A DNA stretch of 64,000 nt from positions 28,804 through 92,803 of the forward strand of contig JANPHP010000034.1 in assembly GCA_031424495.1 (NCBI GenBank), in the 5' to 3' direction. Under the pieces are notes generated by a model. It saw nothing but the letters and a program-made list of their open reading frames with translations, did no database searches and was not told the DNA's origin. Positions 1 through 64,000 of this stretch are shown here, piece after piece. The first letter of the stretch is position 1. Every line of letters begins with the position of its first letter. The DNA is from Bacteroidota bacterium. GTDB lineage: Bacteria; Bacteroidota; Bacteroidia; J057; JADKCL01. The translations under genes were made by a program, and so were the position numbers.

Positions 1-11
1 ATTGTCCATTA

Positions 12-1280
12 TCAATTTGGTTTCATCACCTTGCCCATGAACAAGATGCTCCTGCTGGCGTTGTGCTGGATCATGAAGATGAAGGGGTGATCGGCGCGGA
101 AGTTCATGATAGGAGCTGGATCTTCGATGATTGCGCTGGTTTCTCTCACAATCACGGCCGTGGCTGCTGCCGCCTCGGTGCCCTCCTCATTGACCTCGAC
201 AAATGCCTTGTGGATCACATCGCTCACAGCAAAGCTGCCCCCGCCCAAAAACATGCGCGAGAAGTCGGCCTCGGCAAAGAGTCCCCCCAGGCCCATGGCC
301 TCAAGGGAGGGCTTGATGGAGCCGCCGAGCTCCATTTTGAAACGTGGCAGCCATACATTGACCTGCTGGTATCGCATTGCATTGCTGATTTCTGCCCAGC
401 GATCGGCGCTCAATTCCTTTTCCATTTTGGACATCGGGCCACTACCGGGCAGCAAGACGACCATCGAGAGGTCGTCGCCCTTGTAGGGCAATTGTAGCGC
501 TTGGAAGCCGTCCATCTCGACATAACGCAGCTTGTCTTCTGCAGCTGGCCGATACATCAAAGGCGCCTGCACCGATGCGTCACTGCCATCCTGCAAGTAA
601 AAAGGCAATTCTTGGGTGAGCTTTTTGTCGAATTCCAGCTTCCACTTGCCTTTGAAAAAAATCGCATTGGTGAGGACCATGCGCGTGTCGCTGCCGACAG
701 CGCCTGCGGGGATCAGGTTTTTGATGCGTTTGTTGGTTTGCTGCTCTACCCATGCATTGATTTTGAGGCGGGATTCCTCGCTTTTTTGGGCGAAGTCCAG
801 CGGGACAGACTCGCCATGGTAGGCTTTTTTGATAGTCGCGACAAACTCAGGATTGAGTTGCGCAGTTTTTTCGGGCCAGATGGCATTGGCGACAGCGAGC
901 GCGTAGGGAGCATCGGCGCGAGACAACGCTTGGGAAAGCTCGGCCAAGCCAGCGTGCAGGACGGCGGCCTCGGGTAGCCCGAGGGCCTTGCTGAGCAGTT
1001 CGAGCGTGCTGCCTGCCGCGCCCTCGCTGGTCATGGACAGGGCCGCCCACACGCTAAAAGGTGACATGAACTGGTTGGCGGCTGGTTTTTGAGCGGCCAT
1101 CTTTTGGTAAAGCTGGAAACCAAATTGGTTGCTGGCGCCTGCGACGGATTCGAGCGGGGTCGATTTGGGATTGATCACGAGCCGACAGGCGCTGACCCGC
1201 AGGGGTAACAGCAAGCACAATGCAGGGATCAGAAGCAGCAGGAAGCGCTTGGAGAGCTGAAGGATGGAATTTGGTTTCAT
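12..1280 (-). CDS. Serpin family protease inhibitor (secreted)
   Basis: 428-aa ORF with N-terminal signal-like segment and C-terminal serpin signature FRADHPFIFMI plus reactive-centre-loop hinge GTEAAAATA. First ATG is at 1280; the track start at 1298 is a TTG. Confidence 0.8.
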   Translation of the reverse strand: MKPNSILQLSKRFLLLLIPALCLLLPLRVSACRLVINPKSTPLESVAGASNQFGFQLYQKMAAQKPAANQFMSPFSVWAALSMTSEGAAGSTLELLSKALGLPEAAVLHAGLAELSQALSRADAPYALAVANAIWPEKTAQLNPEFVATIKKAYHGESVPLDFAQKSEESRLKINAWVEQQTNKRIKNLIPAGAVGSDTRMVLTNAIFFKGKWKLEFDKKLTQELPFYLQDGSDASVQAPLMYRPAAEDKLRYVEMDGFQALQLPYKGDDLSMVVLLPGSGPMSKMEKELSADRWAEISNAMRYQQVNVWLPRFKMELGGSIKPSLEAMGLGGLFAEADFSRMFLGGGSFAVSDVIHKAFVEVNEEGTEAAAATAVIVRETSAIIEDPAPIMNFRADHPFIFMIQHNASRSILFMGKVMKPN

Positions 1281-1612
1281 AAAGCTTTGATTTTTCAATG
1301 GGGTATCAAAATCTGATTTGGCCTAGTGGTGCTGCGCTGCACCAAATTGCACAAATGCTGGATCGCTTTTTTTCGTCCGATCACAAATCGCCCGATGTGA
1401 ATGATCTGCGCAATCCAATTGTCCTGACATTCAATGCTGCACAAAATACATCGCCTCAGCAAGCGCCGCCAACTGCCAATTGTGGAAAACTCTGCCCGCC
1501 CTATCGGCGACACACCTCAAGCAAGACTTGTGGGAAATGGCGTTGGCATATTGTAAAACAACCCTTTAGATTTATCACCGTAGAAGACCGTGGTTTTTAT
1601 CCTCGTATTGTT

Positions 1613-2194
1613 ATGCACAATTCATCATCACGCATCTGGATGTTTGCTCTGCTTGCGGGCTTGTTCATGGCGGGTTGCACGCCCCACAAGGTGACGGCAG
1701 ACCGCTACAAATACTTGATCAAGGAGACGCCCGAGGACCATGTGGCCACCGAGACCAAGTCTGAAAATGACCTGATCAAAGACAAGGTGATCAGCATGAA
1801 TCTTGGCGAAAAGCTTGTGCCCGTGCTCATCGAAGCCAAGGATTACCTGGGCACGCCCTACCGCTATGGCGGCAAGAGCAAGGCCGGCATCGATTGCTCG
1901 GGCCTCACGTGCGTGTGCTATGAGAAGGCGGGCATCGCCCTGCCGCGCAGCGCCGCCGACCAAAGCCAATATGGCGATGAGGTGAAGCGCAAGGATTTGC
2001 GGGTGGGAGACTTGGTGTTTTTTGATGCCAAAAGCACGGGCAAGATCGACCACGTGGGCATGGTAACCAAAGCCGAAGGCGACAATGTCATCTTCATTCA
2101 CTCCTCGACGAGCAAAGGCGTGCGTTATGACTACCTCAATGAAGGCTACTGGACCGATAGACTGGTGGAAGCGCGGCGCGTGGCGGTGAAATGA
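1613..2194 (+). CDS. NlpC/P60 (C40) peptidase lipoprotein
   Basis: Internal ATG at 1613 begins a lipoprotein-type signal (MFALLAGLFMAGC). C-terminal NlpC/P60 block has Cys (IDCSGL) and His (DHVGMV) motifs. Upstream part of the track ORF has no homology signal. Confidence 0.75.
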   Translation: MHNSSSRIWMFALLAGLFMAGCTPHKVTADRYKYLIKETPEDHVATETKSENDLIKDKVISMNLGEKLVPVLIEAKDYLGTPYRYGGKSKAGIDCSGLTCVCYEKAGIALPRSAADQSQYGDEVKRKDLRVGDLVFFDAKSTGKIDHVGMVTKAEGDNVIFIHSSTSKGVRYDYLNEGYWTDRLVEARRVAVK

Positions 2195-2298
2195 AGGCTT
2201 GGGAAGGTGGTAGGGAGTAGGGGGCAGGTAGCAGTTGTTGGGCTGGATAGTACCATGACTGCCCATTGTCAATTATCCATTGTCAATTGTCAATTAAT

Positions 2299-2658
2299 TC
2301 AAACCAGCTTGGCAAGTGCTGCTTTGAGATGGGCCAAGATCGCCTGGCCCACGGCGATGGCCTCGGCGACCATGGTGGGCAATTGGTCGAGGTCTTTGAG
2401 CTCCATGGCGGCGTGCTCGATGTCTCGCAACCGATTTTTCATGTCGTCGAGACTCAGGTAGGCAAATGTGCTTTTGGCTTTGTGGGCAGCCGACTTGAGA
2501 GCGGGCCAATCTTGTGCTGTGCAAAAGTTGTCCATGTTGGTGAAGGCCTCTGGGAGTGCCTTGCACATCTTGGATAGCAGCGCCATCACAAACATCTCAT
2601 CACCGCCGGCAATGGCGTACAAGTTGCTGAGATCTATGTTTCCTTGTTCTTCGCCCAC
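2299..2658 (-). CDS. Standalone Hpt (histidine phosphotransfer) domain protein
   Basis: 119 aa, conserved HKAKS phospho-His motif inside a helical bundle-like sequence. Confidence 0.65.
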   Translation of the reverse strand: MGEEQGNIDLSNLYAIAGGDEMFVMALLSKMCKALPEAFTNMDNFCTAQDWPALKSAAHKAKSTFAYLSLDDMKNRLRDIEHAAMELKDLDQLPTMVAEAIAVGQAILAHLKAALAKLV

Positions 2659-2888
2659 GCGTGCAATGTAGTTGAGTCAATGATTGCTCACAGACCCAAA
2701 GTAAACAATTTAAAAAGAAGCCAAGGGTGAAAGTGCAAACTTGGGAAAAATAATGTGGCTTTTCAAAATATTGAACGAAAACCACTGGCCGAAAGGCCAA
2801 ATGCAAGTGAATATTTGTTTCTGTGCCATGCTACCTAAAGGGCGACACAAGCGGCCCGCTGCGCGGGCGGCACCCCGCAAGACAGCGA

Positions 2889-2916
2889 TCCCGCACAGGC
2901 CAAGGTCTGTGCGGGA
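2889..2916. terminator. GC-rich perfect hairpin (cccgcacag..ctgtgcggg) between convergent/co-directional genes
   Basis: Perfect 9-bp inverted repeat with 8-nt loop directly downstream of the SPFH gene stop on the minus strand. Confidence 0.5.
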
Positions 2917-2985
2917 GGCACCCACTCACGCAAAAAAGGCCATCCGCTCACGCAGACAGCCTTTTCCATATTCAGTGCGGGCAGC

Positions 2986-4002
2986 TTAGAGCTTGGCCAA
3001 CAGTTCTTTTTTCTTCTCGTTGAATTCTTCCTCGGTCAAAACTCCTGCGGCTTTCAATTCGGCAAGGTCCTTCAAGGTCTTCATGATATCGTCCTTGCTC
3101 TGCGGAGCAGGCGTATTCTGATTGCTTTGGGTATTTTGCTGATTTTGCTGCTGCTGCGACATGTTTTGCATCATCATGTTCGCCATCATCATGCCGGTCA
3201 TGTCCATGCCTGTGCCGCCGTTTTTGGCAGCGTCTTCCATGGCTTTGGCCTGCTGGAATTGCTGGAACTTGTTCAGGTCGCCGACCATGTTCATCTGCGT
3301 GTTTTTGCGCAGGAACTCATTGACTTCTGGAGGCAGGGTGATGCTCTGGATCTGGAAGTCGGTGATGTCGAGGCCAAACTGTGTGAAGTACTCCTGGATG
3401 CGGGGCATCAGGGCCTTGGTAAATTCGGTTTTTTGGGCTTGCAGCTGAATGAAGGACAGGCCCTGCTCAGCCATCTCGGCGACCACTTCTGTGAAGCGGT
3501 CCACGATCTTGCCCCTGAGGGTGCCTTCGAGTTCGCTCACTTGCACGTTGGGGTCGGTGCCTGCAAATTCCTTGAAGAACTTGCCTGCGTCCATGACGCG
3601 AAAGTTGAATGCGCCAAATGCCCTGATCTCCACCTGGCCAAACTTGCTGTCGGCGATGTAGACGGGTGTGGGCGTGCCCCACTTGAGATCTGTAAACTGG
3701 CGGGTATTGACGTAATAGATGTCGACCTTGAAGGGTGACTCAAAGCCATATTTCCATGACCTGAGCGAGGTCATGATGGGCATGTTGCGGGTGGTGAGCT
3801 CGTAACGGCCGGGCTGGAAGATGTCGGCTGCCGAACCTTCGTTGATCATCAGGGCGACCTGGGACTCACGCACGGTGAGTTGTGCACCCATTTTCACTTC
3901 CTTGTCTTGGTCAGGAAACTTGTAGATGATCGTGTCGCGAGAGGCATCTACCCACTCGATGACATCGATAAACTGGCCGCGGATAAAGTCAAAAAGTCCC
4001 AT
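2986..4002 (-). CDS. SPFH/band-7 domain protein with C-terminal SHOCT domain
   Basis: Start at internal MGLFDFIRGQF, which is the typical N-terminus of this family. Q/N/M-rich linker, then C-terminal SHOCT-like KDLAELKAAGVLTEEEFNEKKKELLAKL. Confidence 0.7.
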   Translation of the reverse strand: MGLFDFIRGQFIDVIEWVDASRDTIIYKFPDQDKEVKMGAQLTVRESQVALMINEGSAADIFQPGRYELTTRNMPIMTSLRSWKYGFESPFKVDIYYVNTRQFTDLKWGTPTPVYIADSKFGQVEIRAFGAFNFRVMDAGKFFKEFAGTDPNVQVSELEGTLRGKIVDRFTEVVAEMAEQGLSFIQLQAQKTEFTKALMPRIQEYFTQFGLDITDFQIQSITLPPEVNEFLRKNTQMNMVGDLNKFQQFQQAKAMEDAAKNGGTGMDMTGMMMANMMMQNMSQQQQNQQNTQSNQNTPAPQSKDDIMKTLKDLAELKAAGVLTEEEFNEKKKELLAKL

Positions 4003-4039
4003 AATGAATTCGGTATCTGAGTCTAATGTGATTGCAAAT

Positions 4040-4570
4040 TTATGAAAAAGCTGAAGCTTTTGATTTCTCTTTTTTCCAAAGGGGCACTGTGGAGCAAGGC
4101 TCGCCATACATGAGTTTGTCGGCGATGGCCCGCAAGCGCACGATGAAGTCTACAAATGTGGCTTGGGGAATCTCGATATCGCCGCAACCTTTCACGACGA
4201 TTTTTTTACCCTCGAGTTGCTGATAGTCGATGCGGTCCAGTGCTTTGTGCCAGATGGCGATTTCCAAATCTTCACGGCTACCAAATACGATGGTGCTGGC
4301 AAAAGGTTGGAGTTGGATGGCGAGCAGCATGTAGGCCCAGCCGGGAATGATGGCATCGGCGCTGCAGTGCAGGTGCACATGCTGCCCCTGGTACTGCGCC
4401 CAGTCGACCGACTCGAGCCAGCCTCGGTAGTCGCCCTCCTTCAAGATCATGCACATAAACAGGCGCTCTGCGATGTCGATCCCGACACGGGGCGCGGGGT
4501 CATGGTAGTCTGCGAGGTCAAAGGAGACGAGCGGACTCAGGGCGACTTTGTTGACGATGTCTTTTTCCAT
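4040..4570 (-). CDS. Conserved hypothetical protein
   Basis: 176-aa ORF with coding-like composition and no antisense competitor of equal quality. Function not recognisable. Confidence 0.5.
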   Translation of the reverse strand: MEKDIVNKVALSPLVSFDLADYHDPAPRVGIDIAERLFMCMILKEGDYRGWLESVDWAQYQGQHVHLHCSADAIIPGWAYMLLAIQLQPFASTIVFGSREDLEIAIWHKALDRIDYQQLEGKKIVVKGCGDIEIPQATFVDFIVRLRAIADKLMYGEPCSTVPLWKKEKSKASAFS

Positions 4571-4928
4571 GGGGTAGATCAGCGATTAAGATAAGGAATT
4601 GCTGGGTGAATGTGAAAACGAACGGGCGGGGTTTTGGTTTTTTGTTTTTCGGGGGATGTTACCAATGAGCCCATAGTCATGCAAACCCTGCATCCCAGGT
4701 GCCATCGGCGCAACCATCCTCACGATAAGGGAAAGTCATCTACACGTATCACGTGAAGGCAGCTACCCAATAATCGTATGCAATTCCCCTGGAAGCAGGC
4801 AGGCTCCTCAGGCCGATGGCGGCCCATCTTTGTCATGGCGGCGCACAAGATCTAGCTCGCGTGCAATGCTGGGAGAATGCTGAAAATCCCTTTTTGAGAG
4901 TAGGCGCATTTTAAGAAATACAAAAATC

Positions 4929-5363
4929 ATGTCTCTGAATCTTCTCGTACCAGCCCCGATCAATGGTGTACAAAATGTACAGGACCCAAGTGGCAACGTC
5001 AGCGGATTGGCGCTCGGCAAGGAAATGACCACGGTCTTGGGTAGGGATCGTGTAGGCGGCACCCTGCCACTCGTCGTCACGGGCCTTGTACAGCCAGCCG
5101 ATTTCGACCAAAACAAGACTTGGGGCCGTGTGGTGCGCCTACGCGCAAACGACAACACCAGCTTTTACGACATCGGCATCGACAAAACCGGCAACCTGTT
5201 CATCAACTCCGTGAGTTCGACCAAAGATGTGCACGTCCTCACGATCACCCCTGCGGGTGGGCTCATCTTGAACATGGCTGGCATCACATTGCCCCCCAAT
5301 GGCATCGGAACCGTGGATTTGTGCGTGGACAAGACCAATGGTCGCGTGTATCGCCAAGGCTAA
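4929..5363 (+). CDS. Hypothetical protein
   Basis: 144-aa ORF followed 40 nt downstream by a strong rho-independent terminator. The overlapping minus ORF is Arg-rich junk. Confidence 0.45.
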   Translation: MSLNLLVPAPINGVQNVQDPSGNVSGLALGKEMTTVLGRDRVGGTLPLVVTGLVQPADFDQNKTWGRVVRLRANDNTSFYDIGIDKTGNLFINSVSSTKDVHVLTITPAGGLILNMAGITLPPNGIGTVDLCVDKTNGRVYRQG

Positions 5364-5404
5364 GCACACGCAAGACGCTTGTGGATACAGGCGCAGCATG
5401 CAAG

Positions 5405-5437
5405 AAAAAGGGCGGCTCTCGGAGCCGCCCTTTTTGA
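5405..5437. terminator. Bidirectional rho-independent terminator
   Basis: aagggcggctctcggagccgcccttttt: 9-bp GC stem with T-run on plus and A-run on minus. Sits between convergent genes. Confidence 0.75.
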
Positions 5438-5501
5438 TTGCTGTACAAGTGATTTGGTGGCTTGGAGATGTATTGAGCTACTCCGAGCAAACCCGGCAAC
5501 C

Positions 5502-6191
5502 CTATTCCCCACCCTCTTCAAAACTCCGCTTCCCAAAGGTAAAACCCAGCCCGACATTCAGCCCGATTTGGTGAATGGTGGATCCACGGTCAAAACCATG
5601 CGGTGGGTAGCCACGGTCATAGCGCAGCAGAAATGCAGTGTAGTTGGTTTCAAGGCTCAACTGCATATGTCTGAGAAAGGTGTACTCTGCCCGAAAGCCA
5701 GCCTGTAGCCCCAGGTCGCGCAAAACATGTGCTTTGGTCAGGATTTCAAACCATCTTGGGTAAGCCCAAACGATTTCCTCCTCGCCCCCTCTGAAAACCA
5801 GACCACCGACCGCGCTCAGCGAGAAACGGGGCTTGGATACCAAGCGTCGTCCATAATTCAACCGAATCTGATTGACATCTCGATTAAAAACCTTCCCGGG
5901 CTGCACTCTGGAATTCTCTGAATAACGTGCATAAAAGCGCGTTGCAGACAGTGACAAGCTGTGCGTATTCTGAAATGTTACAGAATATCCGATCCCGAGA
6001 CCCATTGCAAAGCTTTTCCGAGCAAGCGAGTAGCGAACCTTTACTTCTGAGCCGTCCAGAAAGTGATAATAGGGCAATATAAACTCAATGGAGTGCTTCG
6101 TTTTGGCCTCTTGAGCAAAAATCTTGTTGGGGAAGGCAACCATCCCCAACAAGATCAGCAATAGTGCTAGGATGTCAATTCTGCTTTTCAT
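5502..6191 (-). CDS. Outer-membrane beta-barrel protein (paralog 1 of tandem pair)
   Basis: Signal peptide MKSRIDILALLLILLGMVAFPNKIFAQ, alternating hydrophobic beta-strand pattern, C-terminal ...GLGFTFGKRSF. About 60% identical to the next gene. Confidence 0.7.
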   Translation of the reverse strand: MKSRIDILALLLILLGMVAFPNKIFAQEAKTKHSIEFILPYYHFLDGSEVKVRYSLARKSFAMGLGIGYSVTFQNTHSLSLSATRFYARYSENSRVQPGKVFNRDVNQIRLNYGRRLVSKPRFSLSAVGGLVFRGGEEEIVWAYPRWFEILTKAHVLRDLGLQAGFRAEYTFLRHMQLSLETNYTAFLLRYDRGYPPHGFDRGSTIHQIGLNVGLGFTFGKRSFEEGGE

Positions 6192-6894
6192 CGTTTTCAA
6201 ATGTGCGCTTTCCAAATGTAAAACCAATCCCGACATTCAGCCCGATTTGGTGAATGGTGGATCCACGGTCAAAACCATGCGGTGGGTAGCCCCGGTCAAA
6301 GCGCAGCAGAAATGCAGTGTAGTTGGTTTCCAGGCTCAGATCAAAATGTTTCAAAAAGTAATAGTCAGCTCGCAAGCCAATATGGATACCACTATCCTTG
6401 AGCAAATGAGATCTCGTTACAATTTCAAACCATCTCGGATAACCCAAAACAATCTGCTCTGACCCACGACGAGAAGTAATTCCGCCCAAGGCAGCCAAGC
6501 TGAGTCGATTCCTTTGCAGAAAATGATAGTGGTAGGCAAGATTGGCGAGGTTGGTTTCCCGCTGCCTTATTTCCCCTGGTGGAACTGGGTTCCTTTTATA
6601 ATAGCCAGCATCAAACAATGAGGCGGACAGTGAAATGGAATGCCTCGTTTTAAAATGAATAGCATACCGAATGCCTCTCCCAAGTGCCTCGGCCGTTCGC
6701 GATGTAGAATAAACACCCTTCATTGCGCTACCATCGAGAAATTGATAGTATGGCAAATACAACTCTATTTGATGTGCCACCCTGGAATTCTGGGCACTGC
6801 TAATTGTAGGGAGCGCAAAGCCCCCTGCAATTAGAATCAGTATCCAGGCAAGGTTATTCCTGCTTGACAAACTTCGTCGTCGCGATTTTTCCAT
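6175..6894 (-). CDS. Outer-membrane beta-barrel protein (paralog 2 of tandem pair)
   Basis: Signal peptide, same architecture and C-terminal motif YDRGYPPHGFDRGSTIHQIGLNVG shared with paralog 1. A ~110-bp nucleotide block is nearly identical between the two genes. Confidence 0.7.
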   Translation of the reverse strand: MEKSRRRSLSSRNNLAWILILIAGGFALPTISSAQNSRVAHQIELYLPYYQFLDGSAMKGVYSTSRTAEALGRGIRYAIHFKTRHSISLSASLFDAGYYKRNPVPPGEIRQRETNLANLAYHYHFLQRNRLSLAALGGITSRRGSEQIVLGYPRWFEIVTRSHLLKDSGIHIGLRADYYFLKHFDLSLETNYTAFLLRFDRGYPPHGFDRGSTIHQIGLNVGIGFTFGKRTFENDEKQN

Positions 6895-6958
6895 TCCTGA
6901 GGGCCTACAGGCAATACGTCACCTCAAAAAGCCGCCGTCAAGATGGATGATGCCCCCC

Positions 6959-8170
6959 TCACCCAGGCCACTCACCCGTCTCCGACTGCAGCCGAGCCAT
7001 CTCTTCATAGTCGGGCGCTTCAGAAAACTTGAAGTGCGGGTACTTGTCTTTGTACTCCTGACGCACGAGCGCCAAGATCTGCGTCTTGAGCGCGTCGATG
7101 TTGAGGTTGGAGCTGGCCGAGACAAAGATCGCAGGCGCGTTTTCACGGGCGATCCAGGTCTTTTCCAGCGTGTCGCGCTCCTCGGGGCTCAGGCGGTCGA
7201 TCTTGTTGAAGACGACGATGGTCGGCTTCTGATTCACGTCGAGGCCGGCGAGCGTTTCATTCACGACTTGGAGCTGCTCCTCAAATGCCGGATGGCTCAT
7301 GTCGCAGACGTGCAGCAGGATGTCGCTCTCGCGCACCTCGTCGAGGGTGCTCTTGAAGCACTCGATGAGGTCGTGGGGCAATTTGCGCAGGAAACCGACG
7401 GTATCGCTGAGCAAAAAGGGCACTTGCTGCAAAACCACCTTGCGCACGGTCGTGTCCAGGGTCGCGAAGAGCTTGTCCTCGGCAAGCACATCGCTTTTGG
7501 AGAGGCGGTTCATGAGCGTGCTCTTGCCCGCATTGGTATAACCCACGAGGGCGATGCGCACCATCTCGCCGCGGTGCTTGCGGCGGGTCTGGTTTTGCTG
7601 GTCGATCTTGATCAAGTCCTTTTTGAGCAAGTCGATCTTGTCGCGGATGATGCGTCGGTCGGTCTCGATTTCCTTCTCCCCCGCGCCTTTCATGCCGATG
7701 CCACCCTTTTGCTTGCTCAAGTGCGTCCACAGACCCGAGAGTCGTGGCAGCAAATATTGCAATTGCGCGAGCTCGACTTGCGCCTTGGCTTGCGCAGAGC
7801 GGGCACGCTCTGAGAAGATGTGCAAGATGATCGCGCTTCGGTCGAGCACCTTCACCTCCAGTTCACGGTCGATGTTGCGCACCTGCGAGGGCGTGAGGTC
7901 GTCGTCAAAGACGACGAGGTCGATCTTGTGCAAATCCACATAAGCCTTGATCTCGGCAAGCTTGCCCTTGCCGACATAAGTCCCCGAGTGTACACGATCC
8001 ATTTTTTGCAAAAACACTGCAAATGTGGCGGCTCCGGCCGTCTTGGTGAGCAATTGCAGCTCCTCAAGATACTCCTCAGCCTTTTCCTTGGTCACCTCGC
8101 GGTTGTACACCCCTACCAAAATGGCCTTCTCCTGACCCACGTACGCTACCTGACTATCTAATGCTATCAT
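6959..8170 (-). CDS. hflX: GTPase HflX
   Basis: HflX N-terminal domain followed by G domain: G1 GYTNAGKST, G3 DTVGF, G4 NKID. Confidence 0.9.
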   Translation of the reverse strand: MIALDSQVAYVGQEKAILVGVYNREVTKEKAEEYLEELQLLTKTAGAATFAVFLQKMDRVHSGTYVGKGKLAEIKAYVDLHKIDLVVFDDDLTPSQVRNIDRELEVKVLDRSAIILHIFSERARSAQAKAQVELAQLQYLLPRLSGLWTHLSKQKGGIGMKGAGEKEIETDRRIIRDKIDLLKKDLIKIDQQNQTRRKHRGEMVRIALVGYTNAGKSTLMNRLSKSDVLAEDKLFATLDTTVRKVVLQQVPFLLSDTVGFLRKLPHDLIECFKSTLDEVRESDILLHVCDMSHPAFEEQLQVVNETLAGLDVNQKPTIVVFNKIDRLSPEERDTLEKTWIARENAPAIFVSASSNLNIDALKTQILALVRQEYKDKYPHFKFSEAPDYEEMARLQSETGEWPG

Positions 8171-8354
8171 ATTTATTGGGCTCCTTGACCCGCGGTTTGG
8201 TAGCGAGAGCGCTACAACTATGGCAAATATCCACTGAATTGACGAAAAAATACTACCTTTACTTTTAGGTTAGTATGAGGTAAGAGTCATCTCGCCCAAA
8301 TGATGGATCGTTTGGAGGGATTATTTGGGTTCTGCTGCATCTAGGTGCAGTTGT

Positions 8355-9155
8355 ATGAGATCAACATTGGATAAATTGAACTTGACAGGAAAGCCCCTCA
8401 AGGGTACCAAAGCACTCGCGGATTCGAAGAAAAAGTCGCAACCCGCGCCCTTGCTCCCCTTTGAAGTGATTGTGATGGCTGGTGGCAAAGGCGAACGCCT
8501 GAGTCCCCTGACCGACAACCTGCCCAAGCCGCTGGTACAGATCGGCAAGCGTCCCATCGTTGAGTACAGCATCATGCGCCTCAAAAAAGCTGGGGCGAGA
8601 CATTTTACATTTTGCGTCAATCATTTTGCCGAACAGATCAGCGACTACTTTGGCGACGGATCGGAGCACGGCTTACAATTCGAATACCTTTATGAGCCCA
8701 AGCCGCTCGGCACGGTCGGCGGGGTAGCGCTCAAGGAAGAATTTGTCTACAACGACCTTTTGGTGATCAATGGCGACCTGCTCACCACGATCAACTTTGA
8801 AAAATTCTTCGCTTTTTTTGTCGAGGAAGACGCAGACATGGCCGTGGCTACCATTCCCTACCGCATCAACCTGCCCTATGGCATCGTCGAGGTGGATGAG
8901 CAACACTGCATCAACTCAATCAAAGAAAAGCCGACATTCACCTACCACATCAACTGCGGCATCTATTTCGTGCGCCGCGAATTGCTGGAACTCATCCCCA
9001 AGCACAAGCGTTTTGATGCCATCGAGCTGATCGAAACTGCAATGCGCAACGGCAAAAAAGTTGCTTCCTTCCCTGTCCTCGAATATTGGATCGACATCGG
9101 CAAGATGGATGATTACCTCAAGGCACAGGAAGACGTGCAATTCCTCGATTTGTAG
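8355..9155 (+). CDS. Sugar-phosphate nucleotidyltransferase (NTP_transferase family)
   Basis: VIVMAGGKGERLSPLT...KPLV glycine-rich nucleotide-binding loop and LGTVGG motif. Start codon uncertain (8325-8475). Confidence 0.7.
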   Translation: MRSTLDKLNLTGKPLKGTKALADSKKKSQPAPLLPFEVIVMAGGKGERLSPLTDNLPKPLVQIGKRPIVEYSIMRLKKAGARHFTFCVNHFAEQISDYFGDGSEHGLQFEYLYEPKPLGTVGGVALKEEFVYNDLLVINGDLLTTINFEKFFAFFVEEDADMAVATIPYRINLPYGIVEVDEQHCINSIKEKPTFTYHINCGIYFVRRELLELIPKHKRFDAIELIETAMRNGKKVASFPVLEYWIDIGKMDDYLKAQEDVQFLDL

Positions 9156-9332
9156 CCCTCAAGCTTTTTGTTTTTTTTTAACAATCCCTGCTTCCCTAGG
9201 CAGCAAGCTTGCTTTTGCCCATGCTTTTCGCAGGCACAAGGCAGGTTTCGTCGATATTCTTCAAGTATCGACCATAACAAGCTGCGCGTTCCATGCGTTT
9301 AAACGATAACTTAGGGAAACATAAGATAGAGG

Positions 9333-10802
9333 ATGAAAAAAGCGATCGGAACATTTTTGCTTGCGCTTGCCGGTGGTGCCGCCGGATTTGGAATCATGCG
9401 TGCATTGGAGCCCACGCCGCAACCTGCGGGCACAACATTTGGACAGCCCGCATTGCAAGTGGCCGGCCCGGCAGGTCTGAATGCATCGACCACGATCGAA
9501 AGGCCTGATTTTGTGGAGGCCTCGGCTGCAGCCACGCCGGCAGTCGTTCACATTCGCTCCTTTTTTGCTGCGTCGACAGGCAACGAAACCTTGCACGGCC
9601 TCTTTGGGAATCCGTTTCAGGGGGGAATGCGCCCGCAAGCCACAGGCTCGGGCGTGATCATCTCCGCAGACGGCTACATCACCACCAACAACCACGTGGT
9701 CAAGGGCGCAGAGAAGGTCGAAGTCACACTCGAAGACAAACGCAGCTATGAAGCCACCGTCATCGGCACCGACCCCACCACCGACTTGGCCTTGCTCAAG
9801 ATCAAAGAAACGGAGCTGCCCTTCCTGCCATTTGGCAACTCGACAGGCATCGAGGTGGGTCAGTGGGTGCTCGCCGTCGGCAATCCTTTTAACCTCACGA
9901 GCACGGTCACCGCAGGCATTGTGAGTGCAAAAGGGCGCAGCCTGAACCTGCTCAATGACGAGTTTGCCATCGAGAGCTTCATCCAAACCGATGCCGCCGT
10001 GAATCCAGGCAACAGCGGCGGTGCCCTCATCAACACAACGGGTCAGCTCATCGGCATCAACACGGCCATCGCCTCTGAGACGGGCAGCTATGCGGGCTAC
10101 TCCTTTGCCATCCCCGTAAACATCGTGCGCAAGGTCATGGAAGATTTGCGCGAATATGGCCAAGTGCAGCGCGCCATCATCGGCGTGCAGATCCGCAACA
10201 TCAACGCTGATATGGCCGACAAATATGGCCTGAGCACCCTCGCAGGTGCATACGTCACCGGCACGATCGCGGGAGGCGCGGCAGAAATCGCAGGCATCAA
10301 ACCGGGCGACATCATCACCAAGGTCAATGCAACGTCGGTGCGCGGCAGTTCGGAACTCCAAGAGGAGATTGGTACCTACCGTCCCGGCGAAAAGGTGCAG
10401 CTGACCGTGCTGCGCAATAAGGAAACCGTATTGCTCGATGTGATCTTGCGCAGCCGCGAGGGCAAGACCACGCTCACCGAGCGCACAGACGGAGCCGTAG
10501 GCGAGGCCACAGGCAAGTCGGCGCCCGAGGCCACGCTAGGCCGACTCGGCGTGGAGATGGAGACCGTGAGCCTGCAACAGCGTGAAAGCATGGGCATCGA
10601 CAATGGCGTGAAAATCACCAAAATCGGCGCTGGTAAGTTGCGCAGCGCGGGCTTGGAGGAAGGATTCGTGATCGTGCGGGTCAACAAGAAATTTGTCGAC
10701 GATCCCAAGCAGGTTGTGCAACTCGTGGAGGAAGCCGAAGGCGGCATCCTCATCGAGGGGATCACGGCAGCAGGCAAGAAGCAGTTTTATGCCTTTGAAT
10801 AA
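9333..10802 (+). CDS. degP: Periplasmic serine endoprotease DegP/HtrA with PDZ domains
   Basis: Signal peptide; trypsin-like catalytic triad contexts TNNHVV, DLALLKI, GNSGGAL; two PDZ-like C-terminal regions. Confidence 0.9.
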   Translation: MKKAIGTFLLALAGGAAGFGIMRALEPTPQPAGTTFGQPALQVAGPAGLNASTTIERPDFVEASAAATPAVVHIRSFFAASTGNETLHGLFGNPFQGGMRPQATGSGVIISADGYITTNNHVVKGAEKVEVTLEDKRSYEATVIGTDPTTDLALLKIKETELPFLPFGNSTGIEVGQWVLAVGNPFNLTSTVTAGIVSAKGRSLNLLNDEFAIESFIQTDAAVNPGNSGGALINTTGQLIGINTAIASETGSYAGYSFAIPVNIVRKVMEDLREYGQVQRAIIGVQIRNINADMADKYGLSTLAGAYVTGTIAGGAAEIAGIKPGDIITKVNATSVRGSSELQEEIGTYRPGEKVQLTVLRNKETVLLDVILRSREGKTTLTERTDGAVGEATGKSAPEATLGRLGVEMETVSLQQRESMGIDNGVKITKIGAGKLRSAGLEEGFVIVRVNKKFVDDPKQVVQLVEEAEGGILIEGITAAGKKQFYAFE

Positions 10803-10838
10803 GCAGTGTGTAATAGATTTCATAGTAGAATAGCAGAA

Positions 10839-10874
10839 GCGGCGCCCTCCAATTTGGGGGGCGCCGCGCTTTTA
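10839..10874 (+). terminator. Rho-independent terminator of degP
   Basis: gcggcgccc...gggcgccgc stem followed by TTTTATT. Confidence 0.7.
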
Positions 10875-11010
10875 TTGTATATGCGTTGATCTAGCGTTCC
10901 AACAGCACTAATTTTTCTGAATTCACAATCTGTAGCTGGGCCTGTCTTTGATCAAATGACGACTATCATTTTCGCCAACCATACCTGGGATTCGAATATT
11001 TACATTTTCA

Positions 11011-11219
11011 AGTCCGAAGGACTTCAACTTGGATAGCCCCCGGCGAAACCGGGGGTTAGAGGCATTTATGAATCTCCAACCCAGAAAGGGTTGAATGTGA
11101 ATACAGTATAGGAATTCGCGAATCAAGTTCAACCCCTATCGGGGTTGATGGTTCTGTGGCGTCTCTGACCGTGGGTTTTACCCACGGCTATCCACGTCGA
11201 AGCCCTTCGGGCTTATTTT
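11011..11219 (+). ncRNA. Candidate structured small RNA or palindromic element cluster (six consecutive hairpins ending in a terminator)
   Basis: Six consecutive hairpins with 5-7-bp stems: agtcc-gaa-ggact, cccccgg-cgaaa-ccggggg, caaccc-agaaa-gggttg, caacccc-tatc-ggggttg, ccgtggg-tttta-cccacgg, aagccc-ttc-gggctt + ATTTT. No ORF. Lies in an unusually long (547 bp) convergent intergenic region. Confidence 0.3.
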
Positions 11220-11349
11220 AAAGCATACTTATCAATGCAAAATCGATCAGGTCAATAGTATAGAGACAACCAATGCGGTGCGAGAAACGTGGTCGATCAG
11301 GCAAGATTGATTCCTTGCCTAATGGGGCTAATTTAGGCGTGTCATAATA

Positions 11350-12678
11350 CTACGATCGGGCCACCTGCTGACGCCTGTGCGCCAGGAAGAGGAAAAATAC
11401 GCCGATCAAGAACATGCCCCCCAAAAAGAGCGAAGCATTGCGCATCGTGCCAGTGAGGTTGATGATGAGACCGTAGGAAAAGGTGCCCATCGCTGTGGCT
11501 ACCTTTTCGGTGAGTTCATAAAAGCTGTAGTAGGAGGCATGGTCGTCGGTCTCGGGAAGGAGTTTTGCATACGTGCTGCGCGCGAGCGCTTGGATGCCGC
11601 CCATAACCGTGCCCACAAAGAAGGCCACCCCATAGAACCCAACTTTGGACGTCACAAAATAGGTCACACAACAGACCAATGACCACACGATGGCGGTACC
11701 CATCAAGGCGGGGATGTTGCCGATCTTGCTGGAAATCCATGCAAAAAGGTAGCTGCCCCCGATGGCGACAAACTGTATGATGAGGACGGTGATCATGAGC
11801 TCACTGTCTTCCATCCCGATCTCGTCCTTGCCAAAAAAGGTCGCTAGGTAAATGACGGTCATATAGCCCAATGCACAGAAGAAAAATCCGACAAGGAAAA
11901 GCCTGATCTTGGCCTGAGCAGGCTGCCTGAGTTGCCTTATCACGCCCCGCAATTCCGTATAGCCATGTGATAACAAACTGCCTGAAGTAGCCTGCCGCGT
12001 CCGTGTGAACGATGGCAAGCCCGCAAACGCAATGCGTGCAAAGCCGAGCCACCACAAGCCCGCCATCAAAAAGCTGATGCGGGTTGCCAAGGGAACGTTG
12101 GGTTTACCAGGGGCGAGGTCGGCAATCCCAAACATGGCTGGGGCACTGATGAGAACAAAGCACATGATGAGTAAGAGCGAGGAACCCACATAACCCATCA
12201 TGAAACCACGCGCACTCACGCCATCCATCTTGTCTTCCTCCACGATCTCCGGCAAAAATGCATTGTAAAAAACGAGGCTGCCCGCAAACCCGACGCTGGC
12301 CAAAACCGATCCGCCGACGCCGATCCAGAGATTTTCCCGGCTTGTGAAGAAGAAGAGCGAAATAGAAGCAAGTCCGCCAATCCATGAAAATATCTGCATG
12401 AAGAGCTTCTTGCGACCGGCATAGTCAGCGATGCCCGACAATACCGGTGAGATCATCGACACGATGAGAAACGACAGCGAAACCAAGTAGGAATAGAACT
12501 CCGAGTTTTTGATCGCTCGACCAAAAATCTCGATCGTATCCACTCCGCCGAGCCCGGTCACCCACGCAAAATAGAGCGGAAACACCGCCGTCGTGATCAC
12601 CAGCGGGTAGACCGAGTTTGCCCAGTCATACCAGCACCACGCGCTGATCACTTTTTTGTTTCCCTTTTCTACCGACAT
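11350..12678 (-). CDS. MFS transporter (UMF1/Atg22-like family)
   Basis: 12 predicted TM segments. N-terminus ISAWCWYDWANSVYPLVITTAVFPLYF is characteristic of the UMF1 family. Start at MSVEKGNKK. Confidence 0.75.
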   Translation of the reverse strand: MSVEKGNKKVISAWCWYDWANSVYPLVITTAVFPLYFAWVTGLGGVDTIEIFGRAIKNSEFYSYLVSLSFLIVSMISPVLSGIADYAGRKKLFMQIFSWIGGLASISLFFFTSRENLWIGVGGSVLASVGFAGSLVFYNAFLPEIVEEDKMDGVSARGFMMGYVGSSLLLIMCFVLISAPAMFGIADLAPGKPNVPLATRISFLMAGLWWLGFARIAFAGLPSFTRTRQATSGSLLSHGYTELRGVIRQLRQPAQAKIRLFLVGFFFCALGYMTVIYLATFFGKDEIGMEDSELMITVLIIQFVAIGGSYLFAWISSKIGNIPALMGTAIVWSLVCCVTYFVTSKVGFYGVAFFVGTVMGGIQALARSTYAKLLPETDDHASYYSFYELTEKVATAMGTFSYGLIINLTGTMRNASLFLGGMFLIGVFFLFLAHRRQQVARS

Positions 12679-13050
12679 GATTTTATCGCTTTGATGCAGC
12701 AAACTACGAAGAAATCGGCTACCGCGAGGACTGTCTTTTGAGATGTCAAGGCAGGGTGGTGGCAGTGGAATGCAGGGGGATGAACAGGAGATCGCCCAGC
12801 AAAAGTCATCGGATTCACATTTTTTTGAGGTGGAATTGAAGTTTTTTCAGCCCGCTTTCCGTTACCAAAAACCCTCATTTGTCCAAAACAACAATCGGTT
12901 GAATTTCAGCGCATTGCCCCTCACACATGTGTGCGTACATCATCTACGTGTGGCATGGTTACTTTCTCGACGCCTTTTCCTTGGGCTCCTCGGCGCTTCA
13001 CAAGAGGTTTGCAGCATCAAAAACAATTATTCACAAAAACTTATCCCAAA

Positions 13051-14031
13051 ATGAAAAGTGAAGAAGGAATCGTGGAGCAGGTGACCACGTCGCGTCGGGA
13101 AGAAAACATTCAACCCATGGCGAGCTTGATCCTGGAAACTGTTGCGGGCTTTGGTCGCGGTTATGGCCAACACTACATCGCCCAATTTTTGACTGCAGAT
13201 CGCTACCTCTTGGTGAGAACGCCTCAGCACCGCGAGATCGGCACCCTCGGCAAGCTGCGCAACCGCAACCTGGAAGACGTAGTTTGCACCATTCATTACC
13301 TCATTGATGCTGGCCTGCTGCAGGTCAAAGAACCGCAGTACAACACCGTCGAGATCAGCGAGGAGGGTCAGCGGTGGCTGGCTCAGCCCCAAGAAATCCA
13401 TGTCATGAAGCAGCGTGTACGGTTCAGCGCCTTGGAAAAATACCTGCGTTCTGCCCTGCGTGAGCACCGCAGTACCGTTGCCAGCAAGTTTGAAATGAAA
13501 GCCTGGGAAGTGCTCTCAGACTATACCATGGATCGCATCGTTCTCACCAAGCCCCTGGACCTCGACACATTGAGCAGAATCCCAGGATTTGCAACGATCA
13601 AATGCGAGCGATTTGGCGAAGGTTTTGTCAAGACTGTGCAAGACGTGATCGAGCATTTTGAGGAATTCAGAAGGGCGAGTCTCCTCCAAAAAGTGAAGCG
13701 AGGCAGCTATCCGAGGGTCAAGACGCTCTTCATGCAAAATGTGACGCTGCCCGAAATTGCTCAGGTGTGCGACATCCTTATCGGAACGGTATGTGGCTAT
13801 CTGCGCGACCTCCACGAGGCAAACCTCGTGGACCTCATCCCCTGGATCGAGCGCAACATCAACAGCAAGTCACTTTATGCCGGTGTAGAATACTTTGAGC
13901 GGGTGCGTCAACCCAATCTCAAAGAGGCCTACAACACGCTGGGATTGGACTACAACACCCTGCTGTTTTGCAGGCTTTATGCAAAAGACAAGCGCATGCA
14001 GCGCGCAGAAACTAGGCTCATGGCCTCATGA
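13051..14031 (+). CDS. Standalone RQC-like winged-helix + HRDC-like domain protein (no helicase core)
   Basis: N-terminal region resembles the RecQ C-terminal wing. Middle region resembles HRDC (SDYTMDRIVLTKPLDLDTLSRIPGFATIKCERFGEGFV). No ATPase motifs are present. Confidence 0.5.
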   Translation: MKSEEGIVEQVTTSRREENIQPMASLILETVAGFGRGYGQHYIAQFLTADRYLLVRTPQHREIGTLGKLRNRNLEDVVCTIHYLIDAGLLQVKEPQYNTVEISEEGQRWLAQPQEIHVMKQRVRFSALEKYLRSALREHRSTVASKFEMKAWEVLSDYTMDRIVLTKPLDLDTLSRIPGFATIKCERFGEGFVKTVQDVIEHFEEFRRASLLQKVKRGSYPRVKTLFMQNVTLPEIAQVCDILIGTVCGYLRDLHEANLVDLIPWIERNINSKSLYAGVEYFERVRQPNLKEAYNTLGLDYNTLLFCRLYAKDKRMQRAETRLMAS

Positions 14032-14162
14032 CCCCCGATAGATCCGTTCTTTAAATAGTGTATCCCGTTTCTTTTTAGAAAAATCCCGCCTCGTTGCGGG
14101 ATTTTTCATGCTCATCTTGCAAGGATTTGTGCAAAATGTCTTACCTTTGCCATCTACTTTTT

Positions 14163-14250
14163 GGAGAGGTGTCCGAGTGGTTGAAGGAGCACGCCTGGAA
14201 AGTGTGTGTATCTCAAAAGGGTACCGAGGGTTCGAATCCCTCTCTCTCCA
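14163..14250 (+). tRNA. tRNA-Ser (anticodon GGA), class II with long variable arm
   Basis: GGAGAGG acceptor, D-loop AGTGGTTGAA, anticodon loop CTGGAAA, 19-nt variable arm, T-loop TTCGAAT, 3' TCTCTCC+A. Hand-folded. Confidence 0.85.
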
Positions 14251-14258
14251 CCCCAATG

Positions 14259-14290
14259 AAAAAAGCCCCGAGTTGGGGCTTTTTCATTTT
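14259..14290 (+). terminator. Rho-independent terminator after tRNA-Ser
   Basis: aaaaaagccccgagttggggctttttcatttt. A second hairpin (gccgcagttgg...ccaactgcggc + T-run, 14296-14340) may serve the minus-strand DUF465 gene. Confidence 0.75.
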
Positions 14291-14359
14291 CAGTAAAAAG
14301 CCGCAGTTGGATGCACCAACTGCGGCTTTGCTTTTTTCTTCCTTCAGAGCCGCAACAGG

Positions 14360-14590
14360 CTAGGCATTCAACAATTTAAAAATGCTGTCTTTCAGATGCA
14401 CGCGGTGCATACGCAGACCGTTGAGGTGCTCGTCGGTTGTGGCATGTGCCCCAGTCTCGATACCGTGGATCTGATGATCGACCTCATGGTACTCCTCAAA
14501 AATTTTCTTGAAGTGTTGATCGCTGACCTTGAGTGCGTGGACTTTGTCCTTTAACTCGGGAAATTCGTGAAGGATGTCGTGCTTTTCCAT
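14360..14590 (-). CDS. DUF465/YdcH-family small protein
   Basis: 76 aa from MEKHDILHEFPELKDKVHALKVSDQHFKKIFEEYHEVDHQIH. Coiled small protein typical of the YdcH family. Confidence 0.6.
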   Translation of the reverse strand: MEKHDILHEFPELKDKVHALKVSDQHFKKIFEEYHEVDHQIHGIETGAHATTDEHLNGLRMHRVHLKDSIFKLLNA

Positions 14591-14856
14591 GCTTTTTTCG
14601 CTTTTGATAATGCAAACTAAAGCATTGGCCCATCGGCCAAACATGACCCATCGCATTCCAATACATGATAAAAGTCAGCTCCAGCCGGTTGCGTTGCTGG
14701 TGAAATGCACGGCGACTCGCGGCATGCATCGTGCGCCAATCAATGCTGGGCTGCGCTACGCTGCTGAATTTGATTGCTCACAACACAGGCACCCACGATT
14801 GCAAAAGGGCTACACCTTGCGGTGCAGCCCTCCTGTCTCTCAATTGTCTTTATATT

Positions 14857-16602
14857 TTAGTTGCCACAAGGATTGGCGCCACAGAGGCCCAAATAGCTGC
14901 CCGGCTTGCCGCTTGCGCTTTTGCTGTCGCAGACGCCGTCGATGTACATGCCCAAGTCGTCATACTGCACGCAATAATTGGCTGCTCCCGCTGGATTGCC
15001 TGGCGGAACGTCGCAGACTTTGACGCCGGGTGTGAGCACGGGAGGATTGCTGATGGTGACCTTGGTATCCATGCCGGCGACTGCGCCAGAGCCGATGAGG
15101 CGCACGCGCACTTGCACGACGTTGGCAATATTGTTGAGGTTCAGGTTCACGACGCCATTGTTGCCAGTCGTTGGGATCGAAATCGTGGTGTTGGTACCAT
15201 TGGCTTTGGTGAGGCGCACGTAGCCACCAGCCTCTTCAATGTCGACGAGCTTGATGGAAACCATCTTGCGTGCCGATGCGAAGTTGAAGTACAGATTGCC
15301 GCCTGTGCCGCAGTCGTTGGCGATGCCGTTGTTGCTTTCTTGGATCACGATGAGGTTGCCGAGCGCTGTGTTGTTGCTGGCACCACCAGCACCGATGCCT
15401 GGGCCACCATACTGACTGTTGGCTGTGCCGAGGTCGAGGTCGCCAACCGATGGGCTTGCGCTGTTGAAGATCCAAGCTTGGTTGATGCCGCCAGTGGCAG
15501 TCACAGAGCTGACGCCTTGTGATGCAAGTTGTGTAGTGATCTGCTGACCTGCGGTGAATCCACCAAAGGAAATCGGTTGGTTCACAGTCGTGGTGCCACC
15601 GCTGGTAGAAATCACGCAAGCGACATTTACAGCGTTCACGGTGTGGGTGATCACTCGCACGGGGCAAGTGCCATTGGTCACGGTCACGGTATAATTAGTG
15701 GTGGTGCCTGGGCTCACAGTGATGCTAGGCGTCGTAGCGCCATTGCTCCAGATGAAGCCGGGGTTGTTGCCTGCGCCGGTCGCATTGGCAATCAGGTTTT
15801 TTTGGTGCCAGATCGAGCCTGGGCAAGTGATGCCCGTGAAGACTGTCGAGCAGACCGAGCCCACCTGCGCTGGCGGGCATACCTGGGGCCCTGTTTGATT
15901 GCCAAAGCAACCGACGACTGCATAAGAGGTTGCAAACTGGCTGTTGGATGCCTCTGAGCTATTTGCATTGTTCCAGTTGCCGTTGGTAAGCCACAAGTTG
16001 GTGCGGCTGCCAGCAACCTCGTCGCCAAACATGCTAAAACGTGCAACGCTGATGCGGCAAGCAAAATCAAAATCGATCCGTTGCAAGTCAGCGACTGGCA
16101 CTGTGATCTCCCATTGGTTGCGGGAGGGGTTGATTGGGGCTGCCGACCAATCGAGTCCCACGACAGGCAAGCCTGAGAGCGAGTCGACACGCACCGTATT
16201 GTTGGCAGCAAATGCCCATGAATATTGATCACAAAGCAAACCCATCGCCAATTCAAACTCCACCTTCAACATGTGCACCGAGTCATTGATGCCATAGCTA
16301 TAGCCATTGATGATGCGGGCGTGGCCCCAATGTGGCTGGCCAGGGGTGCAGGGTTCAAGCTCTGGGCTCCATGGATCGCTGTTCACGCATTGGTTTACAT
16401 AGTAGCTGCCATCATTGCTTCTGAAGAAAAGCGAATCGCTCGTGTGGCATACCGAATCCATCATGGCATGGACATCGTCGAATGCACCCGCAACATTTTT
16501 GCCACCCCCGTTACCGGTTGGGCCCACCTGATCTGGCTTGCAGCTTGTGAGCACGAGACAGCCCACCAGAACCGTGAATAGAAGTTTTTTTACGTTTTTC
16601 AT
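14857..16602 (-). CDS. Large secreted lipoprotein, G/T/N/S-rich, unknown function
   Basis: Start at MKNVKKLLFTVLVGCLVLTSC (lipobox). Cys-rich C-terminus, beta-rich low-complexity repeats. The opposite-strand 263-aa ORF is its antisense shadow. Confidence 0.65.
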   Translation of the reverse strand: MKNVKKLLFTVLVGCLVLTSCKPDQVGPTGNGGGKNVAGAFDDVHAMMDSVCHTSDSLFFRSNDGSYYVNQCVNSDPWSPELEPCTPGQPHWGHARIINGYSYGINDSVHMLKVEFELAMGLLCDQYSWAFAANNTVRVDSLSGLPVVGLDWSAAPINPSRNQWEITVPVADLQRIDFDFACRISVARFSMFGDEVAGSRTNLWLTNGNWNNANSSEASNSQFATSYAVVGCFGNQTGPQVCPPAQVGSVCSTVFTGITCPGSIWHQKNLIANATGAGNNPGFIWSNGATTPSITVSPGTTTNYTVTVTNGTCPVRVITHTVNAVNVACVISTSGGTTTVNQPISFGGFTAGQQITTQLASQGVSSVTATGGINQAWIFNSASPSVGDLDLGTANSQYGGPGIGAGGASNNTALGNLIVIQESNNGIANDCGTGGNLYFNFASARKMVSIKLVDIEEAGGYVRLTKANGTNTTISIPTTGNNGVVNLNLNNIANVVQVRVRLIGSGAVAGMDTKVTISNPPVLTPGVKVCDVPPGNPAGAANYCVQYDDLGMYIDGVCDSKSASGKPGSYLGLCGANPCGN

Positions 16603-17138
16603 AACCTTAAAAACAATTGTTGATTGATCTAACAAAAACCACCATAACCTGTGCCTATCCAAAAGCACGGGACAAACATACTCGTCACGAAAACAACATG
16701 CAAGATTTTTGATACATTTTACATAAAAATATATTTTAAGAATTCTGAATGCTTACCAAATCGGCCATTAATAGCCCATTATCGATCATTTTACTTTGTG
16801 AACCTCCTCCCCGACTCTCATTTTAAATGTATGATATTTTGCTGTTTTGGTTCTAAAATAAAGTAAGGTGCTAGAAATCGGGCAGGCAAAAGGGGCAAAA
16901 CCATCGGAAAACTGATGCAAAAGCCTGCATTTTGCACCCAAAAAGCTTGTTTTGGGTGCCACTGGCATATCTCTAACGAGGCTCAATGTTTGATTTTTGG
17001 CGGATTTGCATGTGATTGATCCGGATGGAATATCAACCGAACATCGGCAACTACCTTGCAGGCGTTGGCCAAACACAGGCTTGTTGATTGATTTGTAGAA
17101 CAGGTAAATTATTTGTTCGGCATTCGCCTACAGCATCC

Positions 17139-18473
17139 CTATGCTTGCCCGCCCTGCCGGCGTGATTGAGCGCGAAACAGAAAATAAAGTGTGACACCCA
17201 AGCAGAGCAAAAGCAGCGCCGCCCATGCAAGCTGCGCCTTGGCGAGCAAGCCATTGATGACAAATGCCCCCGAAATCAATATGTAAATCAGTGGCGTGAA
17301 CGGATAGCCGGGCACGCGAAATCCCTGAAAAGTGATCCCTTTTTTGCGATCTCGCCACCTGAAGACATAGACTGCCGCAGCCGCCATTACCAAAAAGACG
17401 GCCTCGGTATAGGTCACATAGTCCACGAGATTGCCAAATGTGCCCCACAAAAAGAGCAAAATGATCGCCCAAGCACTCTGCAAAACGATCGCTAAGACTG
17501 GAGTCCCGGTCTTGGGATTGATCTCGGCCAATGCAGGAAAAAAGACCCCGTCGGCGGCCATCGCAAAGTAAATGCGCGGTGCGCTCATCGTGAAGATGAG
17601 GATCGATCCCGACACCGAAATGCACACGAGAAGTGCAACGACCTTGCCGCCGATGGCACCAAAGACGGTCTGCATCATGTCGGCAGCCACCCCCTTGGAG
17701 GCTGCAATCTCCCCGATTGGCAATGCCCGCAGATAGGCCCAGTTCACCATGATATAGGCCGCCATCACCCCCAGCACGCCGATGAGCATCGCCCAGCCCA
17801 GGCGCTTGGGGGCGTCGGGCATCTCTCCAGACAGGTAGGTGAGGTGGTGCCAGCCGCCATAGGACCAGTACACGCCGACCAGCCCCAGCAGCATAGGACT
17901 GATCGATTCCCAGCCTAGCGTGGGCCAGGCCCAGTCGATGGCGACAGGAGCCTGCACAAAAGCGATGCCCGCGATGATGAGTGCAACGATACCGATCACC
18001 TTGAGGGCAGTCACCAAACCTGCGATCATTCGTCCGAGGCCAAAACCCTGGGCATTGACGCCCGTGCACAACAAAATCACTGCGACTGCAACGCCCTGCT
18101 GAACGGCAGGAGATATGGGAATCAAGACATTGAGAAAGGTTGCAAACACCAGGGCAAGCCCAGCGATCGCACCGCTCGTCACCGCCATGAGTACCACCCA
18201 CCCAAACATGAATGCAGCCAGGGTGCCATAGGCCTCCTTTAAATATACATACACGCCCCCAGCCTGCGGAAAACGGGCCGCCAATTCTCCGTAACTCAAT
18301 GCACCCGACAGCGTGATGATGCCGCCCAAGACCCAAACCGGCAGCAGCAAGCCCGCATAAGGTATCGCTGCAGCCACGCCGCTCGGATTTATGAAGATGC
18401 CCGAGCCGATGCAACTGCCCATGACCAAGAGTACAAGCAGATATAACCGTGGTCGCTTTGCAGGTGGATTCAT
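17139..18473 (-). CDS. Amino acid permease (APC superfamily)
   Basis: 12 TM helices. N-terminal motif GSGIFINPSGVAAA and GALSYGELAARFPQAGGVYVY are typical of APC transporters. ATG at 18473. Confidence 0.85.
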   Translation of the reverse strand: MNPPAKRPRLYLLVLLVMGSCIGSGIFINPSGVAAAIPYAGLLLPVWVLGGIITLSGALSYGELAARFPQAGGVYVYLKEAYGTLAAFMFGWVVLMAVTSGAIAGLALVFATFLNVLIPISPAVQQGVAVAVILLCTGVNAQGFGLGRMIAGLVTALKVIGIVALIIAGIAFVQAPVAIDWAWPTLGWESISPMLLGLVGVYWSYGGWHHLTYLSGEMPDAPKRLGWAMLIGVLGVMAAYIMVNWAYLRALPIGEIAASKGVAADMMQTVFGAIGGKVVALLVCISVSGSILIFTMSAPRIYFAMAADGVFFPALAEINPKTGTPVLAIVLQSAWAIILLFLWGTFGNLVDYVTYTEAVFLVMAAAAVYVFRWRDRKKGITFQGFRVPGYPFTPLIYILISGAFVINGLLAKAQLAWAALLLLCLGVTLYFLFRAQSRRQGGQA

Positions 18474-18771
18474 GAAATTGCCAATGCTAGAATTGATTTC
18501 GCGCTGATGAACCGCTTGCGACACTGGACACGGGTCGCAAGGCAGCACAAAATCCGAAATTCTTTTGACTTGCAGGCGGAATATCTCAAGGTGTGAATCC
18601 CGACGGAGCATTAAAGCAACAGCAGCCAGATTGGCGGCGTTTCTGATCCCAGCTATAGATCGGGTACCAACAGTTCAGCCCTCAACGTTTACCATTGGGG
18701 CCGATTTTTGCGTGCATTGTAATTTTTACCTAACTTCATTTCGTGTTAATGCTGAATTCATCCTTCCAACC

Positions 18772-19428
18772 ATGTTTAAATTACTTTCTGGATTTGTTGC
18801 GCTCTGCTTGCTCGGTGTTTTTGGAGATTTAGTGCATGCCCAAAATGTGGGGATCGGCACGAGTACTCCAGCACAAAAATTGCATGTGAACGGAAATTTG
18901 CGCTTTGATGGTGCCCTCATGCCCAATGGCAATCCAGGCACGAGTGGGCAAGTTTTGATCTCGCAGGGGCCCGGGATTGCTCCGATTTGGGGTCCGGTCG
19001 GCGGATTGATCGCCACCTTCAAAGCCTCTGCGACACGCACGCTCATCTCCTCGACTAGCTTTCAACTCGTTACCGGCCTTACCCAAACGATCACCCTCAC
19101 CTCCAACGCGGCAGTGATCCTCTCGACTTACGGATCCCTCGAAACGACCTCCGGCATCAATGCCGGCTCTGGTTGCATCGTGCAGGTATTCAACAATGGT
19201 GTTGCGATCCCAGACATGTTTCAAACAACCGATGTGAACGATGCGGCTGGCTTCAGTGGAACGATCGCTTCATGGTCCATGATGAACTCGGTCTCGCTCA
19301 CACCTGGCACCTATACCTTCACGGTGAGAGCGCGCAAATATGCCTTTGACAATTTCTATGCGGGCGGCAACACGACAGCACCCAATCCCAACGAAGGCGC
19401 GCTCATCATCATGGTGTTCCCGCAGTAA
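18772..19428 (+). CDS. Secreted protein with tail-fibre-like N-terminal motif
   Basis: Signal peptide, then NVGIGTSTPAQKLHVNGNLRF...GTSGQVLISQGPGIAPIW motif common to Bacteroidota tail-fibre-like proteins. ATG at 18772. Confidence 0.6.
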   Translation: MFKLLSGFVALCLLGVFGDLVHAQNVGIGTSTPAQKLHVNGNLRFDGALMPNGNPGTSGQVLISQGPGIAPIWGPVGGLIATFKASATRTLISSTSFQLVTGLTQTITLTSNAAVILSTYGSLETTSGINAGSGCIVQVFNNGVAIPDMFQTTDVNDAAGFSGTIASWSMMNSVSLTPGTYTFTVRARKYAFDNFYAGGNTTAPNPNEGALIIMVFPQ

Positions 19429-19432
19429 TTCT

Positions 19433-20569
19433 CTACTCCTTCACCTCAAAATTTTGCCCGAAGCGCTTGGTTTCGGTCTCGGCCAATATCAAATACTGGC
19501 CAGCGGGTAGTTTGCGACCCACCTTGAGCAAGCCTGGTACGCCTGCGTACACAAAATCATCAAACAAAATCGCGACCTCCATCCGCCGCTCATCATACAG
19601 CTTGATGCGCACCTGCTGCGAAAACTGCGAATTGAAACGGACCCGCAAGGGCCCCGCTCCGGTCGATGGTCCTTGCAAAACCTCCATGCTAAATTCTTCC
19701 TGTCCCTCCTCGGCCTTCACCTCCCGAATGCGGGAATAAATCTCACGCCCAGCTGCATCGATGTTGCGAATGCGGTAATAATAGGTCGTGCCAGGATCCA
19801 AACCCTCTTCATAATAGGCATATTGCCGCAGGTCACGGGTATCACCCTTGCTTTCCAGCGTGTCCACAGGCACAAATCGTTCGATGTCTGTGCTCTTCTC
19901 CACGATATGCAGGCGGCTGTCCTTCTCAAACGAAACCGTCCATTTCAGGTTCAAAATCCCCTCTTTGTAGCGCAGCGTCACATTTTGGTACTCCGTCGCC
20001 GGATTTTCCCGCAAGCTGCTCATTCGCCAGACACCCTTCACCTTCAAAAAAAACGATCCCGGGTCTGAGCCAGCAGTGAAGTGGTTCCAGATGGGCCTGT
20101 TTTCGGGGGGAATGTAGTAAGGGATCTTTTCGCGGCTATATGTATATAATGTGTCGCGGTCTGGGAGAAAGGGCACATTGGGAACTGGGCTGTAATACAA
20201 GCCCTCCAAAATGCGGCCCTTGGGATCAAAAAGCACGAGGTAATTGCCCTCATGCTCCAGCATCGGAAATCGGATCAAGAAGTCGGGCGTGGTCGCCAGA
20301 CTCAGATTCACGTCGGGGGCGCGGTTCTTCGCGAGCACGTAGGTGCCATGCGCGGGCACACGCACCTCTCCGGGCAGGCGCACGCTGTAGTCGCGCGTCA
20401 CGAGCAGGTAGCCTTCGAGCGATTGGCTGCTGTTGTCGGGGTTGTAAAACTCGACCCGGTGGCGATTGTCGCTCAGATAATTGCCCGGCACGATGCGGGA
20501 AATGAAAATGCTCTGCGAAAACGAGATTCCGCAGAGCATTATTCCCAGACCGGTGAGCAGGTACCGCAT
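19433..20569 (-). CDS. Secreted protein, lamin-tail-like N-domain, T9SS-type C-terminal domain
   Basis: Signal peptide MRYLLTGLGIMLCGISFSQS. The C-terminal ~80 aa resemble Por-secretion sorting domains. Confidence 0.55.
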   Translation of the reverse strand: MRYLLTGLGIMLCGISFSQSIFISRIVPGNYLSDNRHRVEFYNPDNSSQSLEGYLLVTRDYSVRLPGEVRVPAHGTYVLAKNRAPDVNLSLATTPDFLIRFPMLEHEGNYLVLFDPKGRILEGLYYSPVPNVPFLPDRDTLYTYSREKIPYYIPPENRPIWNHFTAGSDPGSFFLKVKGVWRMSSLRENPATEYQNVTLRYKEGILNLKWTVSFEKDSRLHIVEKSTDIERFVPVDTLESKGDTRDLRQYAYYEEGLDPGTTYYYRIRNIDAAGREIYSRIREVKAEEGQEEFSMEVLQGPSTGAGPLRVRFNSQFSQQVRIKLYDERRMEVAILFDDFVYAGVPGLLKVGRKLPAGQYLILAETETKRFGQNFEVKE

Positions 20570-20572
20570 GCC

Positions 20573-21859
20573 TCAGTCGATTACATAGACGATGAAGCGA
20601 TCTTTTTTACCGAGATTGACCAAGACAAACTGGTCATTGATGAGGTCCGCAGCGGTGATTGTGCGGCCATCGTCGATGGTCTTGGATGTATTGATGGCGA
20701 CACATGTGTCTTTTGTAACCTTGCGGCGCGCCTCACCTTTGGACGTCGTGGCCCCGACTTGCGTGAGAAAGTCGATGAGGTTGATGCCTTCGACAAGCGC
20801 GGAGCGCTCAATCGTGCCTTGCTTGACCCCATCAAAAATCTGCGCCACTTCCTTGGCAGACAATGCATTCAGATCGTCCAATCCGCCCTTGCCATGGAGT
20901 AGATTGGTTGCCCGCATGGCGCTCTGCAATCCCTCAACCCCATGAATACGTGTCGTCATCTCCTCGGCCAATGCCCTCTGCAGTGCATTGGGGCTGGTCG
21001 GCACGGCATCGATCATCGCTTGGATTTCATCTATCGGCTTGAGACTAAAGATTTTGGCAAGTTTGATGGAGTCCACATCGGTATTTTGGATCCAGAACTG
21101 GTAAAACTCATAAGTCGAAGTGAGCTCGGCGTCGAGGAAGATGTTTCCTTTCTCACTCTTGCCAAACTTGGCGCCATCAGCCTTGGTGATGAGTGGGCAG
21201 GTGAATGCATAGACCTCCTCTTGGTGACCCAAGATTTTGCGGATCATCTCCATGCCTGCGGTGATATTGCCAAACTGGTCAGAGCCACCAAACTGCAAGT
21301 GACAGTTCTCCTTTTGGTGCAGGTGCAAGAAGTCGTAGCCCTGAATCAGTTGATAGCTAAACTCTGTGAATGAGATGCCATCGCCAGTCTCCATTCGGTT
21401 TTTGACCGAGTCCTTGCTGAGCATATAACTCACTGTCAGATATTTGCCCACATCGCGAAGGAATCCCAAAAAGCTGTATTCCTTGAACCAATCGTAGTTG
21501 TTGACGATGCGCGCAGGGTTTTCTGTCGCATCAAAATCGAGAAAGCGACCGAGCTGCTCGCGCATACAAGCGAGGTTGCGGTCGAGCGTTTCCTCACTGA
21601 GCATGTTGCGTTCGGCCGATTTGCCTGAGGGGTCGCCGATGCGGCCTGTCGCCCCACCGATGAGGGCGATGGGGTGGTGACCATGGCGCTGAAAATGCAA
21701 CAATAGCATGACAGGCACCAAATTGCCGATGCCCAAGGACGCTGCCGTGGGGTCAAAACCGACATAGCCGCTTACCTTGTTGTTGTTGAGCCATTCTTCG
21801 GTACCGGGGGTGATGTCTTGGATCATCCCTCTCCATTTTAATTCTTCTATTAGTCGCAT
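20573..21859 (-). CDS. tyrS: Tyrosine--tRNA ligase
   Basis: Class I HIGH-like motif (GFDPTAASLGIGN), KMSKS equivalent (KFGKS), S4 domain at C-terminus. Confidence 0.9.
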   Translation of the reverse strand: MRLIEELKWRGMIQDITPGTEEWLNNNKVSGYVGFDPTAASLGIGNLVPVMLLLHFQRHGHHPIALIGGATGRIGDPSGKSAERNMLSEETLDRNLACMREQLGRFLDFDATENPARIVNNYDWFKEYSFLGFLRDVGKYLTVSYMLSKDSVKNRMETGDGISFTEFSYQLIQGYDFLHLHQKENCHLQFGGSDQFGNITAGMEMIRKILGHQEEVYAFTCPLITKADGAKFGKSEKGNIFLDAELTSTYEFYQFWIQNTDVDSIKLAKIFSLKPIDEIQAMIDAVPTSPNALQRALAEEMTTRIHGVEGLQSAMRATNLLHGKGGLDDLNALSAKEVAQIFDGVKQGTIERSALVEGINLIDFLTQVGATTSKGEARRKVTKDTCVAINTSKTIDDGRTITAADLINDQFVLVNLGKKDRFIVYVID

Positions 21860-22094
21860 TTTTCCTTATATTTGCACTCCCGCTGGGCAAAATTACAGTA
21901 TAGGCACATTAGAAGAAAGCTCAGGAAGGCGGGGAATGAAAAGAACTGCTCCAATGCGAAAATTTGATCTCAAAAACGCAAAGGGTTGGTAACTGTTGTG
22001 GTTTTTTTATTTATCTTGTGAAGGTTTATTGATCTCTACTCACCCGAAATAGGACAATCAGGGGAATGTCGTGATCAAATACATTTTGATAATT

Positions 22095-23411
22095 ATGAGG
22101 GCACTCAAAATCCACATTCTCCTTCTGCTGACCGTCTTCACGATGTTGGGCGCAAACTTGTTTGCCCAAGGCGCGGGGAAGGCATCCTACATCCAGGCAG
22201 AAAACCTCCGTAAGTCCAAGCGCTATCAAGAAGCGATTGACAAGTACGACGAGGCGATCAAGCTTGAGGTAGGCAACTACCGCTACTACTTCTCGCGTGG
22301 CAAATGCTATTATGCCATGAAGGAGTATGACCTCGCCCTCTCCTCTTTTGAGGAAACGGTCGAGTACAAAAAAGACTTCGTGTTCGCTTACACCCTGATC
22401 GCCAAGATTTATCGTCGCAAGGAAGATTTGCCAAATGCGATCTACTATTACGACCTAGCATTCCAAAACGAGCAGGATCCCAAGCGCAAGGTTGGCTATA
22501 AAATGGAAGCGATCAAGCTGCTACTTCAGCAAAACAAAACCGCTGAAGCCCAAAAGCATCTCGCCGAAGTCAAAGCCGTCGCCCCCGACAACCTCAACAT
22601 TCTCTACTTTGACGCCAAAATCTCCAACCAAAATGGAGATTATGAAAACGCCAAAAGCAGCATGTTGACCGCCACGGCATCTCCAGCGATGGCCACTGAA
22701 GCACCAGCAAACGCAGCTAAGTATTGGTATGAGCTGGGCTATGCCTACAACAAAATGGGCGACTTCCAAAATGCTCAAAAGGCATGGGAAAAAGCCTACT
22801 TTGGTAAATACAAGCCGCTGATCGATCGCGAAAAGTCGATCAACAGCCCTGCATATTTCTATCGCATGGCTGTCTCCTATTATATGATCAATGCCTTTGA
22901 CGAGTGCAAGCAGCAGATCGACAAAGCTTTGGAGTTGCAAAACAACTTCTCTGCAGCCTACTTGCTCATGGGCAAGATGGACAAGAAGCGTGGCAATTTC
23001 TCTGGCGCCGTCGAGAATTACAAGAGCGCTGCCAACTTTGAAACCGATCCTGCCAAAAAAGGCAAGCTCGAGTCGATGTTGGTTTCCTTGCAAGTTGATG
23101 CAGAAGACTTCAATGGTGCCGTCAATACTGCCAACAGTGTGCTCGGCAAGCAGCCCAATAGCCCACAGGTGATTTACCTCAAGGCGCTGTCACAATACCG
23201 CCTCGGTCAATACAACAGCGCAATCAGCTCTTTGGAGTCCTTGATGGCGACCACCACCGATCAGATCACCAAAGCCAAGTACAACTTCATCATTGGGATG
23301 TGTGCACGCACAACCGACGTTGAAAAAGCCAAGGCTTCGTTCAAAAATGCAATGTTTGGCCCCTATAAGCCTGCTGCCAAAAATGAGCTGGACAAGCTTA
23401 TGAAAGGCTAA
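22095..23411 (+). CDS. TPR-repeat protein with signal peptide
   Basis: Multiple 34-aa TPR-like units (W-LG-Y, A-F-A-P patterns). Signal MRALKIHILLLLTVFTMLGANLFAQGA. Confidence 0.7.
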   Translation: MRALKIHILLLLTVFTMLGANLFAQGAGKASYIQAENLRKSKRYQEAIDKYDEAIKLEVGNYRYYFSRGKCYYAMKEYDLALSSFEETVEYKKDFVFAYTLIAKIYRRKEDLPNAIYYYDLAFQNEQDPKRKVGYKMEAIKLLLQQNKTAEAQKHLAEVKAVAPDNLNILYFDAKISNQNGDYENAKSSMLTATASPAMATEAPANAAKYWYELGYAYNKMGDFQNAQKAWEKAYFGKYKPLIDREKSINSPAYFYRMAVSYYMINAFDECKQQIDKALELQNNFSAAYLLMGKMDKKRGNFSGAVENYKSAANFETDPAKKGKLESMLVSLQVDAEDFNGAVNTANSVLGKQPNSPQVIYLKALSQYRLGQYNSAISSLESLMATTTDQITKAKYNFIIGMCARTTDVEKAKASFKNAMFGPYKPAAKNELDKLMKG

Positions 23412-23431
23412 TCCTTAAAGGACCACCGATA

Positions 23432-23471
23432 AAAGCGAAAGGCGATCCATTGGATCGCCCTTCGCTTTTTT
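23432..23471 (+). terminator. Rho-independent terminator
   Basis: agcgaaaggcgatcc-attgg-atcgcccttcgct + TTTTTT. Confidence 0.7.
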
Positions 23472-23655
23472 ATGGGTGCGCTTCGGACTAGAAATCAATC
23501 AGATATTGTTCGCATATTGGTTACCGGTATTACGCGTAGCGGCAGGGCATGCCCTGCCGCTACTCATGATCAAATTGAAAAATGGCCATTCCAACGGAAC
23601 TGGCATGGATCAATCAAAATTTCAAACGCAGCTGGCGTTTTTTTCGCTCCAATTC

Positions 23656-24834
23656 TCAGCCTTCTGTAAACTCAAACTCGCCGAGCGAGGACTTCACAGT
23701 CAGTTTCGGCGTGGCAGCCGGCTCTACCCTCCCGATCACGCGTGCATCAATGTTGTAGCCGCGCGCCATCTCAATGAGTCCCACCGCAGTCGCTTCGTCG
23801 GTGTACACCTCTAGCAAGTGGCCCATGTTAAAGACTTTGTACATCTCGCGGCCGCCAGCGCCAGAAGCCGCCTGTATCAGTTCAAACAAGCGGGGCGTCT
23901 CGAAGAGATTGTCTTTGACGATATGCCCCTGCGTGGCAAATTTCAAAACCTTGGTTTGGCCGCCGCCTGTGCAGTGGATGATAGCCTTGATTTGCGAACG
24001 GTATTCACGGAGCATCTGATCGGCCAAAGGCAGATAGGTGCGCGTAGGACTCAGCACCATTTTCCCGATGGTGAGTCCGGTGACTGCATCGACATCTGTG
24101 AGGCGATGCGGGCCGGTGTAGACGAGGTCCGTCGGGAGCGACGGGTCGTAGGACTCGGAGTATGCCGCAGCGTAGTCGTGGTGAAACAGGTCGTGCCGTG
24201 CACTCGTGAGCCCATTGCTGCCCATGCCTGCGTTGTATTCCTGCTCATAGCTAGCCTGCCCATGGCTGGCAAATGCGACGATCACTTGGCCAGGCGCAAC
24301 ATTTGCCTCCACGATATGCGTTCTCGGCAATCTGCAAAACACCGTTGAATCCACGATGAGCGAGCGCACGAGGTCGCCTACATCGGCAGTTTCACCGCCA
24401 GTAGATTGCATGGCGATCCCATGATCGCGCATCGTTTGCAAAAATTCCTCCGTCCCATCGATCAGAGCGGAAATGACTTCGCCAGGCACACGATTCTTGT
24501 TGCGGCCGATCGTGCTCGACAACAAGATGTCTTGTGTCGCGCCCACGCAGAGCAGGTCATCGGTATTCATGACGATGGCATCTTGGGCGATGCCTCTCCA
24601 GACCGAGAGGTCGCCCGTCTCCCGCCAATACATCCACGCAAGCGAAGATTTGGTGCCGGCACCATCTGCGTGCATGATGTTGCAGTAGTCTGCATCATGT
24701 GCCACAAGGTCTGCGACGACCTTGCAAAAGGCATTGGGAAAGAGGCCCTTGTCGAGCTTGGCGATCGCAGCGTGCACGTCTTCCTTGGAGGATGACACGC
24801 CACGCTGTTCATAGCGATTGCTGTTTGGATTCAT
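23656..24834 (-). CDS. purM: Phosphoribosylformylglycinamidine cyclo-ligase (AIR synthetase), long Bacteroidota form
   Basis: N-terminus YEQRGVSSSKEDVHAAI and HADGAGTKSSLA parallel the PurM ATP-binding segments (GVD...GTDGVGTKL). Confidence 0.7.
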   Translation of the reverse strand: MNPNSNRYEQRGVSSSKEDVHAAIAKLDKGLFPNAFCKVVADLVAHDADYCNIMHADGAGTKSSLAWMYWRETGDLSVWRGIAQDAIVMNTDDLLCVGATQDILLSSTIGRNKNRVPGEVISALIDGTEEFLQTMRDHGIAMQSTGGETADVGDLVRSLIVDSTVFCRLPRTHIVEANVAPGQVIVAFASHGQASYEQEYNAGMGSNGLTSARHDLFHHDYAAAYSESYDPSLPTDLVYTGPHRLTDVDAVTGLTIGKMVLSPTRTYLPLADQMLREYRSQIKAIIHCTGGGQTKVLKFATQGHIVKDNLFETPRLFELIQAASGAGGREMYKVFNMGHLLEVYTDEATAVGLIEMARGYNIDARVIGRVEPAATPKLTVKSSLGEFEFTEG

Positions 24835-24903
24835 CTTTTTGGGAATGCAAAGAGGGCAAACGCTACCGTCTGCCCTCTTCTATTTTCTATTCAGAACCGC
24901 ATC

Positions 24904-26997
24904 TTAGCGGTTGTAGTCCATGGATTGGATTCGGAATTCGGTGCGGCGGTTGAGCTGCTCCTCTTCGTCATTCTTCTCTGGGAAGTAAAGCAGTTGTGAC
25001 TCACCGTAACCAAACCACTTCAAGCGTGCACCTTCGATGCCTTTTTGCTGCAAATAACCTACAGCAGATTGGGCACGGCGCTCAGACAAATCCTTGTTCA
25101 TGTCTTCGCCACCATTGGAGTCGGTGTGTGAACCGATTTGGATGGAAATGTGTGGATTCTTGACCAAGAGGTTGTTGAGCGAGTCCAACTCGATCATTGC
25201 CGACGGGCGCAAATCAGCCTTGGCGTAGTCATAATAGATGTTGTTGAGCTTGATTGGATTCTCGATGATGATCCTTTCCAACTCAATGGCTACGTTGATC
25301 TCGATATCGTTTTTGGGATCGGTCGTCTTCGTTTCAAAGACTTCTTCATTCACCAAATACTCACGTGCGTTGCCGATCACTTTGTATTTCTTGTTGCACT
25401 CCAACTCAAAGTTGTAAGCTGCGCTTTGATCTGCTTTGAATGTATCCAATGGGATCAAGTCGCCTGCGACGTCGTACTCATAGAGGAGAACGATCGCAAA
25501 TGGAACCGGCTGCTTGGTGCGCTTGTCGAGCACTGTACCGTGAACAGCAAATTCGCAAGGAGGCATACCGACTTTTTTGGTCCAGTAGATATCGTCGCGG
25601 CCTGTACAGCTTGGACGGTTGGAGGTAAAGTAAGCTGAGCTATCGTCTTTGCTCCAAACACCTGCGAGATCGTCATAGGTGGTGTTGATGGGTGCTCCCA
25701 TATTTTCTGGATCGCTCCAAGCGCCCATACCGCCGACCGACTGATAGAGGTCAAAGCCACCAAAGCCGATGCGACCGTTGGATGAGAAGTAGAGCGAATT
25801 GCCGTCGTTGCTGATATCTGGGCTGATGTCGTCAAACGGAGTGTTGATGCGTTCGCCCAAGTTTTGTGGCTCAGACCATGAATCACCTTGGAACGTGGCG
25901 TACCAAATGTCCAAACGACCGACGCTTCCGTCACGGTCTGAGACAAAGTACATGGTATTGCCATCTGAGCTCAAGTTAGGGTGCACGTCATACGTCGCAA
26001 CCTTCTTGACCTTGCCACGGGAGTCGACGACGACGTCTTTGCTACCGCGCAAGCCCTCAACGAGCTTGGGTTTGCCCCACTTGCTGCTGCGGGAATCATA
26101 TTTGGCCTCATAAATCGAGCAACCATAGCCTAATTTGCCTTGGTTACAGATCGAGTAGTACATCGTCATGCCATCAGGAGAGAAGGTGGCGTTGCCGTCG
26201 TTGTACTTCTTGTTGATCTTTTTGCCCATGTTTTCGGCTTTGCCAAACGTGGTATCGTCCTCGATTTTGATCATCCAAAGGTCAGAGTAGCCTTCATTGT
26301 AAGATTCAAAGATGTTGCTCTCCTTGACCTTCTTTTCTTTCTTTTTCTTCTTGCCTTTGGCGTCTGGCTTCATGGATGCTGGACGGCTAGAAGTGATCAC
26401 CATGTATTTGTCGTCTTCGCCGCGCTCCATCACAGATGGAAAGTTGTCACCCATTGCAGTGTTGATGTCGAGGCAGGTGACGCGCCACTTTGGATCAAGC
26501 TTGCGTTGCTCATCGACAAATTTACAACCGTTGACTTCAAGCTTGCAGCGCTTGAGGTAGTCGTCATCTTCTTTCCAACGCTTTTGAAACTCCTTGAATT
26601 GCACAAGGGCGTCGTTGTGACGATCCAAGACGCGCAAGGTGATTCCGTACTCAAAGTACACGGTGTCATTAGCGTTTTTGTCGATCTCGATGGCGCTCTC
26701 AAAGTAGCGTGCGGCATCATCGTACTCTTGGATAAAATAGCTACACTTGGCTACACGCACCGTGGCCAAGTAGTTGCTGGGATCCTTTTTCAAGACCTCC
26801 ACGTATGCTTCTTTGGCTTTTGCAAAGCGCTGTGCGCGGTACAAATCGTTGGCCAATTGAAGAATTTTTTCGGGGCTTCCCTTGAACTCAGACTTCGTGT
26901 CTCCACCGCCCTTTTGCGCAAAACTGCGGGCAGGGGCGGCAATCACCAAGATAAGAACAATTAGAAGTGTGCTTAAAGCAAAACGGTTCGCACCCAT
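24904..26997 (-). CDS. OmpA-family protein with N-terminal TPR and TolB-like beta-propeller repeats
   Basis: Signal peptide. C-terminal OmpA/MotB peptidoglycan-binding motif (...RAQSAVGYL...NRRTEFRI). Repeated WD40/TolB-like YF-S-R units. Confidence 0.8.
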   Translation of the reverse strand: MGANRFALSTLLIVLILVIAAPARSFAQKGGGDTKSEFKGSPEKILQLANDLYRAQRFAKAKEAYVEVLKKDPSNYLATVRVAKCSYFIQEYDDAARYFESAIEIDKNANDTVYFEYGITLRVLDRHNDALVQFKEFQKRWKEDDDYLKRCKLEVNGCKFVDEQRKLDPKWRVTCLDINTAMGDNFPSVMERGEDDKYMVITSSRPASMKPDAKGKKKKKEKKVKESNIFESYNEGYSDLWMIKIEDDTTFGKAENMGKKINKKYNDGNATFSPDGMTMYYSICNQGKLGYGCSIYEAKYDSRSSKWGKPKLVEGLRGSKDVVVDSRGKVKKVATYDVHPNLSSDGNTMYFVSDRDGSVGRLDIWYATFQGDSWSEPQNLGERINTPFDDISPDISNDGNSLYFSSNGRIGFGGFDLYQSVGGMGAWSDPENMGAPINTTYDDLAGVWSKDDSSAYFTSNRPSCTGRDDIYWTKKVGMPPCEFAVHGTVLDKRTKQPVPFAIVLLYEYDVAGDLIPLDTFKADQSAAYNFELECNKKYKVIGNAREYLVNEEVFETKTTDPKNDIEINVAIELERIIIENPIKLNNIYYDYAKADLRPSAMIELDSLNNLLVKNPHISIQIGSHTDSNGGEDMNKDLSERRAQSAVGYLQQKGIEGARLKWFGYGESQLLYFPEKNDEEEQLNRRTEFRIQSMDYNR

Positions 26998-27097
26998 ATT
27001 TTAATCTCGTAGTCAGGGGTATAATCGCCTCAACAAGTGCTAATCAGCAAAATTTAAGCAACAAACATAGGAAATTAACACCGCATGAACAAAAGAT

Positions 27098-27832
27098 TTA
27101 GAACAAAATTAGCCACAGCATAAAATCGCCTATCAATATAAAAACGGCCGACAGCACAAATGACGATATCGTCGACTTGCCTACGCCCTTAGCCCCTCCT
27201 GTCGTGGACAATCCCATATAACACCCTATCAATGAAATCAGTAGCCCAAAAAAGCACGCTTTTTCCAAGCCACCAAAGAGGTCACGCACCTGAAAAAAGG
27301 TGTGGATCGAGTCCAAAAACGTTGCATAGCTGATGTCCAAAAAATAGTTCGATACCAGGTAGGCGCCGACTACCGAGACTAGATTTGCAAACATGGTCAG
27401 GACTGGCATCATGATCGTAAGTCCCAAAACACGTGGCAAAACCAAGTAACGCACGGGGTTTAGCGCCATCGTGCGCAAGGCATCGACCTGCTGCGTCACG
27501 ACCATCGTGCCGATTTCGGCGGTCATCGATGCGCCAATGCGTCCAGCCACGACCAGCGCCGTCAACACCGGGCCCATCTCCATTACTGCGATGCGCGCAA
27601 CCTGCCCGCCCATGATGTCGAGCGACACCAAACCCGAAAACTGGTAAGCAGCCTGCCAGGCAATGATCGTCCCAGCAAAAAAGCCGACCAGCAATACCAG
27701 GGGGATGGAATTCACGCCGACATGGTCCAACTGAAATGCGAGCCGCCGCCGATCATGAAATGCATAGCGCAGGTTGAGCACCACTTGGAGGCTGAGATAG
27801 CCAAATTCGCCGAGCCGGGTGAATGTTTTCAC
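27098..27832 (-). CDS. mlaE: MlaE-family ABC transporter permease
   Basis: 244 aa, 5-6 TM segments, conserved MlaE/Ttg2B regions (GPVLTALVVAGRIGASMTAEIGTM..V..ALR). Confidence 0.8.
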   Translation of the reverse strand: MKTFTRLGEFGYLSLQVVLNLRYAFHDRRRLAFQLDHVGVNSIPLVLLVGFFAGTIIAWQAAYQFSGLVSLDIMGGQVARIAVMEMGPVLTALVVAGRIGASMTAEIGTMVVTQQVDALRTMALNPVRYLVLPRVLGLTIMMPVLTMFANLVSVVGAYLVSNYFLDISYATFLDSIHTFFQVRDLFGGLEKACFFGLLISLIGCYMGLSTTGGAKGVGKSTISSFVLSAVFILIGDFMLWLILF

Positions 27833-28131
27833 AATTCAAAGCTACGAAAATGCGATTGCCGCTTCAAGATTGATTGTGTGGTGGATGTCGATCATTCACG
27901 CCGCAATCAACCTGGACTCTCGCCAAGCATGGTCGCCATAACGCTGGGCTATGATCTCAATTCCCTCTTTTCCGATCGCCATTGCCCAAAATTATTGCAT
28001 GGAATAGAAATGCTTGTGCCTGCGGCGTATAAACAATCCGAGGCCAACCTTGCGGTTGGCCCCGGAAGAACCCATTACAAAACAAACCTCAAACCTTAAA
28101 TTCTTTTACAACGCTGTCAACAGTGGGTGCA

Positions 28132-28578
28132 TCAGTTGATGCTGATCTCGCGGGTTGGCTTGTCGAGCGCTTCTTCGCGCTTGGGCAAGCTCAGGTGCAA
28201 GACGCCATTCTCATATTTGGCATCGATTTTTTCTTGGTCGATGGTCTTCGGCAATTGGAAGCTGCGCTCAAATGCGTTGTAGGAGTATTCGCGGCGCAGG
28301 TACTTGTCTTCGACTTCTTCGCTGGACTTGATTTTCTCGACTTTGATGGTCAAAACGTCTTTTTCCAAGGAGAGTTTGAAGTCAGACTTGTCCAAGCCTG
28401 GGGCAGCGACTTCGATGCGGTAACCTTCGGCTGTTTCAGCGACATTCACTGCAGGCACGGTGCCATTGTGAACCCTGTCCTGAAAAGCTGGGCGCAAAAA
28501 GTCGTTTGCGAAAAAGCTGTCGAAAAATCCGCCGTTTTGGCGCTTACGATTCACGTTAGGAACATTTACGAGTGTCAT
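28132..28578 (-). CDS. Hsp20/alpha-crystallin small heat-shock protein
   Basis: ACD core P-VNV-E----Y-I-V--PG----D--L-----VL-I...A-YENGVL-L-LPK. Confidence 0.85.
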   Translation of the reverse strand: MTLVNVPNVNRKRQNGGFFDSFFANDFLRPAFQDRVHNGTVPAVNVAETAEGYRIEVAAPGLDKSDFKLSLEKDVLTIKVEKIKSSEEVEDKYLRREYSYNAFERSFQLPKTIDQEKIDAKYENGVLHLSLPKREEALDKPTREISIN

Positions 28579-28640
28579 TGTCTTCTTATTTTTAAGTGAT
28601 ACTGATTTTAAATAGACAATGACCTCCTTTCAAGTCTTGT

Positions 28641-28745
28641 GCCAATGGGTTTTGGCATGGGATTTCTGCCATTTTGGCATTTATTTATTTTGGTTCACTG
28701 CCATTTTGTCGGTTTTTGTGTTTTGGAGCAGTGCCATTTTGTCAT
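28641..28745. promoter_or_regulatory. Phased TGCCATTTTG(G/T)C direct repeats upstream of hsp20
   Basis: Three copies at 28667, 28699, 28732 (32-33 bp phasing). The first is a perfect palindrome TGCCA-ttt-TGGCA. A fourth degenerate copy is at 28641. Confidence 0.4.
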
Positions 28746-28859
28746 CTACCTAGCTTAGGAACGGATATCCCGCGCCAATTGTAGCGTCATGCCAGTTTTC
28801 GAAGTCTGCAAATTCTTCAGCCGTTCAGGGAAAAACTCCCCAAAAGCATCCTCAATCGA

Positions 28860-30804
28860 GTAGGAGAAAATAGAGACAGTTATTAGGCTGCTTCTATTTT
28901 CGTCCTCTCACACCACCGTGCGTACGGTTCCGTACACGGCGGTTCATCGGGCGTTTCCTCTTTGTTGGGTAAGGCTGCGATATCCTAGCTGCCCGAAGTA
29001 ATTGGTGTTGAGCGTGGTTTGCAGGATGGGTGAGGCTGCGATTCGCCACCCTCCCTTCCTCGTGCACGCCCATTGGAAGGCTTTGTCGGCGCTGACCCCC
29101 AGCTTTCTCAGCTCCTTGATTCTTGTGCGGACGCGTTTCCAGTCATGCCAGTGACAGTATCGCACGCGGCGGCGTGTCCATTCATCGATGGCCTCAAGTT
29201 TCTTGCGACCGTCGGCCAGCTTGAAGTAATTCATCCAGCCACCTGTCAGGTCGTTCAGCTTCTTGATCCGCGTGTGCATGGCATAAGGGCGTGTCTTGCG
29301 GGTGATCTCACGGATTTTGGCCTTCAGTTTCAGATAGCTTTTCTCCGCGATCCGCAGTGCCCATCTGCCTGTCGTCTTGTAGAAGCTGTGTCCAAGAACC
29401 GTGAACTTGGAGGGACGCCTGACGGCGCTCTTCTCCTTGTTCACTTTCAGTTTCAGTCGCTTCTCGATGAACATTGTCACACTCTCCAGAACACGCTTGC
29501 CCGCCTTCTCACTACCCACATAGATGCTGCAATCGTCGGCATAACGCACAAATCTAAGGTTCCTTGCCTCCAGTTCCTTGTCCAGCTTGTCGAGCAGGAT
29601 GTTCGACAACAGCGGGCTGAGCGGGCCACCTTGTGGCACACCTTCGTCGCTTTCAGTGAACACACCCCCGACCATCACGCCAGATTCAACGATGGCTCGG
29701 ATGAGTTTCAACACAAGCTTGTCCTCGATTCGCTGGCTCAGCAGGTTCAGCAAGTAGTCGTGGTTCACACGGTCGAAGAACTTCTCCATGTCCATGTCCA
29801 CCACCCAAGTGAAGCCTTCATTGACAAAGCTCGTCGCGACTGCAAGTGCTTGGTGTTGGTTGCGACCTGCCCGAAACCCGAAGCTATGGTCGGAAAATTC
29901 GGGCTCATACATCGGCGAGAGCACCTGATGGATGGCCTGCTGAATCATCCGATCCATTACCGTAGGGATTCCAAGAAGCCTCCCCCCCCCACTTTCCTTG
30001 CGGATTTCAACCCGCCTTACCGCTTGGGGCTTGTACTTTCCCTGCTTGATGCGCTCCCTGATATCGTGCCAGTGGACTTTACAGTAATCCAGCAGTTCGC
30101 TCGCCTTCATTCCGTCAACACCCGCAGCTCCGTCGTTTTTCACGACCCGCCGCAGGGCCTCGCCCATGTTCTCGCGTTCAAGTATCTTGTCAATCAAGTT
30201 CATGTAAACCTCCCAATACTTTGATTCTTGCGCCTCCTGTTCCTTTTCGCAAGCACGGGCTAAGCCCTCTTGGGTACTCCTCGGGTTCCACCCTACTCCT
30301 CCCCAAAAGCTCCTTCCTCAGATGGAAGGCTTGGCTGCCATCGGCCCCATGCCCAGATTCCAGAATGATCTGCGCTCCCGATGTTCGGCCCTTCACGGTT
30401 GCGATCTCTCCGTCCCTCACGGTTTACATCCCGCGGACGGCTCTTTTCCCCCGCTAATATGGCCTCGGCTGACTTCTGGGTACTCAGCGCAACGTCACCG
30501 CCACGGTTGCCCTCAACGAGCTTGTCCCCAGATCTCCCCAGGTAAGAACGGTCACTTTCCCTTCATGTGGCCTCCGCATCTACAACACAACGGTTCGGAT
30601 AGTATCGGACTTCGGCTTGTTTTGCAGCCTCGTCCACTGTTGCACTGCCTCCTATGCGGTTCCTGTTCGTAGGCCCGAAGGTTTGCCGCCAGCTTCCTTC
30701 AGATTCCGCCTCGCGGCGGACACCCTTGCTATTGGCTAATGCTTCCCACTATCAGGGCGCATTCGGGACTTTCACCCTACAGTTACCGCCCATGCTGGGC
30801 GCAC
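28860..30804 (-). mobile_element. Bacterial class C (IIC) group II intron, ~1.95 kb
   Basis: 5' GUGCG at 30804-30800 lies 9 nt after the aspS terminator hairpin/U-run. RT/maturase ORF inside domain IV. Domain V-like 14-bp helix with 2-nt bulge and CGC triad at 28913-28945 overlaps the ORF stop. Domain VI-like hairpin and terminal AC end at ~28860. Confidence 0.75.
28944..30203 (-). CDS. Group II intron reverse transcriptase/maturase (no endonuclease domain)
   Basis: RT motifs 0-7 including RYADDCSIY (YADD). Maturase X domain follows. No HNH/Zn-finger En domain. 419 aa is typical of IIC intron-encoded proteins. Confidence 0.9.
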   Translation of the reverse strand: MNLIDKILERENMGEALRRVVKNDGAAGVDGMKASELLDYCKVHWHDIRERIKQGKYKPQAVRRVEIRKESGGGRLLGIPTVMDRMIQQAIHQVLSPMYEPEFSDHSFGFRAGRNQHQALAVATSFVNEGFTWVVDMDMEKFFDRVNHDYLLNLLSQRIEDKLVLKLIRAIVESGVMVGGVFTESDEGVPQGGPLSPLLSNILLDKLDKELEARNLRFVRYADDCSIYVGSEKAGKRVLESVTMFIEKRLKLKVNKEKSAVRRPSKFTVLGHSFYKTTGRWALRIAEKSYLKLKAKIREITRKTRPYAMHTRIKKLNDLTGGWMNYFKLADGRKKLEAIDEWTRRRVRYCHWHDWKRVRTRIKELRKLGVSADKAFQWACTRKGGWRIAASPILQTTLNTNYFGQLGYRSLTQQRGNAR

Positions 30805-30812
30805 AAACAAAA

Positions 30813-30845
30813 AGCACAGCCCGGTGATCCCGAGGCTGTGCTTTT
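30813..30845 (-). terminator. aspS rho-independent terminator (intron insertion target)
   Basis: agcacagcc-tcgggatcaccgg-gctgtgct hairpin + TTTTTGTTT on the minus strand, immediately followed by the intron 5' end. Confidence 0.75.
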
Positions 30846-30869
30846 CCATTTCTATGCTCAAAAATCAAC

Positions 30870-32633
30870 TCACCCCGGCAGCAAATCCTCCCGCACACCG
30901 ATGAACAGCGCGTCCAAGGCTTCGGTCTCGATCACGCTTGGGCTGTCGATCATCATGTCGCGGCCCATGTTGTTTTTGGGGAATGCAATGTAGTCGCGGA
31001 TCGAGTCGTCGCCGCCAAACATGGCGCTCAGGCGGTCGAAGCCAAAGGCGATGCCGCCGTGGGGCGGTGCACCATATTCAAAAGCGCCCATCAAAAAGCC
31101 GAATTGCGCCTGCGCGGCCTCGGGCGTGAAGCCCAGAATCTCAAACATGCGCTGCTGCAAGCTGCGGTCGTGGATCCTGATCGATCCACCGCCAAGTTCG
31201 ACGCCGTTCATCGTGAGGTCGTAGGCGTTTGCGAGCACGCTGCCGAGATTTTCACCTTTGATGAATTGCTCAAACTGCTCGGGCTTGGGCGAGGTGAAGG
31301 GGTGGTGCATCGCGAAGAATCGTTGGCTGTCCTCGTCCCACTCGAGGAGCGGGAAGTCGATGACCCACAGCGGTTGGAAAGTGTCCTTGGGACGCAAGCC
31401 CAGGCGGTTGGCGAGCTCGATGCGCAGGCTGCCGAGCTGCTTGCGGGTCTTCTCGTCCTTGCCGCAGAGCAGCAACAACAGGTCGCCCGGTTTGGCTTCC
31501 ATGCGGGTCGCCCAGGCCTTGAGGTCGCCTTCGTCATAAAATTTATCGACCGACGATTTCACCGAACCGTCGGCATTTACGCGGGCATAGATGAGGCCCT
31601 TTGCGCCGATCTGCGGAGCCTTCACCCAGTCGGTGAGGCCGTCGAGGTCCTTGCGCGTGTACTCGGCCGCGCCGGGTACGCAGATGCCCGCGACCAATTC
31701 GCTGTCGTTGAAGACGGCGAAGTCCTTGTGTTTGGCGATGTCGCTCAGGTCGCGGATCTCCATGCCAAACCGGATGTCGGGCTTGTCGCTGCCAAAGCGA
31801 TGCATCGCCTCGGCGTAGGTCATGTGGGGGATCTCGTCGAATTCCAAGCCTTTCAAGGTCTTGAACAAGTGGCGGAAAAGTCCCTCAAAAGTCTTCAAGA
31901 TATCGCTCTGCTCCACAAAAGCCATTTCGCAGTCGATCTGCGTGAACTCCGGCTGCCGGTCGGCGCGCAAATCCTCGTCCCTGAAGCAGCGCACGATCTG
32001 GAAATAGCGGTCATAGCCGCTCACCATCAAGATCTGCTTGAAGGTCTGCGGCGACTGCGGCAGGGCGTAAAACTGCCCGGGGTTCATGCGCGATGGCACG
32101 ATGAAGTCGCGCGCGCCCTCGGGCGTGCTCTTGATCATATAAGGTGTCTCGATTTCCAGGAAGTTGAGGCTGTCGAGGTATTTGCGCGTCTCGATGCCGA
32201 GGCGGTGGCGCAATTGGATGTTGCGTTGGAGCGGACCGCGACGCAAGTCGAGGTAGCGGTACTTCATCCGCAGCTGATCTTGGCCGTCGGTTTCCTCCTC
32301 GATGAGGAATGGCGGCACCTTGGATTCATTCAGGACGGCGATCGAGGTCGGGTTGATCTCGATGTCGCCGGTGCTCATCTTCGGATTTTTGCTCGTGCGC
32401 TCGGTCACGATGCCCGTGACCTTCACGACAAATTCGCGGCCGAGAGACTTGGCGATCTCGTAGAGGTCGGCTTTGTCAGAATCTACATTCACCTGCGTGA
32501 TGCCATAACGGTCACGGATATCGACAAAATTGAAGTGACCATGGTCGCGCGCCTTCTGGACCCAGCCAGCAATCGTGACTTCTAGACCGACATGTTCAAT
32601 GCGGAGTTCGCCGCAGGTGTGTGTACGATGCAT
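30870..32633 (-). CDS. aspS: Aspartate--tRNA ligase
   Basis: N-terminal OB-fold ([25 protein letters not shown]), class II motifs ([18 protein letters not shown]; GGGSIRIHD...Q). ATG at 32633. Confidence 0.9.
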
Positions 32634-32814
32634 ATATGTGCAGATTTTTTGGAGGTGCAAAGATAGCGATTTTGGTTGGGAGGATGGCGGCAGGGGAATG
32701 AAGAATTTGGAGGAGCGAGGCGAGGGCCTCTGGCCCAACGCCGATCGACCTCCAGCCTCTGGCTGGCGAGAATAGAAACACTACCAAAAACTCATCCACC
32801 AGAAACCCATCCAC

Positions 32815-33042
32815 TTACTCAAACCGAAACAACTCCCAAAGTTCGACCCCCAAAGTGTCAGCCAATCGCTCAGCCGTACTAATCGTAGTATTGATCTTGC
32901 CAGTCTCGATGCGGGCGATCTGTGTGTATTCGATCTCGGCCATACCCGCCAAGGTCTCGATGCTGATCCCCTTCGACAAACGAATGGCCCTCAACTTGGC
33001 CCCAAATTTTTGCAACAATTCTGGATTTCTCACGCGTCCCAT
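32815..33042 (-). CDS. HTH XRE-family transcriptional regulator
   Basis: LRAIRLSKGISIETLAGMAEIEYTQIARIETGKINTTISTAERLADTLGV: canonical Cro/C1-type HTH. Confidence 0.7.
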   Translation of the reverse strand: MGRVRNPELLQKFGAKLRAIRLSKGISIETLAGMAEIEYTQIARIETGKINTTISTAERLADTLGVELWELFRFE

Positions 33043-33107
33043 GTTTGCAAGTATGCCATACCTTGTTACATTTGTTATGGCATAAAACACATGGTCGAGA
33101 TACAATT

Positions 33108-33332
33108 ATGGTAGCACTGAAGGAAAAAGAAATCGTCATCACCATTCCCACCGAGGAACCCCACCGCAAACTCGCCGAGTTGCAAAGCGGCCTCATCTAT
33201 GTGATCAATGACTTTTTTGGGCATCTTGAAAATGAAGTTGATGTGGATTCTGGGGCGGCTTACAATGATTTGATCGTGTTGTTGAAGGCGATGATGCCAA
33301 GTGAGGCACAGTTGGAGCGAATGCAGAATTGA
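33108..33332 (+). CDS. Small hypothetical protein (MVALKEKEIVITIPTEEP...), divergent partner of HTH-XRE
   Basis: 74 aa. A clear paralog of the 60339..60617 product (MVALQENQIVITIATPTP...). Both sit divergently next to an HTH-XRE gene. Confidence 0.55.
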   Translation: MVALKEKEIVITIPTEEPHRKLAELQSGLIYVINDFFGHLENEVDVDSGAAYNDLIVLLKAMMPSEAQLERMQN

Positions 33333-33527
33333 CAGCAAGCTAATTTTAGTTTCAATCGACCAAGAAATCCTAGTGCCGAAGAAAATGGGAAGATTAAAAT
33401 TCGTGTTATCGAATTAGGTTACCAAAAATGTTTTCATTAGCTTTGTCTTGTAAAACACAATTTCACACACAACTTTTTGATCGCACGATGGATGCACTTT
33501 TCTACCGCCTAAAGCTCTTCGAGACTT

Positions 33528-33767
33528 ATGCCCACTTTAAAATTACTCGATGGTGTCAAGGTTGAGATGTTCCCTAGGGATCATTTCCCTCCGCATGTTC
33601 ATGTTTCATATGGAGAATATGAAGAACTGATCGAAATAGAAACGCTTGCCACTTATTCAGGACGCAAACTCCTTCCAAGTCGCAAACGTAAAATCGTAGT
33701 AGAATGGATGGCAGAGAACCAAGCATTCCTTTTCGATTGGTGGAATACTTTGCAAAATAGTAGATAG
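33528..33767 (+). CDS. DUF4160-family protein
   Basis: 79 aa with the family hallmark MFPRDHFPPHVHV. Confidence 0.7.
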   Translation: MPTLKLLDGVKVEMFPRDHFPPHVHVSYGEYEELIEIETLATYSGRKLLPSRKRKIVVEWMAENQAFLFDWWNTLQNSR

Positions 33768-33796
33768 ATGACGGTGAACTTTTTTAAAGAATCGCA

Positions 33797-34327
33797 ATGA
33801 AAGCAAAAGCATTTCGCACGATTCCTCGGATTCTTCGGATCAACGCTCGTAAGGGATTTGTAATCTCTTGCCTGTTTAGCAATGGGGAAAATCGAATCAT
33901 AGACTTTGAAAACCTGTTTAGAAATGTCTTCAAAGTGCAGCCGGGTGATTCCGACTATGTATTACTTCAAGATGAAAAGGCCTTTGCCGAAGTCAAGGTT
34001 GAAGAAAAAAATCTTCGCTGGTCGAACATAGGCTTTCATGGAAAGGATGAACTTGGAAATCCCATTTTCCTACCTTATGAATTGGATCCAATCGTCCTGT
34101 ACCAAAACAGTAAGCCCGACACGAGTATGGATATCGATATCGCTCAGATGATCCGTTCACTACGTACCGCGCAAGGCATGACGCAAACCGAGCTTGCACA
34201 AAAGAGCGGGACCACAAAGCAGTACATCTCCCGCCTCGAAAACAGCCATGCCGATATCGAGCTGATGACCCTGAAACGCATCGTAGAAGGCGGCCTAGGT
34301 CGACATCTGGATATCAGTATCAAGTAA
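33797..34327 (+). CDS. DUF2442-like domain fused to C-terminal HTH XRE domain
   Basis: N-terminal ~110 aa DUF2442-like (usual partner of DUF4160). C-terminal IRSLRTAQGMTQTELAQKSGTTKQYISRLENSHADIELMTLKRI is a Cro/C1 HTH. Confidence 0.6.
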   Translation: MKAKAFRTIPRILRINARKGFVISCLFSNGENRIIDFENLFRNVFKVQPGDSDYVLLQDEKAFAEVKVEEKNLRWSNIGFHGKDELGNPIFLPYELDPIVLYQNSKPDTSMDIDIAQMIRSLRTAQGMTQTELAQKSGTTKQYISRLENSHADIELMTLKRIVEGGLGRHLDISIK

Positions 34328-34458
34328 TCCATCCTCCACCCTTGATTAAGGTGGATTCCAAAAACGATTCCCCCAACCCCAAATTCCCATTGCACATCCC
34401 CACCACAAGCAATAACTTCGCAACGCAATCGGCATCATACGCCTTTGCCTCAAAAAAC

Positions 34459-35871
34459 ATGGCTGAAAAGCAATACGACGTCACCATCATCGGTTCAGGA
34501 CCCGGCGGCTATGTGGCTGCAGTGCGCTGCGCCCAGCTCGGCTTCAAAACCGCGATCATCGAGCGCTACCCTACCCTCGGCGGCACCTGCCTCAATGTAG
34601 GCTGCATTCCGTCCAAGGCCCTGCTCGACAGCAGCCACCATTTCCACGATGCCGGCCACAAATTTGCGGCCCACGGCATCCAACTCAGCGGTATCGCGCT
34701 GGACATGAAACAGATGATCGCCCGCAAAAATGAGGTCGTGAAGGCGACCACAGACGGCGTCGTCTTCCTCATGAACAAAAACAAAATCGACACCTATTAC
34801 GGGCACGGCAGCTTCAAAGACAAAAACACCGTGCTCATCACTGCCGACGACGGCAAGGTGACCGAGATCGGTACTGCCCGCACGATCATCGCCACCGGCT
34901 CCAAGCCCAGCAGCATCCCCGGCGTCGAAATCGACAAAAAACGCATCATCACCAGCACCGAGGCCCTGCTCATCGACAAGCTGCCCAAGACGATGGTGGT
35001 CATCGGCGCAGGTGTGATCGGTTTGGAAATGGGCTCCGTATTCGCACGCCTCGGCACCAAGGTGCAAGTGATCGAATACTCCGCCAGCGCAATTGGCGGC
35101 ATGGACGGCACGATGGGCCGCGAAATCACCAAGATCCTCAAGAAGGACCTCGGCTTCGAATTTTTCTTCAGCCACAAAGTCACGGGCGCCAAGGCGACTG
35201 CCAAAGGCGCAAGCGTGACCGCCACCGACCCCAGCGGCGCCACCGTCGAATTCAAAGGCGAGTATGTGCTCGTCTCCACCGGCCGCCGCCCCTATACCGA
35301 CAAGCTCGGCTTGGAGAATGCGGGCGTGAAGCTCGACGCCCGTGGCCGGGTCGAGGTCGACGACCACCTCATGACGAATGTCGAGGGCATCTACGCCATC
35401 GGCGACGTGATCAAAGGCGCGATGCTCGCCCACAAGGCGAGCGAGGAAGGCGTCTTCGTGGCCGAGGTCATGGCTGGGCAGCACCCACACATTAATTATA
35501 GAGCGATCCCGGGCGTGGTCTATACCTGGCCCGAAGTCGCAAGCGTGGGCTATACGGAGGAGGAACTCAAGGCCGATGGCCGCCCCTACAAAATCGGCAC
35601 CTTTTACTTCAAGGCCTCTGGTCGTGCCCGTGCGAGCATGGACACCGATGGCCTCGTCAAGATCCTCGCCGACAAGGAAACCGATGAAATGCTCGGCATG
35701 CACATCGTGGGTCCAAGGGCAGCCGACATGATTATGGAAGGCGTAATGGGCGTAGAGTTCCGCGCCAGCGCCGAAGACCTCGGCATCTTCTCACACGCCC
35801 ACCCGACCTTCAGCGAAAGCATCAAAGAAGCAGCACTGGACGCGACGGGGGCGAGGGCAATCCACAAATAG
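34459..35871 (+). CDS. lpdA: Dihydrolipoyl dehydrogenase
   Basis: FAD motif DVTIIGSGPGGYVAA, redox disulfide GGTCLNVGCIPSK, NAD motif VVIGAGVIGLE, C-terminal HAHPTFSE. Confidence 0.9.
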   Translation: MAEKQYDVTIIGSGPGGYVAAVRCAQLGFKTAIIERYPTLGGTCLNVGCIPSKALLDSSHHFHDAGHKFAAHGIQLSGIALDMKQMIARKNEVVKATTDGVVFLMNKNKIDTYYGHGSFKDKNTVLITADDGKVTEIGTARTIIATGSKPSSIPGVEIDKKRIITSTEALLIDKLPKTMVVIGAGVIGLEMGSVFARLGTKVQVIEYSASAIGGMDGTMGREITKILKKDLGFEFFFSHKVTGAKATAKGASVTATDPSGATVEFKGEYVLVSTGRRPYTDKLGLENAGVKLDARGRVEVDDHLMTNVEGIYAIGDVIKGAMLAHKASEEGVFVAEVMAGQHPHINYRAIPGVVYTWPEVASVGYTEEELKADGRPYKIGTFYFKASGRARASMDTDGLVKILADKETDEMLGMHIVGPRAADMIMEGVMGVEFRASAEDLGIFSHAHPTFSESIKEAALDATGARAIHK

Positions 35872-36155
35872 GAGCAGAATTCGAGCAGAATTCTCAGAAT
35901 TTACTGAATCACTTAGCGTGTTGAATTTTGGGTGGCTAATGGGCGCCTAGAATTCAACACTTTTTTTGAGTTCTGCACGGAATGTAATCACTCTTGAATA
36001 GTGCCACACCAGGTATCGGGTCACTATTATCTCACAGCATCACAACTTCAGCAATGCCAATGCAACAATAAGGGCGATTCAGAGGATTCTGAATATTCCA
36101 CTCAGAATTCAACACTATGCTCTGTTCTGTAAATTCTGAAAATTCTGCTCCTGCT
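35872..36155. repeat. MITE-like element: inverted ~60-bp GAATTCTG-rich terminal repeats flanking ~160 bp
   Basis: 35872-35935 is the reverse complement of the CCACCCARAATTCAACAC...GTAAATTCTG-RAATTCTGCTCC unit found forward at 36096-36155, 43284-43336 and 55643-55697. It fills the gap exactly between the lpdA stop and the OMP stop. Confidence 0.55.
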
Positions 36156-36156
36156 C

Positions 36157-36846
36157 CTAGAACATCACATTCAGCGACAGATTGTTCAGTGGCTGATAGA
36201 TGGTTTCGAAGTAGTTGTTGGAGCGGGCGTAGGTGCTGGTCTCGGGGGAGATTTGCGAGATGCGGGTGCTGCGGCCGATGAACATGAGGTCCATGCAGGT
36301 CTCGGCACTCACAGAAATTGCATATCCCAAATAACAACGCAGGCCCACAACAGGGCTGATGCCCATGCCGCGACGGGTGCGGTTGTCGGTCGACTCGCGG
36401 TAGTTGAGGGTGCTCACGCTATAGGTTTCGCCTGAATATTTGCCAAACATGCCCACCACATCGATGCCAGCGTAGGGCTCAAAAGGGCCCATGATTGCAA
36501 ACCATTCATAACCCATGCGCAGGGTCACACCTGAGACTTTGCCCTCAGTGCGCAAACAATCGGGGCAATTGCGACGGTTTTCATACTGGTATTTGGTGAG
36601 GGCTAGCCCGGTGCGAAATGCACCGAAAGTGCCGTAGCGCTTGTAGTGGATGCCATTGAAAAAACCGACGCCCAAGGTCTGCTCGGCGGCATGGATGCCC
36701 CCGAAATTGCTGGCGTTGGTGACGCTGCCGAGACGTACGCCGATCTCATTCACGGGCATGCTGTTCGCGCCGCACTGTGCTTGCAGACTGCCAAACATGG
36801 CCGCCGACAGCAGCAAAAACATTCCAATTTTCGTTGCAATTCGCAT
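36157..36846 (-). CDS. Outer-membrane beta-barrel protein (OmpW/porin-like, unknown function)
   Basis: Signal peptide MRIATKIGMFLLLSAAMFGSLQAQ. Amphipathic beta-strand periodicity, C-terminal aromatic (…LSLNVMF). Confidence 0.65.
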   Translation of the reverse strand: MRIATKIGMFLLLSAAMFGSLQAQCGANSMPVNEIGVRLGSVTNASNFGGIHAAEQTLGVGFFNGIHYKRYGTFGAFRTGLALTKYQYENRRNCPDCLRTEGKVSGVTLRMGYEWFAIMGPFEPYAGIDVVGMFGKYSGETYSVSTLNYRESTDNRTRRGMGISPVVGLRCYLGYAISVSAETCMDLMFIGRSTRISQISPETSTYARSNNYFETIYQPLNNLSLNVMF

Positions 36847-37038
36847 AAACCAATTTTCAAATGGGCAAATGAAGTCTAAAGATATGAAAAATCAACACAT
36901 CTGCAGCAAATCGAAAATTTCGAGGCTTGTGCTGCTGCCACCACAATTGGCTTTCTAATCGCCGGGAAGCATGAAACGGAATACACTGCCAACGGGAAAT
37001 TTTTGACGTTTAAGGTCGTAAGCTGTATTTTCGTCATT

Positions 37039-37779
37039 ATGCCTACAAGAATACTCCTTTTTGCGCTGCTCATCAGCCTCGTCGCATTCAGCTGCGGCTC
37101 CAAAAAATCGACCCCATCCACCGATGGGCCGCAGGCCGACGCGCAAACTGATGGAAATGCAGCGGCAGCCAACCCCACACCCGAGCCGAATTACACCACC
37201 GTAAAAGGCACAGGAGCATTGGCGGGTTTGATTCCCAAGGGCTATGAAATCGTCAAAGGCGAGGCTGGGGAAATCATGGCCAAAGGCGAACTCAACGGCG
37301 ACAATTTTGAAGACGCCGCAATTCTCATCCAAACGCTGGATGAAGAACAAGGCAGCGCAGCCATCATCGTCTTGCATGGCGAGCCGGATGGCAAGTTCCG
37401 CTTTGGCGAAATGAGCGGCAACCTCGGCCCTGAGCCACTCAGCTACCCCGACCCCGATCAGCTTAAAGTCGAGAAAGGCGTGCTCATTTTCCACTACCAA
37501 TCGATGCGCTGGTCGGCTGACCTCAAGTTCAGGAAAGAGGCCAAGTATGGTGACCTGCGCCTCATCGGCTCCGATACCGACAACTATGGCAACGCCGTGC
37601 ACGATGGCGCAGGCTCGTCGAGCACCAACTACCTCACCGGGCAGCGCATCAGCAATTACATGAGCTGGGATGAGGCCAAAGGCGACCTCGTGGACCTCCC
37701 CGAGAAGCGCGAAAAGGTCAGCACCCAACTCCGCGCATTCAGCGGCTACAACGACGACTCGCTTTACAACGGGCTTTGA
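37039..37779 (+). CDS. Lipoprotein, unknown function
   Basis: MPTRILLFALLISLVAFSCGS lipobox, then low-complexity linker and a globular domain. Confidence 0.6.
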   Translation: MPTRILLFALLISLVAFSCGSKKSTPSTDGPQADAQTDGNAAAANPTPEPNYTTVKGTGALAGLIPKGYEIVKGEAGEIMAKGELNGDNFEDAAILIQTLDEEQGSAAIIVLHGEPDGKFRFGEMSGNLGPEPLSYPDPDQLKVEKGVLIFHYQSMRWSADLKFRKEAKYGDLRLIGSDTDNYGNAVHDGAGSSSTNYLTGQRISNYMSWDEAKGDLVDLPEKREKVSTQLRAFSGYNDDSLYNGL

Positions 37780-37856
37780 GGCTTTGCTGCCATGCATTCC
37801 CCAATCGAATAAAGCTCCCAAAAAGCTCCGCGCACCCAATCAAAAAGCAGCATCGG

Positions 37857-39251
37857 CTACAATGCCCGCAACTGTTCCAGCAATTTCTCAAACTGTGGAT
37901 CGGCGCGGAGAGCCGCAAATTCTGGGTCGGATGCGAGACGGTCTGCATCCTTGAAGCCGAGCGTCTGCGCTGCAAGTAAGGTAGCCATCGCATCGGCGGG
38001 GCGGTTTTCGCGCATGCGCACCTGCGCGGTGAGGTAGGGCCCCTCGGGATTGGGCGGATCGACGAGCTTGTAGATCTCGAGGAAATGCTCTACCGTAGGC
38101 AGGGCATTGGCCTTGAGGGCGCCGTCGATTTGGAAATAGGTGTTCAAGCTCAGGAAATTGAGCACGCGGTGGCGCAAGAAATAGGCGTCGCTACCTTGTG
38201 GCTTGCTCATCGGATTCAATTTGCCAGTAAGGGTGCGCCATTCGTCTACGCTCTTGGTGCCGAGCTGTGGCACATATTCCTCGCGCAGGGCCATTTCTTC
38301 CTCGGCCTCCTTGTTTTCGGCGGCGCGGCCTGCGGCCCAGGCTGGGCTGCCTTGCAGCTTGGCGAGTTCTGCTTTTTCGGCCGTGACATCTGCCAAGCCA
38401 TCGAGCTTGGCGACGACAGCTTTGTAAGCTCGCCAGGTCGTGAGCGCATTTGACTTGAATAAGGTGCTCAATCGCTGCCGGGCGACTGCCACGAGCGAAT
38501 CCGCCTGGACATTGTTTCCCTCCATTCCCCGCAGGGTCACAAACTCCAAGGCCTCGCTCATCACCGCAGCACTCGGCCACTCATGCCCGCCTTCCCAATA
38601 CTGAATGATATGTCTTTGGGCCGTGCCATCCAGCACATCCTCCAGTTGGCGCAGCTCTTGGTAATTGAAGTCCTTTTTGCCGATGATCGCATCGTAATTA
38701 AAGGTGTCGCCCTCACGTGGCTGAAAACCTGCCGAGCAGGCAATCACGCTCCGCACCTCGGGCCGACTCTGGGCGATGGCAGCCGCCACCCTTGCGCCGC
38801 CCGAGAAGCCCGAAACCGTGATCCGCTTTTCGTCGAGCTTGAATTTGAGTTTGAGATCGGCCATGAGCTGATCGTAGATCGCCAAGCCCTGATTGGGCTG
38901 TTGCCCGTTTTTGGAATTGTTGCTGCCCACTAGCAGGACCTGGTACTGGTCGGCGAGGCTTTGGTATTGCGTCACCGGATCTTTGCCCCGGGCATGGGAG
39001 TCGAAAAATATCACCACCGGAATCGGCTGACCGACATTGTAACTCGGCGGCAGGTAGTAGGCAAATGAGGCATCCTTGGTTCCAGAGACAGCTTCGAATG
39101 GCACAAATTTTCCGAGTTCGCGCGGGAGCGGGGGTGCTGGCGTGCTTGCTGGGGTCGTGGGGGCGGATGCAGGGGAATGTGACTTGGATTCGCTGCAGGC
39201 CGATGCCATGCCACAGACAACCAAGCTCAACAAAATCAAAAAGTGGCGCAT
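37857..39251 (-). CDS. Alpha/beta-hydrolase (esterase/depolymerase-like) lipoprotein
   Basis: Lipoprotein signal (…LVVCGMASACS). Nucleophile elbow GFSGGA. C-terminal helical extension. Confidence 0.65.
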   Translation of the reverse strand: MRHFLILLSLVVCGMASACSESKSHSPASAPTTPASTPAPPLPRELGKFVPFEAVSGTKDASFAYYLPPSYNVGQPIPVVIFFDSHARGKDPVTQYQSLADQYQVLLVGSNNSKNGQQPNQGLAIYDQLMADLKLKFKLDEKRITVSGFSGGARVAAAIAQSRPEVRSVIACSAGFQPREGDTFNYDAIIGKKDFNYQELRQLEDVLDGTAQRHIIQYWEGGHEWPSAAVMSEALEFVTLRGMEGNNVQADSLVAVARQRLSTLFKSNALTTWRAYKAVVAKLDGLADVTAEKAELAKLQGSPAWAAGRAAENKEAEEEMALREEYVPQLGTKSVDEWRTLTGKLNPMSKPQGSDAYFLRHRVLNFLSLNTYFQIDGALKANALPTVEHFLEIYKLVDPPNPEGPYLTAQVRMRENRPADAMATLLAAQTLGFKDADRLASDPEFAALRADPQFEKLLEQLRAL

Positions 39252-39337
39252 GATCGATTCCAACATTAGTCTGCACCAAAGGTAAACAAAACTGGTTTCG
39301 GGAAATGCACCGTAACTTGCAGTCCTACAATTGCACA

Positions 39338-40003
39338 ATGTCACACAAGAAATCAGCACTTCTCATCGGCGCCACGGGTTTGGTCGGCGGCGCACTCCTT
39401 GGGCAACTGCTCGACGATCCCGATTACGACCGGGTCACGATCTTCGTGCGCCGCAGCACGGGCCGCTCGCATCCCAAACTCGTCGAACATGTGATTGATT
39501 TTGGGCAAATGAGCACTTGGGCATCCTTGGTGAAAGGCGATGTCGCCTTCTCGGCGCTGGGCACGACCCGGGCGCAGGCTGGCAGCACGAGCGCGCAGCG
39601 CGTGGTCGACTACGATTACCAATATGCCTTTGCGCAGACTGCCGCCGCCAATGGCGTTGCGGCTTATGTGCTCTGCTCCTCGGTCGGCGCCAATCCACGG
39701 GCTGGCGCGGCCTATATGAAAATGAAGGGCGAACTCGACCGCGACGTGGCCTTGCTGCCCTTTGCATGCGTGCACATCTTGCGCCCCGGCCCGCTCACGG
39801 GTCCGCGCGAGAAGCCGCGCTTTGGCGAGGGCGCCGTTGTTTCCATCCTCGGGGCCTTCAATGCGATCGGTCTTTTTAAGCAGTACCGTCCAATCACGGG
39901 CGAGCAGGTCGCGCAGGTGATGCGCAAGGTCGCCCTGCTACCCGGCAAGCCCGCCATCGTGCACGAGCCTGACGATCTCTTCCGGATCTTGGCGTCAAAA
40001 TGA
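39338..40003 (+). CDS. NAD(P)H-binding Rossmann protein (atypical SDR / HTATIP2-like)
   Basis: LLIGATGLVGGALL glycine-rich dinucleotide motif at N-terminus. ~220 aa. Confidence 0.7.
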   Translation: MSHKKSALLIGATGLVGGALLGQLLDDPDYDRVTIFVRRSTGRSHPKLVEHVIDFGQMSTWASLVKGDVAFSALGTTRAQAGSTSAQRVVDYDYQYAFAQTAAANGVAAYVLCSSVGANPRAGAAYMKMKGELDRDVALLPFACVHILRPGPLTGPREKPRFGEGAVVSILGAFNAIGLFKQYRPITGEQVAQVMRKVALLPGKPAIVHEPDDLFRILASK

Positions 40004-40080
40004 AGCTTGCAACAAATTGTACACTCTGAAGTTTCAATGTCGGGGCGATCTACTATCTTCCCCCTAAATTCATCAAAGCA

Positions 40081-40509
40081 ATGAAAAGAAATGCAACCGC
40101 CATCTGGAATGGCACCGGCCGCGAAGGCAGCGGCACCCTGAGTACCCAAAGCGGCGCGCTCGACAAAATGGCTTATACCTTTAAGTCACGCACCTCTGAG
40201 CCCGACGGCTCATCGGCCACCAATCCTGAAGAGCTCATCGCGGCTGCCCACGCTGGCTGCTTCACGATGTTCCTCAGCTTTCAACTCGCTGGCGCGAATT
40301 TCCCCGCCGACGAATTGGACACCAAAGCCATACTCACCCTCAAAACCGAAGGTGGTTTGGCAGTCGAGTCCATCGACCTCGTCGTCGCCGGCAAGGTGCC
40401 CGGCATCACAGACGAGCTCTTTCAAGAACTTGCACTGAAAGCCAAAGAAGGCTGCCCGATCTCCAAGCTCTTCAACTGCGCGATCACGCTGGAAGCTAAA
40501 TTGGTCTGA
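40081..40509 (+). CDS. OsmC/Ohr-family peroxiredoxin
   Basis: Two conserved Cys contexts (AAAHAGCF and EGCPISK) at OsmC spacing. 142 aa. Confidence 0.8.
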   Translation: MKRNATAIWNGTGREGSGTLSTQSGALDKMAYTFKSRTSEPDGSSATNPEELIAAAHAGCFTMFLSFQLAGANFPADELDTKAILTLKTEGGLAVESIDLVVAGKVPGITDELFQELALKAKEGCPISKLFNCAITLEAKLV

Positions 40510-40524
40510 GTACCAATTCATCTT

Positions 40525-40570
40525 GCGGCCGCAAATTCAAGCTCAGCTTGGATTTGCGGCCGTTTGTTTT
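40525..40570 (+). terminator. Rho-independent terminator
   Basis: gcggccgcaaat...atttgcggccg + TTTGTTTT. Confidence 0.7.
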
Positions 40571-40845
40571 GCATTCGCTCGAGATGCCCACAGAAATTCG
40601 ACCAATACCTGACGATTTACAGCTGAATGACCAACATTCATCATGGTCTCACGTATGAGCCAACCAAAGGCAGCACGAGTTCATCGGCTACCTACACGAC
40701 ATGCTACACAACACTGATCCGCCCCTCGCCTAAACGGCTCGACTGAACAAACATTCAGCCCCGTCAATTTCTTACGCTTCGCCTCCGAGCCATTGGGGGT
40801 AATCCATATTTATCAATTCTATTCAATCTCAACTCCAACAAAAAA

Positions 40846-42762
40846 ATGGGAGCAAATCAACTATTGGCCTTCTGGTGGGTACTTCCTATCGTGGCTAGCC
40901 TGGTATTTTACAAAATCGTTTTGCGGTTTTTCTTCGGCATGGTGATCGTGCCCGAAAGCAAGACCGGCCTCGTCACCAAAAAGTTTGTGCTTTTTGGGGC
41001 AAACAAGGAACTGCCCGATGGGCGCATCATCGCCACCCAAGGGGAGGCTGGTTTTCAAGCCAAGACCCTCGCACCGGGCATCTATTTCTGGAAATGGATG
41101 TGACAGTATGAAATCAAAATGGAAGAATTCACGGTGATCCCAGAGGGCATGATCGGCCTCGTGCTCGCCCGGGACGGTGCGGAGATTCCCACAGGTGGCA
41201 TCCTCGCCCGCAAGGTGGATTGTGACAACTTTCAAGACGCCGAGCACTTCCTCACCAATGGCGGTCAGCGCGGCCGCCAAACGACTTACATCACAGCAGG
41301 TTCTTACCGCGTGAACACGCTCTTGTTTCACGTCACGATCGCCAGCATGGTGCGCATCCAAGAAAGCATGATCGGCATCATCACCACGCTCGATGGCGAG
41401 CCGATCGAAAGCGGGCAGATTGCTGGCAAGCTCATCGAAGGGCACAACAATTTCCAGGACTTCGACCATTTTTTGCAGCACGGCGGTAACCGTGGCCTGC
41501 AACCACAGGTCATTCTCTCCGGCTCCTACAACCTGAATCCGTGGGCGGTGCAAGTCGAGGAATGCCGCATGACCGAAATCCCGATCGGCTATGTTGGGGT
41601 GGTAATTTCCTACATCGGCCAAGACGGCATGGACCTCACCGGCGTCGACTTCAAGCATGGCAATATCGTAGAGAAGGGCTACAAAGGCGTCTGGGCAGAG
41701 CCGCTCGGTCCTGGTAAATATGCGATCAATAAGTACACGATGAAGGTCGAGCTCGTGCCCACGACCAACCTGGTGCTCAACTGGGCCACGGCGCGCACCG
41801 AGTCCCACAACCTCGACAAGAACTTGAGCACAATAACTGTGCGGTCTCGCGACGGCTTCCCCTTCAACCTCGATGTCTCGCAGATCATCCACGTGCCCAA
41901 TATCGAGGCCCCCAAGGTCATCGCCCGATTCGGCAACATGACCAATCTGGTGTCGCAGGTGCTGGAGCCGACGATCGGCAACTACTTTCGCAACTCGGCG
42001 CAGGAAGCAGACGTGATCGCCTTTCTCACCACACGCAAGGAGCGGCAGGAATCGGCCAAGCGGCATATCAAGCAGGTGCTCGACGAGTACAACGTGAATG
42101 CAGTGGACACTCTGATCGGCGATATCGTGCCGCCTGACTCTTTGATGAAGACGCTCACGGACCGCAAGATTGCTGAGGAACAGAAGGTGACCTACGAGAC
42201 CCAGCGCGAGGCGCAAGAAACCCGCCAAGGGATGGAGAAGGAAACGGCCATCGCCGATATGCAGCGGCAGATCGTGAGCGCACAGCAAAGCGTGGAGATC
42301 GCCGAGCGCACCGCGAGTGCTGCGGTGAAAAAATCTGAAGGCGAAGCCGCAAGCGTGAAGCTCAATGTCGGCGCCGAGTCCGAAGCGACCAAGTTGAGGG
42401 CCCATGCCGAAGCGGAGGCGATGCTCGCCAAGGCGCAAGCCGAGTCGCAATCGGTGAAGTTGCGCGCCGACGCGCATGCACGGGAGATCGCGCTCACCGG
42501 CGACGCCGAGGCTGGCAAGATCCTAGCGATCGGCAAAAGCACGGCCGAGGCCTACCAACTCGCGGTGGGGGCATTGGGAAGTGAAAACTTCACGCGCTTC
42601 AAAATCACAGAGGAATTGGCCAAGGGCCACATCAAGCTGATGCCCGAGGTCCTGATCGGCGGCGGCAACGGCCAAGGCAACGCCATGGAAGGCATGCTGG
42701 GATTGAGGCTGCTAGAAATGATGTCCCCGGAGAATCACAATTTACAGAATTCCGAGAATTGA
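40846..42762 (+). pseudogene. Flotillin-like SPFH-domain protein interrupted by a single in-frame TGA (40846..41103 + 41119..42762, same frame)
   Basis: The 85-aa upstream ORF carries the N-terminal TM anchor and the start of the SPFH domain. The 547-aa downstream ORF continues the SPFH domain and flotillin-like E/A/Q-rich coiled coil. They are separated only by TGA at 41101-41103 and 5 codons, in the same frame. Confidence 0.55.
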
Positions 42763-43345
42763 GCGTCGAGTCGAATTCTGGGTGGTCATGGGCTGAGGGA
42801 TGATTTATGATTGTCTCAATCCACTCAAAAAGAAAGGCGAGCTTCACAGCTCGCCTTTCAAATTCCTATACAAGTCCTACCTCATCAAACAGAATTGAGC
42901 ATAATTTGATCAGAATTTGATCAGAATTTACAGAATTCGCAGAATCGAGCATGGTGTCGAATTCTGCGCATAATTTATAGAATTCAAAGAATCGAGCGTG
43001 GGGTTGAATTCTGGATGATTAATAGGTTGCATGTTGCAGCCCTAAGCAACTCCAAGAAGCAAGAAAGGCGAGCTTTGCGGCTCGCCTTTCAAATTCCTAT
43101 TCCAAGTCCTACCTCATCACACAGAATTTGATCAGAATTTTCAGAATTCGCAGAATCGAGCATCGTGTTGAATTTTGGGTGGTGACGGGCTGAGGGATGA
43201 TTTATGATTGTCTCAATCCACTCAAAAAGAAAGGCGAGCTTTGCGGCTCGCCTTTCAAATTCCTATTCCAAGTCCTACGTCATCACCCAGAATTCAACAC
43301 GCTAAGTGATTCGGTAAATTCTGCAAATTCTGCTCCTTAGAGGAC
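42745..43345. repeat. Complex tandem/inverted repeat array (~200-bp units with terminator-like hairpin) plus GAATTCTG-family terminal element
   Basis: Three copies of ...ctgagggatgatttatgattgtctcaatccactcaaaaagaaaggcgagcttYRcRgctcgcctttcaaattcctatWcMaagtcctac... (42790-42895, 43050-43130 partial, 43190-43300). They are interleaved with cagaatt(c/t)g / gagcRtSgtgtYgaatt motifs. The array overlaps the last codons of the flotillin-like gene and the stop of the downstream minus gene. Confidence 0.6.
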
Positions 43346-44719
43346 GATGATCTTTTGGGTGGTTGCGCGGCCTTGGGCATCGCGCAGCTCGACAAAGTAC
43401 ATGCCCGACTGCATGCCTTCGCGGCTGATCTCGGTGCGGTTGGTGGTGAGACCCTTGCGATCGAGCACGACCTGGCCAGTCACGCTGATGACGCTGATGT
43501 CATAGGTGCTACACTCCCAGCAATTTACTTCGATCACGGTAGAGGTGCTGAAGGGGTTGGGGTAAACCGAGAAGCTGGAAGCAGTTGCAACCGAGGTTCC
43601 GACGACGACAGTACAAGCATTGTAATCCCAGATCGGGAGGATAGTGTCGGTGAGCTGACCGGTGATGTTGAGCACGCGGTTGAAGCCACTGATACCGTTG
43701 CTAGCGCCGCAGCCGAGGGCGAGGAAATTGGCCGTCTCGCCGTCTGGATCGCCTTGGTTGCCGTTGTAAAATTTGAATTGGTATTCGCTAGGAACGATGC
43801 TTTGTGTGATCTCATAGACGAAATCGCTGTTGGCGTCGGTCATGAGCAGGGTGTCCTTGACCCAAGCTGGGTTTTGGAATGAGCCAGCCACAAAGAGGCC
43901 ATTGACGTTCACGATTTCATTGCTCATGTTCACGCGGAAGGTCACGTTGATTGCAGGAAGCGGGGCAACGCAAGCAGCTGCGCAAGATGCAAAGCAGTGA
44001 ACTGGGATCACTTGTGGGCCTGGGCCTGCGACGATGACTTCACGGTTGTTGTTGACAGCGCAGCCGCTAGGCACGCTCTCGTCGGTACCCCAAGCGGCGC
44101 CATTCAAGTATTTGTAGGCATAGGTACCTTCTGGCAGACGCACGGTGAGGGTATAGATGCTGTCGTTGTTTGGATCGGAAAGCACGGTGGAACCGGGGGT
44201 CCAGTCGCTCCAACCTGCGCCGGGAACGTCGCCTTGGAAGTCACCTGCTACAGACACAGTTGGGGCGATCGTGCGATAACGCATGTCGACTTGGAAGGTC
44301 ACGTCGACGGTGTCGACGACAGTTGGGCAAGCGGCACACTGACCGAAGCATACCACAGGGATTGTTGTGGCTCCAGAAACCGTGAGACCACGGTTGCCAT
44401 TCACTTGGCAAATGCCAGGTACGCCTTCGTCGGTGCCCCATGCAGCGCCATTGAGAAACTTGTACTCGTAGGTACCTGCAGGCAACTGCACTGTGATGTC
44501 ATACACGCCGTCTGAATTGGCGTCGGTGAGGATCGTCGAGCCTGGAGTCCAGTCCGAAGGGAAACCAGCGGCTGCTTGGAAGCTACCAGCAACCGACACA
44601 GTGTCGTCCACGACTGCCACTTGGCTCATGTCCACCTGAAAGGTGACGGCAAAGTTCTGCGCCATGGCAGACAATGTCGCAACCAGCAAAAGGCAAAGTG
44701 TAAGGTAAATTTTTCTCAT
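43337..44719 (-). CDS. Secreted protein with three ~95-aa repeated domains and T9SS C-terminal sorting domain
   Basis: Signal MRKIYLTLCLLLVATLSAMAQ. Three repeats (FQVDMS...GAAWGTDE...P...C). Por-type CTD (…VYPNPFSTSTVIEV…GMYFVEL…). Confidence 0.7.
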   Translation of the reverse strand: MRKIYLTLCLLLVATLSAMAQNFAVTFQVDMSQVAVVDDTVSVAGSFQAAAGFPSDWTPGSTILTDANSDGVYDITVQLPAGTYEYKFLNGAAWGTDEGVPGICQVNGNRGLTVSGATTIPVVCFGQCAACPTVVDTVDVTFQVDMRYRTIAPTVSVAGDFQGDVPGAGWSDWTPGSTVLSDPNNDSIYTLTVRLPEGTYAYKYLNGAAWGTDESVPSGCAVNNNREVIVAGPGPQVIPVHCFASCAAACVAPLPAINVTFRVNMSNEIVNVNGLFVAGSFQNPAWVKDTLLMTDANSDFVYEITQSIVPSEYQFKFYNGNQGDPDGETANFLALGCGASNGISGFNRVLNITGQLTDTILPIWDYNACTVVVGTSVATASSFSVYPNPFSTSTVIEVNCWECSTYDISVISVTGQVVLDRKGLTTNRTEISREGMQSGMYFVELRDAQGRATTQKIIVL

Positions 44720-44939
44720 AACCTGTATTTGATTCAAATTGAAACGATACAATGCAAAGTGTGTATATGACACTAAGTTAAGTACAAATAACCATTTCAC
44801 ATGCAAAAAAAATTTGACCAGCCTACAATTGCCCTAAAATCAATCTTGTCCTCATGGCTGTACAGGAAAAATATTGCCGATCGCTCTGAATTGTTTAGCA
44901 TTGTGCCATCGCATTTTCAGTACACATGAGGCTGCAACT

Positions 44940-45659
44940 ATGAAAACCTTCCAAAGCGATTTGTCAGGAAACCCATTCCCCCTTGCGGATAAGATTGCGG
45001 GTAAAGACCTACAAAAATCCATCTTTGAATTCATCCAGCGTAGCCATCCAGGATTTTCAGAGGAATCCTTTCTGGGTTTCGGCGAGCTCAATTTGCTCAG
45101 AAAACAATACGTTGCCGACTTTTTGGAGCATGAAGAGCTGGATCTCTCGGGCTTGCAGCAAACGGTTGTCAATGCGCTCAACCGCGATGCACTGCTCTCC
45201 AACGAGCTGGAAAATGAAGGCGGCGATCCCTTGACGACTGGGCAAATGTTGGCTGACAAAGTGGCCTCATTTGGTGGCAGTTGGCGCTTCATCATCTCAT
45301 TTGGCATTTTTATCTTGATATGGATTGTGCTCAATGTCGTCTTGCTCATGCAGAAGGCTTTTGATCCGTATCCTTTCATTTTGCTCAATCTCATTCTGTC
45401 TTGCATCGCATCCTTGCAAGCGCCCGTGATCATGATGAGTCAAAACCGCCAAGAGGACAAGGACCGTGAGCGGTCGCGCAAAGACTATATGATCAACCTC
45501 AAAAGCGAACTCGAAATCCGTATTCTCCATGAAAAAATAGACCACCTGATCTTGCACCAACAGCGACAACTCATCGAGATTCAAAAAATGCAGGTCGATA
45601 TGATGAATGAAATTTTGGCAAAAATGGATCGGCAAGAAAGTGATCCTGCAGAAGCTTGA
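44940..45659 (+). CDS. DUF1003-family membrane protein
   Basis: Two TM helices and the conserved …LLNLILSCIASLQAPVIMMSQNRQ… block, then coiled coil. Confidence 0.65.
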   Translation: MKTFQSDLSGNPFPLADKIAGKDLQKSIFEFIQRSHPGFSEESFLGFGELNLLRKQYVADFLEHEELDLSGLQQTVVNALNRDALLSNELENEGGDPLTTGQMLADKVASFGGSWRFIISFGIFILIWIVLNVVLLMQKAFDPYPFILLNLILSCIASLQAPVIMMSQNRQEDKDRERSRKDYMINLKSELEIRILHEKIDHLILHQQRQLIEIQKMQVDMMNEILAKMDRQESDPAEA

Positions 45660-45738
45660 ACCTTGTAAATTAGGGCAATGTGTCGCTTGTCGACGTGGGA
45701 TGTTTTCCCGCATCCATAAAAATTCTGAAATTCAGGCC

Positions 45739-46995
45739 ATGAAGTGGAAAATGCTAATGCTTGCCTTGGTCATAGTGACCGGCGCCCAAGCCCAAACACC
45801 TTACAAGACTTTGTTTTTGGGCAATAGCTATACTTATGTGAACGACTTGCCCGCCATCGTGCAAAGCCTCACTTGGGCGGGTGGCGACACACTCACCCGC
45901 GACATGTATGCGCCAGGAGGCTATACCCTGCAGGGCCACAGTACCAATGCCAATTCATTGAGCAGAATCAGGTCGGATGCGTGGGACTTTGTCGTGCTGC
46001 AAGAGCAGAGCCAACTCCCCTCATTTCCACAGAGTCAGGTTCAGCAAGATGTCTATCCCTATGCCACACAACTCAATGACAGCATCAAAGCGAATGACAG
46101 CTGCACCGTCACGGTGTTTTACATGACTTGGGGCCGCAAACATGGCGACGCCAGCAACTGTGGCTTTTGGCCGCCGGTCTGCACCTATGCCGGCATGCAA
46201 GCCGAGCTGCGCCGCAGCTACCTGAACATGGCCAATCAAAACAATGCCTTGCTTGCGCCATGTGGCAGCGCTTGGTGGGAATCGATCAAACGCGACAGCA
46301 CCCTCGAGCTCTATGACGGCGACCAAAGTCATCCTGCCTATACCGGAAGCTACCTCAATGGTTGCGTCTTCTATGCCACGATGTACCGCCGCAGCCCAGT
46401 GGGCCTCAATTTCTACGGTAGCCTCGACTCGACAACAGCGCGATTTTTGCAACAGGTCGCACACGATGTGGTCTTTGACAGCCTCGTGCAGTGGCGCGTG
46501 GGCCTCGACGACGTCGCCGCAGATTGGACGTGGGTCAGCGATTTCCAAGGCAATACCAACTTTAGCAATACTTCGGTGAATGCCACGAGCTATCAATGGA
46601 CATTTGGAGACGGCGGCACTTCCACGCAGGCAAATCCCTTGCATCAGTATGGCAGCCCCGGCCTATTTCCGGTGACGCTGATCGCAACCGATGGCTGCAC
46701 CACCGACACGCTCACGGATACCGTCGAGATCATCTTGGTGGGCCTCAAGGACCCGCTTGCTGCCGACCTCCACATTTCGCCGAATCCCAGCGAGGGTATT
46801 TTTGCGATTGCCGGCGCCTTGGATGCAGATGGCATGCTGCAAGTCACCGACTTGCAAGGCCGCACCGTGTTCCAGACAGTCGTCACAGCCTCGGCCGGCA
46901 GATTTGCCACGACCGTGGACCTGCGCGGCCTTGCGCGGGGCACCTATCTGCTGCGCATCGACGGTGCACGGGCACAGCGGCTGCTCATTCATTGA
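45739..46995 (+). CDS. SGNH-hydrolase-like (DUF4886-like) protein with PKD domain and T9SS C-terminal domain
   Basis: Signal peptide. N-terminal LFLGNSYTY…DFVVLQEQS block. PKD-like TFGDGGTST…HQY…G…VTL. C-terminal Por sorting domain. Confidence 0.65.
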   Translation: MKWKMLMLALVIVTGAQAQTPYKTLFLGNSYTYVNDLPAIVQSLTWAGGDTLTRDMYAPGGYTLQGHSTNANSLSRIRSDAWDFVVLQEQSQLPSFPQSQVQQDVYPYATQLNDSIKANDSCTVTVFYMTWGRKHGDASNCGFWPPVCTYAGMQAELRRSYLNMANQNNALLAPCGSAWWESIKRDSTLELYDGDQSHPAYTGSYLNGCVFYATMYRRSPVGLNFYGSLDSTTARFLQQVAHDVVFDSLVQWRVGLDDVAADWTWVSDFQGNTNFSNTSVNATSYQWTFGDGGTSTQANPLHQYGSPGLFPVTLIATDGCTTDTLTDTVEIILVGLKDPLAADLHISPNPSEGIFAIAGALDADGMLQVTDLQGRTVFQTVVTASAGRFATTVDLRGLARGTYLLRIDGARAQRLLIH

Positions 46996-47078
46996 CCTCG
47001 GCTTGGACAATTTCCCATGTATGCTTGCACAAGTCATGCAGCTGATGGATATTGTCTCGCATTCACCAAAATCACGAA

Positions 47079-47651
47079 ATGGCTAAGCCCCCCAAGACAC
47101 CTGCTGAGCGCTTCCTCACGCACTTGCATAAAATTTTTCAGGTCGAACCCGAATTTTTCCCAATGCAGCAGGGTGATTCGTCGCTGCCTGCTGTGACGGC
47201 CTTGGTTTACCATGACGTTCCAGAGCCAGGGTTCATGACCGGGATCACCTATGGGCTTTCGCTCGCCAACCATCCCGATTGGAAATTTGGGCGGCCAGAG
47301 TTGTGCATCACAGTGGAGTCAGGAGAGCCTGCATGGGCGACCGTCGCAGCCTTTGTCGCCAATGCCATGCGTGGTGATTGCCCATTTACCTACGGCTCGA
47401 CCATCAATTTTCATGAAAAGATTCATGAGCAATCTGAAATGTCGGCCTTCTTTGTGTTTGCGCCAAGCATTTTGGAGCGCGACCAATATTCCGACATCGA
47501 GATCGGCGCGCCCTACAAGATCAATATTGCAGGCCTGTATCCGATTTACGAATCCGAGATCGACCAGATAGCCCTCTTGGGGCTCAAGGACTTCTGGCAC
47601 CACGACAATTTTGATCCTTTTGATGTGCGCCGCAAACCCGTCGGCAGCTGA
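47079..47651 (+). CDS. SUFU-like domain protein
   Basis: ~190 aa with the bacterial SUFU-family core. This fold is frequently an immunity protein in polymorphic toxin systems. Confidence 0.45.
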   Translation: MAKPPKTPAERFLTHLHKIFQVEPEFFPMQQGDSSLPAVTALVYHDVPEPGFMTGITYGLSLANHPDWKFGRPELCITVESGEPAWATVAAFVANAMRGDCPFTYGSTINFHEKIHEQSEMSAFFVFAPSILERDQYSDIEIGAPYKINIAGLYPIYESEIDQIALLGLKDFWHHDNFDPFDVRRKPVGS

Positions 47652-47667
47652 TTGGCCCCCCACAGAC

Positions 47668-48189
47668 ATGCCCATCACCTATCGCCGCCTTTTGCCCGCC
47701 GACATTCCGCAGTACCGCGCGGTGCGCTTGGAATGCTTGCGCGAGCATCCTCACAATTTTGGGGCGAGTTATGCGTCGCAAGCGCAGTTACCCAAGCTTT
47801 GGATGGAGACGCAGATCGAGTCGGGCAGCGAGGAGGCATTTGCTTACGGAGCGTTTGACGGGGAAAAATTGATCGGGATTTGTGGACTCAACCGTGATCA
47901 GATAGAGGGTCGCCGCCATGTTGCGAGCGTGGTGCAGATGTATGTGCAGGCAGCCTATACTGGCCAAGGCATCGGTCAGGCTCTCCTGCAAGCCCTCATG
48001 GATGCGGCTTGGCAGATCCCAGGGCTAGAGCAACTCGTGCTCGATGTGGTCACGAGCAGCCAAAGTGCAATCTATTTGTATGGCAAGCTCGGCTTTGAGC
48101 AATATGGCTTTCACAAGGATTATTTGAAGGTTGGGGACTATTACCAAGATGCTTTGATGATGGTGCGTTTTCGGGGGAATGAAGAATAA
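47668..48189 (+). CDS. GNAT family N-acetyltransferase
   Basis: Acetyl-CoA motif A region (…QGIGQALLQALMDAA…) with Q/RxxGxG/A. ~175 aa. Confidence 0.75.
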   Translation: MPITYRRLLPADIPQYRAVRLECLREHPHNFGASYASQAQLPKLWMETQIESGSEEAFAYGAFDGEKLIGICGLNRDQIEGRRHVASVVQMYVQAAYTGQGIGQALLQALMDAAWQIPGLEQLVLDVVTSSQSAIYLYGKLGFEQYGFHKDYLKVGDYYQDALMMVRFRGNEE

Positions 48190-48322
48190 TAAAGCAGGCC
48201 CGTGTGTAAGCCGATGACAGCTGCATCGCCAACGCAGAAAAGGTCGCAACGGACAACACCACAAAGGCCACAGACTCGATCGCAGGCTCGCCATTCCGCA
48301 AAATTTCCTCACCTTTGCGGCC

Positions 48323-48784
48323 ATGTCGAATTCTGGGCTTTCCATTCACTCCGATGAGCATTATATGCGGCAGGCAATTGCGCAGGCCGAGCAGGCTTTT
48401 GCCGAGGACGAGGTACCCATCGGGGCCATCGTCGTCTGCAACAACCGCATCATCGGGCGCGGCTACAACCAAGTCGAGCGCTTGCACGACGCCACGGCCC
48501 ACGCCGAGATGCTCGCCATCACGGCCGCCAGCGAATTTCTGGGCAGCAAATACCTCGAGGGCTGTACGCTGTATGTGACCATCGAGCCTTGCCCCATGTG
48601 CGCGGGCGCGCTCCGGTGGGTGCAGCTCGAGCGCGTCGTGTATGGCGCGGGCGAAAGCAAATTTGGCTACACGCGCTTCGGTCCAGAGATGCTGCATCCC
48701 AAGACCGAAGTGATCCACGGCATCTTGGAGCAGGAATGCCGCCAACTGATGCGCACATTTTTTCAAAACAAGCGCAATTCATGA
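48323..48784 (+). CDS. tadA: tRNA-specific adenosine deaminase
   Basis: CDA zinc motifs HAEMLAI and PCPMCAGAL. Confidence 0.9.
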   Translation: MSNSGLSIHSDEHYMRQAIAQAEQAFAEDEVPIGAIVVCNNRIIGRGYNQVERLHDATAHAEMLAITAASEFLGSKYLEGCTLYVTIEPCPMCAGALRWVQLERVVYGAGESKFGYTRFGPEMLHPKTEVIHGILEQECRQLMRTFFQNKRNS

Positions 48785-49674
48785 ACGCCATTCCCGCCAG
48801 ACCTAGCGCCCTTGCTTGGTTTCTGCTGATATTTTTGGCCGTCCTCTGGGGCAGCTCCTTCATCTTGATGCTCCGCGGATTGGAGGGCGGCTTCAATGCC
48901 CTCGAACTCGCAGCGATCCGCATGGGGGTGGCGGCGGTTTGCCTGTCGCCCTTCCTCATCAAATATGCCCGCACGATCACCCTGCGTGATTGGGGTTTGC
49001 TCGCTGCGATCGGCTTGCTCGGCAATGCCATCCCCGCCTACCTCTTCGCGCAGTCCGAGACCCAACTGCCCACCGCCGTTGTCGGGGTGCTCAACTCCCT
49101 GTCGCCGATTTTTACCTTGATCATCGGGTTCCTCTTTTTCCAGATGCGCACCCCCCTCAAGAACGGCATCGGCGTCATGCTGGGCTTCACAGGCGCGACC
49201 ATCCTCGCGCTCGCAGGCAGCAAACCCACCGAAGTCGGCACCAACCTCAACTTCTCGCTGCTCGTCGTCGCCGCCACCTTGTGTTATGGCATCAGCACCA
49301 ACCTGATCAAGAACTACTTTGCCGGCCGCAATCCGCTCATGATCGCGACCATCGCGCTCTCCACCGTCGGCTGGCCCGCGCTGCTCTTTCTGTTCATCGG
49401 GACAGACTTCATGACCAAAGTCCAAACCAATCCCGCCGCACCGATGGGCTTGTTTTACATCATCATCCTCGGCGCGCTGGGCACAGCCTTCGGCGTCGCA
49501 CTCTTCAACAAACTCTTGCAGATCAGCTCGATTATCTTCGCCACCTCAGTCACTTACCTCATCCCGATCGTCGCGGTGGTATGGGGGATTTTTTTGGAGG
49601 AAGCCCTGACGGAGTGGCATGGGCTGGGGTTTTTGGTGATCTTGGCGGGGGTTTGGTTGGCTAATCGGAAGTGA
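48781..49674 (+). CDS. EamA/DMT-family transporter
   Basis: ATG overlaps the tadA stop (ATGA). 10 TM helices in two EamA repeats. Confidence 0.75.
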   Translation: MNAIPARPSALAWFLLIFLAVLWGSSFILMLRGLEGGFNALELAAIRMGVAAVCLSPFLIKYARTITLRDWGLLAAIGLLGNAIPAYLFAQSETQLPTAVVGVLNSLSPIFTLIIGFLFFQMRTPLKNGIGVMLGFTGATILALAGSKPTEVGTNLNFSLLVVAATLCYGISTNLIKNYFAGRNPLMIATIALSTVGWPALLFLFIGTDFMTKVQTNPAAPMGLFYIIILGALGTAFGVALFNKLLQISSIIFATSVTYLIPIVAVVWGIFLEEALTEWHGLGFLVILAGVWLANRK

Positions 49675-49800
49675 GGGGGGCCTCGGCTACTCCAATCGAC
49701 AATGCCTACGGAAGATTCAGCTAGGGAAGATTCAGCAATCTTGAAGCGAGTCAAACGCAAATCGACGATTTGCGTTATTCTTCCTTAAGAGTAAGCATTC

Positions 49801-50034
49801 ATGGCATACGACCTTCAATCTGAAAGGGAACTACTTGCAAAACGAATCTTGCTGATCGAAGACGTAAGGGTTTTGCATAAAATCCAGCTTTTTGTGGATC
49901 GAGAACTCCAAGTATTGGAGGAAGGGATTTCGATAGAGCAGTACAATGCTGAAATCGATCAAGCGGTTTGGGACATGAAAAATGGACTTGGCGTGTCACA
50001 TGAAGACCTGAAACGCGAAATAGAAAATTGGTGA
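49801..50034 (+). CDS. Small antitoxin-like protein (orphan paralog of 50142..50366)
   Basis: 77 aa. Shares the E..LLA…L…R.L pattern with the adjacent antitoxin. Confidence 0.4.
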   Translation: MAYDLQSERELLAKRILLIEDVRVLHKIQLFVDRELQVLEEGISIEQYNAEIDQAVWDMKNGLGVSHEDLKREIENW

Positions 50035-50141
50035 GCGAAGGAAAACCCAAGGACACTACCGCAGCCCGACTATCAAAGCAGTCGCGTTCATGAACCACAA
50101 AACCCATTGACTCTGGCCTAAATTTTCTGCATATTTGGAAT

Positions 50142-50366
50142 ATGAAAGTCATAGAAGCTGATTTCGTGCTGCAGAAAAATGAGACCGCACAACTGATTCT
50201 TGCGATGCACGACCGCGAGTTGCTTGCAAGAGTCCGTGCAATCCTGATGACTCCTGAACCCATCTCCCAAGCTGACCTCGATGCCATAGACAAGAGCATC
50301 GCCGCCTGCAATGCGGGAGCAGGGACACCTTTGGAAGAATACCTCAAAGAGCTCGATGCGCTGTGA
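50142..50366 (+). CDS. Type II antitoxin (partner of ParE/RelE toxin)
   Basis: 74-aa ORF whose stop overlaps the toxin ATG (ATGA). Confidence 0.55.
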   Translation: MKVIEADFVLQKNETAQLILAMHDRELLARVRAILMTPEPISQADLDAIDKSIAACNAGAGTPLEEYLKELDAL

Positions 50367-50641
50367 TTTACAAAGTGATCGTGTCTCCTTCGGCCATGGT
50401 CGAATTTCGAGAGATTCATGCCTACGTAAAGCAACGATTCGGCAAGTCTTCATCGGAGCGGCTGAAACGTTCCTATAAACTGTTCCTCAAAGCGCTTACG
50501 AAACATCCCCTCCAATACGAAGAGGTTCCAGAACGAATAGGGGTACGGAAATGTGCCGCCATGGCTCCGACACTGGTCTATTACAAAGTGGATGGCAAGG
50601 TTGTGACCGTTCTCAGAATTCAAGATGGTCGTCAGGGTTGA
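50363..50641 (+). CDS. ParE/RelE-family type II toxin
   Basis: 92 aa. MIYKVIVSPSAMVEFREIHAYV … RIGVRKCAAM..TLVYYKVDGKVVTVLRI matches ParE/RelE layout. Confidence 0.65.
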   Translation: MIYKVIVSPSAMVEFREIHAYVKQRFGKSSSERLKRSYKLFLKALTKHPLQYEEVPERIGVRKCAAMAPTLVYYKVDGKVVTVLRIQDGRQG

Positions 50642-50776
50642 CTAAGCTTTGGTGGAAATATCATCATCTCCTTAGTATTTGCGATTGGGGGACCGCTACC
50701 AACCGATGAAACCAGTCGCCTTCATGAACCACAATACCCACTGACATCTCCCCAAAATTTTCTCTATTTTTGAATC

Positions 50777-51352
50777 ATGGGAAATCCAGAACCGATCGTC
50801 CAATACACGCCGGAGGAATACCTCAAACTGGAACATGCCGCCGCGTACAAAAATGAGTATTACAACGGCATGATCTTGCCGATGGAAAGCCATACTTTCA
50901 ATCAAAACATGGTCTCGATGGATTGCTACTTCGCAATCAATGCAGCGCTGAACCGTGCGGAATGGACGCCTGTTGGAAGCATCGTGAAAATCAGGATCGA
51001 CGAACCGATGACCTATTTCTATCCAGAAATGGCGGTCGTGAAAGGCAAGCCCCAACTCAAAGACAATAAATATTCCTATACCAACCCGACCCTTATCGTC
51101 GAGGTGCTTGCGGAATGGAGCGAAGCTTTTGACCGTGGCAAGAAATTTCACCGCTACAAGCTCATTCCGACGTTTCAAGAGTACGTTTTGGTTTCCAAAG
51201 ACGAGTACCAAGCCGAGGTCTTTTACAAGCTCAATGAGGCTGACTGGCAATACACTAGCTATGAGGGACTTGAAGCTGTGATGGAACTGCGCTCCCTCGG
51301 CATCCAAGTGAAGCTTTCGGAAATCTATCAACGTGTGGAATTTGAACTTTGA
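50777..51352 (+). CDS. Uma2-family (DUF820) putative endonuclease, copy 1
   Basis: …YYNGMI…E…D…YFY…P.LIVEVLS…D…K…Y…I.EY.LV… pattern of the PD-(D/E)xK Uma2 family. 58% identical to 53379..53948. Confidence 0.7.
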   Translation: MGNPEPIVQYTPEEYLKLEHAAAYKNEYYNGMILPMESHTFNQNMVSMDCYFAINAALNRAEWTPVGSIVKIRIDEPMTYFYPEMAVVKGKPQLKDNKYSYTNPTLIVEVLAEWSEAFDRGKKFHRYKLIPTFQEYVLVSKDEYQAEVFYKLNEADWQYTSYEGLEAVMELRSLGIQVKLSEIYQRVEFEL

Positions 51353-51382
51353 TGTGCCAGTAATACAAAAATCATTACCCCC

Positions 51383-51631
51383 ATGAAAATCTCATCCAAC
51401 CTCCTCCACGCCATCCTCATCGCCGCAACGGTCGCCGCGACCACTGCCTGCGATTCGCCAGCCACAGCCGCTGAAACCAAAACCGAGTCACCGATTCAGC
51501 CAGTGAAAGCAAAGGATACCCTCGCCACCAAAAAGGCAAGCCCAAGCGTGACTCCCCAAGATCCAGACACGGTCAAAGGGCCAACGCAGGTCCACGATCC
51601 GCGCAACTGCCCCGCCTGCGGCAAGGGCTGA
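51383..51631 (+). CDS. RiPP precursor-like peptide 1 (signal peptide + C-terminal CPACGKG)
   Basis: MKISSNLLHAILIAATVAATTAC signal/lipobox. Pro/Thr/Lys-rich core. Ends …VHDPRNCPACGKG*. Confidence 0.6.
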   Translation: MKISSNLLHAILIAATVAATTACDSPATAAETKTESPIQPVKAKDTLATKKASPSVTPQDPDTVKGPTQVHDPRNCPACGKG

Positions 51632-51699
51632 AGCGCCATCGTCTCCCAATGATCCGCATTCCACCCAATTCCAATGCCTGAATTCAGCATCCCAATCCC

Positions 51700-51864
51700 A
51701 TGAAACTACCATCCACCCTCCTCACCGCCATGCTCATCTCCGCAACCGTCGGCGTCGCCTGCGGATGCAAGACAGCCAAGGATCACGGCAATAAAAAGAA
51801 CGACCCCCCTCACAAAATTCACAAACCCACGGGAGACGATTGCCCGGGATGTGGCATGGGCTAG
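51700..51864 (+). CDS. RiPP precursor-like peptide 2 (signal peptide + C-terminal CPGCGMG)
   Basis: 54-aa ORF missed by the >=60-aa track: MKLPSTLLTAMLISATVGVACGC…HKIHKPTGDDCPGCGMG*. Confidence 0.6.
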   Translation: MKLPSTLLTAMLISATVGVACGCKTAKDHGNKKNDPPHKIHKPTGDDCPGCGMG

Positions 51865-51949
51865 GCCACCCGCAGAAATTTTGCATCGATTCCAACCCAT
51901 TGCCCGGCTGCTGCATCAAACCCATATCATTCACCAAAATCGTATTGTC

Positions 51950-52156
51950 ATGAAAATTTCATCCAATCTCCTCGGCGCAATGGTACTCTGCGCAACCCTC
52001 GGCGCTGTGACGAGTAGCTGCACGACCACCAAAGTCCAAACCGACGACATCAAAAACTCCGAAAAAGGCGGCGCCGTGAACGAGGGCCTCAGTGGCAAGA
52101 TTCACAACCTCTTCTCGCCCCGTCCCGACCCCTGCCCGACCTGCGGCATGGGCTGA
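51950..52156 (+). CDS. RiPP precursor-like peptide 3 (signal peptide + C-terminal CPTCGMG)
   Basis: Internal ATG at 51950: MKISSNLLGAMVLCATLGAVTSSC…NLFSPRPDPCPTCGMG*. Confidence 0.6.
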   Translation: MKISSNLLGAMVLCATLGAVTSSCTTTKVQTDDIKNSEKGGAVNEGLSGKIHNLFSPRPDPCPTCGMG

Positions 52157-52168
52157 GCCGCTTGATCC

Positions 52169-53311
52169 ATGTCTGAAATCCACGCTTCGTTGTCATTCAA
52201 CCTCGATGTCGGCCTCATACAGGCTGCGCTGCCGCTGTTTGCGGCCGAGGAAGTCGAGGCTTTGGAGTGGTCATTTGACACACTCTTCCAGCAGCCCGAG
52301 CTGCCGGATTGGTTTTTGGAGCTGCTGCAGACCTACGGCGATGTAGGACGACTCGTCGGGCACGGGGTCTTTTTTTCTCTGTTTTCGGGGAAATGGCTGC
52401 CTGAGCAGGCGGCTTGGTTGCGGGAACTCCGCGACCTGACGCAGCGTTTTCGCTTCGATCACATCAGCGAGCATTTTGGCTTTTTGACAGGTTCTGATTT
52501 CCACAAGGGCGCGCCCCTGTCTGTGCCCTACAATGCGCAGACGCTGGCGATCGGGCGCGACCGCCTCATGCGCATCGCGGAGGCCAGCGGCTGCCCGGTC
52601 GGTTTGGAAAACCTCGCCTTTGCCAGCAGCACGCAAGCTGCACAGGTGCATGGCGAATTTCTGGAAGCACTGCTGGCGCCCGTGAATGGCTTCGTGATCC
52701 TGGACTTGCACAACCTCTATTGTCAGCTCCACAATTTTGGGCTGGATGCGGCCGAAATGCTGGCGGCTTTTCCGCTGGCGCGGGTGCGCGAGATCCATAT
52801 CTCGGGCGGCAGTTGGGAATCCTCGGCGCATCGCCCGCACCCGGGCGTGCGGCGCGACACGCATGACGATCGCGTGCCCGAGGAGGTGTTTGCGCTGCTT
52901 GCAGATGCGATGCCCCGCTGCCCCAACCTCAAATTTGTGGTGCTGGAGCACATGGGTTTTGCATTGGCCACCGAGCAGACACAAAGTTATTACCGCGATG
53001 ATTTCAGGCGGATGCGGGCGCTCGTGCATGCGGAGAAAGCGCGGCGCAATACGACCACGCATTCACCCACGACCAATCTATTCTTGCCGCCGTCGCTTAA
53101 TCTGGGAACAGCGCCGCTGGAAGACGCGTCCCTCCATCAACAACAACAAATCCTCTCCGACATCCTGGAAACAAGCGAGTCGCTCGCGGCAGTCCAATCT
53201 GCGATCAGACATTCGCCCCTCGCCGACACGGATTGGGACATTGCGACTTGGGACCCGGCGATGCTGGAGACGGCGTGGCTCATTGCAAGGAAGTGGCGGG
53301 ATGGGTTTTGA
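52169..53311 (+). CDS. DUF692 / multinuclear non-heme iron oxidase (MbnB/ChrH-like) with ~90-aa C-terminal extension
   Basis: TIM-barrel DUF692 blocks in order: LEWSFDTLF, LVGHGVFFSL, FDHISEHFGF, VGLENLAF, VILDLHNLY, REIHISGG…VRRDTHDD. Extra C-terminal ~90 aa (…LHQQQQILSDILETSESLAAVQSAI…) is not part of the core. Confidence 0.75.
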   Translation: MSEIHASLSFNLDVGLIQAALPLFAAEEVEALEWSFDTLFQQPELPDWFLELLQTYGDVGRLVGHGVFFSLFSGKWLPEQAAWLRELRDLTQRFRFDHISEHFGFLTGSDFHKGAPLSVPYNAQTLAIGRDRLMRIAEASGCPVGLENLAFASSTQAAQVHGEFLEALLAPVNGFVILDLHNLYCQLHNFGLDAAEMLAAFPLARVREIHISGGSWESSAHRPHPGVRRDTHDDRVPEEVFALLADAMPRCPNLKFVVLEHMGFALATEQTQSYYRDDFRRMRALVHAEKARRNTTTHSPTTNLFLPPSLNLGTAPLEDASLHQQQQILSDILETSESLAAVQSAIRHSPLADTDWDIATWDPAMLETAWLIARKWRDGF

Positions 53312-53378
53312 GGGGATGTAAATCCTCAGCTGAAAGGGCTATTTGCCAAATCAGCCCAAATCTCCTATTTTTAATTCC

Positions 53379-53948
53379 ATGGGGAATCACACGGTCGCAG
53401 AATATCTGGCGCTAGAGGAAGTGGCAGAATACAGAAGCGAATATTTCGAAGGCGAGATATTTGCAATGGCTGGGGCTACAGGTGAGCACAACCTGATCGC
53501 AAAGGAGTGTAGTCGGGCGATAGACGATGCTGCGGAGGGCAGCGGCTGCCAAACCGTGCTGCTCGATATGAAGGTGAGGATCGAAGGCTCGAGTGCCTAT
53601 TACTATCCAGACATTGCGGTTGTATGCGACAAGTTCCAGTATGAAGATGAAAAACGTCAAATTCTCAAGAACCCGCTCATCATCATCGAGGTGCTCTCCG
53701 ATTCCACCGAAGCCCAGGACCGTGGCAGCAAGTTTCATCGGTACAAGCAGATTTCATCGCTGCGCGAGTATGTTTTGATTTCCCAAAAGGAACCACAGAT
53801 CGATGTCTTTTTCAAAATGAATGACGACAGTTGGCGACTGGACAGCTATGCTGGACTCGATGCCAAGATGGAATTGCGCTCACTCGGCATTCATGTCAAA
53901 CTCGCTGACATTTATCGCCGGGTGGAGTTTGCCGCGCAAGGATCTTGA
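53379..53948 (+). CDS. Uma2-family (DUF820) putative endonuclease, copy 2
   Basis: Start at MGNHTVAEYLALEE aligns with the copy-1 N-terminus. Shared C-terminus MELRSLGI.VKL..IY.RVEF. Confidence 0.7.
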   Translation: MGNHTVAEYLALEEVAEYRSEYFEGEIFAMAGATGEHNLIAKECSRAIDDAAEGSGCQTVLLDMKVRIEGSSAYYYPDIAVVCDKFQYEDEKRQILKNPLIIIEVLSDSTEAQDRGSKFHRYKQISSLREYVLISQKEPQIDVFFKMNDDSWRLDSYAGLDAKMELRSLGIHVKLADIYRRVEFAAQGS

Positions 53949-53949
53949 C

Positions 53950-54030
53950 CGGCCTCTCCCTAGATCTCCTCACTCACTCTCCACACTCACACTGATCCAC
54001 CGGATCTCCGCACTCACACTGATCCACGGA
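53950..54030. repeat. Short tandem repeat (cactcacactgatccacYggatctcc x2-3)
   Basis: Direct 24-26-bp units downstream of the Uma2 copy-2 stop. Confidence 0.5.
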
Positions 54031-54421
54031 TCTCCTGGCATAATTCCACCAAGACGCCATTCGTATCCTTGGGATGCAGGAAAAAAATGAGCTTGTTGTC
54101 GGCGCCGCGCTTGGGCTGCTCGTTCAGGACACGGTAGCCCTCGCCTTTCATGCGCTCCATCGCGGCATAGATGTCGGGCACCTCAAAGGCGATGTGGTGC
54201 ATGCCTTCGCCGCGCTTCTCGATGTGCTTGGCGATGGCACTTTCTGGGCTTGTGGCTTGGAGCAATTCGATCTTGCTGTCGGCGAGTTGGAAAAATGAGA
54301 CATCGACATGCTCGCTCTCGACGTGCTCGTCTTTGTAGGGCGGCTGCCCGAAGATGGCGGAGAACAGTGCCTTGCTTTTGGCGAGGTCTTGGACTGCGAT
54401 GCCTATGTGTTCGATTTTCAT
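54014..54421 (-). CDS. Methylmalonyl-CoA epimerase / VOC-family (glyoxalase-like) protein
   Basis: 135 aa. MKIEHIGIAVQDL…HHIAFEV…GVLVEL pattern of MCE/VOC metal-binding modules. Confidence 0.75.
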   Translation of the reverse strand: MKIEHIGIAVQDLAKSKALFSAIFGQPPYKDEHVESEHVDVSFFQLADSKIELLQATSPESAIAKHIEKRGEGMHHIAFEVPDIYAAMERMKGEGYRVLNEQPKRGADNKLIFFLHPKDTNGVLVELCQEIRGSV

Positions 54422-54565
54422 TGTGGCGAGGAGGTAGAAATTAGGAATGAGAAATTAGGAATTAGCATGGGGAGGTAGCAGGTAGTAGGTAGTAGGTAGC
54501 AGTTGCGGGAGTAGCTAGCCACTCTTGCAATTGCACATTTCTAATTGCTAATTCCTCATTCCCCC
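54421..54565. promoter_or_regulatory. Divergent promoter region with inverted GGAATGAG-RAATTAG repeats and GGTAGYAG tandem
   Basis: ggaatgagaaattaggaattagca (54437-54460) vs its near-inverse aattgctaattcctcattcc (54538-54557). ggtagcaggtagtaggtagtaggtagcag sits between them. Lies between mce (-) and epimerase (+). The same GAAATTAG motif recurs x3 at 58905-58930. Confidence 0.35.
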
Positions 54566-54597
54566 TCCTTTCATCCAAAACAACTAATTTCGCGGAT

Positions 54598-55596
54598 ATG
54601 TTGCAACGTGAGATTTTGGTGACGGGTGCTGCGGGCTATGTGGGCTCGGTTTTGTGTCGGCAATTGCTGGGGCTGGGCTATCGCGTGCGTGGATTGGATA
54701 TTTTGTTGTTTGGGGATGCAGGGTTGGCGGATTTGTCGCAGAATGAAAATTTCAGCTTTCTCCAGGGAGATTTGTGCGATGCAAAGGTGCGCAAGCAGGC
54801 TTTGGTGAATGTGCAAGCCGTGATTCATCTCGCCGCCATTGTGGGCGATCCTGCCTGCAAGTTGTTCCCCGAAGCGGCCACGGCCTTGATGGATGTAGCG
54901 AGCCGGGCCTTGTTTGAGGAAGCCGAATTGGCAGGCGTGGAGCGGTTTGTATTCGCGAGTACATGCAGCAACTATGGGCAAATGGATGGGCAGGATTTGT
55001 TGAATGAAGATTCGCCCCTGCAACCCCAAAGCCACTACGCGCGCTTAAAGGTCGGTTTTGAGGAGTTTTTGTTGGGCAGAAACGCAAGTTCGGCGCAGCC
55101 AATGAAGGACAGCCCAGTCGCAATCAGCATCCTGCGCTTCGCGACCGCCTACGGCTTGTCGCCCCGCATGCGGTTTGACCTCACGGTCAACCACTTCACG
55201 CGCGACCTCGCGCTGGACCGCGAATTGCTTGTCTTCGGGCAGCACCAATGGCGGCCCTATTGCCACGTCGCAGACTTGGCAATGGCACTCACACTGGCGC
55301 TCAAGCTCCCGCATTCCCCAAAACCCGAAATCTTCAACATCGGCGACAGCCAAGAAAACTACAGCAAGGCCATGATCGTCGACGAAGTGTTGCGACAAGT
55401 GCCCGCCGGCAAGGTCGCCTACGGCAACCAAGCCGACACCGATACCCGCAACTACCGCGTAGACTTCGCCAAAGCCGCCCAGCAGCTAGGCTTCCAAATC
55501 ACCCACCGCGTCCCAGACGGCATCCATGAAATCCAAGCAGCACTAGCCGCCCAAAAATGGAAAGACCCATTCGCCAAAACCCACGAAAACTGCTGA
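54598..55596 (+). CDS. NAD-dependent epimerase/dehydratase (SDR family)
   Basis: VTGAAGYVGSVL Rossmann motif, YxxxK region (…HYARLK…). Confidence 0.8.
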   Translation: MLQREILVTGAAGYVGSVLCRQLLGLGYRVRGLDILLFGDAGLADLSQNENFSFLQGDLCDAKVRKQALVNVQAVIHLAAIVGDPACKLFPEAATALMDVASRALFEEAELAGVERFVFASTCSNYGQMDGQDLLNEDSPLQPQSHYARLKVGFEEFLLGRNASSAQPMKDSPVAISILRFATAYGLSPRMRFDLTVNHFTRDLALDRELLVFGQHQWRPYCHVADLAMALTLALKLPHSPKPEIFNIGDSQENYSKAMIVDEVLRQVPAGKVAYGNQADTDTRNYRVDFAKAAQQLGFQITHRVPDGIHEIQAALAAQKWKDPFAKTHENC

Positions 55597-55642
55597 AAAA
55601 ATGGAACCCAAAATCGTTTTCTGGCGGCCAAAGCAAAAATGG

Positions 55643-55697
55643 CCACCCAAAATTCAACCCCAAAAGTGATTCTGTAAATTCTGAGAATTCTGATCTG
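55643..55697. repeat. GAATTCTG-family ~55-bp intergenic repeat element
   Basis: ccacccaaaattcaaccccaaaagtgattctgtaaattctgagaattctgatctg, directly abutting the GTG start of the DegT-family gene. Confidence 0.55.
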
Positions 55698-56833
55698 TGA
55701 TACAGCTCTCCATCCCCAACATCTCCGAGACCGAGCAAATGTCGGTGGCGCGTGCCATTGAGTCGGGCTGGGTCTCCACCGCCGGACCCGACATCGGCGA
55801 CTTTGAGCGCAAGATTGCCGCACTTTCGGGCGTGCGCTTCGCGATCGCCCTCAACAGCGGCAGTGCGGCCCTGCACCTGGCCCTGCTTGCACTTGGCGTC
55901 CAAAAAAACGACTTCGTCATCTGCCCCAACCTGAGTTTTGTCGCCACCGCCAATGCCGTGCTGCATGCGGGCGCAGAGCCGATCCTGATCGACACAGCGC
56001 GCGACAACCTGCAGCTCGACCTGGACTTGCTCGAGGAATTCCTGCGCGACCAAACGGAATTTACCGATGGGCAATGCTTTTTCAAAGGCACGCACCGGCC
56101 CATCCGCGCGATCGTTGCCGTGCATGTGCTGGGCGACTTTTGCGACATGGACCGCCTGCTGGAGCTGGCTCGGAGTCGCGGCATCGCTGTCTTGGAGGAT
56201 GCAGCGGCAGCAGTCGGCGCGAGCTATGACGGCAAGCCCGCAGGCAGCATGGGCCTCATGGGCACGCTGAGCTTCAACGGCAACAAAATCATGACCACCG
56301 GCGGCGGCGGCGCCGTGCTCACCAACGACGCCCGATTAGCCGACCACGTGCGCCACCTGGCGCACCAAGCCAAGTCATTCCCCTTGGAATACATCCACGA
56401 TGCCGCCGCATTCAATTACGGCATGCCCAACCTCAACGCGGCATTCGGCCTCGGGCAGCTCGCCCGCCTACCCGAGTTCTGGATCGCGAAACAAGCCATC
56501 CGCACCGAATACGAAGCCGGCTTCATCGACATTCGTGCCCTCACGCTCGCGCCGCATGGCGACCTCAAGCGCCACTGCGGCTACTGGCTCAACTGCGTTT
56601 TCACATCCGAAGCCCGCCAACTCGAAGCCTACCTCGAAGCCAACGAGATCCAGACCCGCAAACTTTGGGTGCCCATGAATCGCCTGCCGATGTATGCGCA
56701 ATGCCTGTACTTGCAGCACGATGACCACAGCCACCGATGGTATGAGGAGTCGCTCTGCCTGCCGTCGTCGACGGGGCTGAGCGACGATGATCTGGCTTTT
56801 GTGATCAAGACTGTGCGGGCATTTTTTGAGTGA
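55697..56833 (+). CDS. DegT/DnrJ/EryC1/StrS-family PLP-dependent sugar aminotransferase
   Basis: N-terminal …SGWVSTAGP…FE…, …DAAAAVGASY.GK..G… PLP-lysine region. GTG start. Confidence 0.8.
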   Translation: MIQLSIPNISETEQMSVARAIESGWVSTAGPDIGDFERKIAALSGVRFAIALNSGSAALHLALLALGVQKNDFVICPNLSFVATANAVLHAGAEPILIDTARDNLQLDLDLLEEFLRDQTEFTDGQCFFKGTHRPIRAIVAVHVLGDFCDMDRLLELARSRGIAVLEDAAAAVGASYDGKPAGSMGLMGTLSFNGNKIMTTGGGGAVLTNDARLADHVRHLAHQAKSFPLEYIHDAAAFNYGMPNLNAAFGLGQLARLPEFWIAKQAIRTEYEAGFIDIRALTLAPHGDLKRHCGYWLNCVFTSEARQLEAYLEANEIQTRKLWVPMNRLPMYAQCLYLQHDDHSHRWYEESLCLPSSTGLSDDDLAFVIKTVRAFFE

Positions 56834-56878
56834 TTAGCCTTGATTCAGTCAATATCTCACTAACTTACAGATGAGAAA

Positions 56879-58150
56879 TTGAATAGTATCCCGATGAAAA
56901 TCACTTTCCTTCTGCTGCTACTTTTCTGCCTGACTGGCTTTCGCCTTTTTGCGCAGTCGGATACACCTTGCAATGCGCCGATCATGACCGTGAGCGCCGA
57001 CAGTTGCCACTATGCCTGGGGCACTACGGTCGGGGCGCAATACCAAAATGACACCGCCAATGGCCTGAGCCCGGCCTGTGCTTCACCAGGCGCAGCCGAT
57101 GTTTGGTACCGTTTCATCGTGCCGCCGAGCGGTGCGGTTGCTATCACCACCTTGGAAGGCACGATTACCGACGGCGGCATGGCCTTGTACAGCGGTCCCT
57201 GCTCGGCCCCACAATTTGTACAATGCGAGGACGACAATGGCGTGAACATGATGCCTGTCATCGATCGTTCAGACCTCACGCCCGGCGACACGATGCTGGT
57301 GCGCGTTTGGTATGGCTGGCACCCCAACACGACCGGCACATTCAGGATTTGTTTCGTAGAGTCCAACTCTGACTGTGTCGTCGCCACGCCGCTCTGCCAG
57401 GAAAGGTATTATTACACCCACGCCTACGGGCCTGGCTCCCACCTCGACGCGAATGGCACGCAGTGCGATATCTATGAATACCAGTCCCAATGGTTCAAAT
57501 GGAAGATTTTGACATCGGGCACGCTCTCGTTCACAATTTTGCCCGACTCGATCGGCCCAGCAAACTGGCCTGACTGGGACTGGCTTTTGTACCAGACCAC
57601 AGATTCCATCTTCTGCACGCATTTCGTGGGCGGCAATCAGCCCTTTGCCTGCAACGGCAGTTCATCGGCAGGTCCTTATGGGGCCACTGGCCTGAACGCC
57701 ACGGGTACAAGCAATAGCGTGCCCGCAGGACCTGGAAATCCCTATTGCCCGCTGATCAATGCCGTAGCTGGCGAGTATTATTATCTCATGCTCAACAACT
57801 TCAACGTCTCCTCTTCTGGATTCAGAATCCATCTCGGTGGCTCTGCGGTCTTGGATTGTGATATTGTAAATCCGCCGACGGCTGTCGTCGCGCAGCAGCC
57901 CATTTCCAAAGTGGTGGTGTCTCCCAATCCTGCAAACGATTGGGTATCGATCACCGTGAATGGCCTCACAAACGATGACCATCCCGCTTTACGCATCGTC
58001 GATGTGCATGGAAAGTTCGTTCTGGTGGAGACAGCTTTTGAAAACGGCACCTTCCGCATGAATCTGCAAAACTTGGCTCCGGGGATGTATTTCTTCGAGG
58101 TTCGGTCAGATCTGGGCGAATTGCAACGCGGCAAATTTTTGAAGCGTTGA
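56879..58150 (+). CDS. Secreted Cys-rich protein with T9SS C-terminal sorting domain
   Basis: Signal peptide (…LLLLFCLTGFRLFAQS). C-terminal …VSPNPANDWVSITVNGL…GMYFFEVRS… Por CTD. Confidence 0.65.
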   Translation: MNSIPMKITFLLLLLFCLTGFRLFAQSDTPCNAPIMTVSADSCHYAWGTTVGAQYQNDTANGLSPACASPGAADVWYRFIVPPSGAVAITTLEGTITDGGMALYSGPCSAPQFVQCEDDNGVNMMPVIDRSDLTPGDTMLVRVWYGWHPNTTGTFRICFVESNSDCVVATPLCQERYYYTHAYGPGSHLDANGTQCDIYEYQSQWFKWKILTSGTLSFTILPDSIGPANWPDWDWLLYQTTDSIFCTHFVGGNQPFACNGSSSAGPYGATGLNATGTSNSVPAGPGNPYCPLINAVAGEYYYLMLNNFNVSSSGFRIHLGGSAVLDCDIVNPPTAVVAQQPISKVVVSPNPANDWVSITVNGLTNDDHPALRIVDVHGKFVLVETAFENGTFRMNLQNLAPGMYFFEVRSDLGELQRGKFLKR

Positions 58151-58220
58151 TCGATTGAAAGCCGGGCAGACCGCTGCCACAATTGTCTGTCTTTGGTAAG
58201 CCGCCCCAAAATCGTTTTCT

Positions 58221-58895
58221 TTGCGCATGCGTTTGCACAAAGAAGGTCGTTTTCTCATTCCGATCACCATCATCCTCATGGGTGGCATCTGGTCGGCCAT
58301 TTATTTTCCCTTGTTGCATGGCACGGCGGTTTGCTGGCTGGGCATCGTTTTAGCGATTCCCGCGCTGGTCATGATCGGCTTGGTGCTCAACTTTTTCCGC
58401 AATCCGCCTATCCAGGCTACGATCCAAGAAAATGCGATCGTGAGTCCCTGCGACGGCAAGGTCGTCGTGATCGAGGAGATTTACGACCCCGTCTATTTCA
58501 AAGCCAAAGTGCGCCAAGTGAGCATCTTCATGAGCCCGCTCAATGTGCACGTAAACCGCAACCCGATCAGCGGACGCGTGAAATTTTTCAAATACATGCC
58601 CGGCCTCTTCCTCGTCGCCTGGCATCCCAAAAGCTCCACCGACAACGAGATGACCTTCACCGTTTTGGAAAATGAGCGCTGGACAGTCGGCTTCAAACAA
58701 ATCGCCGGCGCAGTCGCAAGGCGCATTTGCTGGTACATCAAGGAGGGCGACACCGTCAAACAATCCGCCGAGATGGGCTTCATCAAATTTGGCTCACGGG
58801 TGGATTTGTTGATCCCGCTGGATGTGGAGATTAATGTGAAGCTTGAGGAGGTCGTGTTTGGTGGCAGGACGGTGATAGCCGTGGGGCGGAATTGA
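58221..58895 (+). CDS. psd: Phosphatidylserine decarboxylase proenzyme
   Basis: PSD family blocks …VSPCDGKV…, …MSPLNVHVNRNP… and the GFIKFGSRVD (G-S-T-type cleavage region) near the C-terminus. Confidence 0.8.
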   Translation: MRMRLHKEGRFLIPITIILMGGIWSAIYFPLLHGTAVCWLGIVLAIPALVMIGLVLNFFRNPPIQATIQENAIVSPCDGKVVVIEEIYDPVYFKAKVRQVSIFMSPLNVHVNRNPISGRVKFFKYMPGLFLVAWHPKSSTDNEMTFTVLENERWTVGFKQIAGAVARRICWYIKEGDTVKQSAEMGFIKFGSRVDLLIPLDVEINVKLEEVVFGGRTVIAVGRN

Positions 58896-59092
58896 GGAGG
58901 GATGAGGGATTAGAAATTAGAAATTAGAAATTGGCGAAGCGGTGGGGCGGAATTGAGGGGTAGTGAAGCGGTGGCCTCCGGCCACACGCTGATCGAGGTG
59001 ACGCCTCTGGCGTCGGAGGTTGGTAGCGGGCGGAGGCCGATGTGTTTGCCTCCATTGCAATAGCTACTCAGCAGCACATTGACCCACCCAAT

Positions 59093-59650
59093 TCACCCAG
59101 TGATATAAACCCGCAGCGCCCCCGCCAAGGGGTGCTTTGCAAAAGCCTGCACCATGCAGTGTTTGAAAAAGTGGAATTGCCGGCCATACTCCTCCATGAT
59201 GATCTTCCCTTCCATGGAAAGCATGATGTGTTTGTATGAAATTCTCACTTTGGGCCTGAAATCCTTCTTGAAATAAAGCGTGTCGCCGTGGCCGTACCGA
59301 TCTTCTTGCAAGGAATAGAAGTATTTTCCCTCAGCCAATGCGAGCCATGTGGAGGGCTCAGTCGTTCTCAATCGGGTCAGCACCTTCCCATAGCCGTCTT
59401 CGCTATCCTCGTCATAAACGAATGGATAGAATTCCTCCAGAAACGGGAGCAATTGTGCCTGCAAGACATCCTGCTTCAAATTGAATATCAATCCATTGGC
59501 CGTTTCCTGCATCTCATACAGTTGAGGATGGAAATGCAACTGCCTTTCCATCTCGGCGAGCAATTCAGGAGCGGTGATATTCCCTTGTCCCAACTCCTTT
59601 TTGGAGACATTGGCCACGGTCACGAGGCCGATTGCGAGATATTGTCCCAT
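59093..59650 (-). CDS. Hypothetical protein
   Basis: 185-aa ORF with coding-like composition. No recognisable domain. Confidence 0.45.
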   Translation of the reverse strand: MGQYLAIGLVTVANVSKKELGQGNITAPELLAEMERQLHFHPQLYEMQETANGLIFNLKQDVLQAQLLPFLEEFYPFVYDEDSEDGYGKVLTRLRTTEPSTWLALAEGKYFYSLQEDRYGHGDTLYFKKDFRPKVRISYKHIMLSMEGKIIMEEYGRQFHFFKHCMVQAFAKHPLAGALRVYITG

Positions 59651-59705
59651 GATTTTTGGTGTTTTATGGGTGCCGAAAACGATTGTAAAAATAGGAAGAA
59701 TGACT

Positions 59706-60002
59706 TCAAATGATCGTCCATTGCTGCTTCCACTTGGGTAGGATAGCATGGATCACGATTGAGTCTAGACGTGGTTCATAGACGATATCGTAGTAGTCAT
59801 TGAGGAGAAATCTTCTTATCCTTTTGCGATCTGGGTTTGCCATCCCAATCAGTGGAAAGTGCTGTATCAATGACAATTGGTCTGCCAACCTCTTCTTCAG
59901 CTGATCAACGCCACGCCTTCCGTCCCTGCCCATGACCTGAAGCTTCATCGCTTGAATATCTTCGCGTGCAGCATTGGTCCAAACGACTTTTGAAATATAC
60001 AT
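59706..60002 (-). CDS. ParE/RelE-family type II toxin
   Basis: 98 aa. Start overlaps the upstream antitoxin stop by 1 nt. …RRFLLNDYYDIVYEPRLDSIVIHAI.. resembles ParE family. Confidence 0.6.
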   Translation of the reverse strand: MYISKVVWTNAAREDIQAMKLQVMGRDGRRGVDQLKKRLADQLSLIQHFPLIGMANPDRKRIRRFLLNDYYDIVYEPRLDSIVIHAILPKWKQQWTII

Positions 60003-60232
60003 CAGAGGCTATCCAATACGTCTTCATTGGAGATAAATTCACCTCTATCTGCAGCCAGAATACTCTCATCGATGCGCTTTTTTTGCTCATCTGAGAGAGC
60101 AGCCCACCAATTGTCGTTGGAAACTGGCTCGGCACTTTCCAAGATCTCAAATATCCGAGTGAGCCAAGCCTCGTTTTCTGCGTGGCGGTCGATGATGGCA
60201 TGAAGCCTGTCTTTCATCTCGATTGTAGACAT
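60002..60232 (-). CDS. Type II antitoxin (addiction-module component)
   Basis: 76 aa from MSTIEMKDRLHAIIDRH…. Immediately upstream of and overlapping the toxin. Confidence 0.55.
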   Translation of the reverse strand: MSTIEMKDRLHAIIDRHAENEAWLTRIFEILESAEPVSNDNWWAALSDEQKKRIDESILAADRGEFISNEDVLDSL

Positions 60233-60338
60233 ACAAAATCTATTGCTTGATCGAAGATAGGGATTTTTTGGGGAAAGGGCAAGGTCGGGGCAGCGTTGAG
60301 GAAACGGGGGCCGGACATGATGCTGATCCCCCACCTTT

Positions 60339-60617
60339 TCAATTCCCAGGCTGCATCGCCCGCTCGGTGACCGCAGTGGCCATCGCTTGGGCGGCCTCGA
60401 TAGTGGCCCCATCAAAGAGCGATTCCTTGAGCAATTCCAGCAAGTAATAAAAACCGCTCGCGGCTTTGCCGTCCAGTTCCAAGGCATCGCCCTCGGGCAC
60501 CGCCACAAACACCGCTTGTAGCGCCTCGATGATACCCGCCTGCATGGCACCCAAAGTCGCACCCGGCGTAGGGGTCGCGATGGTGATGACGATCTGATTT
60601 TCTTGTAGTGCTACCAT
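60339..60617 (-). CDS. Small hypothetical protein (MVALQENQIVITIATPTP...), paralog of 33108..33332
   Basis: Shares N-terminus and overall layout with the 33108 product. Divergent to an HTH-XRE gene. Confidence 0.5.
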   Translation of the reverse strand: MVALQENQIVITIATPTPGATLGAMQAGIIEALQAVFVAVPEGDALELDGKAASGFYYLLELLKESLFDGATIEAAQAMATAVTERAMQPGN

Positions 60618-60682
60618 ATCAAATTCTATTGGCGTTCTATATATAGTACGACCAATCTACGGAAGTATTTCTAAATCGGTGC

Positions 60683-60928
60683 ATGGCTTTGGAAAAAAGT
60701 GACAAACTACCCGTCGCATTTGGCAATCGGGTAAAGGAGATCAGAACTGCTATGGGACTCAACAGGCAGGAACTAGCCAGTCGCCTCAACATCGAACGCA
60801 TCCAATTGATTTTGATCGAAGACGGAAAGATCAACACATCCCTCCAAATGGCCTACGGATTGGCCAAGGTGTTTGAAATGTCGCTGAGTAGACTGATGGA
60901 TTTTGAGGTGGGGGAAGAGGGGTTGTAG
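60683..60928 (+). CDS. HTH XRE-family transcriptional regulator
   Basis: FGNRVKEIRTAMGLNRQELASRLNIERIQLILIEDGKINTSLQMAYGLAKVFEMSLSRL: Cro/C1 HTH. Confidence 0.65.
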   Translation: MALEKSDKLPVAFGNRVKEIRTAMGLNRQELASRLNIERIQLILIEDGKINTSLQMAYGLAKVFEMSLSRLMDFEVGEEGL

Positions 60929-61397
60929 GGGCGGGGGTTTTTGACGGGGGAATCCCGGAAAAACAAGCTCAAGAACTCCTTTCGTGAGGTGCGACAAATT
61001 CAGCGTGGGGCACGGGTCGGGCAAACTTTAGATGCGTTTTTGAGAGTGGATTGCTGAGCACCTGGCAGCAAACCTACCTTGGAGATGGTCACTCGTGCGG
61101 TGCTCAAGTGGCTGATCGCGGAGGCGAATGGTGAGTTGCATGAGGAGCGGCGGCGATCATGCTAGGCATTTTCTTTAATTATTCCATGCAGGCGGGTTTG
61201 AGGATAATCGCAGCACCCATATGAAACGAATCACCACGCCTTGCCAAGTGCCACAAATACTCCTATGATTGCAGGCGCATAGCAGTTTTCTAAAAGGCCC
61301 CAAATTGATTCGGCAGTTGAACTTTTGGAATAGATGCCCCCTCACAACTTAGCCCTCAACCTCCCCTCAGGCCATCAGCAAAATCGGCCAAAAACAC

Positions 61398-61787
61398 TCA
61401 CTGAATGCTGAGCATACTGCTTCTGAAATCAATACAAAGCTTGTGATCCTCAAAAAAATCCAACCCCAACAAACCATCAAAATCTGTGATCAGGTGGTAA
61501 GAGAGGAAGTCATAAGCACAGACCTCGAAGTTTTTGCGGTGAATGCCAATGGCCCGCAACTCTCCGACTTCAAAAATGTAGGTATCAATGACGCCACTTG
61601 CGGTTTCCAGCTGTACGATTCCTTTTGATTGGCTGATTTCATAGCCCGCGATGAGCAATGGTGTCAGGTCGATCACGGTATGTGACGCGCCAGTATCCAG
61701 CCCCAAGGCAATGTCGTGGCCGTCGAGTTCGGAGTTGACTATGATCAAGCTCTCATTCGTCTGCCGCCTAAACGGTTGCTGCCTCAT
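61398..61787 (-). CDS. Retropepsin-like (clan AA) aspartic protease
   Basis: Single-lobe ~130 aa with catalytic DTGAS motif (LGLDTGASHTVI) and a downstream hydrophobic-hydrophobic-Gly region (LLGLDFF). Confidence 0.65.
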   Translation of the reverse strand: MRQQPFRRQTNESLIIVNSELDGHDIALGLDTGASHTVIDLTPLLIAGYEISQSKGIVQLETASGVIDTYIFEVGELRAIGIHRKNFEVCAYDFLSYHLITDFDGLLGLDFFEDHKLCIDFRSSMLSIQ

Positions 61788-62044
61788 AACAAAAACAGCC
61801 GATTTTGCGGAATCTCTCCCGTGTAGACACATGCCGTCCGTTCAAAGCCAGCCTTGACATCCTTCGCACGGTAGCCGATCTCTCGTTTGTCTTTGCTTGC
61901 CAGCAATACCACCCCGCGCAGCAGCTTACTCACGATGCTACCCAATGTGTTGGGATCGTCCAATTCGGGATTGCCCACCAGCACCCACTGGTCGGGATAA
62001 GCCTCACGGATTTGAGCCATCGTCAATACTGTATTCATAGACAA
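61784..62044 (-). CDS. Small hypothetical protein co-transcribed with retropepsin-like protease
   Basis: 86-aa ORF whose stop overlaps the protease start (4-nt overlap). Confidence 0.45.
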   Translation of the reverse strand: MSMNTVLTMAQIREAYPDQWVLVGNPELDDPNTLGSIVSKLLRGVVLLASKDKREIGYRAKDVKAGFERTACVYTGEIPQNRLFLL

Positions 62045-62156
62045 GGTTTTGTATGCAAATATAGAACAGCTGGAGGAAAATAGGAAGATCGAAGATGGAT
62101 CGATGGGCTATCGGGGCACAACAATCTGAGGCTTGGACCAGGAAGTTCAAGCCCCC

Positions 62157-63755
62157 TCACAACTTAGCCCTCAACCTCCCCCACACATCCTTCACAAACC
62201 CATTCGCATCCGGGATCACCTTCAGTGCCCAAGTCAGCGGCAAAAACAGCAACAAAAAGGCGCCGTAGCCGACTACGGTGCCCCAGATGCCGGGGACGAT
62301 GCTGTAGAGCAGGTAAAAGACGGCGTAGGAGACCGCTGTCACGAGGGTGATGTTGATCATGCCGTTGGAAAAGGGATGGAGGCCCAGCCGTACCCAGAGG
62401 AAGCCGATGCGGAAAAGGTTGCTCAATGCCAGCGCGATCGCGGTGGCCCAGGCTGCGCCCTCGATGCCATAGACGGGGATCATGACGACGTTGAGGATGG
62501 TGGCGAGGATCACCATCGCGGCATTCATGAGCAGGTCCAAGCGGTAATATTTGGAGGTGAGCATGATGTAGCCGTTCAGGCCGGTGAGCATGTCTAAGAC
62601 ACGCGTCGCTCCCACGATCCACAAGACGACGATGCCCTCGCGGTAGCCCTTGGGCATGACGAGAAACATGAATTCGTTGAGGCAGACCATCGAGAAAAAG
62701 AGGAATAGCCCCACGCCGAGGTTCATCAGCGAGGTGCGCCGATAGAGCGCCTGCATGCCGAGCATGTCGTTGTTTTTCCAAAAGGCGGCAACTTTGGGGG
62801 CTGAGACTTTCTGGATCGCCCGCCAGGGGATCATGATCAATGCCGTGACATAAAAACAGGTGGTGTAGATGCCTACCGCATCCATGCCGAGGTAGCGGGC
62901 GAGCATGAGGCTGTCGATGTTGTAGAGGATGATGGCCGAGATATTGCCCATGAGGGTGAATCCGCCGAAGACGAGCACCTTGCGGGCGAGCTGATTCACG
63001 CGCCAAGTGCGCTGCGGCTGCAGGTGCAGGTGCCCGAGCCACCACGTGTAGAGCACCATGAGCAGGGTCACGCTGCTGAGCAAGGCTACATAAATCAAGA
63101 CAAACTGCGGAAAGGTGATCAGGTCCAAGGCATACAAAAGGATGCTCAAGGCGACGAAGATGCGCTGTATGATTTCGCGAAAGAGCACGGGCACCACGGT
63201 CTTCATGAGCGACCGCAGGTAGGCATCAAACAGGTCAAAGTACAGCGTGGCCAGCGCCAGCGGGATCAAATACCAGAAATACTCGACCATCAGCGGCGAC
63301 TTATCCTGGAAATAGTCAAAGATCTGGATCTGAAACACGAGGACGAGGAAACTCACGACGAGAAACCCGATGGTCGGCACGGCGAGCAGCCAAAAGAGGA
63401 AGTTGTGGTGCTTGCGGTCCTTGTCTTGAAAGTAGGGAAAGAAACGCAAGGTCATCGTGCTGAATCCCATTGCCGAGAGATTGGCCCAGAGCATGGCATT
63501 GGTCACGAGGATGTTGGCGAGGCCCACCTCCTCTTCAGAGAGGTAGTTGGTAAACAGCAGGATCTTGTTTACAAAGCCGATCACGGCTCCAGCGTATTGG
63601 AGCACAGAGGACTGTATGCTTTGACGAATGATGACTCCCAATGCGCGGAAATGATATTGAAGACAAACTTCGCCGTTTTGAGCGGATTGTGGAACACTTT
63701 TATCTATGTGGGCCGATTTTTGGGGATTCTTAACGATTTGGGGAGCCCGCGGCAT
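62157..63755 (-). CDS. MOP-superfamily polysaccharide/oligosaccharide flippase (Wzx-like)
   Basis: 12-14 TM helices. N-terminal …SSVLQYAGAVIGFVNKILLFTNYLS… is typical of polysaccharide biosynthesis protein family. Start uncertain. Confidence 0.7.
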   Translation of the reverse strand: MPRAPQIVKNPQKSAHIDKSVPQSAQNGEVCLQYHFRALGVIIRQSIQSSVLQYAGAVIGFVNKILLFTNYLSEEEVGLANILVTNAMLWANLSAMGFSTMTLRFFPYFQDKDRKHHNFLFWLLAVPTIGFLVVSFLVLVFQIQIFDYFQDKSPLMVEYFWYLIPLALATLYFDLFDAYLRSLMKTVVPVLFREIIQRIFVALSILLYALDLITFPQFVLIYVALLSSVTLLMVLYTWWLGHLHLQPQRTWRVNQLARKVLVFGGFTLMGNISAIILYNIDSLMLARYLGMDAVGIYTTCFYVTALIMIPWRAIQKVSAPKVAAFWKNNDMLGMQALYRRTSLMNLGVGLFLFFSMVCLNEFMFLVMPKGYREGIVVLWIVGATRVLDMLTGLNGYIMLTSKYYRLDLLMNAAMVILATILNVVMIPVYGIEGAAWATAIALALSNLFRIGFLWVRLGLHPFSNGMINITLVTAVSYAVFYLLYSIVPGIWGTVVGYGAFLLLFLPLTWALKVIPDANGFVKDVWGRLRAKL

Positions 63756-64000
63756 CCTGCCGCAGGGCTATCGACCTTGCGGCCTCTGGCCGCCGGATGC
63801 TAGAAATCTTGATCATCTTGCACAATCGGCTTGTGTTGGGTCGACGTTCGGCTCACGCCCCATAGGCGTACCGTCTTTGATCGGGCGGCTGTAGAATAAT
63901 ACCTGACTGGAACTCCTATCAATATTTTGGACATGTGATGACGCTGTAAAGGCGGCACCTACGGCGCGCGTGTTTCTTTCGGCATCCTAGCCGGACGCTG

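What the first reader, a model, noticed from the sequence alone, without database searches (positions are those of the whole stretch)
28860..30804. Class C group II intron inserted 9 nt downstream of the aspS terminator hairpin
On the minus strand the aspS stop (30870) is followed by a canonical terminator hairpin (30813-30845) and a U-run. The consensus group II 5' end GUGCG (30804-30800) and a domain-I-like GC-rich structured region follow directly. An En-minus RT/maturase of 419 aa (YADD motif) sits in domain IV. At 28913-28945 there is a 14-bp helix with a 2-nt bulge whose basal catalytic triad reads CGC rather than AGC. That is a domain-V hallmark of bacterial class C introns, which are known to target rho-independent terminators. 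A domain-VI-like hairpin and terminal AC place the 3' end near 28860, giving ~1.95 kb, the expected IIC size. The 3' flank is a repeat-bearing hsp20 upstream region, so intron read-through could affect hsp20 transcription.
Basis: partly seen in the sequence, partly recalled or inferred. Interest (0 to 1): 0.6.

Follow-up and report, generated by a model that had tools for sequence, protein, structure and literature searches.

The report
Class C group II intron after terminator
This is an ordinary, apparently intact bacterial class C (IIC) group II intron, a self-splicing mobile element carrying its own reverse transcriptase, parked harmlessly just behind the transcription terminator of the aspS gene in a Bacteroidota genome.

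Summary
A 1950-nt group II intron lies on the minus strand at 30804-28855. Rfam models hit domain I (156 bits), domains II/III (54 bits) and domains V/VI (44 bits).

The 419-aa reverse transcriptase/maturase has no endonuclease domain. Its closest solved structure is the GsI-IIC RT (E 1e-138).

Every IIC hallmark I could test is present:
- a CGC triad and a short distal stem in domain V;
- the 11-nt AGGAA bulge;
- a 3-bp EBS1-IBS1 pairing;
- insertion 9 nt after the GC-rich core of a terminator hairpin.

One correction: the 3' end is 28855 (…CUCGAU), not 28860.

Five closely related copies (84-98% identical) sit at five other terminators. Their homology to the window stops at or near these ends, exactly so in four of the five. 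The EBS1 triplet covaries with the last three exon bases in 57 of 60 related sites.

The nearest intron-less relative (AspS 94% identical) keeps the same terminator unoccupied.

This is a new member of a well-known kind, and interest is low. The suggested effect on hsp20 is untested and looks unlikely.

The parts
30870..32633 (-). aspS (aspartate-tRNA ligase) CDS. This is the host gene whose terminator is the insertion target.
   Evidence: Pfam tRNA-synt_2, tRNA_anti-codon and GAD. Homologues are named aspartate--tRNA ligase.
30809..30846 (-). Intrinsic terminator hairpin of aspS. GC-rich core at 30841-30814, one bulged U, 5-nt loop.
   Evidence: RNAfold gives -27 kcal/mol, in the top 0.17% of 45-nt windows of this window. 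The stem is conserved in the intron-less relative L169. The simple pattern scan picked up only its inner 5 bp.
30805..30813 (-). U-run UUUUUGUUU, the 3' end of the 5' exon. IBS1 is UUU at 30807-30805.
   Evidence: Read directly from the sequence. EBS1/IBS1 covariation.
28855..30804 (-). Complete group IIC intron, 1950 nt, GUGCG…CUCGAU.
   Evidence: Rfam hits. blastn homology to four copies at other sites spans intron nt 1-1950 exactly. The L001 copy matches 30815-28855, and the extra 11 nt are a similar U-run.
30537..30799 (-). Domain I, closed by helix CCCAG/CUGGG.
   Evidence: RF02001 hit at 30720-30547, 156 bits. MFE fold. Alignment with 59 relatives.
30695..30705 (-). 11-nt bulge AAUCUGAAGGA carrying the IIC-specific AGGAA (epsilon' region).
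   Evidence: AAUCUGAAGGA is kept in nearly all of the 60 aligned introns that the printed alignment shows; the output was cut, and at least four rows differ by one to a few bases. The motif is described as IIC-specific in PMC1702495.
30660..30670 (-). 11-nt internal (coordination) loop ACGAACAGGAA. The candidate EBS3 is A30667.
   Evidence: MFE fold. Position 30667 is the one hypervariable base in this loop. It pairs with the first 3' exon base in 5 of 6 close copies. The family-wide signal is mixed.
30621..30623 (-). EBS1 (AAA), in the terminal loop GCAAAACA of a domain ID hairpin.
   Evidence: It pairs with exon bases -1 to -3. All three pairs form in 57 of 60 sites and in 23 of 26 distinct combinations, against a shuffle mean of 3.6 and a maximum of 10. 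There is a compensatory A-to-U change in L001.
30475..30532 (-). Domain II (UCUGGG…CCCAGA).
   Evidence: RF01998 hit. MFE fold.
30387..30464 (-). Domain III (GGCC…GGCC), with a 52-nt insertion relative to the Rfam model.
   Evidence: RF01998 alignment. MFE fold.
28946..30382 (-). Domain IV, with closing helix AUCGGG (30382-30377) / CCCGAU (28951-28946). It contains the ORF.
   Evidence: MFE fold of a mini-construct.
28944..30203 (-). Intron-encoded RT/maturase, 419 aa, with YADD and no D/En domain. GGGAGG lies 7 nt upstream of the ATG.
   Evidence: Pfam RVT_1 and GIIM. PDB best hit is GsI-IIC RT at 1e-138. Against copy L001 there are 13 synonymous and 6 non-synonymous codon differences.
28912..28943 (-). 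Domain V. CGC triad at 28941-28939, AC bulge at 28923-28922, 3-bp distal stem and GAAC loop.
   Evidence: RF00029 alignment. MFE fold. Compensatory pair changes appear across 27 distinct relatives, and CGC is present in 25 of the 27.
28857..28910 (-). Domain VI. Bulged branch-point A at 28861, 3-4 bp basal helix, 6-nt spacer to the 3' end.
   Evidence: RF00029 alignment. MFE fold. The geometry matches the majority of IIC introns described in PMC4748821.
28854..28854 (-). First base of the 3' exon (U), the candidate IBS3.
   Evidence: Homology breakpoints.
28132..28578 (-). hsp20, the downstream neighbour. It is not part of the element. Its start is 276 nt past the intron.
   Evidence: Pfam HSP20. 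Synteny with L167 and L169.

Best explanation
This is a full-length, probably still active bacterial class C (group IIC) intron retroelement. It is inserted in the sense orientation 9 nt downstream of the aspS terminator hairpin.

Shown here by computation:
- the ribozyme domains I-VI and the endonuclease-less RT/maturase in domain IV;
- the exact ends, 30804 and 28855;
- a 3-bp EBS1 (AAA, 30623-30621) complementary to the last three exon bases (UUU);
- sibling copies at other terminators;
- absence of the intron from the same terminator in the nearest relative.

Inferred from what is established for IIC introns (PMC1702495, PMC4424553):
- The element is transcribed only by read-through of the aspS terminator.
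- The RT is translated and binds its own RNA as a maturase.
- The intron splices out, by lariat formation or hydrolysis, and joins two non-coding exons, so the host pays no cost.
- The RNP then reverse-splices into DNA at other terminator stem-loop motifs. It recognises them through the hairpin plus the 3-bp IBS1 and the 1-bp IBS3.
- Because the protein has no endonuclease, cDNA synthesis is primed by nascent strands at replication forks.
For: - Rfam hits at gathering threshold for DI, DII/III and DV/VI.
- The RT is closest to the GsI-IIC RT (1e-138, residues 1-414) and to other group II intron RTs that I recognise as IIC. It hits RVT_1 and GIIM only.
- CGC triad, 3-bp DV distal stem, AGGAA bulge and DVI with a 6-nt spacer. 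These match the published IIC definition.
- Copies at other sites: L001 is 98% identical, L171, L172 and L173 are 87%, and L174 is 84%. Four of them match intron nt 1-1950 exactly, and all five follow a terminator hairpin.
- EBS1/IBS1: all 3 bp form in 57 of 60 related sites, and 23 of 26 distinct combinations pair, against a shuffle mean of 3.6 and a maximum of 10 in 5000 shuffles.
- Among 58 related insertion sites, 95% have an upstream MFE below the 5th percentile of control windows (Mann-Whitney p = 1.5e-35).
- The orthologous terminator is unoccupied in L169, whose AspS is 94% identical.
- The ORF is intact and shows 13 synonymous against 6 non-synonymous codon differences from L001.
Against: - No experimental evidence of splicing or mobility exists for this copy.
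- No exact empty site was found. In L169 the sequence 3' of the terminator is not significantly similar to the window's 3' exon (p about 0.1), because a hipBA module occupies that interval.
- The EBS3 assignment is only suggestive. Family-wide, several sites mispair at that column.
- One close copy, L172, has a mismatch at both IBS1 position -3 and IBS3.
- I could not show whether L001 comes from the same genome as the window, so multi-copy status within this genome is inferred only from contigs that break inside the intron.
Confidence: 0.93

Rival explanations
1. The element is a genuine IIC intron but an immobile fossil. It is a dead copy that no longer splices or moves and is simply carried along in the aspS-hsp20 spacer.
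For: There are no functional data. IIC introns lie outside genes, so there is little selection for splicing (PMC1702495). DIII carries a 52-nt insertion relative to the Rfam model. There are six non-synonymous differences from L001.
Against: The ORF is intact with YADD, and all ribozyme core motifs are present. Synonymous differences outnumber non-synonymous ones, 13 to 6. Copies 84-98% identical sit at five other terminators, and in most of them EBS1 matches the local IBS1. The intron is absent from the closest relative, which implies a recent gain.
Confidence: 0.2
2. It is an endonuclease-less group II intron of another bacterial class (IIB-like class D, E or F, such as RmInt1-type), and lies next to a terminator only by coincidence.
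For: 419-aa RTs without an En domain also occur in classes D, E and F (PMC4424553).
Against: The PDB ranking puts IIC RTs about 70-100 orders of magnitude ahead of the IIA and IIB RTs. The triad is CGC, not AGC. EBS1 is 3 bp with no conserved upstream pairing. The AGGAA bulge is present. Relatives are almost uniformly next to terminators.
Confidence: 0.02
3. One reading: transcription reading through the intron, or an outward promoter in it, materially changes hsp20 expression.
For: The intron is co-oriented with hsp20. No terminator-like site was found on the minus strand between 28854 and 28579. Outward promoters are reported for IIC-attC introns (a reference cited in PMC4424553).
Against: The hsp20 upstream repeats (28666-28750) and the promoter-like elements (28644-28605) all lie 100-250 nt downstream of the intron. 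The last roughly 90 nt before hsp20 (28665-28579) align with intron-less L169, and similar repeat motifs occur upstream of its hsp20. In relatives, hsp20 is separated from aspS by a whole hipBA module and so evidently has its own promoter. The intron sits behind a strong terminator.
Confidence: 0.08

Closest known systems
GsI-IIC intron of Geobacillus stearothermophilus (RT structure PDB 6AR1)
   Same: The RT aligns over its full length (residues 1-414 to 1-413) at E 1e-138, with the same RT-finger/palm plus X/thumb architecture and no En domain. Both are class C.
   Different: The hosts differ: Bacteroidota here, Bacillota there. RTs of Bacillota relatives are only 45-59% identical. The 5' ribozyme segment is about 45 nt longer here, 601 nt against about 556 nt before the ORF.
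B.h.I1 of Bacillus halodurans, the experimentally characterised IIC intron (PMC1702495)
   Same: All the features that paper lists for IIC are present here: a CGC triad; a DV distal stem 2 bp shorter; the 11-nt AGGAA bulge; a 3-4 bp EBS1-IBS1; a terminator stem-loop where IBS2 would be; and a splice site 3-11 nt after the stem-loop.
   Different: No splicing data exist for this copy, and its EBS1 and IBS1 sequences differ.
O.i.I1 of Oceanobacillus iheyensis, the crystallised IIC ribozyme
   Same: From my own recollection of the O.i.I1 sequence, and not tested here, long stretches of DI, J2/3, DIII and DV look nearly identical, for example AAUCUGAAGGAAG and AACCGCCGU…ACGGUGGUG. The DVI geometry, with a 3-bp basal helix and a 6-nt spacer, matches what PMC4748821 describes.
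   Different: From my recollection, O.i.I1 has no ORF; per PMC4748821 its crystal structure lacks domain VI. This intron keeps a full RT ORF.
IIC-attC introns (e.g. S.ma.I2)
   Same: Same class C RT and IIC ribozyme type (PMC4424553).
   Different: Those introns insert at integron attC sites. This copy and its five close siblings all follow hairpins with a U-rich tail, that is, terminator motifs.

Membership tests
Group IIC / bacterial class C group II intron | Group II ribozyme core (domains I-VI, conserved DV) detectable by covariance models | tested here: met
   RF02001 at 156 bits, RF01998 at 54 bits and RF00029 at 44 bits, all above gathering score.
Group IIC / bacterial class C group II intron | DV basal stem carries CGC instead of the AGC triad (PMC1702495) | tested here: met
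   C28941 G28940 C28939, with G28940 paired to U28915. CGC is present in 25 of 27 distinct relatives.
Group IIC / bacterial class C group II intron | DV distal stem 2 bp shorter than in IIA and IIB | tested here: met
   The distal stem is 3 bp (ACG/CGU) capped by GAAC. The Rfam alignment shows a 4-nt deletion relative to the general DV model.
Group IIC / bacterial class C group II intron | 11-nt bulge with conserved AGGAA in the epsilon' region | tested here: met
   AAUCUGAAGGA at 30705-30695, kept in nearly all of the aligned introns that the cut output shows; at least four rows differ by one to a few bases.
Group IIC / bacterial class C group II intron | EBS1-IBS1 of only 3-4 bp | tested here: met
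   There are 3 bp: AAA at 30623-30621 with UUU at 30807-30805. Covariation holds in 57 of 60 sites and in 23 of 26 distinct combinations, against a shuffle maximum of 10. Compensatory changes occur among near-identical copies.
Group IIC / bacterial class C group II intron | No EBS2-IBS2 pairing. A terminator stem-loop occupies the IBS2 position. | tested here: inconclusive
   The evidence is indirect. Six copies have near-identical DI, yet exon positions -4 to -12 differ in sequence and belong to the U-run and stem. DI is only 263 nt. I made no formal search for an EBS2 loop.
Group IIC / bacterial class C group II intron | Insertion a few nt (3-11) downstream of an intrinsic terminator stem-loop | tested here: met
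   The insertion is 9 nt after the GC-rich core of the hairpin, which folds at -27 kcal/mol. The same holds for the 5 close copies and for 95% of 58 related sites.
Group IIC / bacterial class C group II intron | IEP of class C: RT plus X/maturase, no D/En domain | tested here: met
   Only RVT_1 and GIIM are found, in 419 aa. The best PDB matches are GsI-IIC RT and three further group II intron RTs that I recognise as IIC, far ahead of the IIA and IIB RTs. No curated IEP phylogeny was run.
Group IIC / bacterial class C group II intron | EBS3-IBS3 single pair, as in IIB introns | tested here: inconclusive
   A30667 can pair with U28854. Among the six close copies, 5 pair, including a G-C in L001. 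Family-wide, several sites mispair at this column.
Group IIC / bacterial class C group II intron | DVI with a bulged A, a 3-bp (majority) basal helix and a 6-7 nt spacer to the 3' splice site (PMC4748821) | tested here: met
   A28861 is bulged. The basal helix is 28909-28907 paired with 28860-28858, plus a possible U-G pair. The spacer CUCGAU is 6 nt.
Group IIC / bacterial class C group II intron | Self-splicing and retromobility | not testable with these tools
   Only indirect evidence is available: an intact ORF, sibling copies at other terminators, and absence from the nearest relative.
IIC-attC subclass | Insertion at integron attC sites | tested here: not met
   The target is the aspS terminator with a U-run, and the close copies likewise follow hairpins with U-rich tails. 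I did not search the window for an integron integrase.
IIB-like En-minus classes (D/E/F) | AGC triad, roughly 6-bp EBS1 plus EBS2, and a specific homing site | tested here: not met
   The triad is CGC and EBS1 is 3 bp. The six copies sit at six unrelated loci that share only the terminator motif.

The most novel reading that the evidence does not exclude
This reading has two parts.

1. The aspS-hsp20 spacer in this Bacteroidota lineage may be a recurrent landing pad for selfish elements. It holds a IIC intron here and a hipBA toxin-antitoxin module in relatives whose AspS is 94% and 83% identical.
2. This young intron subfamily may retarget quickly by point changes in its two specificity positions. 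Two copies only 1.9% divergent differ at both EBS1 and the candidate EBS3, and each change exactly matches that copy's own site.

If real, the subfamily would be a natural series for measuring how fast IIC target specificity drifts.
Probability: 0.3. Interest if true: 0.25.

Novelty: new member of a known kind. Interest (0 to 1): 0.12.

Why it matters
It matters little beyond correct annotation. The 1.95-kb stretch between aspS and hsp20 is one mobile element, not regulatory DNA, and its RT should be labelled as a class C intron maturase.

It does add a well-delimited IIC subfamily, with at least six copies 84-100% identical at six terminators, from Bacteroidota-type metagenomic genomes. Most characterised IIC introns come from Bacillota.

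It also gives a clean natural example of EBS1/IBS1 co-variation, and possibly EBS3/IBS3 co-variation. These repeats also explain why assemblies of this organism break at this locus.

Tried and rejected
1. Exact empty site.
   - Look-ups of the exact AspS and RT proteins found nothing on record.
   - The exact Hsp20 is carried by two Logan contigs, and both end inside the intron, so both are occupied.
   - A metagenome scan with AspS returned only relatives at or below 68% identity, with no hsp20, RT or MlaE nearby.
   - Through the protein database I reached AspS relatives at 83-94% identity: L163-L170.
   - None of them has the intron. L169 keeps the terminator, but its downstream DNA is a hipBA insertion, and its similarity to the window's 3' exon is not significant (p about 0.1, with 39 other L169 windows scoring as high).
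   - The result is therefore an unoccupied orthologous terminator, not a base-perfect empty site.
2. EBS1 register. I first considered AAAC or AAACA pairing with (U)GUUU. The family-wide alignment and the A-to-U change in L001 fix the register as the three bases directly after GC.
3. Both are rejected. Copies whose next base is C or G (L001, L172, and in the wider family L026, L050, L058 and the Ningiella copies) place the end after GAU.
4. Foreign composition. The intron's GC content is 55.5% against 53.2% for the window, so there is no compositional signal.
5. The simple terminator scan found only the inner 5-bp part of the hairpin, because of the bulge. I relied on RNAfold instead.
Full report
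**Observation**

On the minus strand, aspS ends at 30870. A strong hairpin follows. Its GC-rich core is at 30841-30814, and RNAfold gives -27 kcal/mol for the 45 nt upstream of 30804. Only 0.17% of 45-nt windows in this window fold as well. The run UUUUUGUUU (30813-30805) and then GUGCG (30804-30800) come next.

Rfam covariance models hit three parts of the region at gathering threshold:
- RF02001 group-II-D1D4-3 at 30720-30547 (156 bits);
- RF01998 at 30509-30388 (54 bits);
- the general DV/DVI model RF00029 at 28944-28855 (44 bits).

Between these hits lies a 419-aa ORF (30203-28944). It has RVT_1 and GIIM domains, carries YADD at residue 221, and has no endonuclease domain.

**Boundaries**

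The 3' end is 28855, not 28860.

Four lines of evidence fix the ends:
- The Rfam DV/DVI alignment runs to …CCUACUCGAU at 28855.
- L001, a 98%-identical copy on a Bacteroidota MAG contig, lies in an unrelated context. Its match to the window runs from 30815 to 28855 and then stops. The 11 extra nt at the 5' side are just a similar U-run.
- Four further copies are 84-87% identical: L171, L172, L173 and L174. Each aligns to intron nt 1-1950 exactly.
- With this end, the bulged A28861 sits above a 3-4 bp basal helix and is followed by a 6-nt spacer to the intron end. That is the geometry reported for most IIC introns (PMC4748821).

**Anatomy**

MFE folds, the Rfam alignments and an alignment of 60 related introns give this layout:

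| Part | Coordinates (minus strand) | Notes |
|---|---|---|
| DI | 30799-30537 | closing helix CCCAG/CUGGG |
| AGGAA bulge | 30705-30695 | 11-nt bulge AAUCUGAAGGA |
| Coordination loop | 30670-30660 | 11-nt internal loop |
| EBS1 | 30623-30621 | in a terminal hairpin loop |
| DII | 30532-30475 | |
| DIII | 30464-30387 | 52-nt insertion relative to the Rfam model |
| DIV | 30382-28946 | closing helix AUCGGG/CCCGAU; the 3' strand overlaps the first base of the stop codon |
| DV | 28943-28912 | |
| DVI | 28910-28857 | |

DV has the triad C28941-G28940-C28939, a 2-nt AC bulge, and only a 3-bp distal stem capped by GAAC. Across 27 distinct DV sequences from relatives, five helix positions show compensatory changes: G-C/A-U, C-G/G-C, A-U/G-C, C-G/U-A and C-G/G-C. 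CGC is kept in 25 of the 27.

**Class**

The RT's best solved relative is the GsI-IIC RT (E 1e-138, residues 1-414). Next come the 7uim group II intron RT/maturase (2.8e-106) and two chains deposited as "Retron-type reverse transcriptase", 5hhj and 5hhl (about 1e-88). From my own recollection, not from the tool output, these three are E. rectale/R. intestinalis IIC RTs. LtrA (IIA) scores 6.6e-36, and the 6me0 maturase RT, which I recall as the IIB T.el4h RT, scores 8.7e-33.

Toor et al. 2006 (PMC1702495) list the features that set IIC ribozymes apart:
- small size;
- CGC in place of AGC;
- a DV distal stem 2 bp shorter;
- an 11-nt bulge with AGGAA;
- an EBS1-IBS1 pairing of only 3-4 bp;
- no EBS2;
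- a terminator stem-loop in place of IBS2, with splice sites 3-11 nt after it.

Each of these was checked here. All are met except the absence of EBS2, which I could support only indirectly.

Zimmerly and Semper 2015 (PMC4424553) state that all class C IEPs lack the En domain, and that class C introns insert at terminator motifs rather than homing sites.

**Target-site behaviour**

A genome scan returned 80 loci with RTs 45-99% identical. I located the 5' ends of the introns by nhmmer.

Of 58 distinct insertion sites, 95% have an upstream 45-nt MFE below the 5th percentile of control windows from the same loci. The mean is -19.1 against -4.9 kcal/mol (Mann-Whitney p = 1.5e-35). The last paired base lies 0-8 nt from the intron, and there are on average 6 T in the last 9 nt.

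The three loop bases directly after the closing GC pair with exon positions -1 to -3:
- all three pairs form in 57 of 60 sites;
- 23 of 26 distinct EBS1/IBS1 combinations pair fully;
- in 5000 shuffles, the mean number of fully paired combinations was 3.6 and the maximum 10.

Among the six close copies the pattern is:

| Copy | IBS1 | EBS1 | First 3' exon base | Base at the 30667 column |
|---|---|---|---|---|
| Window | UUU | AAA | U | A |
| L001 | UUA | UAA | C | G |
| L171 | AUU | AAU | U | A |
| L173 | GUU | AAC | U | A |
| L174 | UUA | UAA | U | G |
| L172 | GUU | AAA (one mismatch) | G | G |

The single hypervariable base of the coordination loop (A30667 in the window) can pair with the first 3' exon base in 5 of these 6 copies. 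Family-wide, however, several sites mispair at this column. I therefore call it only a candidate EBS3.

**Is it a recent, live element?**

The ORF is intact. Against L001 it shows 13 synonymous and 6 non-synonymous codon differences. The intron's GC content (55.5%) matches the host's (53.2%).

The two contigs that carry the identical Hsp20 both end inside the intron. Nearly all contigs carrying close RT homologues are only 1-4 kb long. This is what a repeated element does to short-read assemblies.

AspS relatives at 83-94% identity (L163-L170) have no intron downstream of aspS. L169 is the closest, at 94%. Its aspS region aligns at 88% right through the terminator to the insertion point. It then continues into a hipBA module, followed by hsp20, MlaE and the TPR/OmpA gene. 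This is the same synteny as in the window, minus the intron.

The sequence 3' of the insertion point is not significantly similar between the two. This is therefore an unoccupied orthologous terminator rather than a base-perfect empty site.

**Mechanism**

The anatomy, the ends, the pairings, the sibling copies and the absence from relatives are shown here by computation.

The following steps are inferred from the family's established biology:
- expression by terminator read-through;
- maturase-assisted splicing, by lariat or hydrolysis, that joins non-coding exons;
- reverse splicing of the RNP into DNA terminator stem-loops, recognised by shape plus 3+1 base pairs;
- priming of cDNA synthesis from replication-fork strands, because the RT has no endonuclease.

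**hsp20**

The regulatory-looking features all lie 100-250 nt downstream of the intron:
- three direct repeats, CTGCCATTTTGkC, spaced 32-33 nt apart at 28666-28750;
- a sigma-54-like element, TGGCAC-N5-TTGA, at 28644-28630;
- a sigma-70-like match at 28633-28605.

The last roughly 90 nt before hsp20 align with intron-less L169, and similar repeat motifs occur upstream of its hsp20.

**Verdict**

It is a new member of a known kind, and interest is low.

Noticed in passing
window 28630-28750 (minus strand, upstream of hsp20): There are three direct repeats of CTGCCATTTTG(G/T)C spaced 32-33 nt apart, and the copy nearest hsp20 is the palindrome TGCCAAAATGGCA. Next comes CATGCCAAAACCCATTGGCACAAGACTTGAAAGG, which contains a sigma-54-like -24/-12 element, TGGCAC-N5-TTGA. 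That element and similar repeat motifs are also present upstream of hsp20 in L169. This may be an enhancer-binding-protein/sigma-54 controlled small heat-shock gene. The -24/-12 match alone is not significant (43 of 100 shuffles give at least one match).
   Followed up: partly
L169 4311-5828 and L167 6899-8419: In relatives whose AspS is 94% and 83% identical, the aspS-hsp20 interval holds a hipB(HTH_3)-hipA toxin-antitoxin pair instead of the intron. One or two Beta_helix genes also sit between hsp20 and mlaE there and are absent from the window. The spacer seems to be a variable spot.
   Followed up: partly
L169 about 4170-4235: Five tandem copies of the 12-nt unit GAAATTGATGCA lie just upstream of the hipB-like gene. 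They may be operator repeats.
   Followed up: no
L081 and L082 (Logan SRR20217181 and SRR20217193): Both contigs carrying the identical Hsp20 stop inside the intron RT. Most contigs with close RT homologues are only 1-4 kb long. This is consistent with the intron being a multi-copy repeat that breaks assemblies.
   Followed up: partly
L025 (contig binned as Candidatus Bathyarchaeota archaeon): A IIC-type intron (RT 50% identical) sits on a 2.6-kb contig assigned to an archaeal MAG. Its upstream hairpin has no U-run (…GCGAGCCCCGTAGGGGCGAAGCAATCT|GTGCG). IIC introns are reported only from bacteria (PMC4424553), so this is either mis-binning or an unusual host or target.
   Followed up: no
L060, L041, L046 (5' flanks): A few related introns follow hairpins without a U-run, or follow weak hairpins. 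They could be attC-like or ectopic targets.
   Followed up: no
L020 (Cytophagales MAG), domain I: This relative carries an insertion of about 42 nt (GGCAAGCTGCAGGCGACTGCGAACCTGCCTGGCCGGCAGGCAGG) just before the AGGAA bulge. None of the other aligned rows visible in the printed alignment has it (the output was cut).
   Followed up: no
window 14163-14250 (+): A tRNA gene with a long variable arm was found (Rfam tRNA, 53 bits).
   Followed up: no
window 32815-33105 (-) and 33528-34327 (+): A small HTH-type ORF lies just upstream of aspS on the same (minus) strand; a weakly similar region, which in L169 carries an HTH gene divergent from aspS, is found there (70% nucleotide identity). Next to it is a pair of small ORFs, 79 aa and 176 aa, and the second ends in an HTH-like segment. 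The pair could be another toxin-antitoxin-like module. This is judged from the ORF list only.
   Followed up: no

Follow-up and report, generated by a model that had tools for sequence, protein, structure and literature searches.

Among the described systems closest to the repeats considered here are the REP, BIME and REPIN sequences, which are marked at one end by a conserved tag, GTAG or CGTC; REPs are found within a few nucleotides of ORF 3' ends, where they sometimes supply the stop codon or lie inside the ORF (PMC3733652). Further points of comparison are bacterial MITEs, free-standing homing endonuclease genes and, for one part of the locus, rho-independent terminators. The locus lies in a window, by which we mean the whole stretch of 64,000 nucleotides of Bacteroidota DNA that was analysed, and which, a group II intron aside, is unremarkable chromosomal DNA. 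Here an AT-rich spacer of 574 bp (43% GC versus 53% for the window) separates a convergent pair of genes, one encoding an SPFH/Band_7 protein (stop codon at 42760-42762) and the other a protein with a T9SS tail and an X25 domain (stop codon at 43337-43339). We favour, with a probability of about 60%, the reading that this block is a pile-up of gene-less, REP/MITE-like derivatives of an element that carries a GxxExxY gene, expanded locally by recombination at 7-bp repeats (heptads). The reading is built on direct observation of the anatomy of the block, the dispersal of its modules, the comparison of orthologues, the position of breakpoints at heptads and the association of gene and repeat. In literature searches, the heptad, GxxExxY/PDDEXK_3 and similar elements were met with in incidental mentions only.

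The block and its neighbours consist of the following parts.

40846-42762, plus strand: SPFH/Band_7 (flotillin-like) gene (Pfam Band_7)
42734-42786, plus strand: heptad module M1 (nhmmer module profile score 44; repeat family D1)
42787-42885, no strand assigned: core A copy 1, with putative terminator hairpin 1 (42832-42859); 94% identical to 43187-43283
42886-42918, plus strand: CAGAATT/CATAATT heptad run with an 11-bp period (TRF period 11, 4.6 copies, 42890-42937)
42919-42968, plus strand: heptad module M2 (nhmmer score 52; D1, 93% identical to M4 over 56 nt)
42968-43016, plus strand: heptad module M3, degenerate (CATAATT, TAGAATT, AAGAATC; nhmmer score 37; D1, 77%)
43017-43121, no strand assigned: core B, made of a unique left half, putative terminator hairpin 2 (43063-43090; terminator-like on the minus strand) and a shared right half
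43122-43182, plus strand: heptad module M4 (43130-43182) with an extra heptad at 43122 (nhmmer score 56)
43183-43283, no strand assigned: core A copy 2, with putative terminator hairpin 3 (43229-43256; −20.1 kcal/mol, UUUUU tail on the minus strand)
43284-43335, minus strand: heptad module M5, the closing inverted copy, in T9SS sense orientation (nhmmer score 54)
43337-44806, minus strand: gene of a T9SS-secreted X25/CBM protein (Pfam X25_BaPul_like, Por_Secre_tail; same synteny in L032)

An earlier, sequence-only reading had described the block as a tandem array of units of about 200 bp, each carrying a terminator-like hairpin and interleaved with CAGAATT motifs. The three hairpins (GAAAGGCGAGC-loop-GCTCGCCTTTC, at 42832-59, 43063-90 and 43229-56) are present as claimed, with none expected in shuffled sequences, and so are the interleaved motifs, 14 of the window's 31 copies lying in the spacer. 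The regular period was not recovered, TRF reporting periods of 9 and 11 bp only and the hairpins being spaced by 231 and 166 bp, and the left half quoted for the unit (ctgagggatgatttatgatt...) belongs to two of the three copies, that of the middle unit being different: core B shares 98% identity with 43227-43283 over 43061-43117, its left half having no match. Each hairpin segment terminates at a CAGAATT (42890, 43122 and 43288), the heptad at 42890 being both the point where core A copy 1 breaks off and the beginning of the heptad run, and the 166-bp period being the distance from 43122 to 43288. M1 is degenerate at its 5' end and is joined to SPFH coding sequence at ..CCGGAG followed by AAT, and M4 forms the left arm of a complete MITE-like unit (inverted repeat I1, with 58-nt arms that are 79% complementary and 90 nt apart). 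M5 is 48/53 identical to the module at 35883 and orthologous to solo modules of loci L007 and L032; it stops 1 nt short of the T9SS stop codon, which had been thought to be part of the repeat. That the array is not a CRISPR was rightly stated, its spacings being irregular (47-231 bp), its 'spacers' themselves repeated and its one closing copy inverted.

The hairpins fold at −20 to −23 kcal/mol in all three copies (−23.1 kcal/mol with z −5.0 for hairpin 1, which is terminator-like on the minus strand). The T-run lies 3' of the hairpin on the minus strand only, where three terminator matches are found, and hairpin 3 is the first terminator that the T9SS transcript encounters, so that the arrangement is that of an intrinsic terminator, with a GC-rich stem-loop 3' of the gene and a T-run behind it on the strand that is transcribed. 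As in a rho-independent terminator, the AAAGGCGAGC...GCTCGCCTTT hairpin has a GC-rich stem of 11-12 bp, a loop of 4-6 nt and a TTTTT tail on the T9SS strand, and is conserved at the orthologous site, with a single copy after the T9SS gene in L007 and in L032; unlike the usual case, it has a poor tail on the plus strand and is here in three copies as a result of segmental duplication. As judged from these features, the minus-strand T9SS gene has the GC-rich hairpin as its intrinsic terminator, triplicated at this locus.

The 60-bp hairpin core is absent from the rest of the window, has no match in 185,579 representative genomes, and occurs outside this locus as one orthologous copy each in L007 and L032. 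The sequence-only reading had itself proposed that a core confined to this place would mark a local duplication, and by that measure the hairpin as a dispersed family was rejected; since the core is found only here and in the orthologous copies, the hairpin units are taken to be a local duplication of the gene's own terminator. To extend this to the whole block, taking it for a tandem duplication of local origin only and without any dispersed family behind it, would fit the hairpin-bearing segments, which are local duplicates, and fails for the heptad module, which recurs at two other loci of the window and on 29 other contigs; as a general account it is barely credible.

The suggestion of a nest of MITE/REP-type elements, also made in the sequence-only reading, was the right kind of answer applied to the wrong part, for the family is the heptad module, which had been treated as filler. 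The module, of about 53 nt (GAGCAGAATTnnCAGAATTnnCAGAATC-N13-TTGAATTCTGGGTGG), consists of three direct CAGAATT heptads at a 9-bp phase, a 13-nt spacer, one inverted heptad and GGTGG; heptad runs with an 11-bp period are also found beside modules, and the array holds five copies. The family is not confined to the 42745-43345 interval first assigned to the array, reaching leftward to 42734 and including two further loci.

35872-36157, no strand assigned: second family member, made of a plus-strand module (35872/35883-35935), an unrelated 162-bp core and a minus-strand module (36098-36156)
55643-55695, minus strand: solo module; a DegT/DnrJ aminotransferase gene has its GTG start 1 nt away from the outer end

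The former exactly fills the gap between two convergent stop codons, of a Pyr_redox_2 gene and of a gene for a hypothetical protein, and the matching gene end in the orthologous locus L003 carries 4-5 modules. Besides these three loci of the window, array included, the module pattern was found on 29 contigs in all, 20 from three Bacteroidota MAGs (14 from one of them) and nine from metagenomes; many of the matches fall at contig ends. The modules offer a way to explain why the assemblies of these MAGs break. The full pattern had no match in plasmid collections, phage collections or viral contigs; a looser triple-heptad pattern gave 72 matches in viral contigs, many of them in giant-virus MAGs, which were assumed to be unrelated.

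Modules occur singly, in MITE-like inverted pairs, or in same-orientation arrays closed by one inverted copy. The units that bear them measure 90-290 bp and lack a long ORF, as expected of MITEs from their size and dispersal, and terminal inverted repeats are present at 43130-43335, 35872-36157, L008 and L014, solo copies and direct arrays being also numerous. Their placement is that of REPs, extragenic and close to ORF 3' ends: for 16 of 35 outermost module ends (roughly 13/31 after collapsing recognized orthologous pairs) the stop codon of an ORF of at least 100 codons lies within approximately 5 nt of the first heptad block, and at least five other ORFs terminate within a module, while internal modules have no adjacent stop codons of this kind. 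The outer ends read (G)GAGCAG or GATCAG, and the junction of TAAG with GAGCAG is found again at orthologous and other loci. The tag of REPs is not at the module ends, a GTAG being seen once, by chance, in L011. On this layout and dispersal, the modules can be classed as an interspersed repeat of the REP/MITE kind that is non-coding and specific to its lineage.

The same facts could be read as a host cis-element, in which phased heptads bind a chromosomally encoded DNA- or RNA-binding protein and are kept by selection as a 3'-end or terminator signal, a roadblock or a nucleoid site. The phasing at about one helical turn, the conservation of modules at orthologous gene ends between genomes that are approximately 80% identical, and the sense orientation of modules directly after stop codons and before the terminator would all fit. 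However, modules are found at only three loci among some 45 window genes, next to functionally unrelated genes, some adjoin start codons or lie antisense, their copy number differs between orthologues, they overwrite coding sequence, and similar heptad ends accompany, in other phyla, a gene that has been transferred horizontally. Beyond the three loci, moreover, the heptad is not enriched (nine seen against about six expected), which also led us to reject a genome-wide uptake- or Chi-like motif. We regard a host cis-element as quite unlikely.

A tandem family of small terminator-containing RNAs had been the other proposal of the sequence-only reading, and it may be widened to structured small RNAs or to elements that act in cis within 3' UTRs, a terminator being part of each. 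It draws on the strong hairpins with their U-tail, on the folding of paired modules (−45 to −51 kcal/mol, z −8 to −9.6), and on the fact that REP-type repeats are often transcribed within 3' UTRs (PMC3733652). Against it, the Rfam scan that had been suggested returned no family at E-value or gathering thresholds (best score 25 bits against a 60-bit threshold), and the single module has no stable consensus fold (RNAalifold, −0.67 kcal/mol; z 0.04). Covariation is absent as well, with 82.6% of cells paired versus 81.3% in shuffles and 52 of 500 shuffles doing as well, so that RNAalifold and explicit pair counting show no signal beyond sequence conservation and the module as a structured RNA was rejected. 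Nor does the 27-nt palindrome formed by heptads 3 and 4 pair better than shuffles, as the stem-loop of a REP would. Sigma-70-type promoter-like sites are not in excess in the scan, no Bacteroidota TAnnTTTG motif was seen by eye, and the hairpin unit is not a family. The small-RNA reading is thus very unlikely.

Comparison of the SPFH gene with its homologues gives the direction of change at the left edge of the block. An in-frame TGA at 41101-41103, which falls on a conserved Trp, makes the called ORF begin only at 41119, and an exact-protein look-up gave no record. The claim that its 3' end is made of repeat sequence holds, the last nine codons (NHNLQNSEN and then the stop) being encoded by M1. 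The homologues are of 630-650 aa, and ten out of ten end in ..MDPExK plus 10-20 aa; as this tail is retained in all ten and in L007 and L032, the SPFH gene of the window represents the derived state. In L007 the junction at the SPFH end reads GAGCAAAAAT. As for the modules themselves, identity is 48/53 between paralogues from separate loci of this genome and 40/53 for an orthologous pair, the coding DNA flanking the compared modules being 79-83% identical between orthologues. That paralogues are closer than orthologues would suggest concerted evolution or recent copying, and gene conversion alone could explain it. For no single module was a clean pair of filled and empty sites found.

A candidate source of the modules is provided by genes of the GxxExxY/PDDEXK_3 family, which are flanked by phased heptad repeats in ten out of ten insertion contexts fetched, eight chosen by protein similarity alone (L105, L108, L114-120, L121, L123, L125, L127 and L128) and two found through the DNA pattern (L015 and L028). 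The heptad is CAGAATT or, in some lineages, CAGGATT or CGGAATT; the contexts come from Bacteroidota, Verrucomicrobiota and one MAG labelled Deltaproteobacteria, and the termini read GTCTGAATCAGAATTnnCAGAATT...AATTCTGATTCAGAC in most of them, L127 and L128 being different. Heptad density is 16.4/kb within 200 nt of the gene versus 0.39/kb elsewhere in the same loci, for 11 loci of which two were selected by pattern and several are orthologous. The protein, of approximately 125 aa (PDDEXK_3 / TIGR04256, PF13366), has a Cas4 / lambda-exonuclease-like fold and invariant D66, E76 and K78, and it looks like an active nuclease; a PDB sequence search for it gave no match. TIGR04256 / PF13366 proteins carry the description 'function unknown, multiple transfers'. 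Between MAGs labelled Saprospiraceae, Deltaproteobacteria, Paludibacter, Prevotellaceae and others, protein identity amounts to 72-94%, and the genes are inserted precisely between conserved neighbours, such as leuC and leuD, nuoD and a nuoI-like gene, or hsdR and hsdM.

The full module pattern matched an element upstream of the L015 GxxExxY gene. The profile built on the modules matches the flanks of these genes only at E-values of 2e-5 to 5e-3, the window modules beginning with GAGCAGAATT versus GTCTGAATCAGAATT at GxxExxY ends and having an extra spacer/GGTGG part, so that the proposed homology rests mainly on the heptad sequence and its phasing. No GxxExxY gene was found in the window or among the loci of the two most module-rich MAGs. 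A PD-(D/E)XK protein of 125 aa is, moreover, not among the known stand-alone transposases, and the gene could alternatively be a favoured passenger of the repeats.

It is this last role that a classical MITE scheme would assign to it: the modules would be the multi-site terminal inverted repeats of an IS with a DDE transposase located elsewhere, and GxxExxY, a Septu-like gene pair and the terminator would all be passengers. Complete units with 58-nt inverted arms do exist, and in several transposon families repeated binding sites are typically found in sub-terminal position. Two inverted modules in L017 enclose a 2.4-kb segment with PtuA/PtuB-like (Septu-like) genes; the same cargo is present in the orthologue L018, hence no mobility is demonstrated, and the segment was set aside as uninformative with respect to a cargo transposon. 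Consistent target-site duplications are missing, no direct repeat being common to both flanks in complete units or in GxxExxY elements; TA, TNA and CTAG duplications were considered and rejected, the flanks being inconsistent and 'TA' merely part of stop codons. Solo modules shared by orthologous sites are common, and so are arrays in one orientation; no transposase was found among the window's 45 large ORFs or beside any module, and a random passenger would not be expected to show so constant an association as GxxExxY does in 10/10 contexts, eight of which were picked on protein similarity alone. A classical MITE is therefore an unlikely explanation. A Y1 gene was searched for by tblastn with an approximate IS200 TnpA query and had no match in the window or in 32 loci. 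Integron attC sites were considered too: by eye there is no GTTRRRY core at the ends, no integrase is present among the window ORFs, and the modules bracket convergent genes.

On the preferred reading, a pile-up of GxxExxY-element derivatives, the modules, which have no gene of their own, would most likely derive from the ends of a compact mobile element carrying the ~125-aa GxxExxY gene, and those of the window would descend from such ends. The nuclease would work in trans, binding or cutting the heptad ends and so mobilizing the modules, in the manner of RAYT with REPINs or of a transposase with MITEs. That modules move is suggested by their dispersal, the comparison of orthologues and the similarity of paralogues. 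At this locus the ancestral order, which is still present in related MAGs, would have been the T9SS stop codon, one sense module, one intrinsic terminator, a spacer of approximately 170 nt and the SPFH gene. Next, a facing module would have arrived and joined the 3' end of the SPFH gene by recombination at a GAGCA microhomology, replacing a dispensable C-terminal tail of its product, after which the 'module + terminator' segment would have been duplicated twice by unequal exchange between heptads; these occur in both orientations because CAGAATTCTG is palindromic. The local effects are three stacked terminators for the T9SS gene and a rewritten SPFH C-terminus; the long AU-rich hairpin of paired modules would probably affect termination or mRNA 3' stability.

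More tentatively, GxxExxY may be the mobility enzyme of unrecognized selfish elements of about 0.5 kb, with phased 7-bp-repeat ends, insertion into stop/start gaps (even inside operons) without duplication, and gene-less REPIN/MITE-like offspring that would include the present array. The consequences for the locus are modest, namely a triplicated terminator and a neighbour's C-terminus rewritten by repeat DNA, and for annotators the array should be called neither a CRISPR nor a small RNA. The wider lead is a very common, horizontally transferred family of small nucleases linked to phased-heptad ends, gene-less copies of similar ends populating genomes as REPs and MITEs do. The heptad ends make the function of GxxExxY directly testable, and, as the elements sit directly beside stop and start codons, one may ask how insertions into operons are tolerated. 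GxxExxY may also add a new enzyme class to the theme of REP/RAYT and MITE/transposase pairs; if so, a REPtron-like system would be run by a nuclease fold not known as a stand-alone transposase.

Set against the known systems, the elements share features with each. Free-standing homing endonuclease genes, which include that of the PD-(D/E)XK enzyme I-Ssp6803I, provide a parallel for the precise insertion of GxxExxY between conserved neighbours and for its patchy occurrence across phyla at very high protein identity. To our knowledge, such genes usually lack inverted ends that bear repeats and leave no gene-less repeat copies, whereas GxxExxY has such ends and may have gene-less relatives. With bacterial MITEs (Correia/NEMIS, ERIC, RUP) the module-bearing units have in common their size (110-290 bp), inverted ends, dispersal and intergenic position, the capacity to carry terminators or to fuse to ORF ends, and a gene-carrying relative with similar ends; they differ from them in that target-site duplications are absent, the ends consist of an arrayed 7-bp motif and frequently occur solo or in direct arrays and, unlike the parent IS of a MITE, the gene-carrying relative encodes no recognized transposase. 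Compared with a REP, a GC-rich palindrome of 20-40 nt, the module is longer (~53 nt), is made of direct heptads, does not form a stable hairpin as a single unit and lacks the GTAG/CGTC tag, and the associated gene encodes a PD-(D/E)XK nuclease with no Y1 gene seen in the window or the 32 loci, unlike the Y1 HUH enzyme of REP/RAYT pairs. As with REPs, BIMEs and REPINs, however, the modules are short and non-coding, occur singly, as inverted doublets or in clusters, lie outside genes, mostly between convergent or co-directional ORFs and near ORF 3' ends, make no target duplication and are homogeneous within a genome, and, as in a REPtron, the gene of the putative enzyme is itself flanked by the repeats.

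The array between the convergent SPFH/Band_7 (flotillin-like) and T9SS genes is best interpreted as a cluster of REP/MITE-like repeats that lack a gene of their own and copy the ends of an element family encoding a GxxExxY protein, a small PD-(D/E)XK nuclease (PDDEXK_3, PF13366, TIGR04256); the copies would have expanded in place together with the terminator of the T9SS gene. Its constituents are the heptad CAGAATT (reverse, AATTCTG), organized in modules of approximately 53 nt with the structure GAGCAGAATTnnCAGAATTnnCAGAATC-N13-TTGAATTCTGGGTGG, and a hairpin, GAAAGGCGAGC-(4-6 nt)-GCTCGCCTTTC, found in three copies in the spacer against a chance expectation of none. The features in the window are:

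42760-62, plus strand: stop codon of the SPFH/Band_7 gene, left flank of the array
42763-43336, no strand: spacer of the convergent genes, site of the array
42734, 42919, 42968 and 43130, plus strand: starts of four array modules (nhmmer profile)
42832-59: hairpin 1
43063-90: hairpin 2
43229-56: hairpin 3
43284-43335, minus strand: fifth, closing array module (nhmmer profile)
43337-39, minus strand: stop codon of the T9SS gene (pullulanase-X25/CBM domains and T9SS sorting tail), right flank
35872-36157: complete two-armed heptad element, its two inverted modules separated by a 162-bp core of unrelated sequence
55643-55695, minus strand: solo module, reaching at its outer end (55695) to within 1 nt of a DegT/DnrJ aminotransferase gene (GTG start)

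The spacer (GC content 43%, 53% for the window) contains 14 of the window's 31 heptads, and no heptad enrichment is detected in the window outside the three loci. The sequence-only reading had described tandem units of approximately 200 bp, each with a hairpin. Repeats and hairpins were borne out, but Tandem Repeats Finder returned periods of 9 and 11 bp only and successive hairpins are spaced by 231 and 166 bp, so that the array is a composite rather than a regular series of such units; the left half of the unit as then written is present in hairpin units 1 and 3, but not in unit 2.

The hairpin, with a folding energy of −20 to −23 kcal/mol, is followed by a TTTTT tail on the minus strand only. 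An exact-pattern scan of 185,579 species (one genome each) yielded no copy and, in all fetched DNA, it recurs only in single copy at the orthologous site 3' of this T9SS gene, in a contig of a related MAG (L007) and in a metagenome contig (L032). By taking into account the minus-strand T-run, the fold and this restricted recurrence, the hairpin is identified as the intrinsic terminator of the T9SS gene instead of the core of a dispersed family. The earlier proposal of a MITE/REP-type nest is therefore retained in part, with the roles exchanged, the heptads being the dispersed family and the hairpin a local terminator.

A module pattern of 45 nt with 24 fixed bases matched 20 contigs belonging to three MAGs of Bacteroidota (of which one is labelled Saprospiraceae), in many cases at contig ends, and nine metagenome contigs, activated sludge being among the sources, with no match in viral contigs, plasmids or phages. 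A loose pattern, CAGAATTNNCAGAATTNNCAGAATT, matched 72 viral contigs (L033-L104), many of them giant-virus MAGs and some with the pattern repeated every 27 bp; the matches may represent 9-nt coding repeats (Q-N-S-like) with no relation to the module. Across loci, modules occur alone, as inverted pairs (palindromes of approximately 90-110 bp; −45 kcal/mol in L008, −51 kcal/mol in L014), as inverted pairs with a core, and as same-orientation arrays with a single inverted closing copy (x5 in L011, x4 in L003, x3 in L012), the type to which the window array belongs. The element at 35872-36157 extends exactly from the stop codon of a Pyr_redox_2 dehydrogenase gene to that of a hypothetical gene, and four to five modules are found at the orthologous gene end in L003, a MAG contig. 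Given the position of the solo module, the DegT/DnrJ gene must have its promoter and 5' end within the repeat, unless it is co-transcribed or its mRNA is leaderless. In this genome, modules from different loci are identical at 48/53 positions, whereas the orthologous pair of window and L007 agrees at 40/53, with flanking coding DNA 79-83% identical; the greater likeness of paralogues probably indicates recent copying or gene conversion.

A tandem family of small RNAs, the other earlier proposal, is not supported, since no Rfam family reached threshold, a single module gives no consensus fold (−0.67 kcal/mol), and base pairing between heptad 3 and its inverted counterpart (82.6%) stays at the level of column shuffles (81.3%; equalled in 52 of 500). 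No target-site duplication is present at modules or elements, and no transposase was found among the window's 45 large ORFs, which comprise housekeeping genes and one group II intron reverse transcriptase. This intron (28855-30720, minus strand; Rfam domains D1-D4 and D5/6) lies approximately 150 nt downstream of an aspS-like gene (30873-32738), and its RT/maturase (ORF 28947-30203) is the sole recognizable mobile-element enzyme in the window. A full-length serpin gene (15-1298, minus strand) and a gene for a MbnB/TglH/ChrH-type RiPP-modification enzyme (52169-53308, plus strand) are not related to the repeats. In L017 (2349-4737), a Septu-like defence pair, consisting of a PtuA-like AAA_21 ATPase and a PtuB-like HNH protein that both score under NCBIfam cut-offs, is encoded between a T9SS gene and tsaD, inside two inverted modules; the start of the orthologous L018 (1-576), from a second MAG, carries the HNH-like gene and the T9SS-side module. 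Being equally present in L018, the pair is uninformative as a sign of mobility.

In L007 and L032, an SPFH gene with full C-terminus (...MDPEQKSAKP...) is followed by a stretch of approximately 170 nt, a single terminator, a single sense module and the junction TAAG/GAGCAG with the T9SS stop, while two more distant relatives lack both T9SS gene and module. The MDPExK tail is present in 10/10 SPFH homologues inspected; the window protein ends in ...MSPE-NHNLQNSEN(stop), its new residues, NHNLQNSEN(stop), being encoded by the first module, M1, as the sequence-only reading had recognized in part. Thus, the window state is derived. Its junction comes after GAG; at this point the orthologue has GAGCAAAAAT and the module starts with GAGCAGAATT, which suggests fusion by recombination at a microhomology. 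The hairpin-bearing segments all terminate at a CAGAATT (42890, 43122 and 43288), beyond which an inverted module follows the third segment only and sense heptads the other two. The 166 bp between 43122 and 43288 equal the hairpin period, as expected if the segments had multiplied through unequal exchange between heptads; since CAGAATTCTG is a palindrome, such exchange would be possible in both orientations. The SPFH gene also carries an in-frame TGA (41101-41103; FWKWM(stop)QY versus FWKWMWQY, with Trp in 10/10 homologues), TGA being its normal stop codon as well; the gene could be a pseudogene or recoded, or the TGA a sequencing error. Taken with the repeat-derived C-terminus, the TGA suggests possible decay of the gene.

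At 16/35 outermost module ends, an ORF of at least 100 codons has its stop codon no more than approximately 5 nt away from the first heptad block (roughly 13/31 with recognized orthologous pairs collapsed). All three stop codons are used, some overlapping the module's first bases, and at least five other ORFs terminate within a module; internal array modules have no stop codon before them, and a few ends adjoin start codons instead (55695 and L021).

A 125-aa GxxExxY/PDDEXK_3 gene lies between heptad elements in two pattern-selected loci, L015 and L028. Further GxxExxY genes, from two subfamilies, were picked by protein similarity only, and phased heptads bound the gene in every one of these contexts:

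L105 and L108 (Saprospiraceae): downstream of a carboxyl-transferase-domain gene
L114-120 (MAG labelled Deltaproteobacteria): adjoining an Eco57I-like gene
L121 (Roseimarinus): between hsdR and hsdM
L123: between leuC and leuD
L125: between ilvC and a methyltransferase gene
L127 (Verrucomicrobia MAG): between nuoD and a Fer4 gene
L128: between genes for an ABC ATPase and an FtsX permease

Up to 200 nt from the gene, heptads number 16.4 per kb, versus 0.39 in the remainder of the same 11 loci, which include two pattern-selected and several orthologous ones. The termini are GTCTGAATCAGAATTnnCAGAATT ... AATTCTGATTCAGAC in most contexts; the heptad varies by lineage (CAGGATT on one side of L028, CGGAATT in L127) with unchanged 9-bp phasing. 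The elements occupy the gap from the upstream stop, often the TGA inside GTCTGA and otherwise a few codons into the repeat, giving a ...QNSQN(stop) tail that resembles the SPFH one, to the next start codon. Those of L121, L123, L125, L127 and L128 sit inside otherwise tight operons, with 0-3 nt left before the next start in several. The proteins, 72-94% identical among MAGs labelled Saprospiraceae, Deltaproteobacteria, Paludibacter, Prevotellaceae and others, share an invariant D...ExK (D66, E76, K78); a structure model (mean pLDDT 77) best matches Cas4 and lambda-exonuclease-type nucleases, with no sequence relatives in the PDB. The only classification found lists the family as of unknown function with multiple transfers (PMC3424549), and full-text literature searches turned up incidental mentions only of GxxExxY, PDDEXK_3, PF13366 or TIGR04256. 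Three points, the sequence and phasing of the heptads, the pattern's direct match in L015 and the shared placement behaviour, suggest an origin of the window's GAGCAGAATT-type modules from the ends of such elements, on which the nuclease may act through the heptads. The main weakness of this link is that no GxxExxY gene was found in the window's 64 kb or in 19 fetched loci of two module-rich MAGs.

Placement at stop codons is in itself unremarkable, because REP families similarly hug ORF 3' ends: conv-REPs are found at less than 20 bp from each of the two ORFs, the stop codon is often supplied by the REP terminus, and intragenic REPs occur as well (Di Nocera et al. 2013, PMC3733652). The repeats may also affect termination or mRNA stability. 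The array is a variation on the REP/MITE theme; a nuclease-driven, REPtron-like system operating across phyla is put forward tentatively, at somewhat under even odds, as the more novel, and testable, reading.

What the first reader, a model, noticed from the sequence alone, without database searches (positions are those of the whole stretch)
51383..53311. Compact MNIO (DUF692) RiPP-like cluster: three signal-peptide precursors ending in CPxCG(M/K)G plus a fused-extension DUF692 enzyme
Three tandem small genes (82, 54 and 68 aa) share an N-terminal Sec/lipoprotein-type signal peptide (MKISSNLL.A.LIAATV...C). Each ends at its very C-terminus with a conserved Cys-Pro-x-Cys-Gly-(Met/Lys)-Gly motif: VHDPRNCPACGKG*, GDDCPGCGMG*, PDPCPTCGMG*. 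The 54-aa member is invisible to the 60-aa ORF cutoff. The next gene, 12 nt downstream, is a clear DUF692 TIM-barrel enzyme. That family includes MbnB, TglH and ChrH, which are multinuclear non-heme iron oxidases that chemically rewrite Cys residues of RiPP precursors. A terminal CPACGMG motif is, to my recollection, the substrate motif of the Chryseobacterium ChrA/ChrH/ChrI system. Here three divergent precursor copies, signal peptides implying export, and no separate partner (ChrI/MbnC/DUF2063-type) gene are present. Instead the DUF692 protein carries an extra ~90-aa C-terminal extension that could be a fused or minimal partner domain. No protease or transporter is adjacent. The signal-peptide plus lipobox-like Cys arrangement suggests a periplasmic or lipid-anchored modified peptide. 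That would be closer in logic to bufferin-type MNIO products than to cytoplasmic chr products, but with chr-type core motifs. This combination appears to be uncharacterised.
Basis: partly seen in the sequence, partly recalled or inferred. Interest (0 to 1): 0.9.

Follow-up and report, generated by a model that had tools for sequence, protein, structure and literature searches.

The report
Lipoprotein-type chryseobasin-like RiPP gene cluster
Three small lipoprotein-like peptide genes ending in CPxCGxG sit directly before an iron-dependent oxidase of the ChrH/DybH family, making this a real but already described kind of cluster for membrane-anchored, ring-modified peptides ("DAG-RiPPs", published 2025-2026), here with an unusually large set of three precursor genes.

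Summary
Three + strand genes (82, 54 and 68 aa) each have a lipoprotein-type signal peptide and end in CPACGKG, CPGCGMG or CPTCGMG. A 380-aa MNIO (DUF692) gene follows 12 nt downstream.

The enzyme matches NCBIfam MNIO_ChrH over its full length, so the "extra" C-terminal ~85 aa belongs to the ChrH subfamily. AlphaFold2 models it as a small helical bundle behind a TIM barrel.

In 77 of 82 related loci from Bacteroidota genomes, a lipobox + CxxCGxG peptide gene lies next to the MNIO gene.

This architecture is the DybA/DybH system of Chen et al. (bioRxiv Nov 2025; PNAS 2026). There a partner-independent MNIO makes a −4 Da macrocycle plus hydantoin at CPxCGxG. The lipoprotein pathway then adds diacylglycerol and an N-acyl chain.

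The local feature not mentioned in that paper is a lineage-specific array of 2-4 divergent, conserved precursor paralogs (three here), including a Lys-containing core (CPACGKG).

Verdict: a new member of a known kind, of modest interest.

The parts
51383..51631 (+). Precursor 1 (82 aa, 'type A'). Signal peptide is aa 1-22 and the lipobox is TTAC, with Cys23 at 51449-51451. A long Pro/Ser/Thr/Ala-rich spacer follows. The core CPACGKG is at 51608-51628.
   Evidence: NF050125 ChrA_rel_RiPP scores 39.9 bits against a cutoff of 40. The lipobox rule is passed. Orthologs occur in L082 (90 aa), L002 (85 aa) and L084 (84 aa).
51700..51864 (+). Precursor 2 (54 aa, 'type B', short and basic). The signal peptide ends in VACGC. 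Cys23 (51766-51768) aligns with the family's invariant lipobox Cys; Cys21 is an alternative. The core CPGCGMG is at 51841-51861.
   Evidence: NF050125 scores 43.0 bits, above the cutoff of 40. The alignment places Cys23 in the invariant column. Orthologs occur in L082, L001 (TTG start) and L085.
51950..52156 (+). Precursor 3 (68 aa, 'type C'). The lipobox is TSSC, with Cys24 at 52019-52021. A conserved GKIHNLF motif lies about 10 aa before the core. The core CPTCGMG is at 52133-52153.
   Evidence: NF050125 scores 31.9 bits, below the cutoff. 68-aa orthologs occur in L082, L001, L002, L084 and L085, with the signal and C-terminal parts conserved and the middle variable.
52169..53311 (+). MNIO (DUF692) enzyme of the ChrH/DybH subfamily, 380 aa, with no signal peptide. 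The TIM barrel is aa 1-~265 (52169-52963), followed by a long helix (aa 269-295) and a linker (aa 296-319).
   Evidence: PF05114 2.3e-31. NF050165 MNIO_ChrH 1.5e-104, covering aa 9-377. AF2 pLDDT 90.1 and pTM 0.91. Foldseek best hits are TglH 8hci at 3.7e-13 and MbnB 7fc0/7tcr. TglH alignment keeps H65, E147, D179/H181/N182, H210, D230/H232 and E260, all invariant in homologs.
53126..53299 (+). C-terminal helical-bundle domain of the MNIO (aa 320-377).
   Evidence: Helices at aa 320-335, 339-347, 350-353 and 363-377 in the AF2 model. There are 17 invariant positions across 18-20 homologs. No Pfam, PDB-sequence or PDB-fold relative was found. It corresponds to the ~7.8 kDa helical bundle described for all ChrH-family enzymes (PMC13056109).

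Best explanation
This is a DybA/DybH-type 'DAG-RiPP' operon, i.e. a chryseobasin-related lipoprotein RiPP cluster, from an uncultured Bacteroidota lineage.

Proposed mechanism:
1. The three precursors are translated with SPII-type signal peptides.
2. In the cytoplasm the signal-less MNIO acts without a partner protein, using its fused C-terminal helical bundle. It recognises the C-terminal CxxCGxG and uses O2 and its 2-3 iron site for a four-electron oxidation.
3. That oxidation links the first Cys sulfur to the β-carbon of the second Cys to form a macrocycle. It rearranges the backbone into a hydantoin and leaves a thiohemiaminal thiol (net −4 Da).
4. The modified peptides are exported by Sec. 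Lgt adds diacylglycerol to the lipobox Cys, LspA cleaves the signal peptide, and Lnt N-acylates the new N-terminus.
5. The products would be three triacylated lipopeptides of about 60, 32 and 45 residues. They share one warhead type on different spacers, one of them with Lys in place of Met next to the heterocycle.

Shown here: the gene anatomy, family membership, fold, lipobox, conserved synteny and absence of a partner gene.

Inferred by homology: the chemistry, the lipidation and the order of steps.

Unknown, as for the whole family: final localisation and physiological function.
For: Enzyme family:
- The best family hit is MNIO_ChrH, full length, at 349.9 bits. BufB scores 93, HvfB 73.5, ApyH 39.7 and MbnB 21.4.
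- The enzyme is 52-59% identical to homologs in Dyadobacter, Hymenobacter, Spirosoma, Fluviicola, Chitinophagaceae and Saprospiraceae. These include the three genera whose enzymes (DybH, HymH, ChsH) were shown to make the −4 Da product without a partner (PMC13056109).

Structure:
- The model shows a TIM barrel plus a C-terminal helical bundle at high confidence.
- TglH and MbnB are the nearest solved folds.
- Residues that align with TglH's conserved His/Glu/Asp/Asn positions (presumed metal ligands) are retained and invariant.

Precursors:
- The peptides hit NF050125.
- 77 of 82 loci carry at least one peptide ending in CxxCGxG next to the MNIO gene. 87 of 97 such peptides pass the lipobox rule.
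- The lipobox Cys, both core Cys and both Gly are the only invariant columns among the clade's precursors.

Context:
- No partner, protease or transporter gene lies within about five genes on either side.
- Gaps of 68, 85 and 12 nt on one strand fit a single operon.
Against: - No experiment bears on this particular enzyme or these peptides.
- The enzyme lies on a long separate branch, at most 59% identical to any named genus.
- Two of the three cores (CPACGKG, CPTCGMG) are variants that the paper did not test.
- SignalP was not available. SPII assignment rests on a pattern rule, and precursor 2 has two candidate Cys residues.
- Two of the three peptides score below the NF050125 cutoff.
- Whether the product is S-methylated cannot be read from sequence. 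ChrAH and ArlAH are methylated; DybAH, ChsAH and HymAH are not.
Confidence: 0.85

Rival explanations
1. The architecture is the same, but the enzyme makes the S-methylated chryseobasin-type product (+10 Da, as with ChrH) rather than the free-thiol −4 Da product.
For: The best NCBIfam hit is the ChrH model. ChrAH and, in part, ArlAH give methylated products on the same motif, and the determinant of methylation is not understood (PMC13056109).
Against: The score of 349.9 is far below the ChrH equivalog cutoff of 600. All three tested non-Chryseobacterium Bacteroidota systems with lipobox precursors gave only −4 Da. The enzyme groups with those genera at 52-59% identity.
Confidence: 0.1
2. The peptides are modified by the MNIO but are secreted through signal peptidase I as soluble periplasmic or extracellular peptides, and are not lipidated.
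For: ChrA and MelA1 use SPI signals. Precursor 2 has an atypical A-C-G-C / G-V-A-C lipobox. One relative (L080) lacks the Cys altogether.
Against: All three peptides satisfy the PS51257-type rule. The Cys after the hydrophobic region is invariant across all paralogs in the clade and is present in 87 of 97 family peptides passing the rule. Such invariance is hard to explain if the residue were only part of a cleaved or unstructured region. DybA lipidation was shown directly.
Confidence: 0.05
3. A bufferin- or oxazolin-like system: the Cys residues are converted to thiooxazole or oxazolone-thioamide groups that chelate copper.
For: Bufferin and oxazolin subsets also carry lipoprotein signals. 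The MNIO has weaker hits to BufB and HvfB models.
Against: BufB scores 93 bits (cutoff 310) and HvfB 73.5 (cutoff 360), against ChrH at 349.9. No DUF2063/BufC partner is adjacent. The peptides have no DUF2282, BUF_6/12Cys or EGKCG features (and the sequences). The C-terminal bundle is a ChrH-subfamily hallmark.
Confidence: 0.03
4. Chance adjacency: the small ORFs are ordinary or non-functional lipoprotein genes, and the MNIO acts on something else.
For: None beyond the absence of direct experimental data for this locus.
Against: The motif occurs 3 times here against 0 in shuffles. Synteny holds in 77 of 82 loci across several Bacteroidota families. Orthologous paralog types are kept across genomes whose MNIOs are only 66-87% identical.
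Confidence: 0.01

Closest known systems
DybA/DybH (Dyadobacter crusticola) and relatives ChsAH and HymAH: 'DAG-RiPPs', i.e. lipidated chryseobasin-like peptides (Chen, Zhu, Zhang, Berthold, van der Donk, PNAS 2026; PMC13056109)
   Same: - Short precursors with an SPII signal, an invariant lipobox Cys and a C-terminal CPxCGxG.
- Precursor gene(s) directly upstream of a ~375-385 aa MNIO that has a C-terminal helical bundle and no signal peptide.
- No partner protein gene and a minimal BGC.
- Bacteroidota host.
- 54-59% identity to same-genus homologs of the characterised enzymes.
   Different: - There are three divergent precursors instead of one. In the survey 60 of 82 loci have one, 15 have two, and only this window (3), L082 (4) and L001 (3 when its TTG-start gene is counted) have more.
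- The untested core variants CPACGKG (cationic) and CPTCGMG are present.
- One precursor has a 50-residue Pro/Ser/Thr-rich spacer.
- One precursor carries an extra conserved GKIxxLF motif.
- The enzyme sits on a separate long branch with unnamed MAGs.
- No SusC/D or peptidase genes are nearby.
ChrA/ChrH/ChrI chryseobasin cluster of Chryseobacterium (Ayikpoe et al., ACS Cent Sci 2023; PMC10214503)
   Same: The MNIO subfamily is the same, including the C-terminal extension. The CPACGMG-type C-terminal core is the same, and so, presumably, is the macrocycle/hydantoin chemistry.
   Different: - ChrA is longer, uses an SPI signal and lacks the lipobox Cys.
- The chr operon also encodes ChrI (a DUF1772 membrane protein), ChrE and ChrP (an M42 peptidase). 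None of these is adjacent here.
- The ChrH product is S-methylated (+10 Da).
- The window's enzyme and peptides score below the ChrH and ChrA equivalog cutoffs.
MelA1/MelH/MelHc of Melainabacteria (same 2026 paper)
   Same: A CPACGMG terminus is modified by a ChrH-type MNIO, and the helical-bundle domain is required for activity.
   Different: There the bundle is a separate polypeptide, and the substrate is a 34-kDa TPR protein with an SPI signal. Here the bundle is fused and the substrates are small lipoproteins.
Lipoprotein-type bufferins and oxazolins (BufABC; NedABC)
   Same: An MNIO-modified Cys-containing peptide is routed through the lipoprotein pathway.
   Different: The MNIO subfamily differs, a DUF2063-type partner is obligatory, the core motifs differ and the chemistry differs (thiooxazole or oxazolone-thioamide, binding copper).

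Membership tests
MNIO / DUF692 superfamily (PF05114) | Sequence match to PF05114 above the gathering score | tested here: met
   109.4 bits against a cutoff of 25, E 2.3e-31, aa 57-258.
MNIO / DUF692 superfamily (PF05114) | Xylose-isomerase-like TIM barrel closest to solved MNIOs, with the metal-ligand His/Glu/Asp/Asn positions retained | tested here: met
   AF2 pLDDT 90.1. Foldseek: TglH 8hci 3.7e-13; MbnB 7fc0 and 7tcr about 1e-12. H65, E147, D179, H181, N182, H210, D230, H232 and E260 align with TglH and are invariant in 20 homologs. Assigning these positions as iron ligands rests on published MbnB/TglH structures, not on a test here.
ChrH subfamily of MNIOs (ChrH/DybH) | Best and full-length match to the ChrH profile rather than to other MNIO profiles | tested here: met
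   NF050165 scores 349.9 bits over aa 9-377 (profile positions 7-361 of 363). The next best is BufB at 93 bits.
ChrH subfamily of MNIOs (ChrH/DybH) | Additional C-terminal helical bundle (~7.8 kDa) joined by a linker | tested here: met
   Helices at aa 320-377 follow the linker at aa 296-319. The domain is conserved in all 20 aligned homologs.
DybA/DybH-type DAG-RiPP (lipidated chryseobasin-related RiPP) | Precursor ends in CPxCGxG | tested here: met
   CPACGKG, CPGCGMG and CPTCGMG, each directly followed by a stop codon.
DybA/DybH-type DAG-RiPP (lipidated chryseobasin-related RiPP) | N-terminal SPII (lipoprotein) signal with a conserved lipobox Cys | tested here: met
   All three peptides pass a PS51257-style rule. 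The Cys is invariant in the clade alignment. SignalP 6.0, the predictor used in the paper, was not available.
DybA/DybH-type DAG-RiPP (lipidated chryseobasin-related RiPP) | Match to the NCBIfam precursor model NF050125 (ChrA_rel_RiPP) at its cutoff of 40 bits | tested here: inconclusive
   Precursor 2 scores 43.0 (passes). Precursor 1 scores 39.9 and precursor 3 scores 31.9 (both below the cutoff, at E 5e-10 and 2e-7).
DybA/DybH-type DAG-RiPP (lipidated chryseobasin-related RiPP) | Minimal BGC: precursor immediately upstream of the MNIO, with no partner protein gene | tested here: met
   The last precursor ends 12 nt before the MNIO start. The neighbours are Uma2, ParE, EamA and glyoxalase, with no DUF2063, MbnC, TglI or DUF1772 gene.
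DybA/DybH-type DAG-RiPP (lipidated chryseobasin-related RiPP) | −4 Da macrocycle plus hydantoin with a free thiol, and a triacylated N-terminal Cys | not testable with these tools
   Requires co-expression, mass spectrometry and NMR. Inferred from DybAH, ChsAH and HymAH (PMC13056109).
Chryseobasin cluster sensu stricto (ChrA/ChrH/ChrI, Chryseobacterium) | ChrH equivalog score (NF050165, cutoff 600) and ChrA equivalog score (NF050124, cutoff 50) | tested here: not met
   The enzyme scores 349.9. The peptides score 21.3, no hit, and 12.1.
Chryseobasin cluster sensu stricto (ChrA/ChrH/ChrI, Chryseobacterium) | Operon partners ChrI (DUF1772), ChrE and ChrP (M42 peptidase) | tested here: not met
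   None is present among the called genes within about 8 kb upstream and 5 kb downstream. The operon composition is taken from PMC10214503. The rest of the window was not scanned for these genes.
Bufferins (BufA/BufB/BufC) | BufB equivalog score (NF050167, cutoff 310), a DUF2063 partner, and a DUF2282 or BUF_6/12Cys precursor | tested here: not met
   BufB scores 93 bits. No partner gene is adjacent. The peptides have no bufferin-type (DUF2282 / BUF_6/12Cys) Pfam hit; the only hit at E≤1 is a sub-threshold DUF2752 match on precursor 2.

The most novel reading that the evidence does not exclude
In this unnamed Bacteroidota lineage the DybAH system has expanded into a fixed set of 2-4 precursor paralog types, conserved across genomes whose MNIOs are only 66-87% identical. 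The types are a long PST-rich spacer (often with a cationic CPACG(K/R)G core), a short basic peptide, and a GKIxxLF-containing peptide.

The most novel reading not excluded is that one partner-less MNIO makes several functionally distinct membrane-anchored products. They would carry the same warhead held at different distances from the membrane or in different charge contexts. They would include a Lys/Arg-substituted hydantoin congener, and in sister genomes Pro-less rings (CQACGRG, CLMCGMG, CGLCGMG), none of which has been made or tested.
Probability: 0.3. Interest if true: 0.4.

Novelty: new member of a known kind. Interest (0 to 1): 0.28.

Why it matters
The cluster adds a divergent, multi-precursor example to the recently defined DAG-RiPP class.

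- Three natural substrates for one enzyme, plus the Pro-less cores in sister genomes, form a ready-made test of DybH-type substrate tolerance at the x positions of CxxCGxG.
- The conserved paralog types suggest that spacer length and charge matter for the family's still unknown function.
- For annotation, only one of the three peptides reaches the NCBIfam cutoff, so such arrays will be under-called.

The cluster does not reveal a new enzyme class, a new chemistry or a new export logic.

Tried and rejected
1. Sigma-70 promoter and intrinsic-terminator scan of 50600-54100: counts were no higher than in shuffles and nothing fell between the genes. It was uninformative, and Bacteroidota promoters are not covered by the scan.

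2. Is the C-terminal extension a DUF2063, RRE or MbnC-like partner domain?
- No Pfam hit at E≤1.
- No PDB sequence hit with a profile; best E 1.9.
- No Foldseek PDB hit for the separately modelled domain; best E 2.3.
It was rejected as a known recognition fold. It is a family-specific helical bundle.

3. Are the flanking Uma2 genes part of the system? Uma2 copies lie next to the MNIO only in the nearest relatives (L082, L001, L003, L083). In two distant loci (L010, L033) weaker Uma2 homologs lie several kb from the MNIO, and the remaining distant loci have none. They were treated as lineage-specific neighbours.

4. The apparent N-terminal truncation of the type-B precursor in L001 was resolved: it has a TTG start and is a full 54 aa.

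5. PDB sequence search for a solved ChrH or DybH found none. Only TglH and the 3bww DUF692 protein were hit.

6. Not obtained: the actual ChrH, DybH, ChsH and HymH sequences. Identities are therefore quoted to same-genus homologs only.
Full report
**Observation**

The + strand of 51383-53311 carries three small ORFs followed by a 380-aa ORF.
- 51383-51631: 82 aa, ending CPACGKG.
- 51700-51864: 54 aa, ending CPGCGMG.
- 51950-52156: 68 aa, ending CPTCGMG.
- 52169-53311: the 380-aa ORF, starting 12 nt after the third stop codon.

The DNA pattern encoding C-P-x-C-G-x-G-stop occurs three times in the 64-kb window, only at these genes, and never in 100 shuffles. An independent gene caller had called all three peptides on the same contig. 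The exact sequences are in the public protein collection, unnamed.

**The enzyme**

Pfam places aa 57-258 in PF05114 MbnB_TglH_ChrH at 2.3e-31.

NCBIfam gives a full-length match to NF050165 MNIO_ChrH: 1.5e-104, 349.9 bits, aa 9-377 on profile positions 7-361 of 363. This is far above BufB (93), HvfB (73.5), ApyH (39.7) and MbnB (21.4). It is below the ChrH equivalog cutoff of 600. The protein is therefore a ChrH-subfamily member but not ChrH itself, and the 'extra' C-terminus is part of the subfamily's profile.

An AlphaFold2 model built on 20 homologs is confident (pLDDT 90.1, pTM 0.91). It shows:
- a TIM barrel at aa 1-~265;
- a long helix at aa 269-295;
- a linker at aa 296-319;
- a small helical bundle at aa 320-377.

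Foldseek's best PDB hits are TglH (8hci, 3.7e-13) and MbnB (7fc0, 7tcr). The phmmer alignment to TglH keeps H65, E147, D179/H181/N182, H210, D230/H232 and E260. All of these are invariant in the homolog alignment.

The C-terminal bundle is strongly conserved, with 17 invariant positions. It has no Pfam match, no PDB sequence match and no PDB fold match. It is therefore not an RRE-, MbnC- or DUF2063-like domain.

**The peptides**

All three peptides hit NCBIfam NF050125, 'chryseobasin-related MNIO class RiPP peptide', at 43.0, 39.9 and 31.9 bits against a cutoff of 40. They score much lower, or not at all, on the ChrA model NF050124.

Each peptide has an MK n-region and a hydrophobic stretch. 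Each has a Cys that satisfies a PROSITE PS51257-style lipobox rule: Cys23, Cys21 or Cys23, and Cys24. In precursor 2, Cys23 is the residue that aligns with the invariant column.

**Comparative evidence**

A homolog search found more than 2,000 relatives, and the 120 best listed are nearly all about 375-385 aa long.

A genome scan returned 80 loci from Saprospiraceae, Fluviicola, Dyadobacter, Spirosoma, Hymenobacter, Chitinophagaceae and other Bacteroidota, at 52-59% identity. Three unnamed MAGs were closer, at 71-82%.

In 77 of 82 loci, a signal-peptide ORF ending in CxxCGxG lies next to the MNIO gene. 87 of 97 such peptides pass the lipobox rule. CPACGMG (60) and CPGCGMG (14) dominate the cores.

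The number of precursors per locus is:
- one in 60 loci;
- two in 15 loci;
- three in the window;
- four in L082.

The window's enzyme forms a separate long branch with L082, L001 and L002. In that clade, including four further metagenomic relatives, every locus has 2-4 precursors. They fall into recurring paralog types:
- Type A: a long Pro/Ser/Thr-rich spacer, often with a K or R before the last Gly. This is window precursor 1.
- Type B: short and basic. This is window precursor 2.
- Type C: 68 aa, with G[KR][IV]xx[LI]F about 10 residues before the core. This is window precursor 3.
- Type D: related to type C and absent from the window.

The chromosomal position is conserved in the clade: deaminase-EamA ... 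cluster ... glyoxalase-epimerase-DegT. The array is therefore inherited vertically rather than being a recent insertion.

**What it is**

This anatomy is the system described by Chen et al. (PMC13056109; preprint Nov 2025, PNAS March 2026). That paper reports the following.
- In Cyanobacteria that bundle is a separate protein, MelHc, which is required for activity.
- Non-Chryseobacterium Bacteroidota precursors are short, end in CPxCGxG and contain a third, invariant Cys that is the lipobox Cys of an SPII signal.
- Their BGCs usually consist of only a precursor and an MNIO, with no partner gene.
- DybH (Dyadobacter), ChsH (Chitinophaga) and HymH (Hymenobacter) each install a −4 Da macrocycle plus hydantoin with a free thiol.
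- DybH was also active without a partner protein in vitro, and DybA becomes triacylated through the lipoprotein pathway in E. coli.
- ChrI was found to be dispensable even for ChrH.

The most likely mechanism here is therefore cytoplasmic oxidation of the three C-terminal heptapeptides by the single MNIO, followed by Sec export and Lgt/LspA/Lnt processing. This would give three lipopeptides of about 60, 32 and 45 residues.

The anatomy is shown by the sequence and by the comparisons above. The chemistry, the lipidation and the order of steps are inferred by homology. The function is unknown for the whole family.

**Rivals**
- An S-methylated ChrH-like product cannot be excluded from sequence. 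All tested lipobox-type systems were unmethylated.
- Export through SPI without lipidation is unlikely, given the invariant Cys.
- A bufferin-type chemistry is contradicted by the profile scores and the missing partner gene.
- Chance adjacency is excluded by the synteny survey.

The description and most of the reasoning hold, namely:
- the MNIO assignment;
- the ChrA-type core;
- the lipoprotein-type signal;
- the fused accessory domain;
- the absence of a partner gene.

The conclusion that the combination is uncharacterised does not hold. The extension is also a family-wide feature rather than a peculiarity of this gene. ChrA itself is secreted, so the contrast drawn with 'cytoplasmic chr products' is wrong.

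**Novelty and interest**

This is a new member of a known kind. Two features are not mentioned in the paper's main text, which was term-searched for 'multiple precursor', 'two precursor' and 'copies' without any hit and read through the Discussion:
- the conserved multi-precursor array of this lineage;
- the core variants: CPACGKG and CPTCGMG here, and Pro-less CQACGRG, CLMCGMG and CGLCGMG in sister genomes.

These are useful as natural substrate-scope probes, but they are not surprising to a specialist. Interest is about 0.28.

Noticed in passing
window 50777-51352 (+) and 53379-53948 (+): Two Uma2-family (PF05685, putative restriction endonuclease) paralogs, 46% identical to each other, bracket the cluster. 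One to three tandem Uma2 copies sit next to the MNIO in the nearest relatives (L082, L001, L003, L083). In two distant loci (L010, L033) weaker Uma2 homologs lie several kb away, and the other distant loci have none.
   Followed up: partly
window 50142-50641 (+): A ParE-family toxin gene (50363-50641, PF05016) overlaps by 4 nt a 74-aa ORF (50142-50366) with no Pfam hit, which is probably its antitoxin. A further 77-aa ORF lies at 49801-50034. Similar toxin-antitoxin-like pairs lie upstream of the cluster in L001.
   Followed up: partly
L082 4292-5044; L001 5175-5989: Sister genomes carry precursors whose cores lack the 'conserved' Pro: CQACGRG and CLMCGMG in L082, and CGLCGMG in L001. More distant loci have CAACGMG, CSSCGMG, CTACGMG and CLGCGMG. 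The truly invariant pattern is therefore CxxCGxG.
   Followed up: partly
window 52094-52114 (GKIHNLF in precursor 3); L082, L001, L002, L083-L085: Type C and D precursors share a conserved amphipathic motif, G[KR][IV]xx[LI]F, about 10 residues upstream of the core. It is absent from DybA-like single precursors. It could be an extra recognition or function element.
   Followed up: no
L002 7243-7500; L084 5244-5498: In two relatives the long type-A precursor (CPACGKG) lies downstream of the MNIO gene rather than upstream. In L084 the region is overlapped by an antisense gene call that is probably spurious.
   Followed up: no
L080 5814-5978: A MAG labelled Akkermansiaceae (Verrucomicrobiota) carries a DybH-type MNIO (56% identical) with a CPGCGMG precursor. 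Its signal peptide lacks the lipobox Cys (…TTVSAAEKP…). This could be horizontal transfer, mis-binning, or an SPI-type variant.
   Followed up: no
window 56879-58150 (+): A 423-aa protein with a T9SS C-terminal sorting domain (PF18962). Together with similar domains upstream on the same contig, it marks the source organism as Bacteroidota. No named genus is closer than about 59% for the MNIO.
   Followed up: partly
window 48323-49674 and 54014-56833: The chromosomal frame around the cluster is dCMP/tRNA-type deaminase and an EamA transporter upstream, with glyoxalase (− strand), NAD-dependent epimerase and a DegT-type aminotransferase downstream. This frame is conserved in all clade members examined, while the genes between the frame and the cluster vary.
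   Followed up: partly
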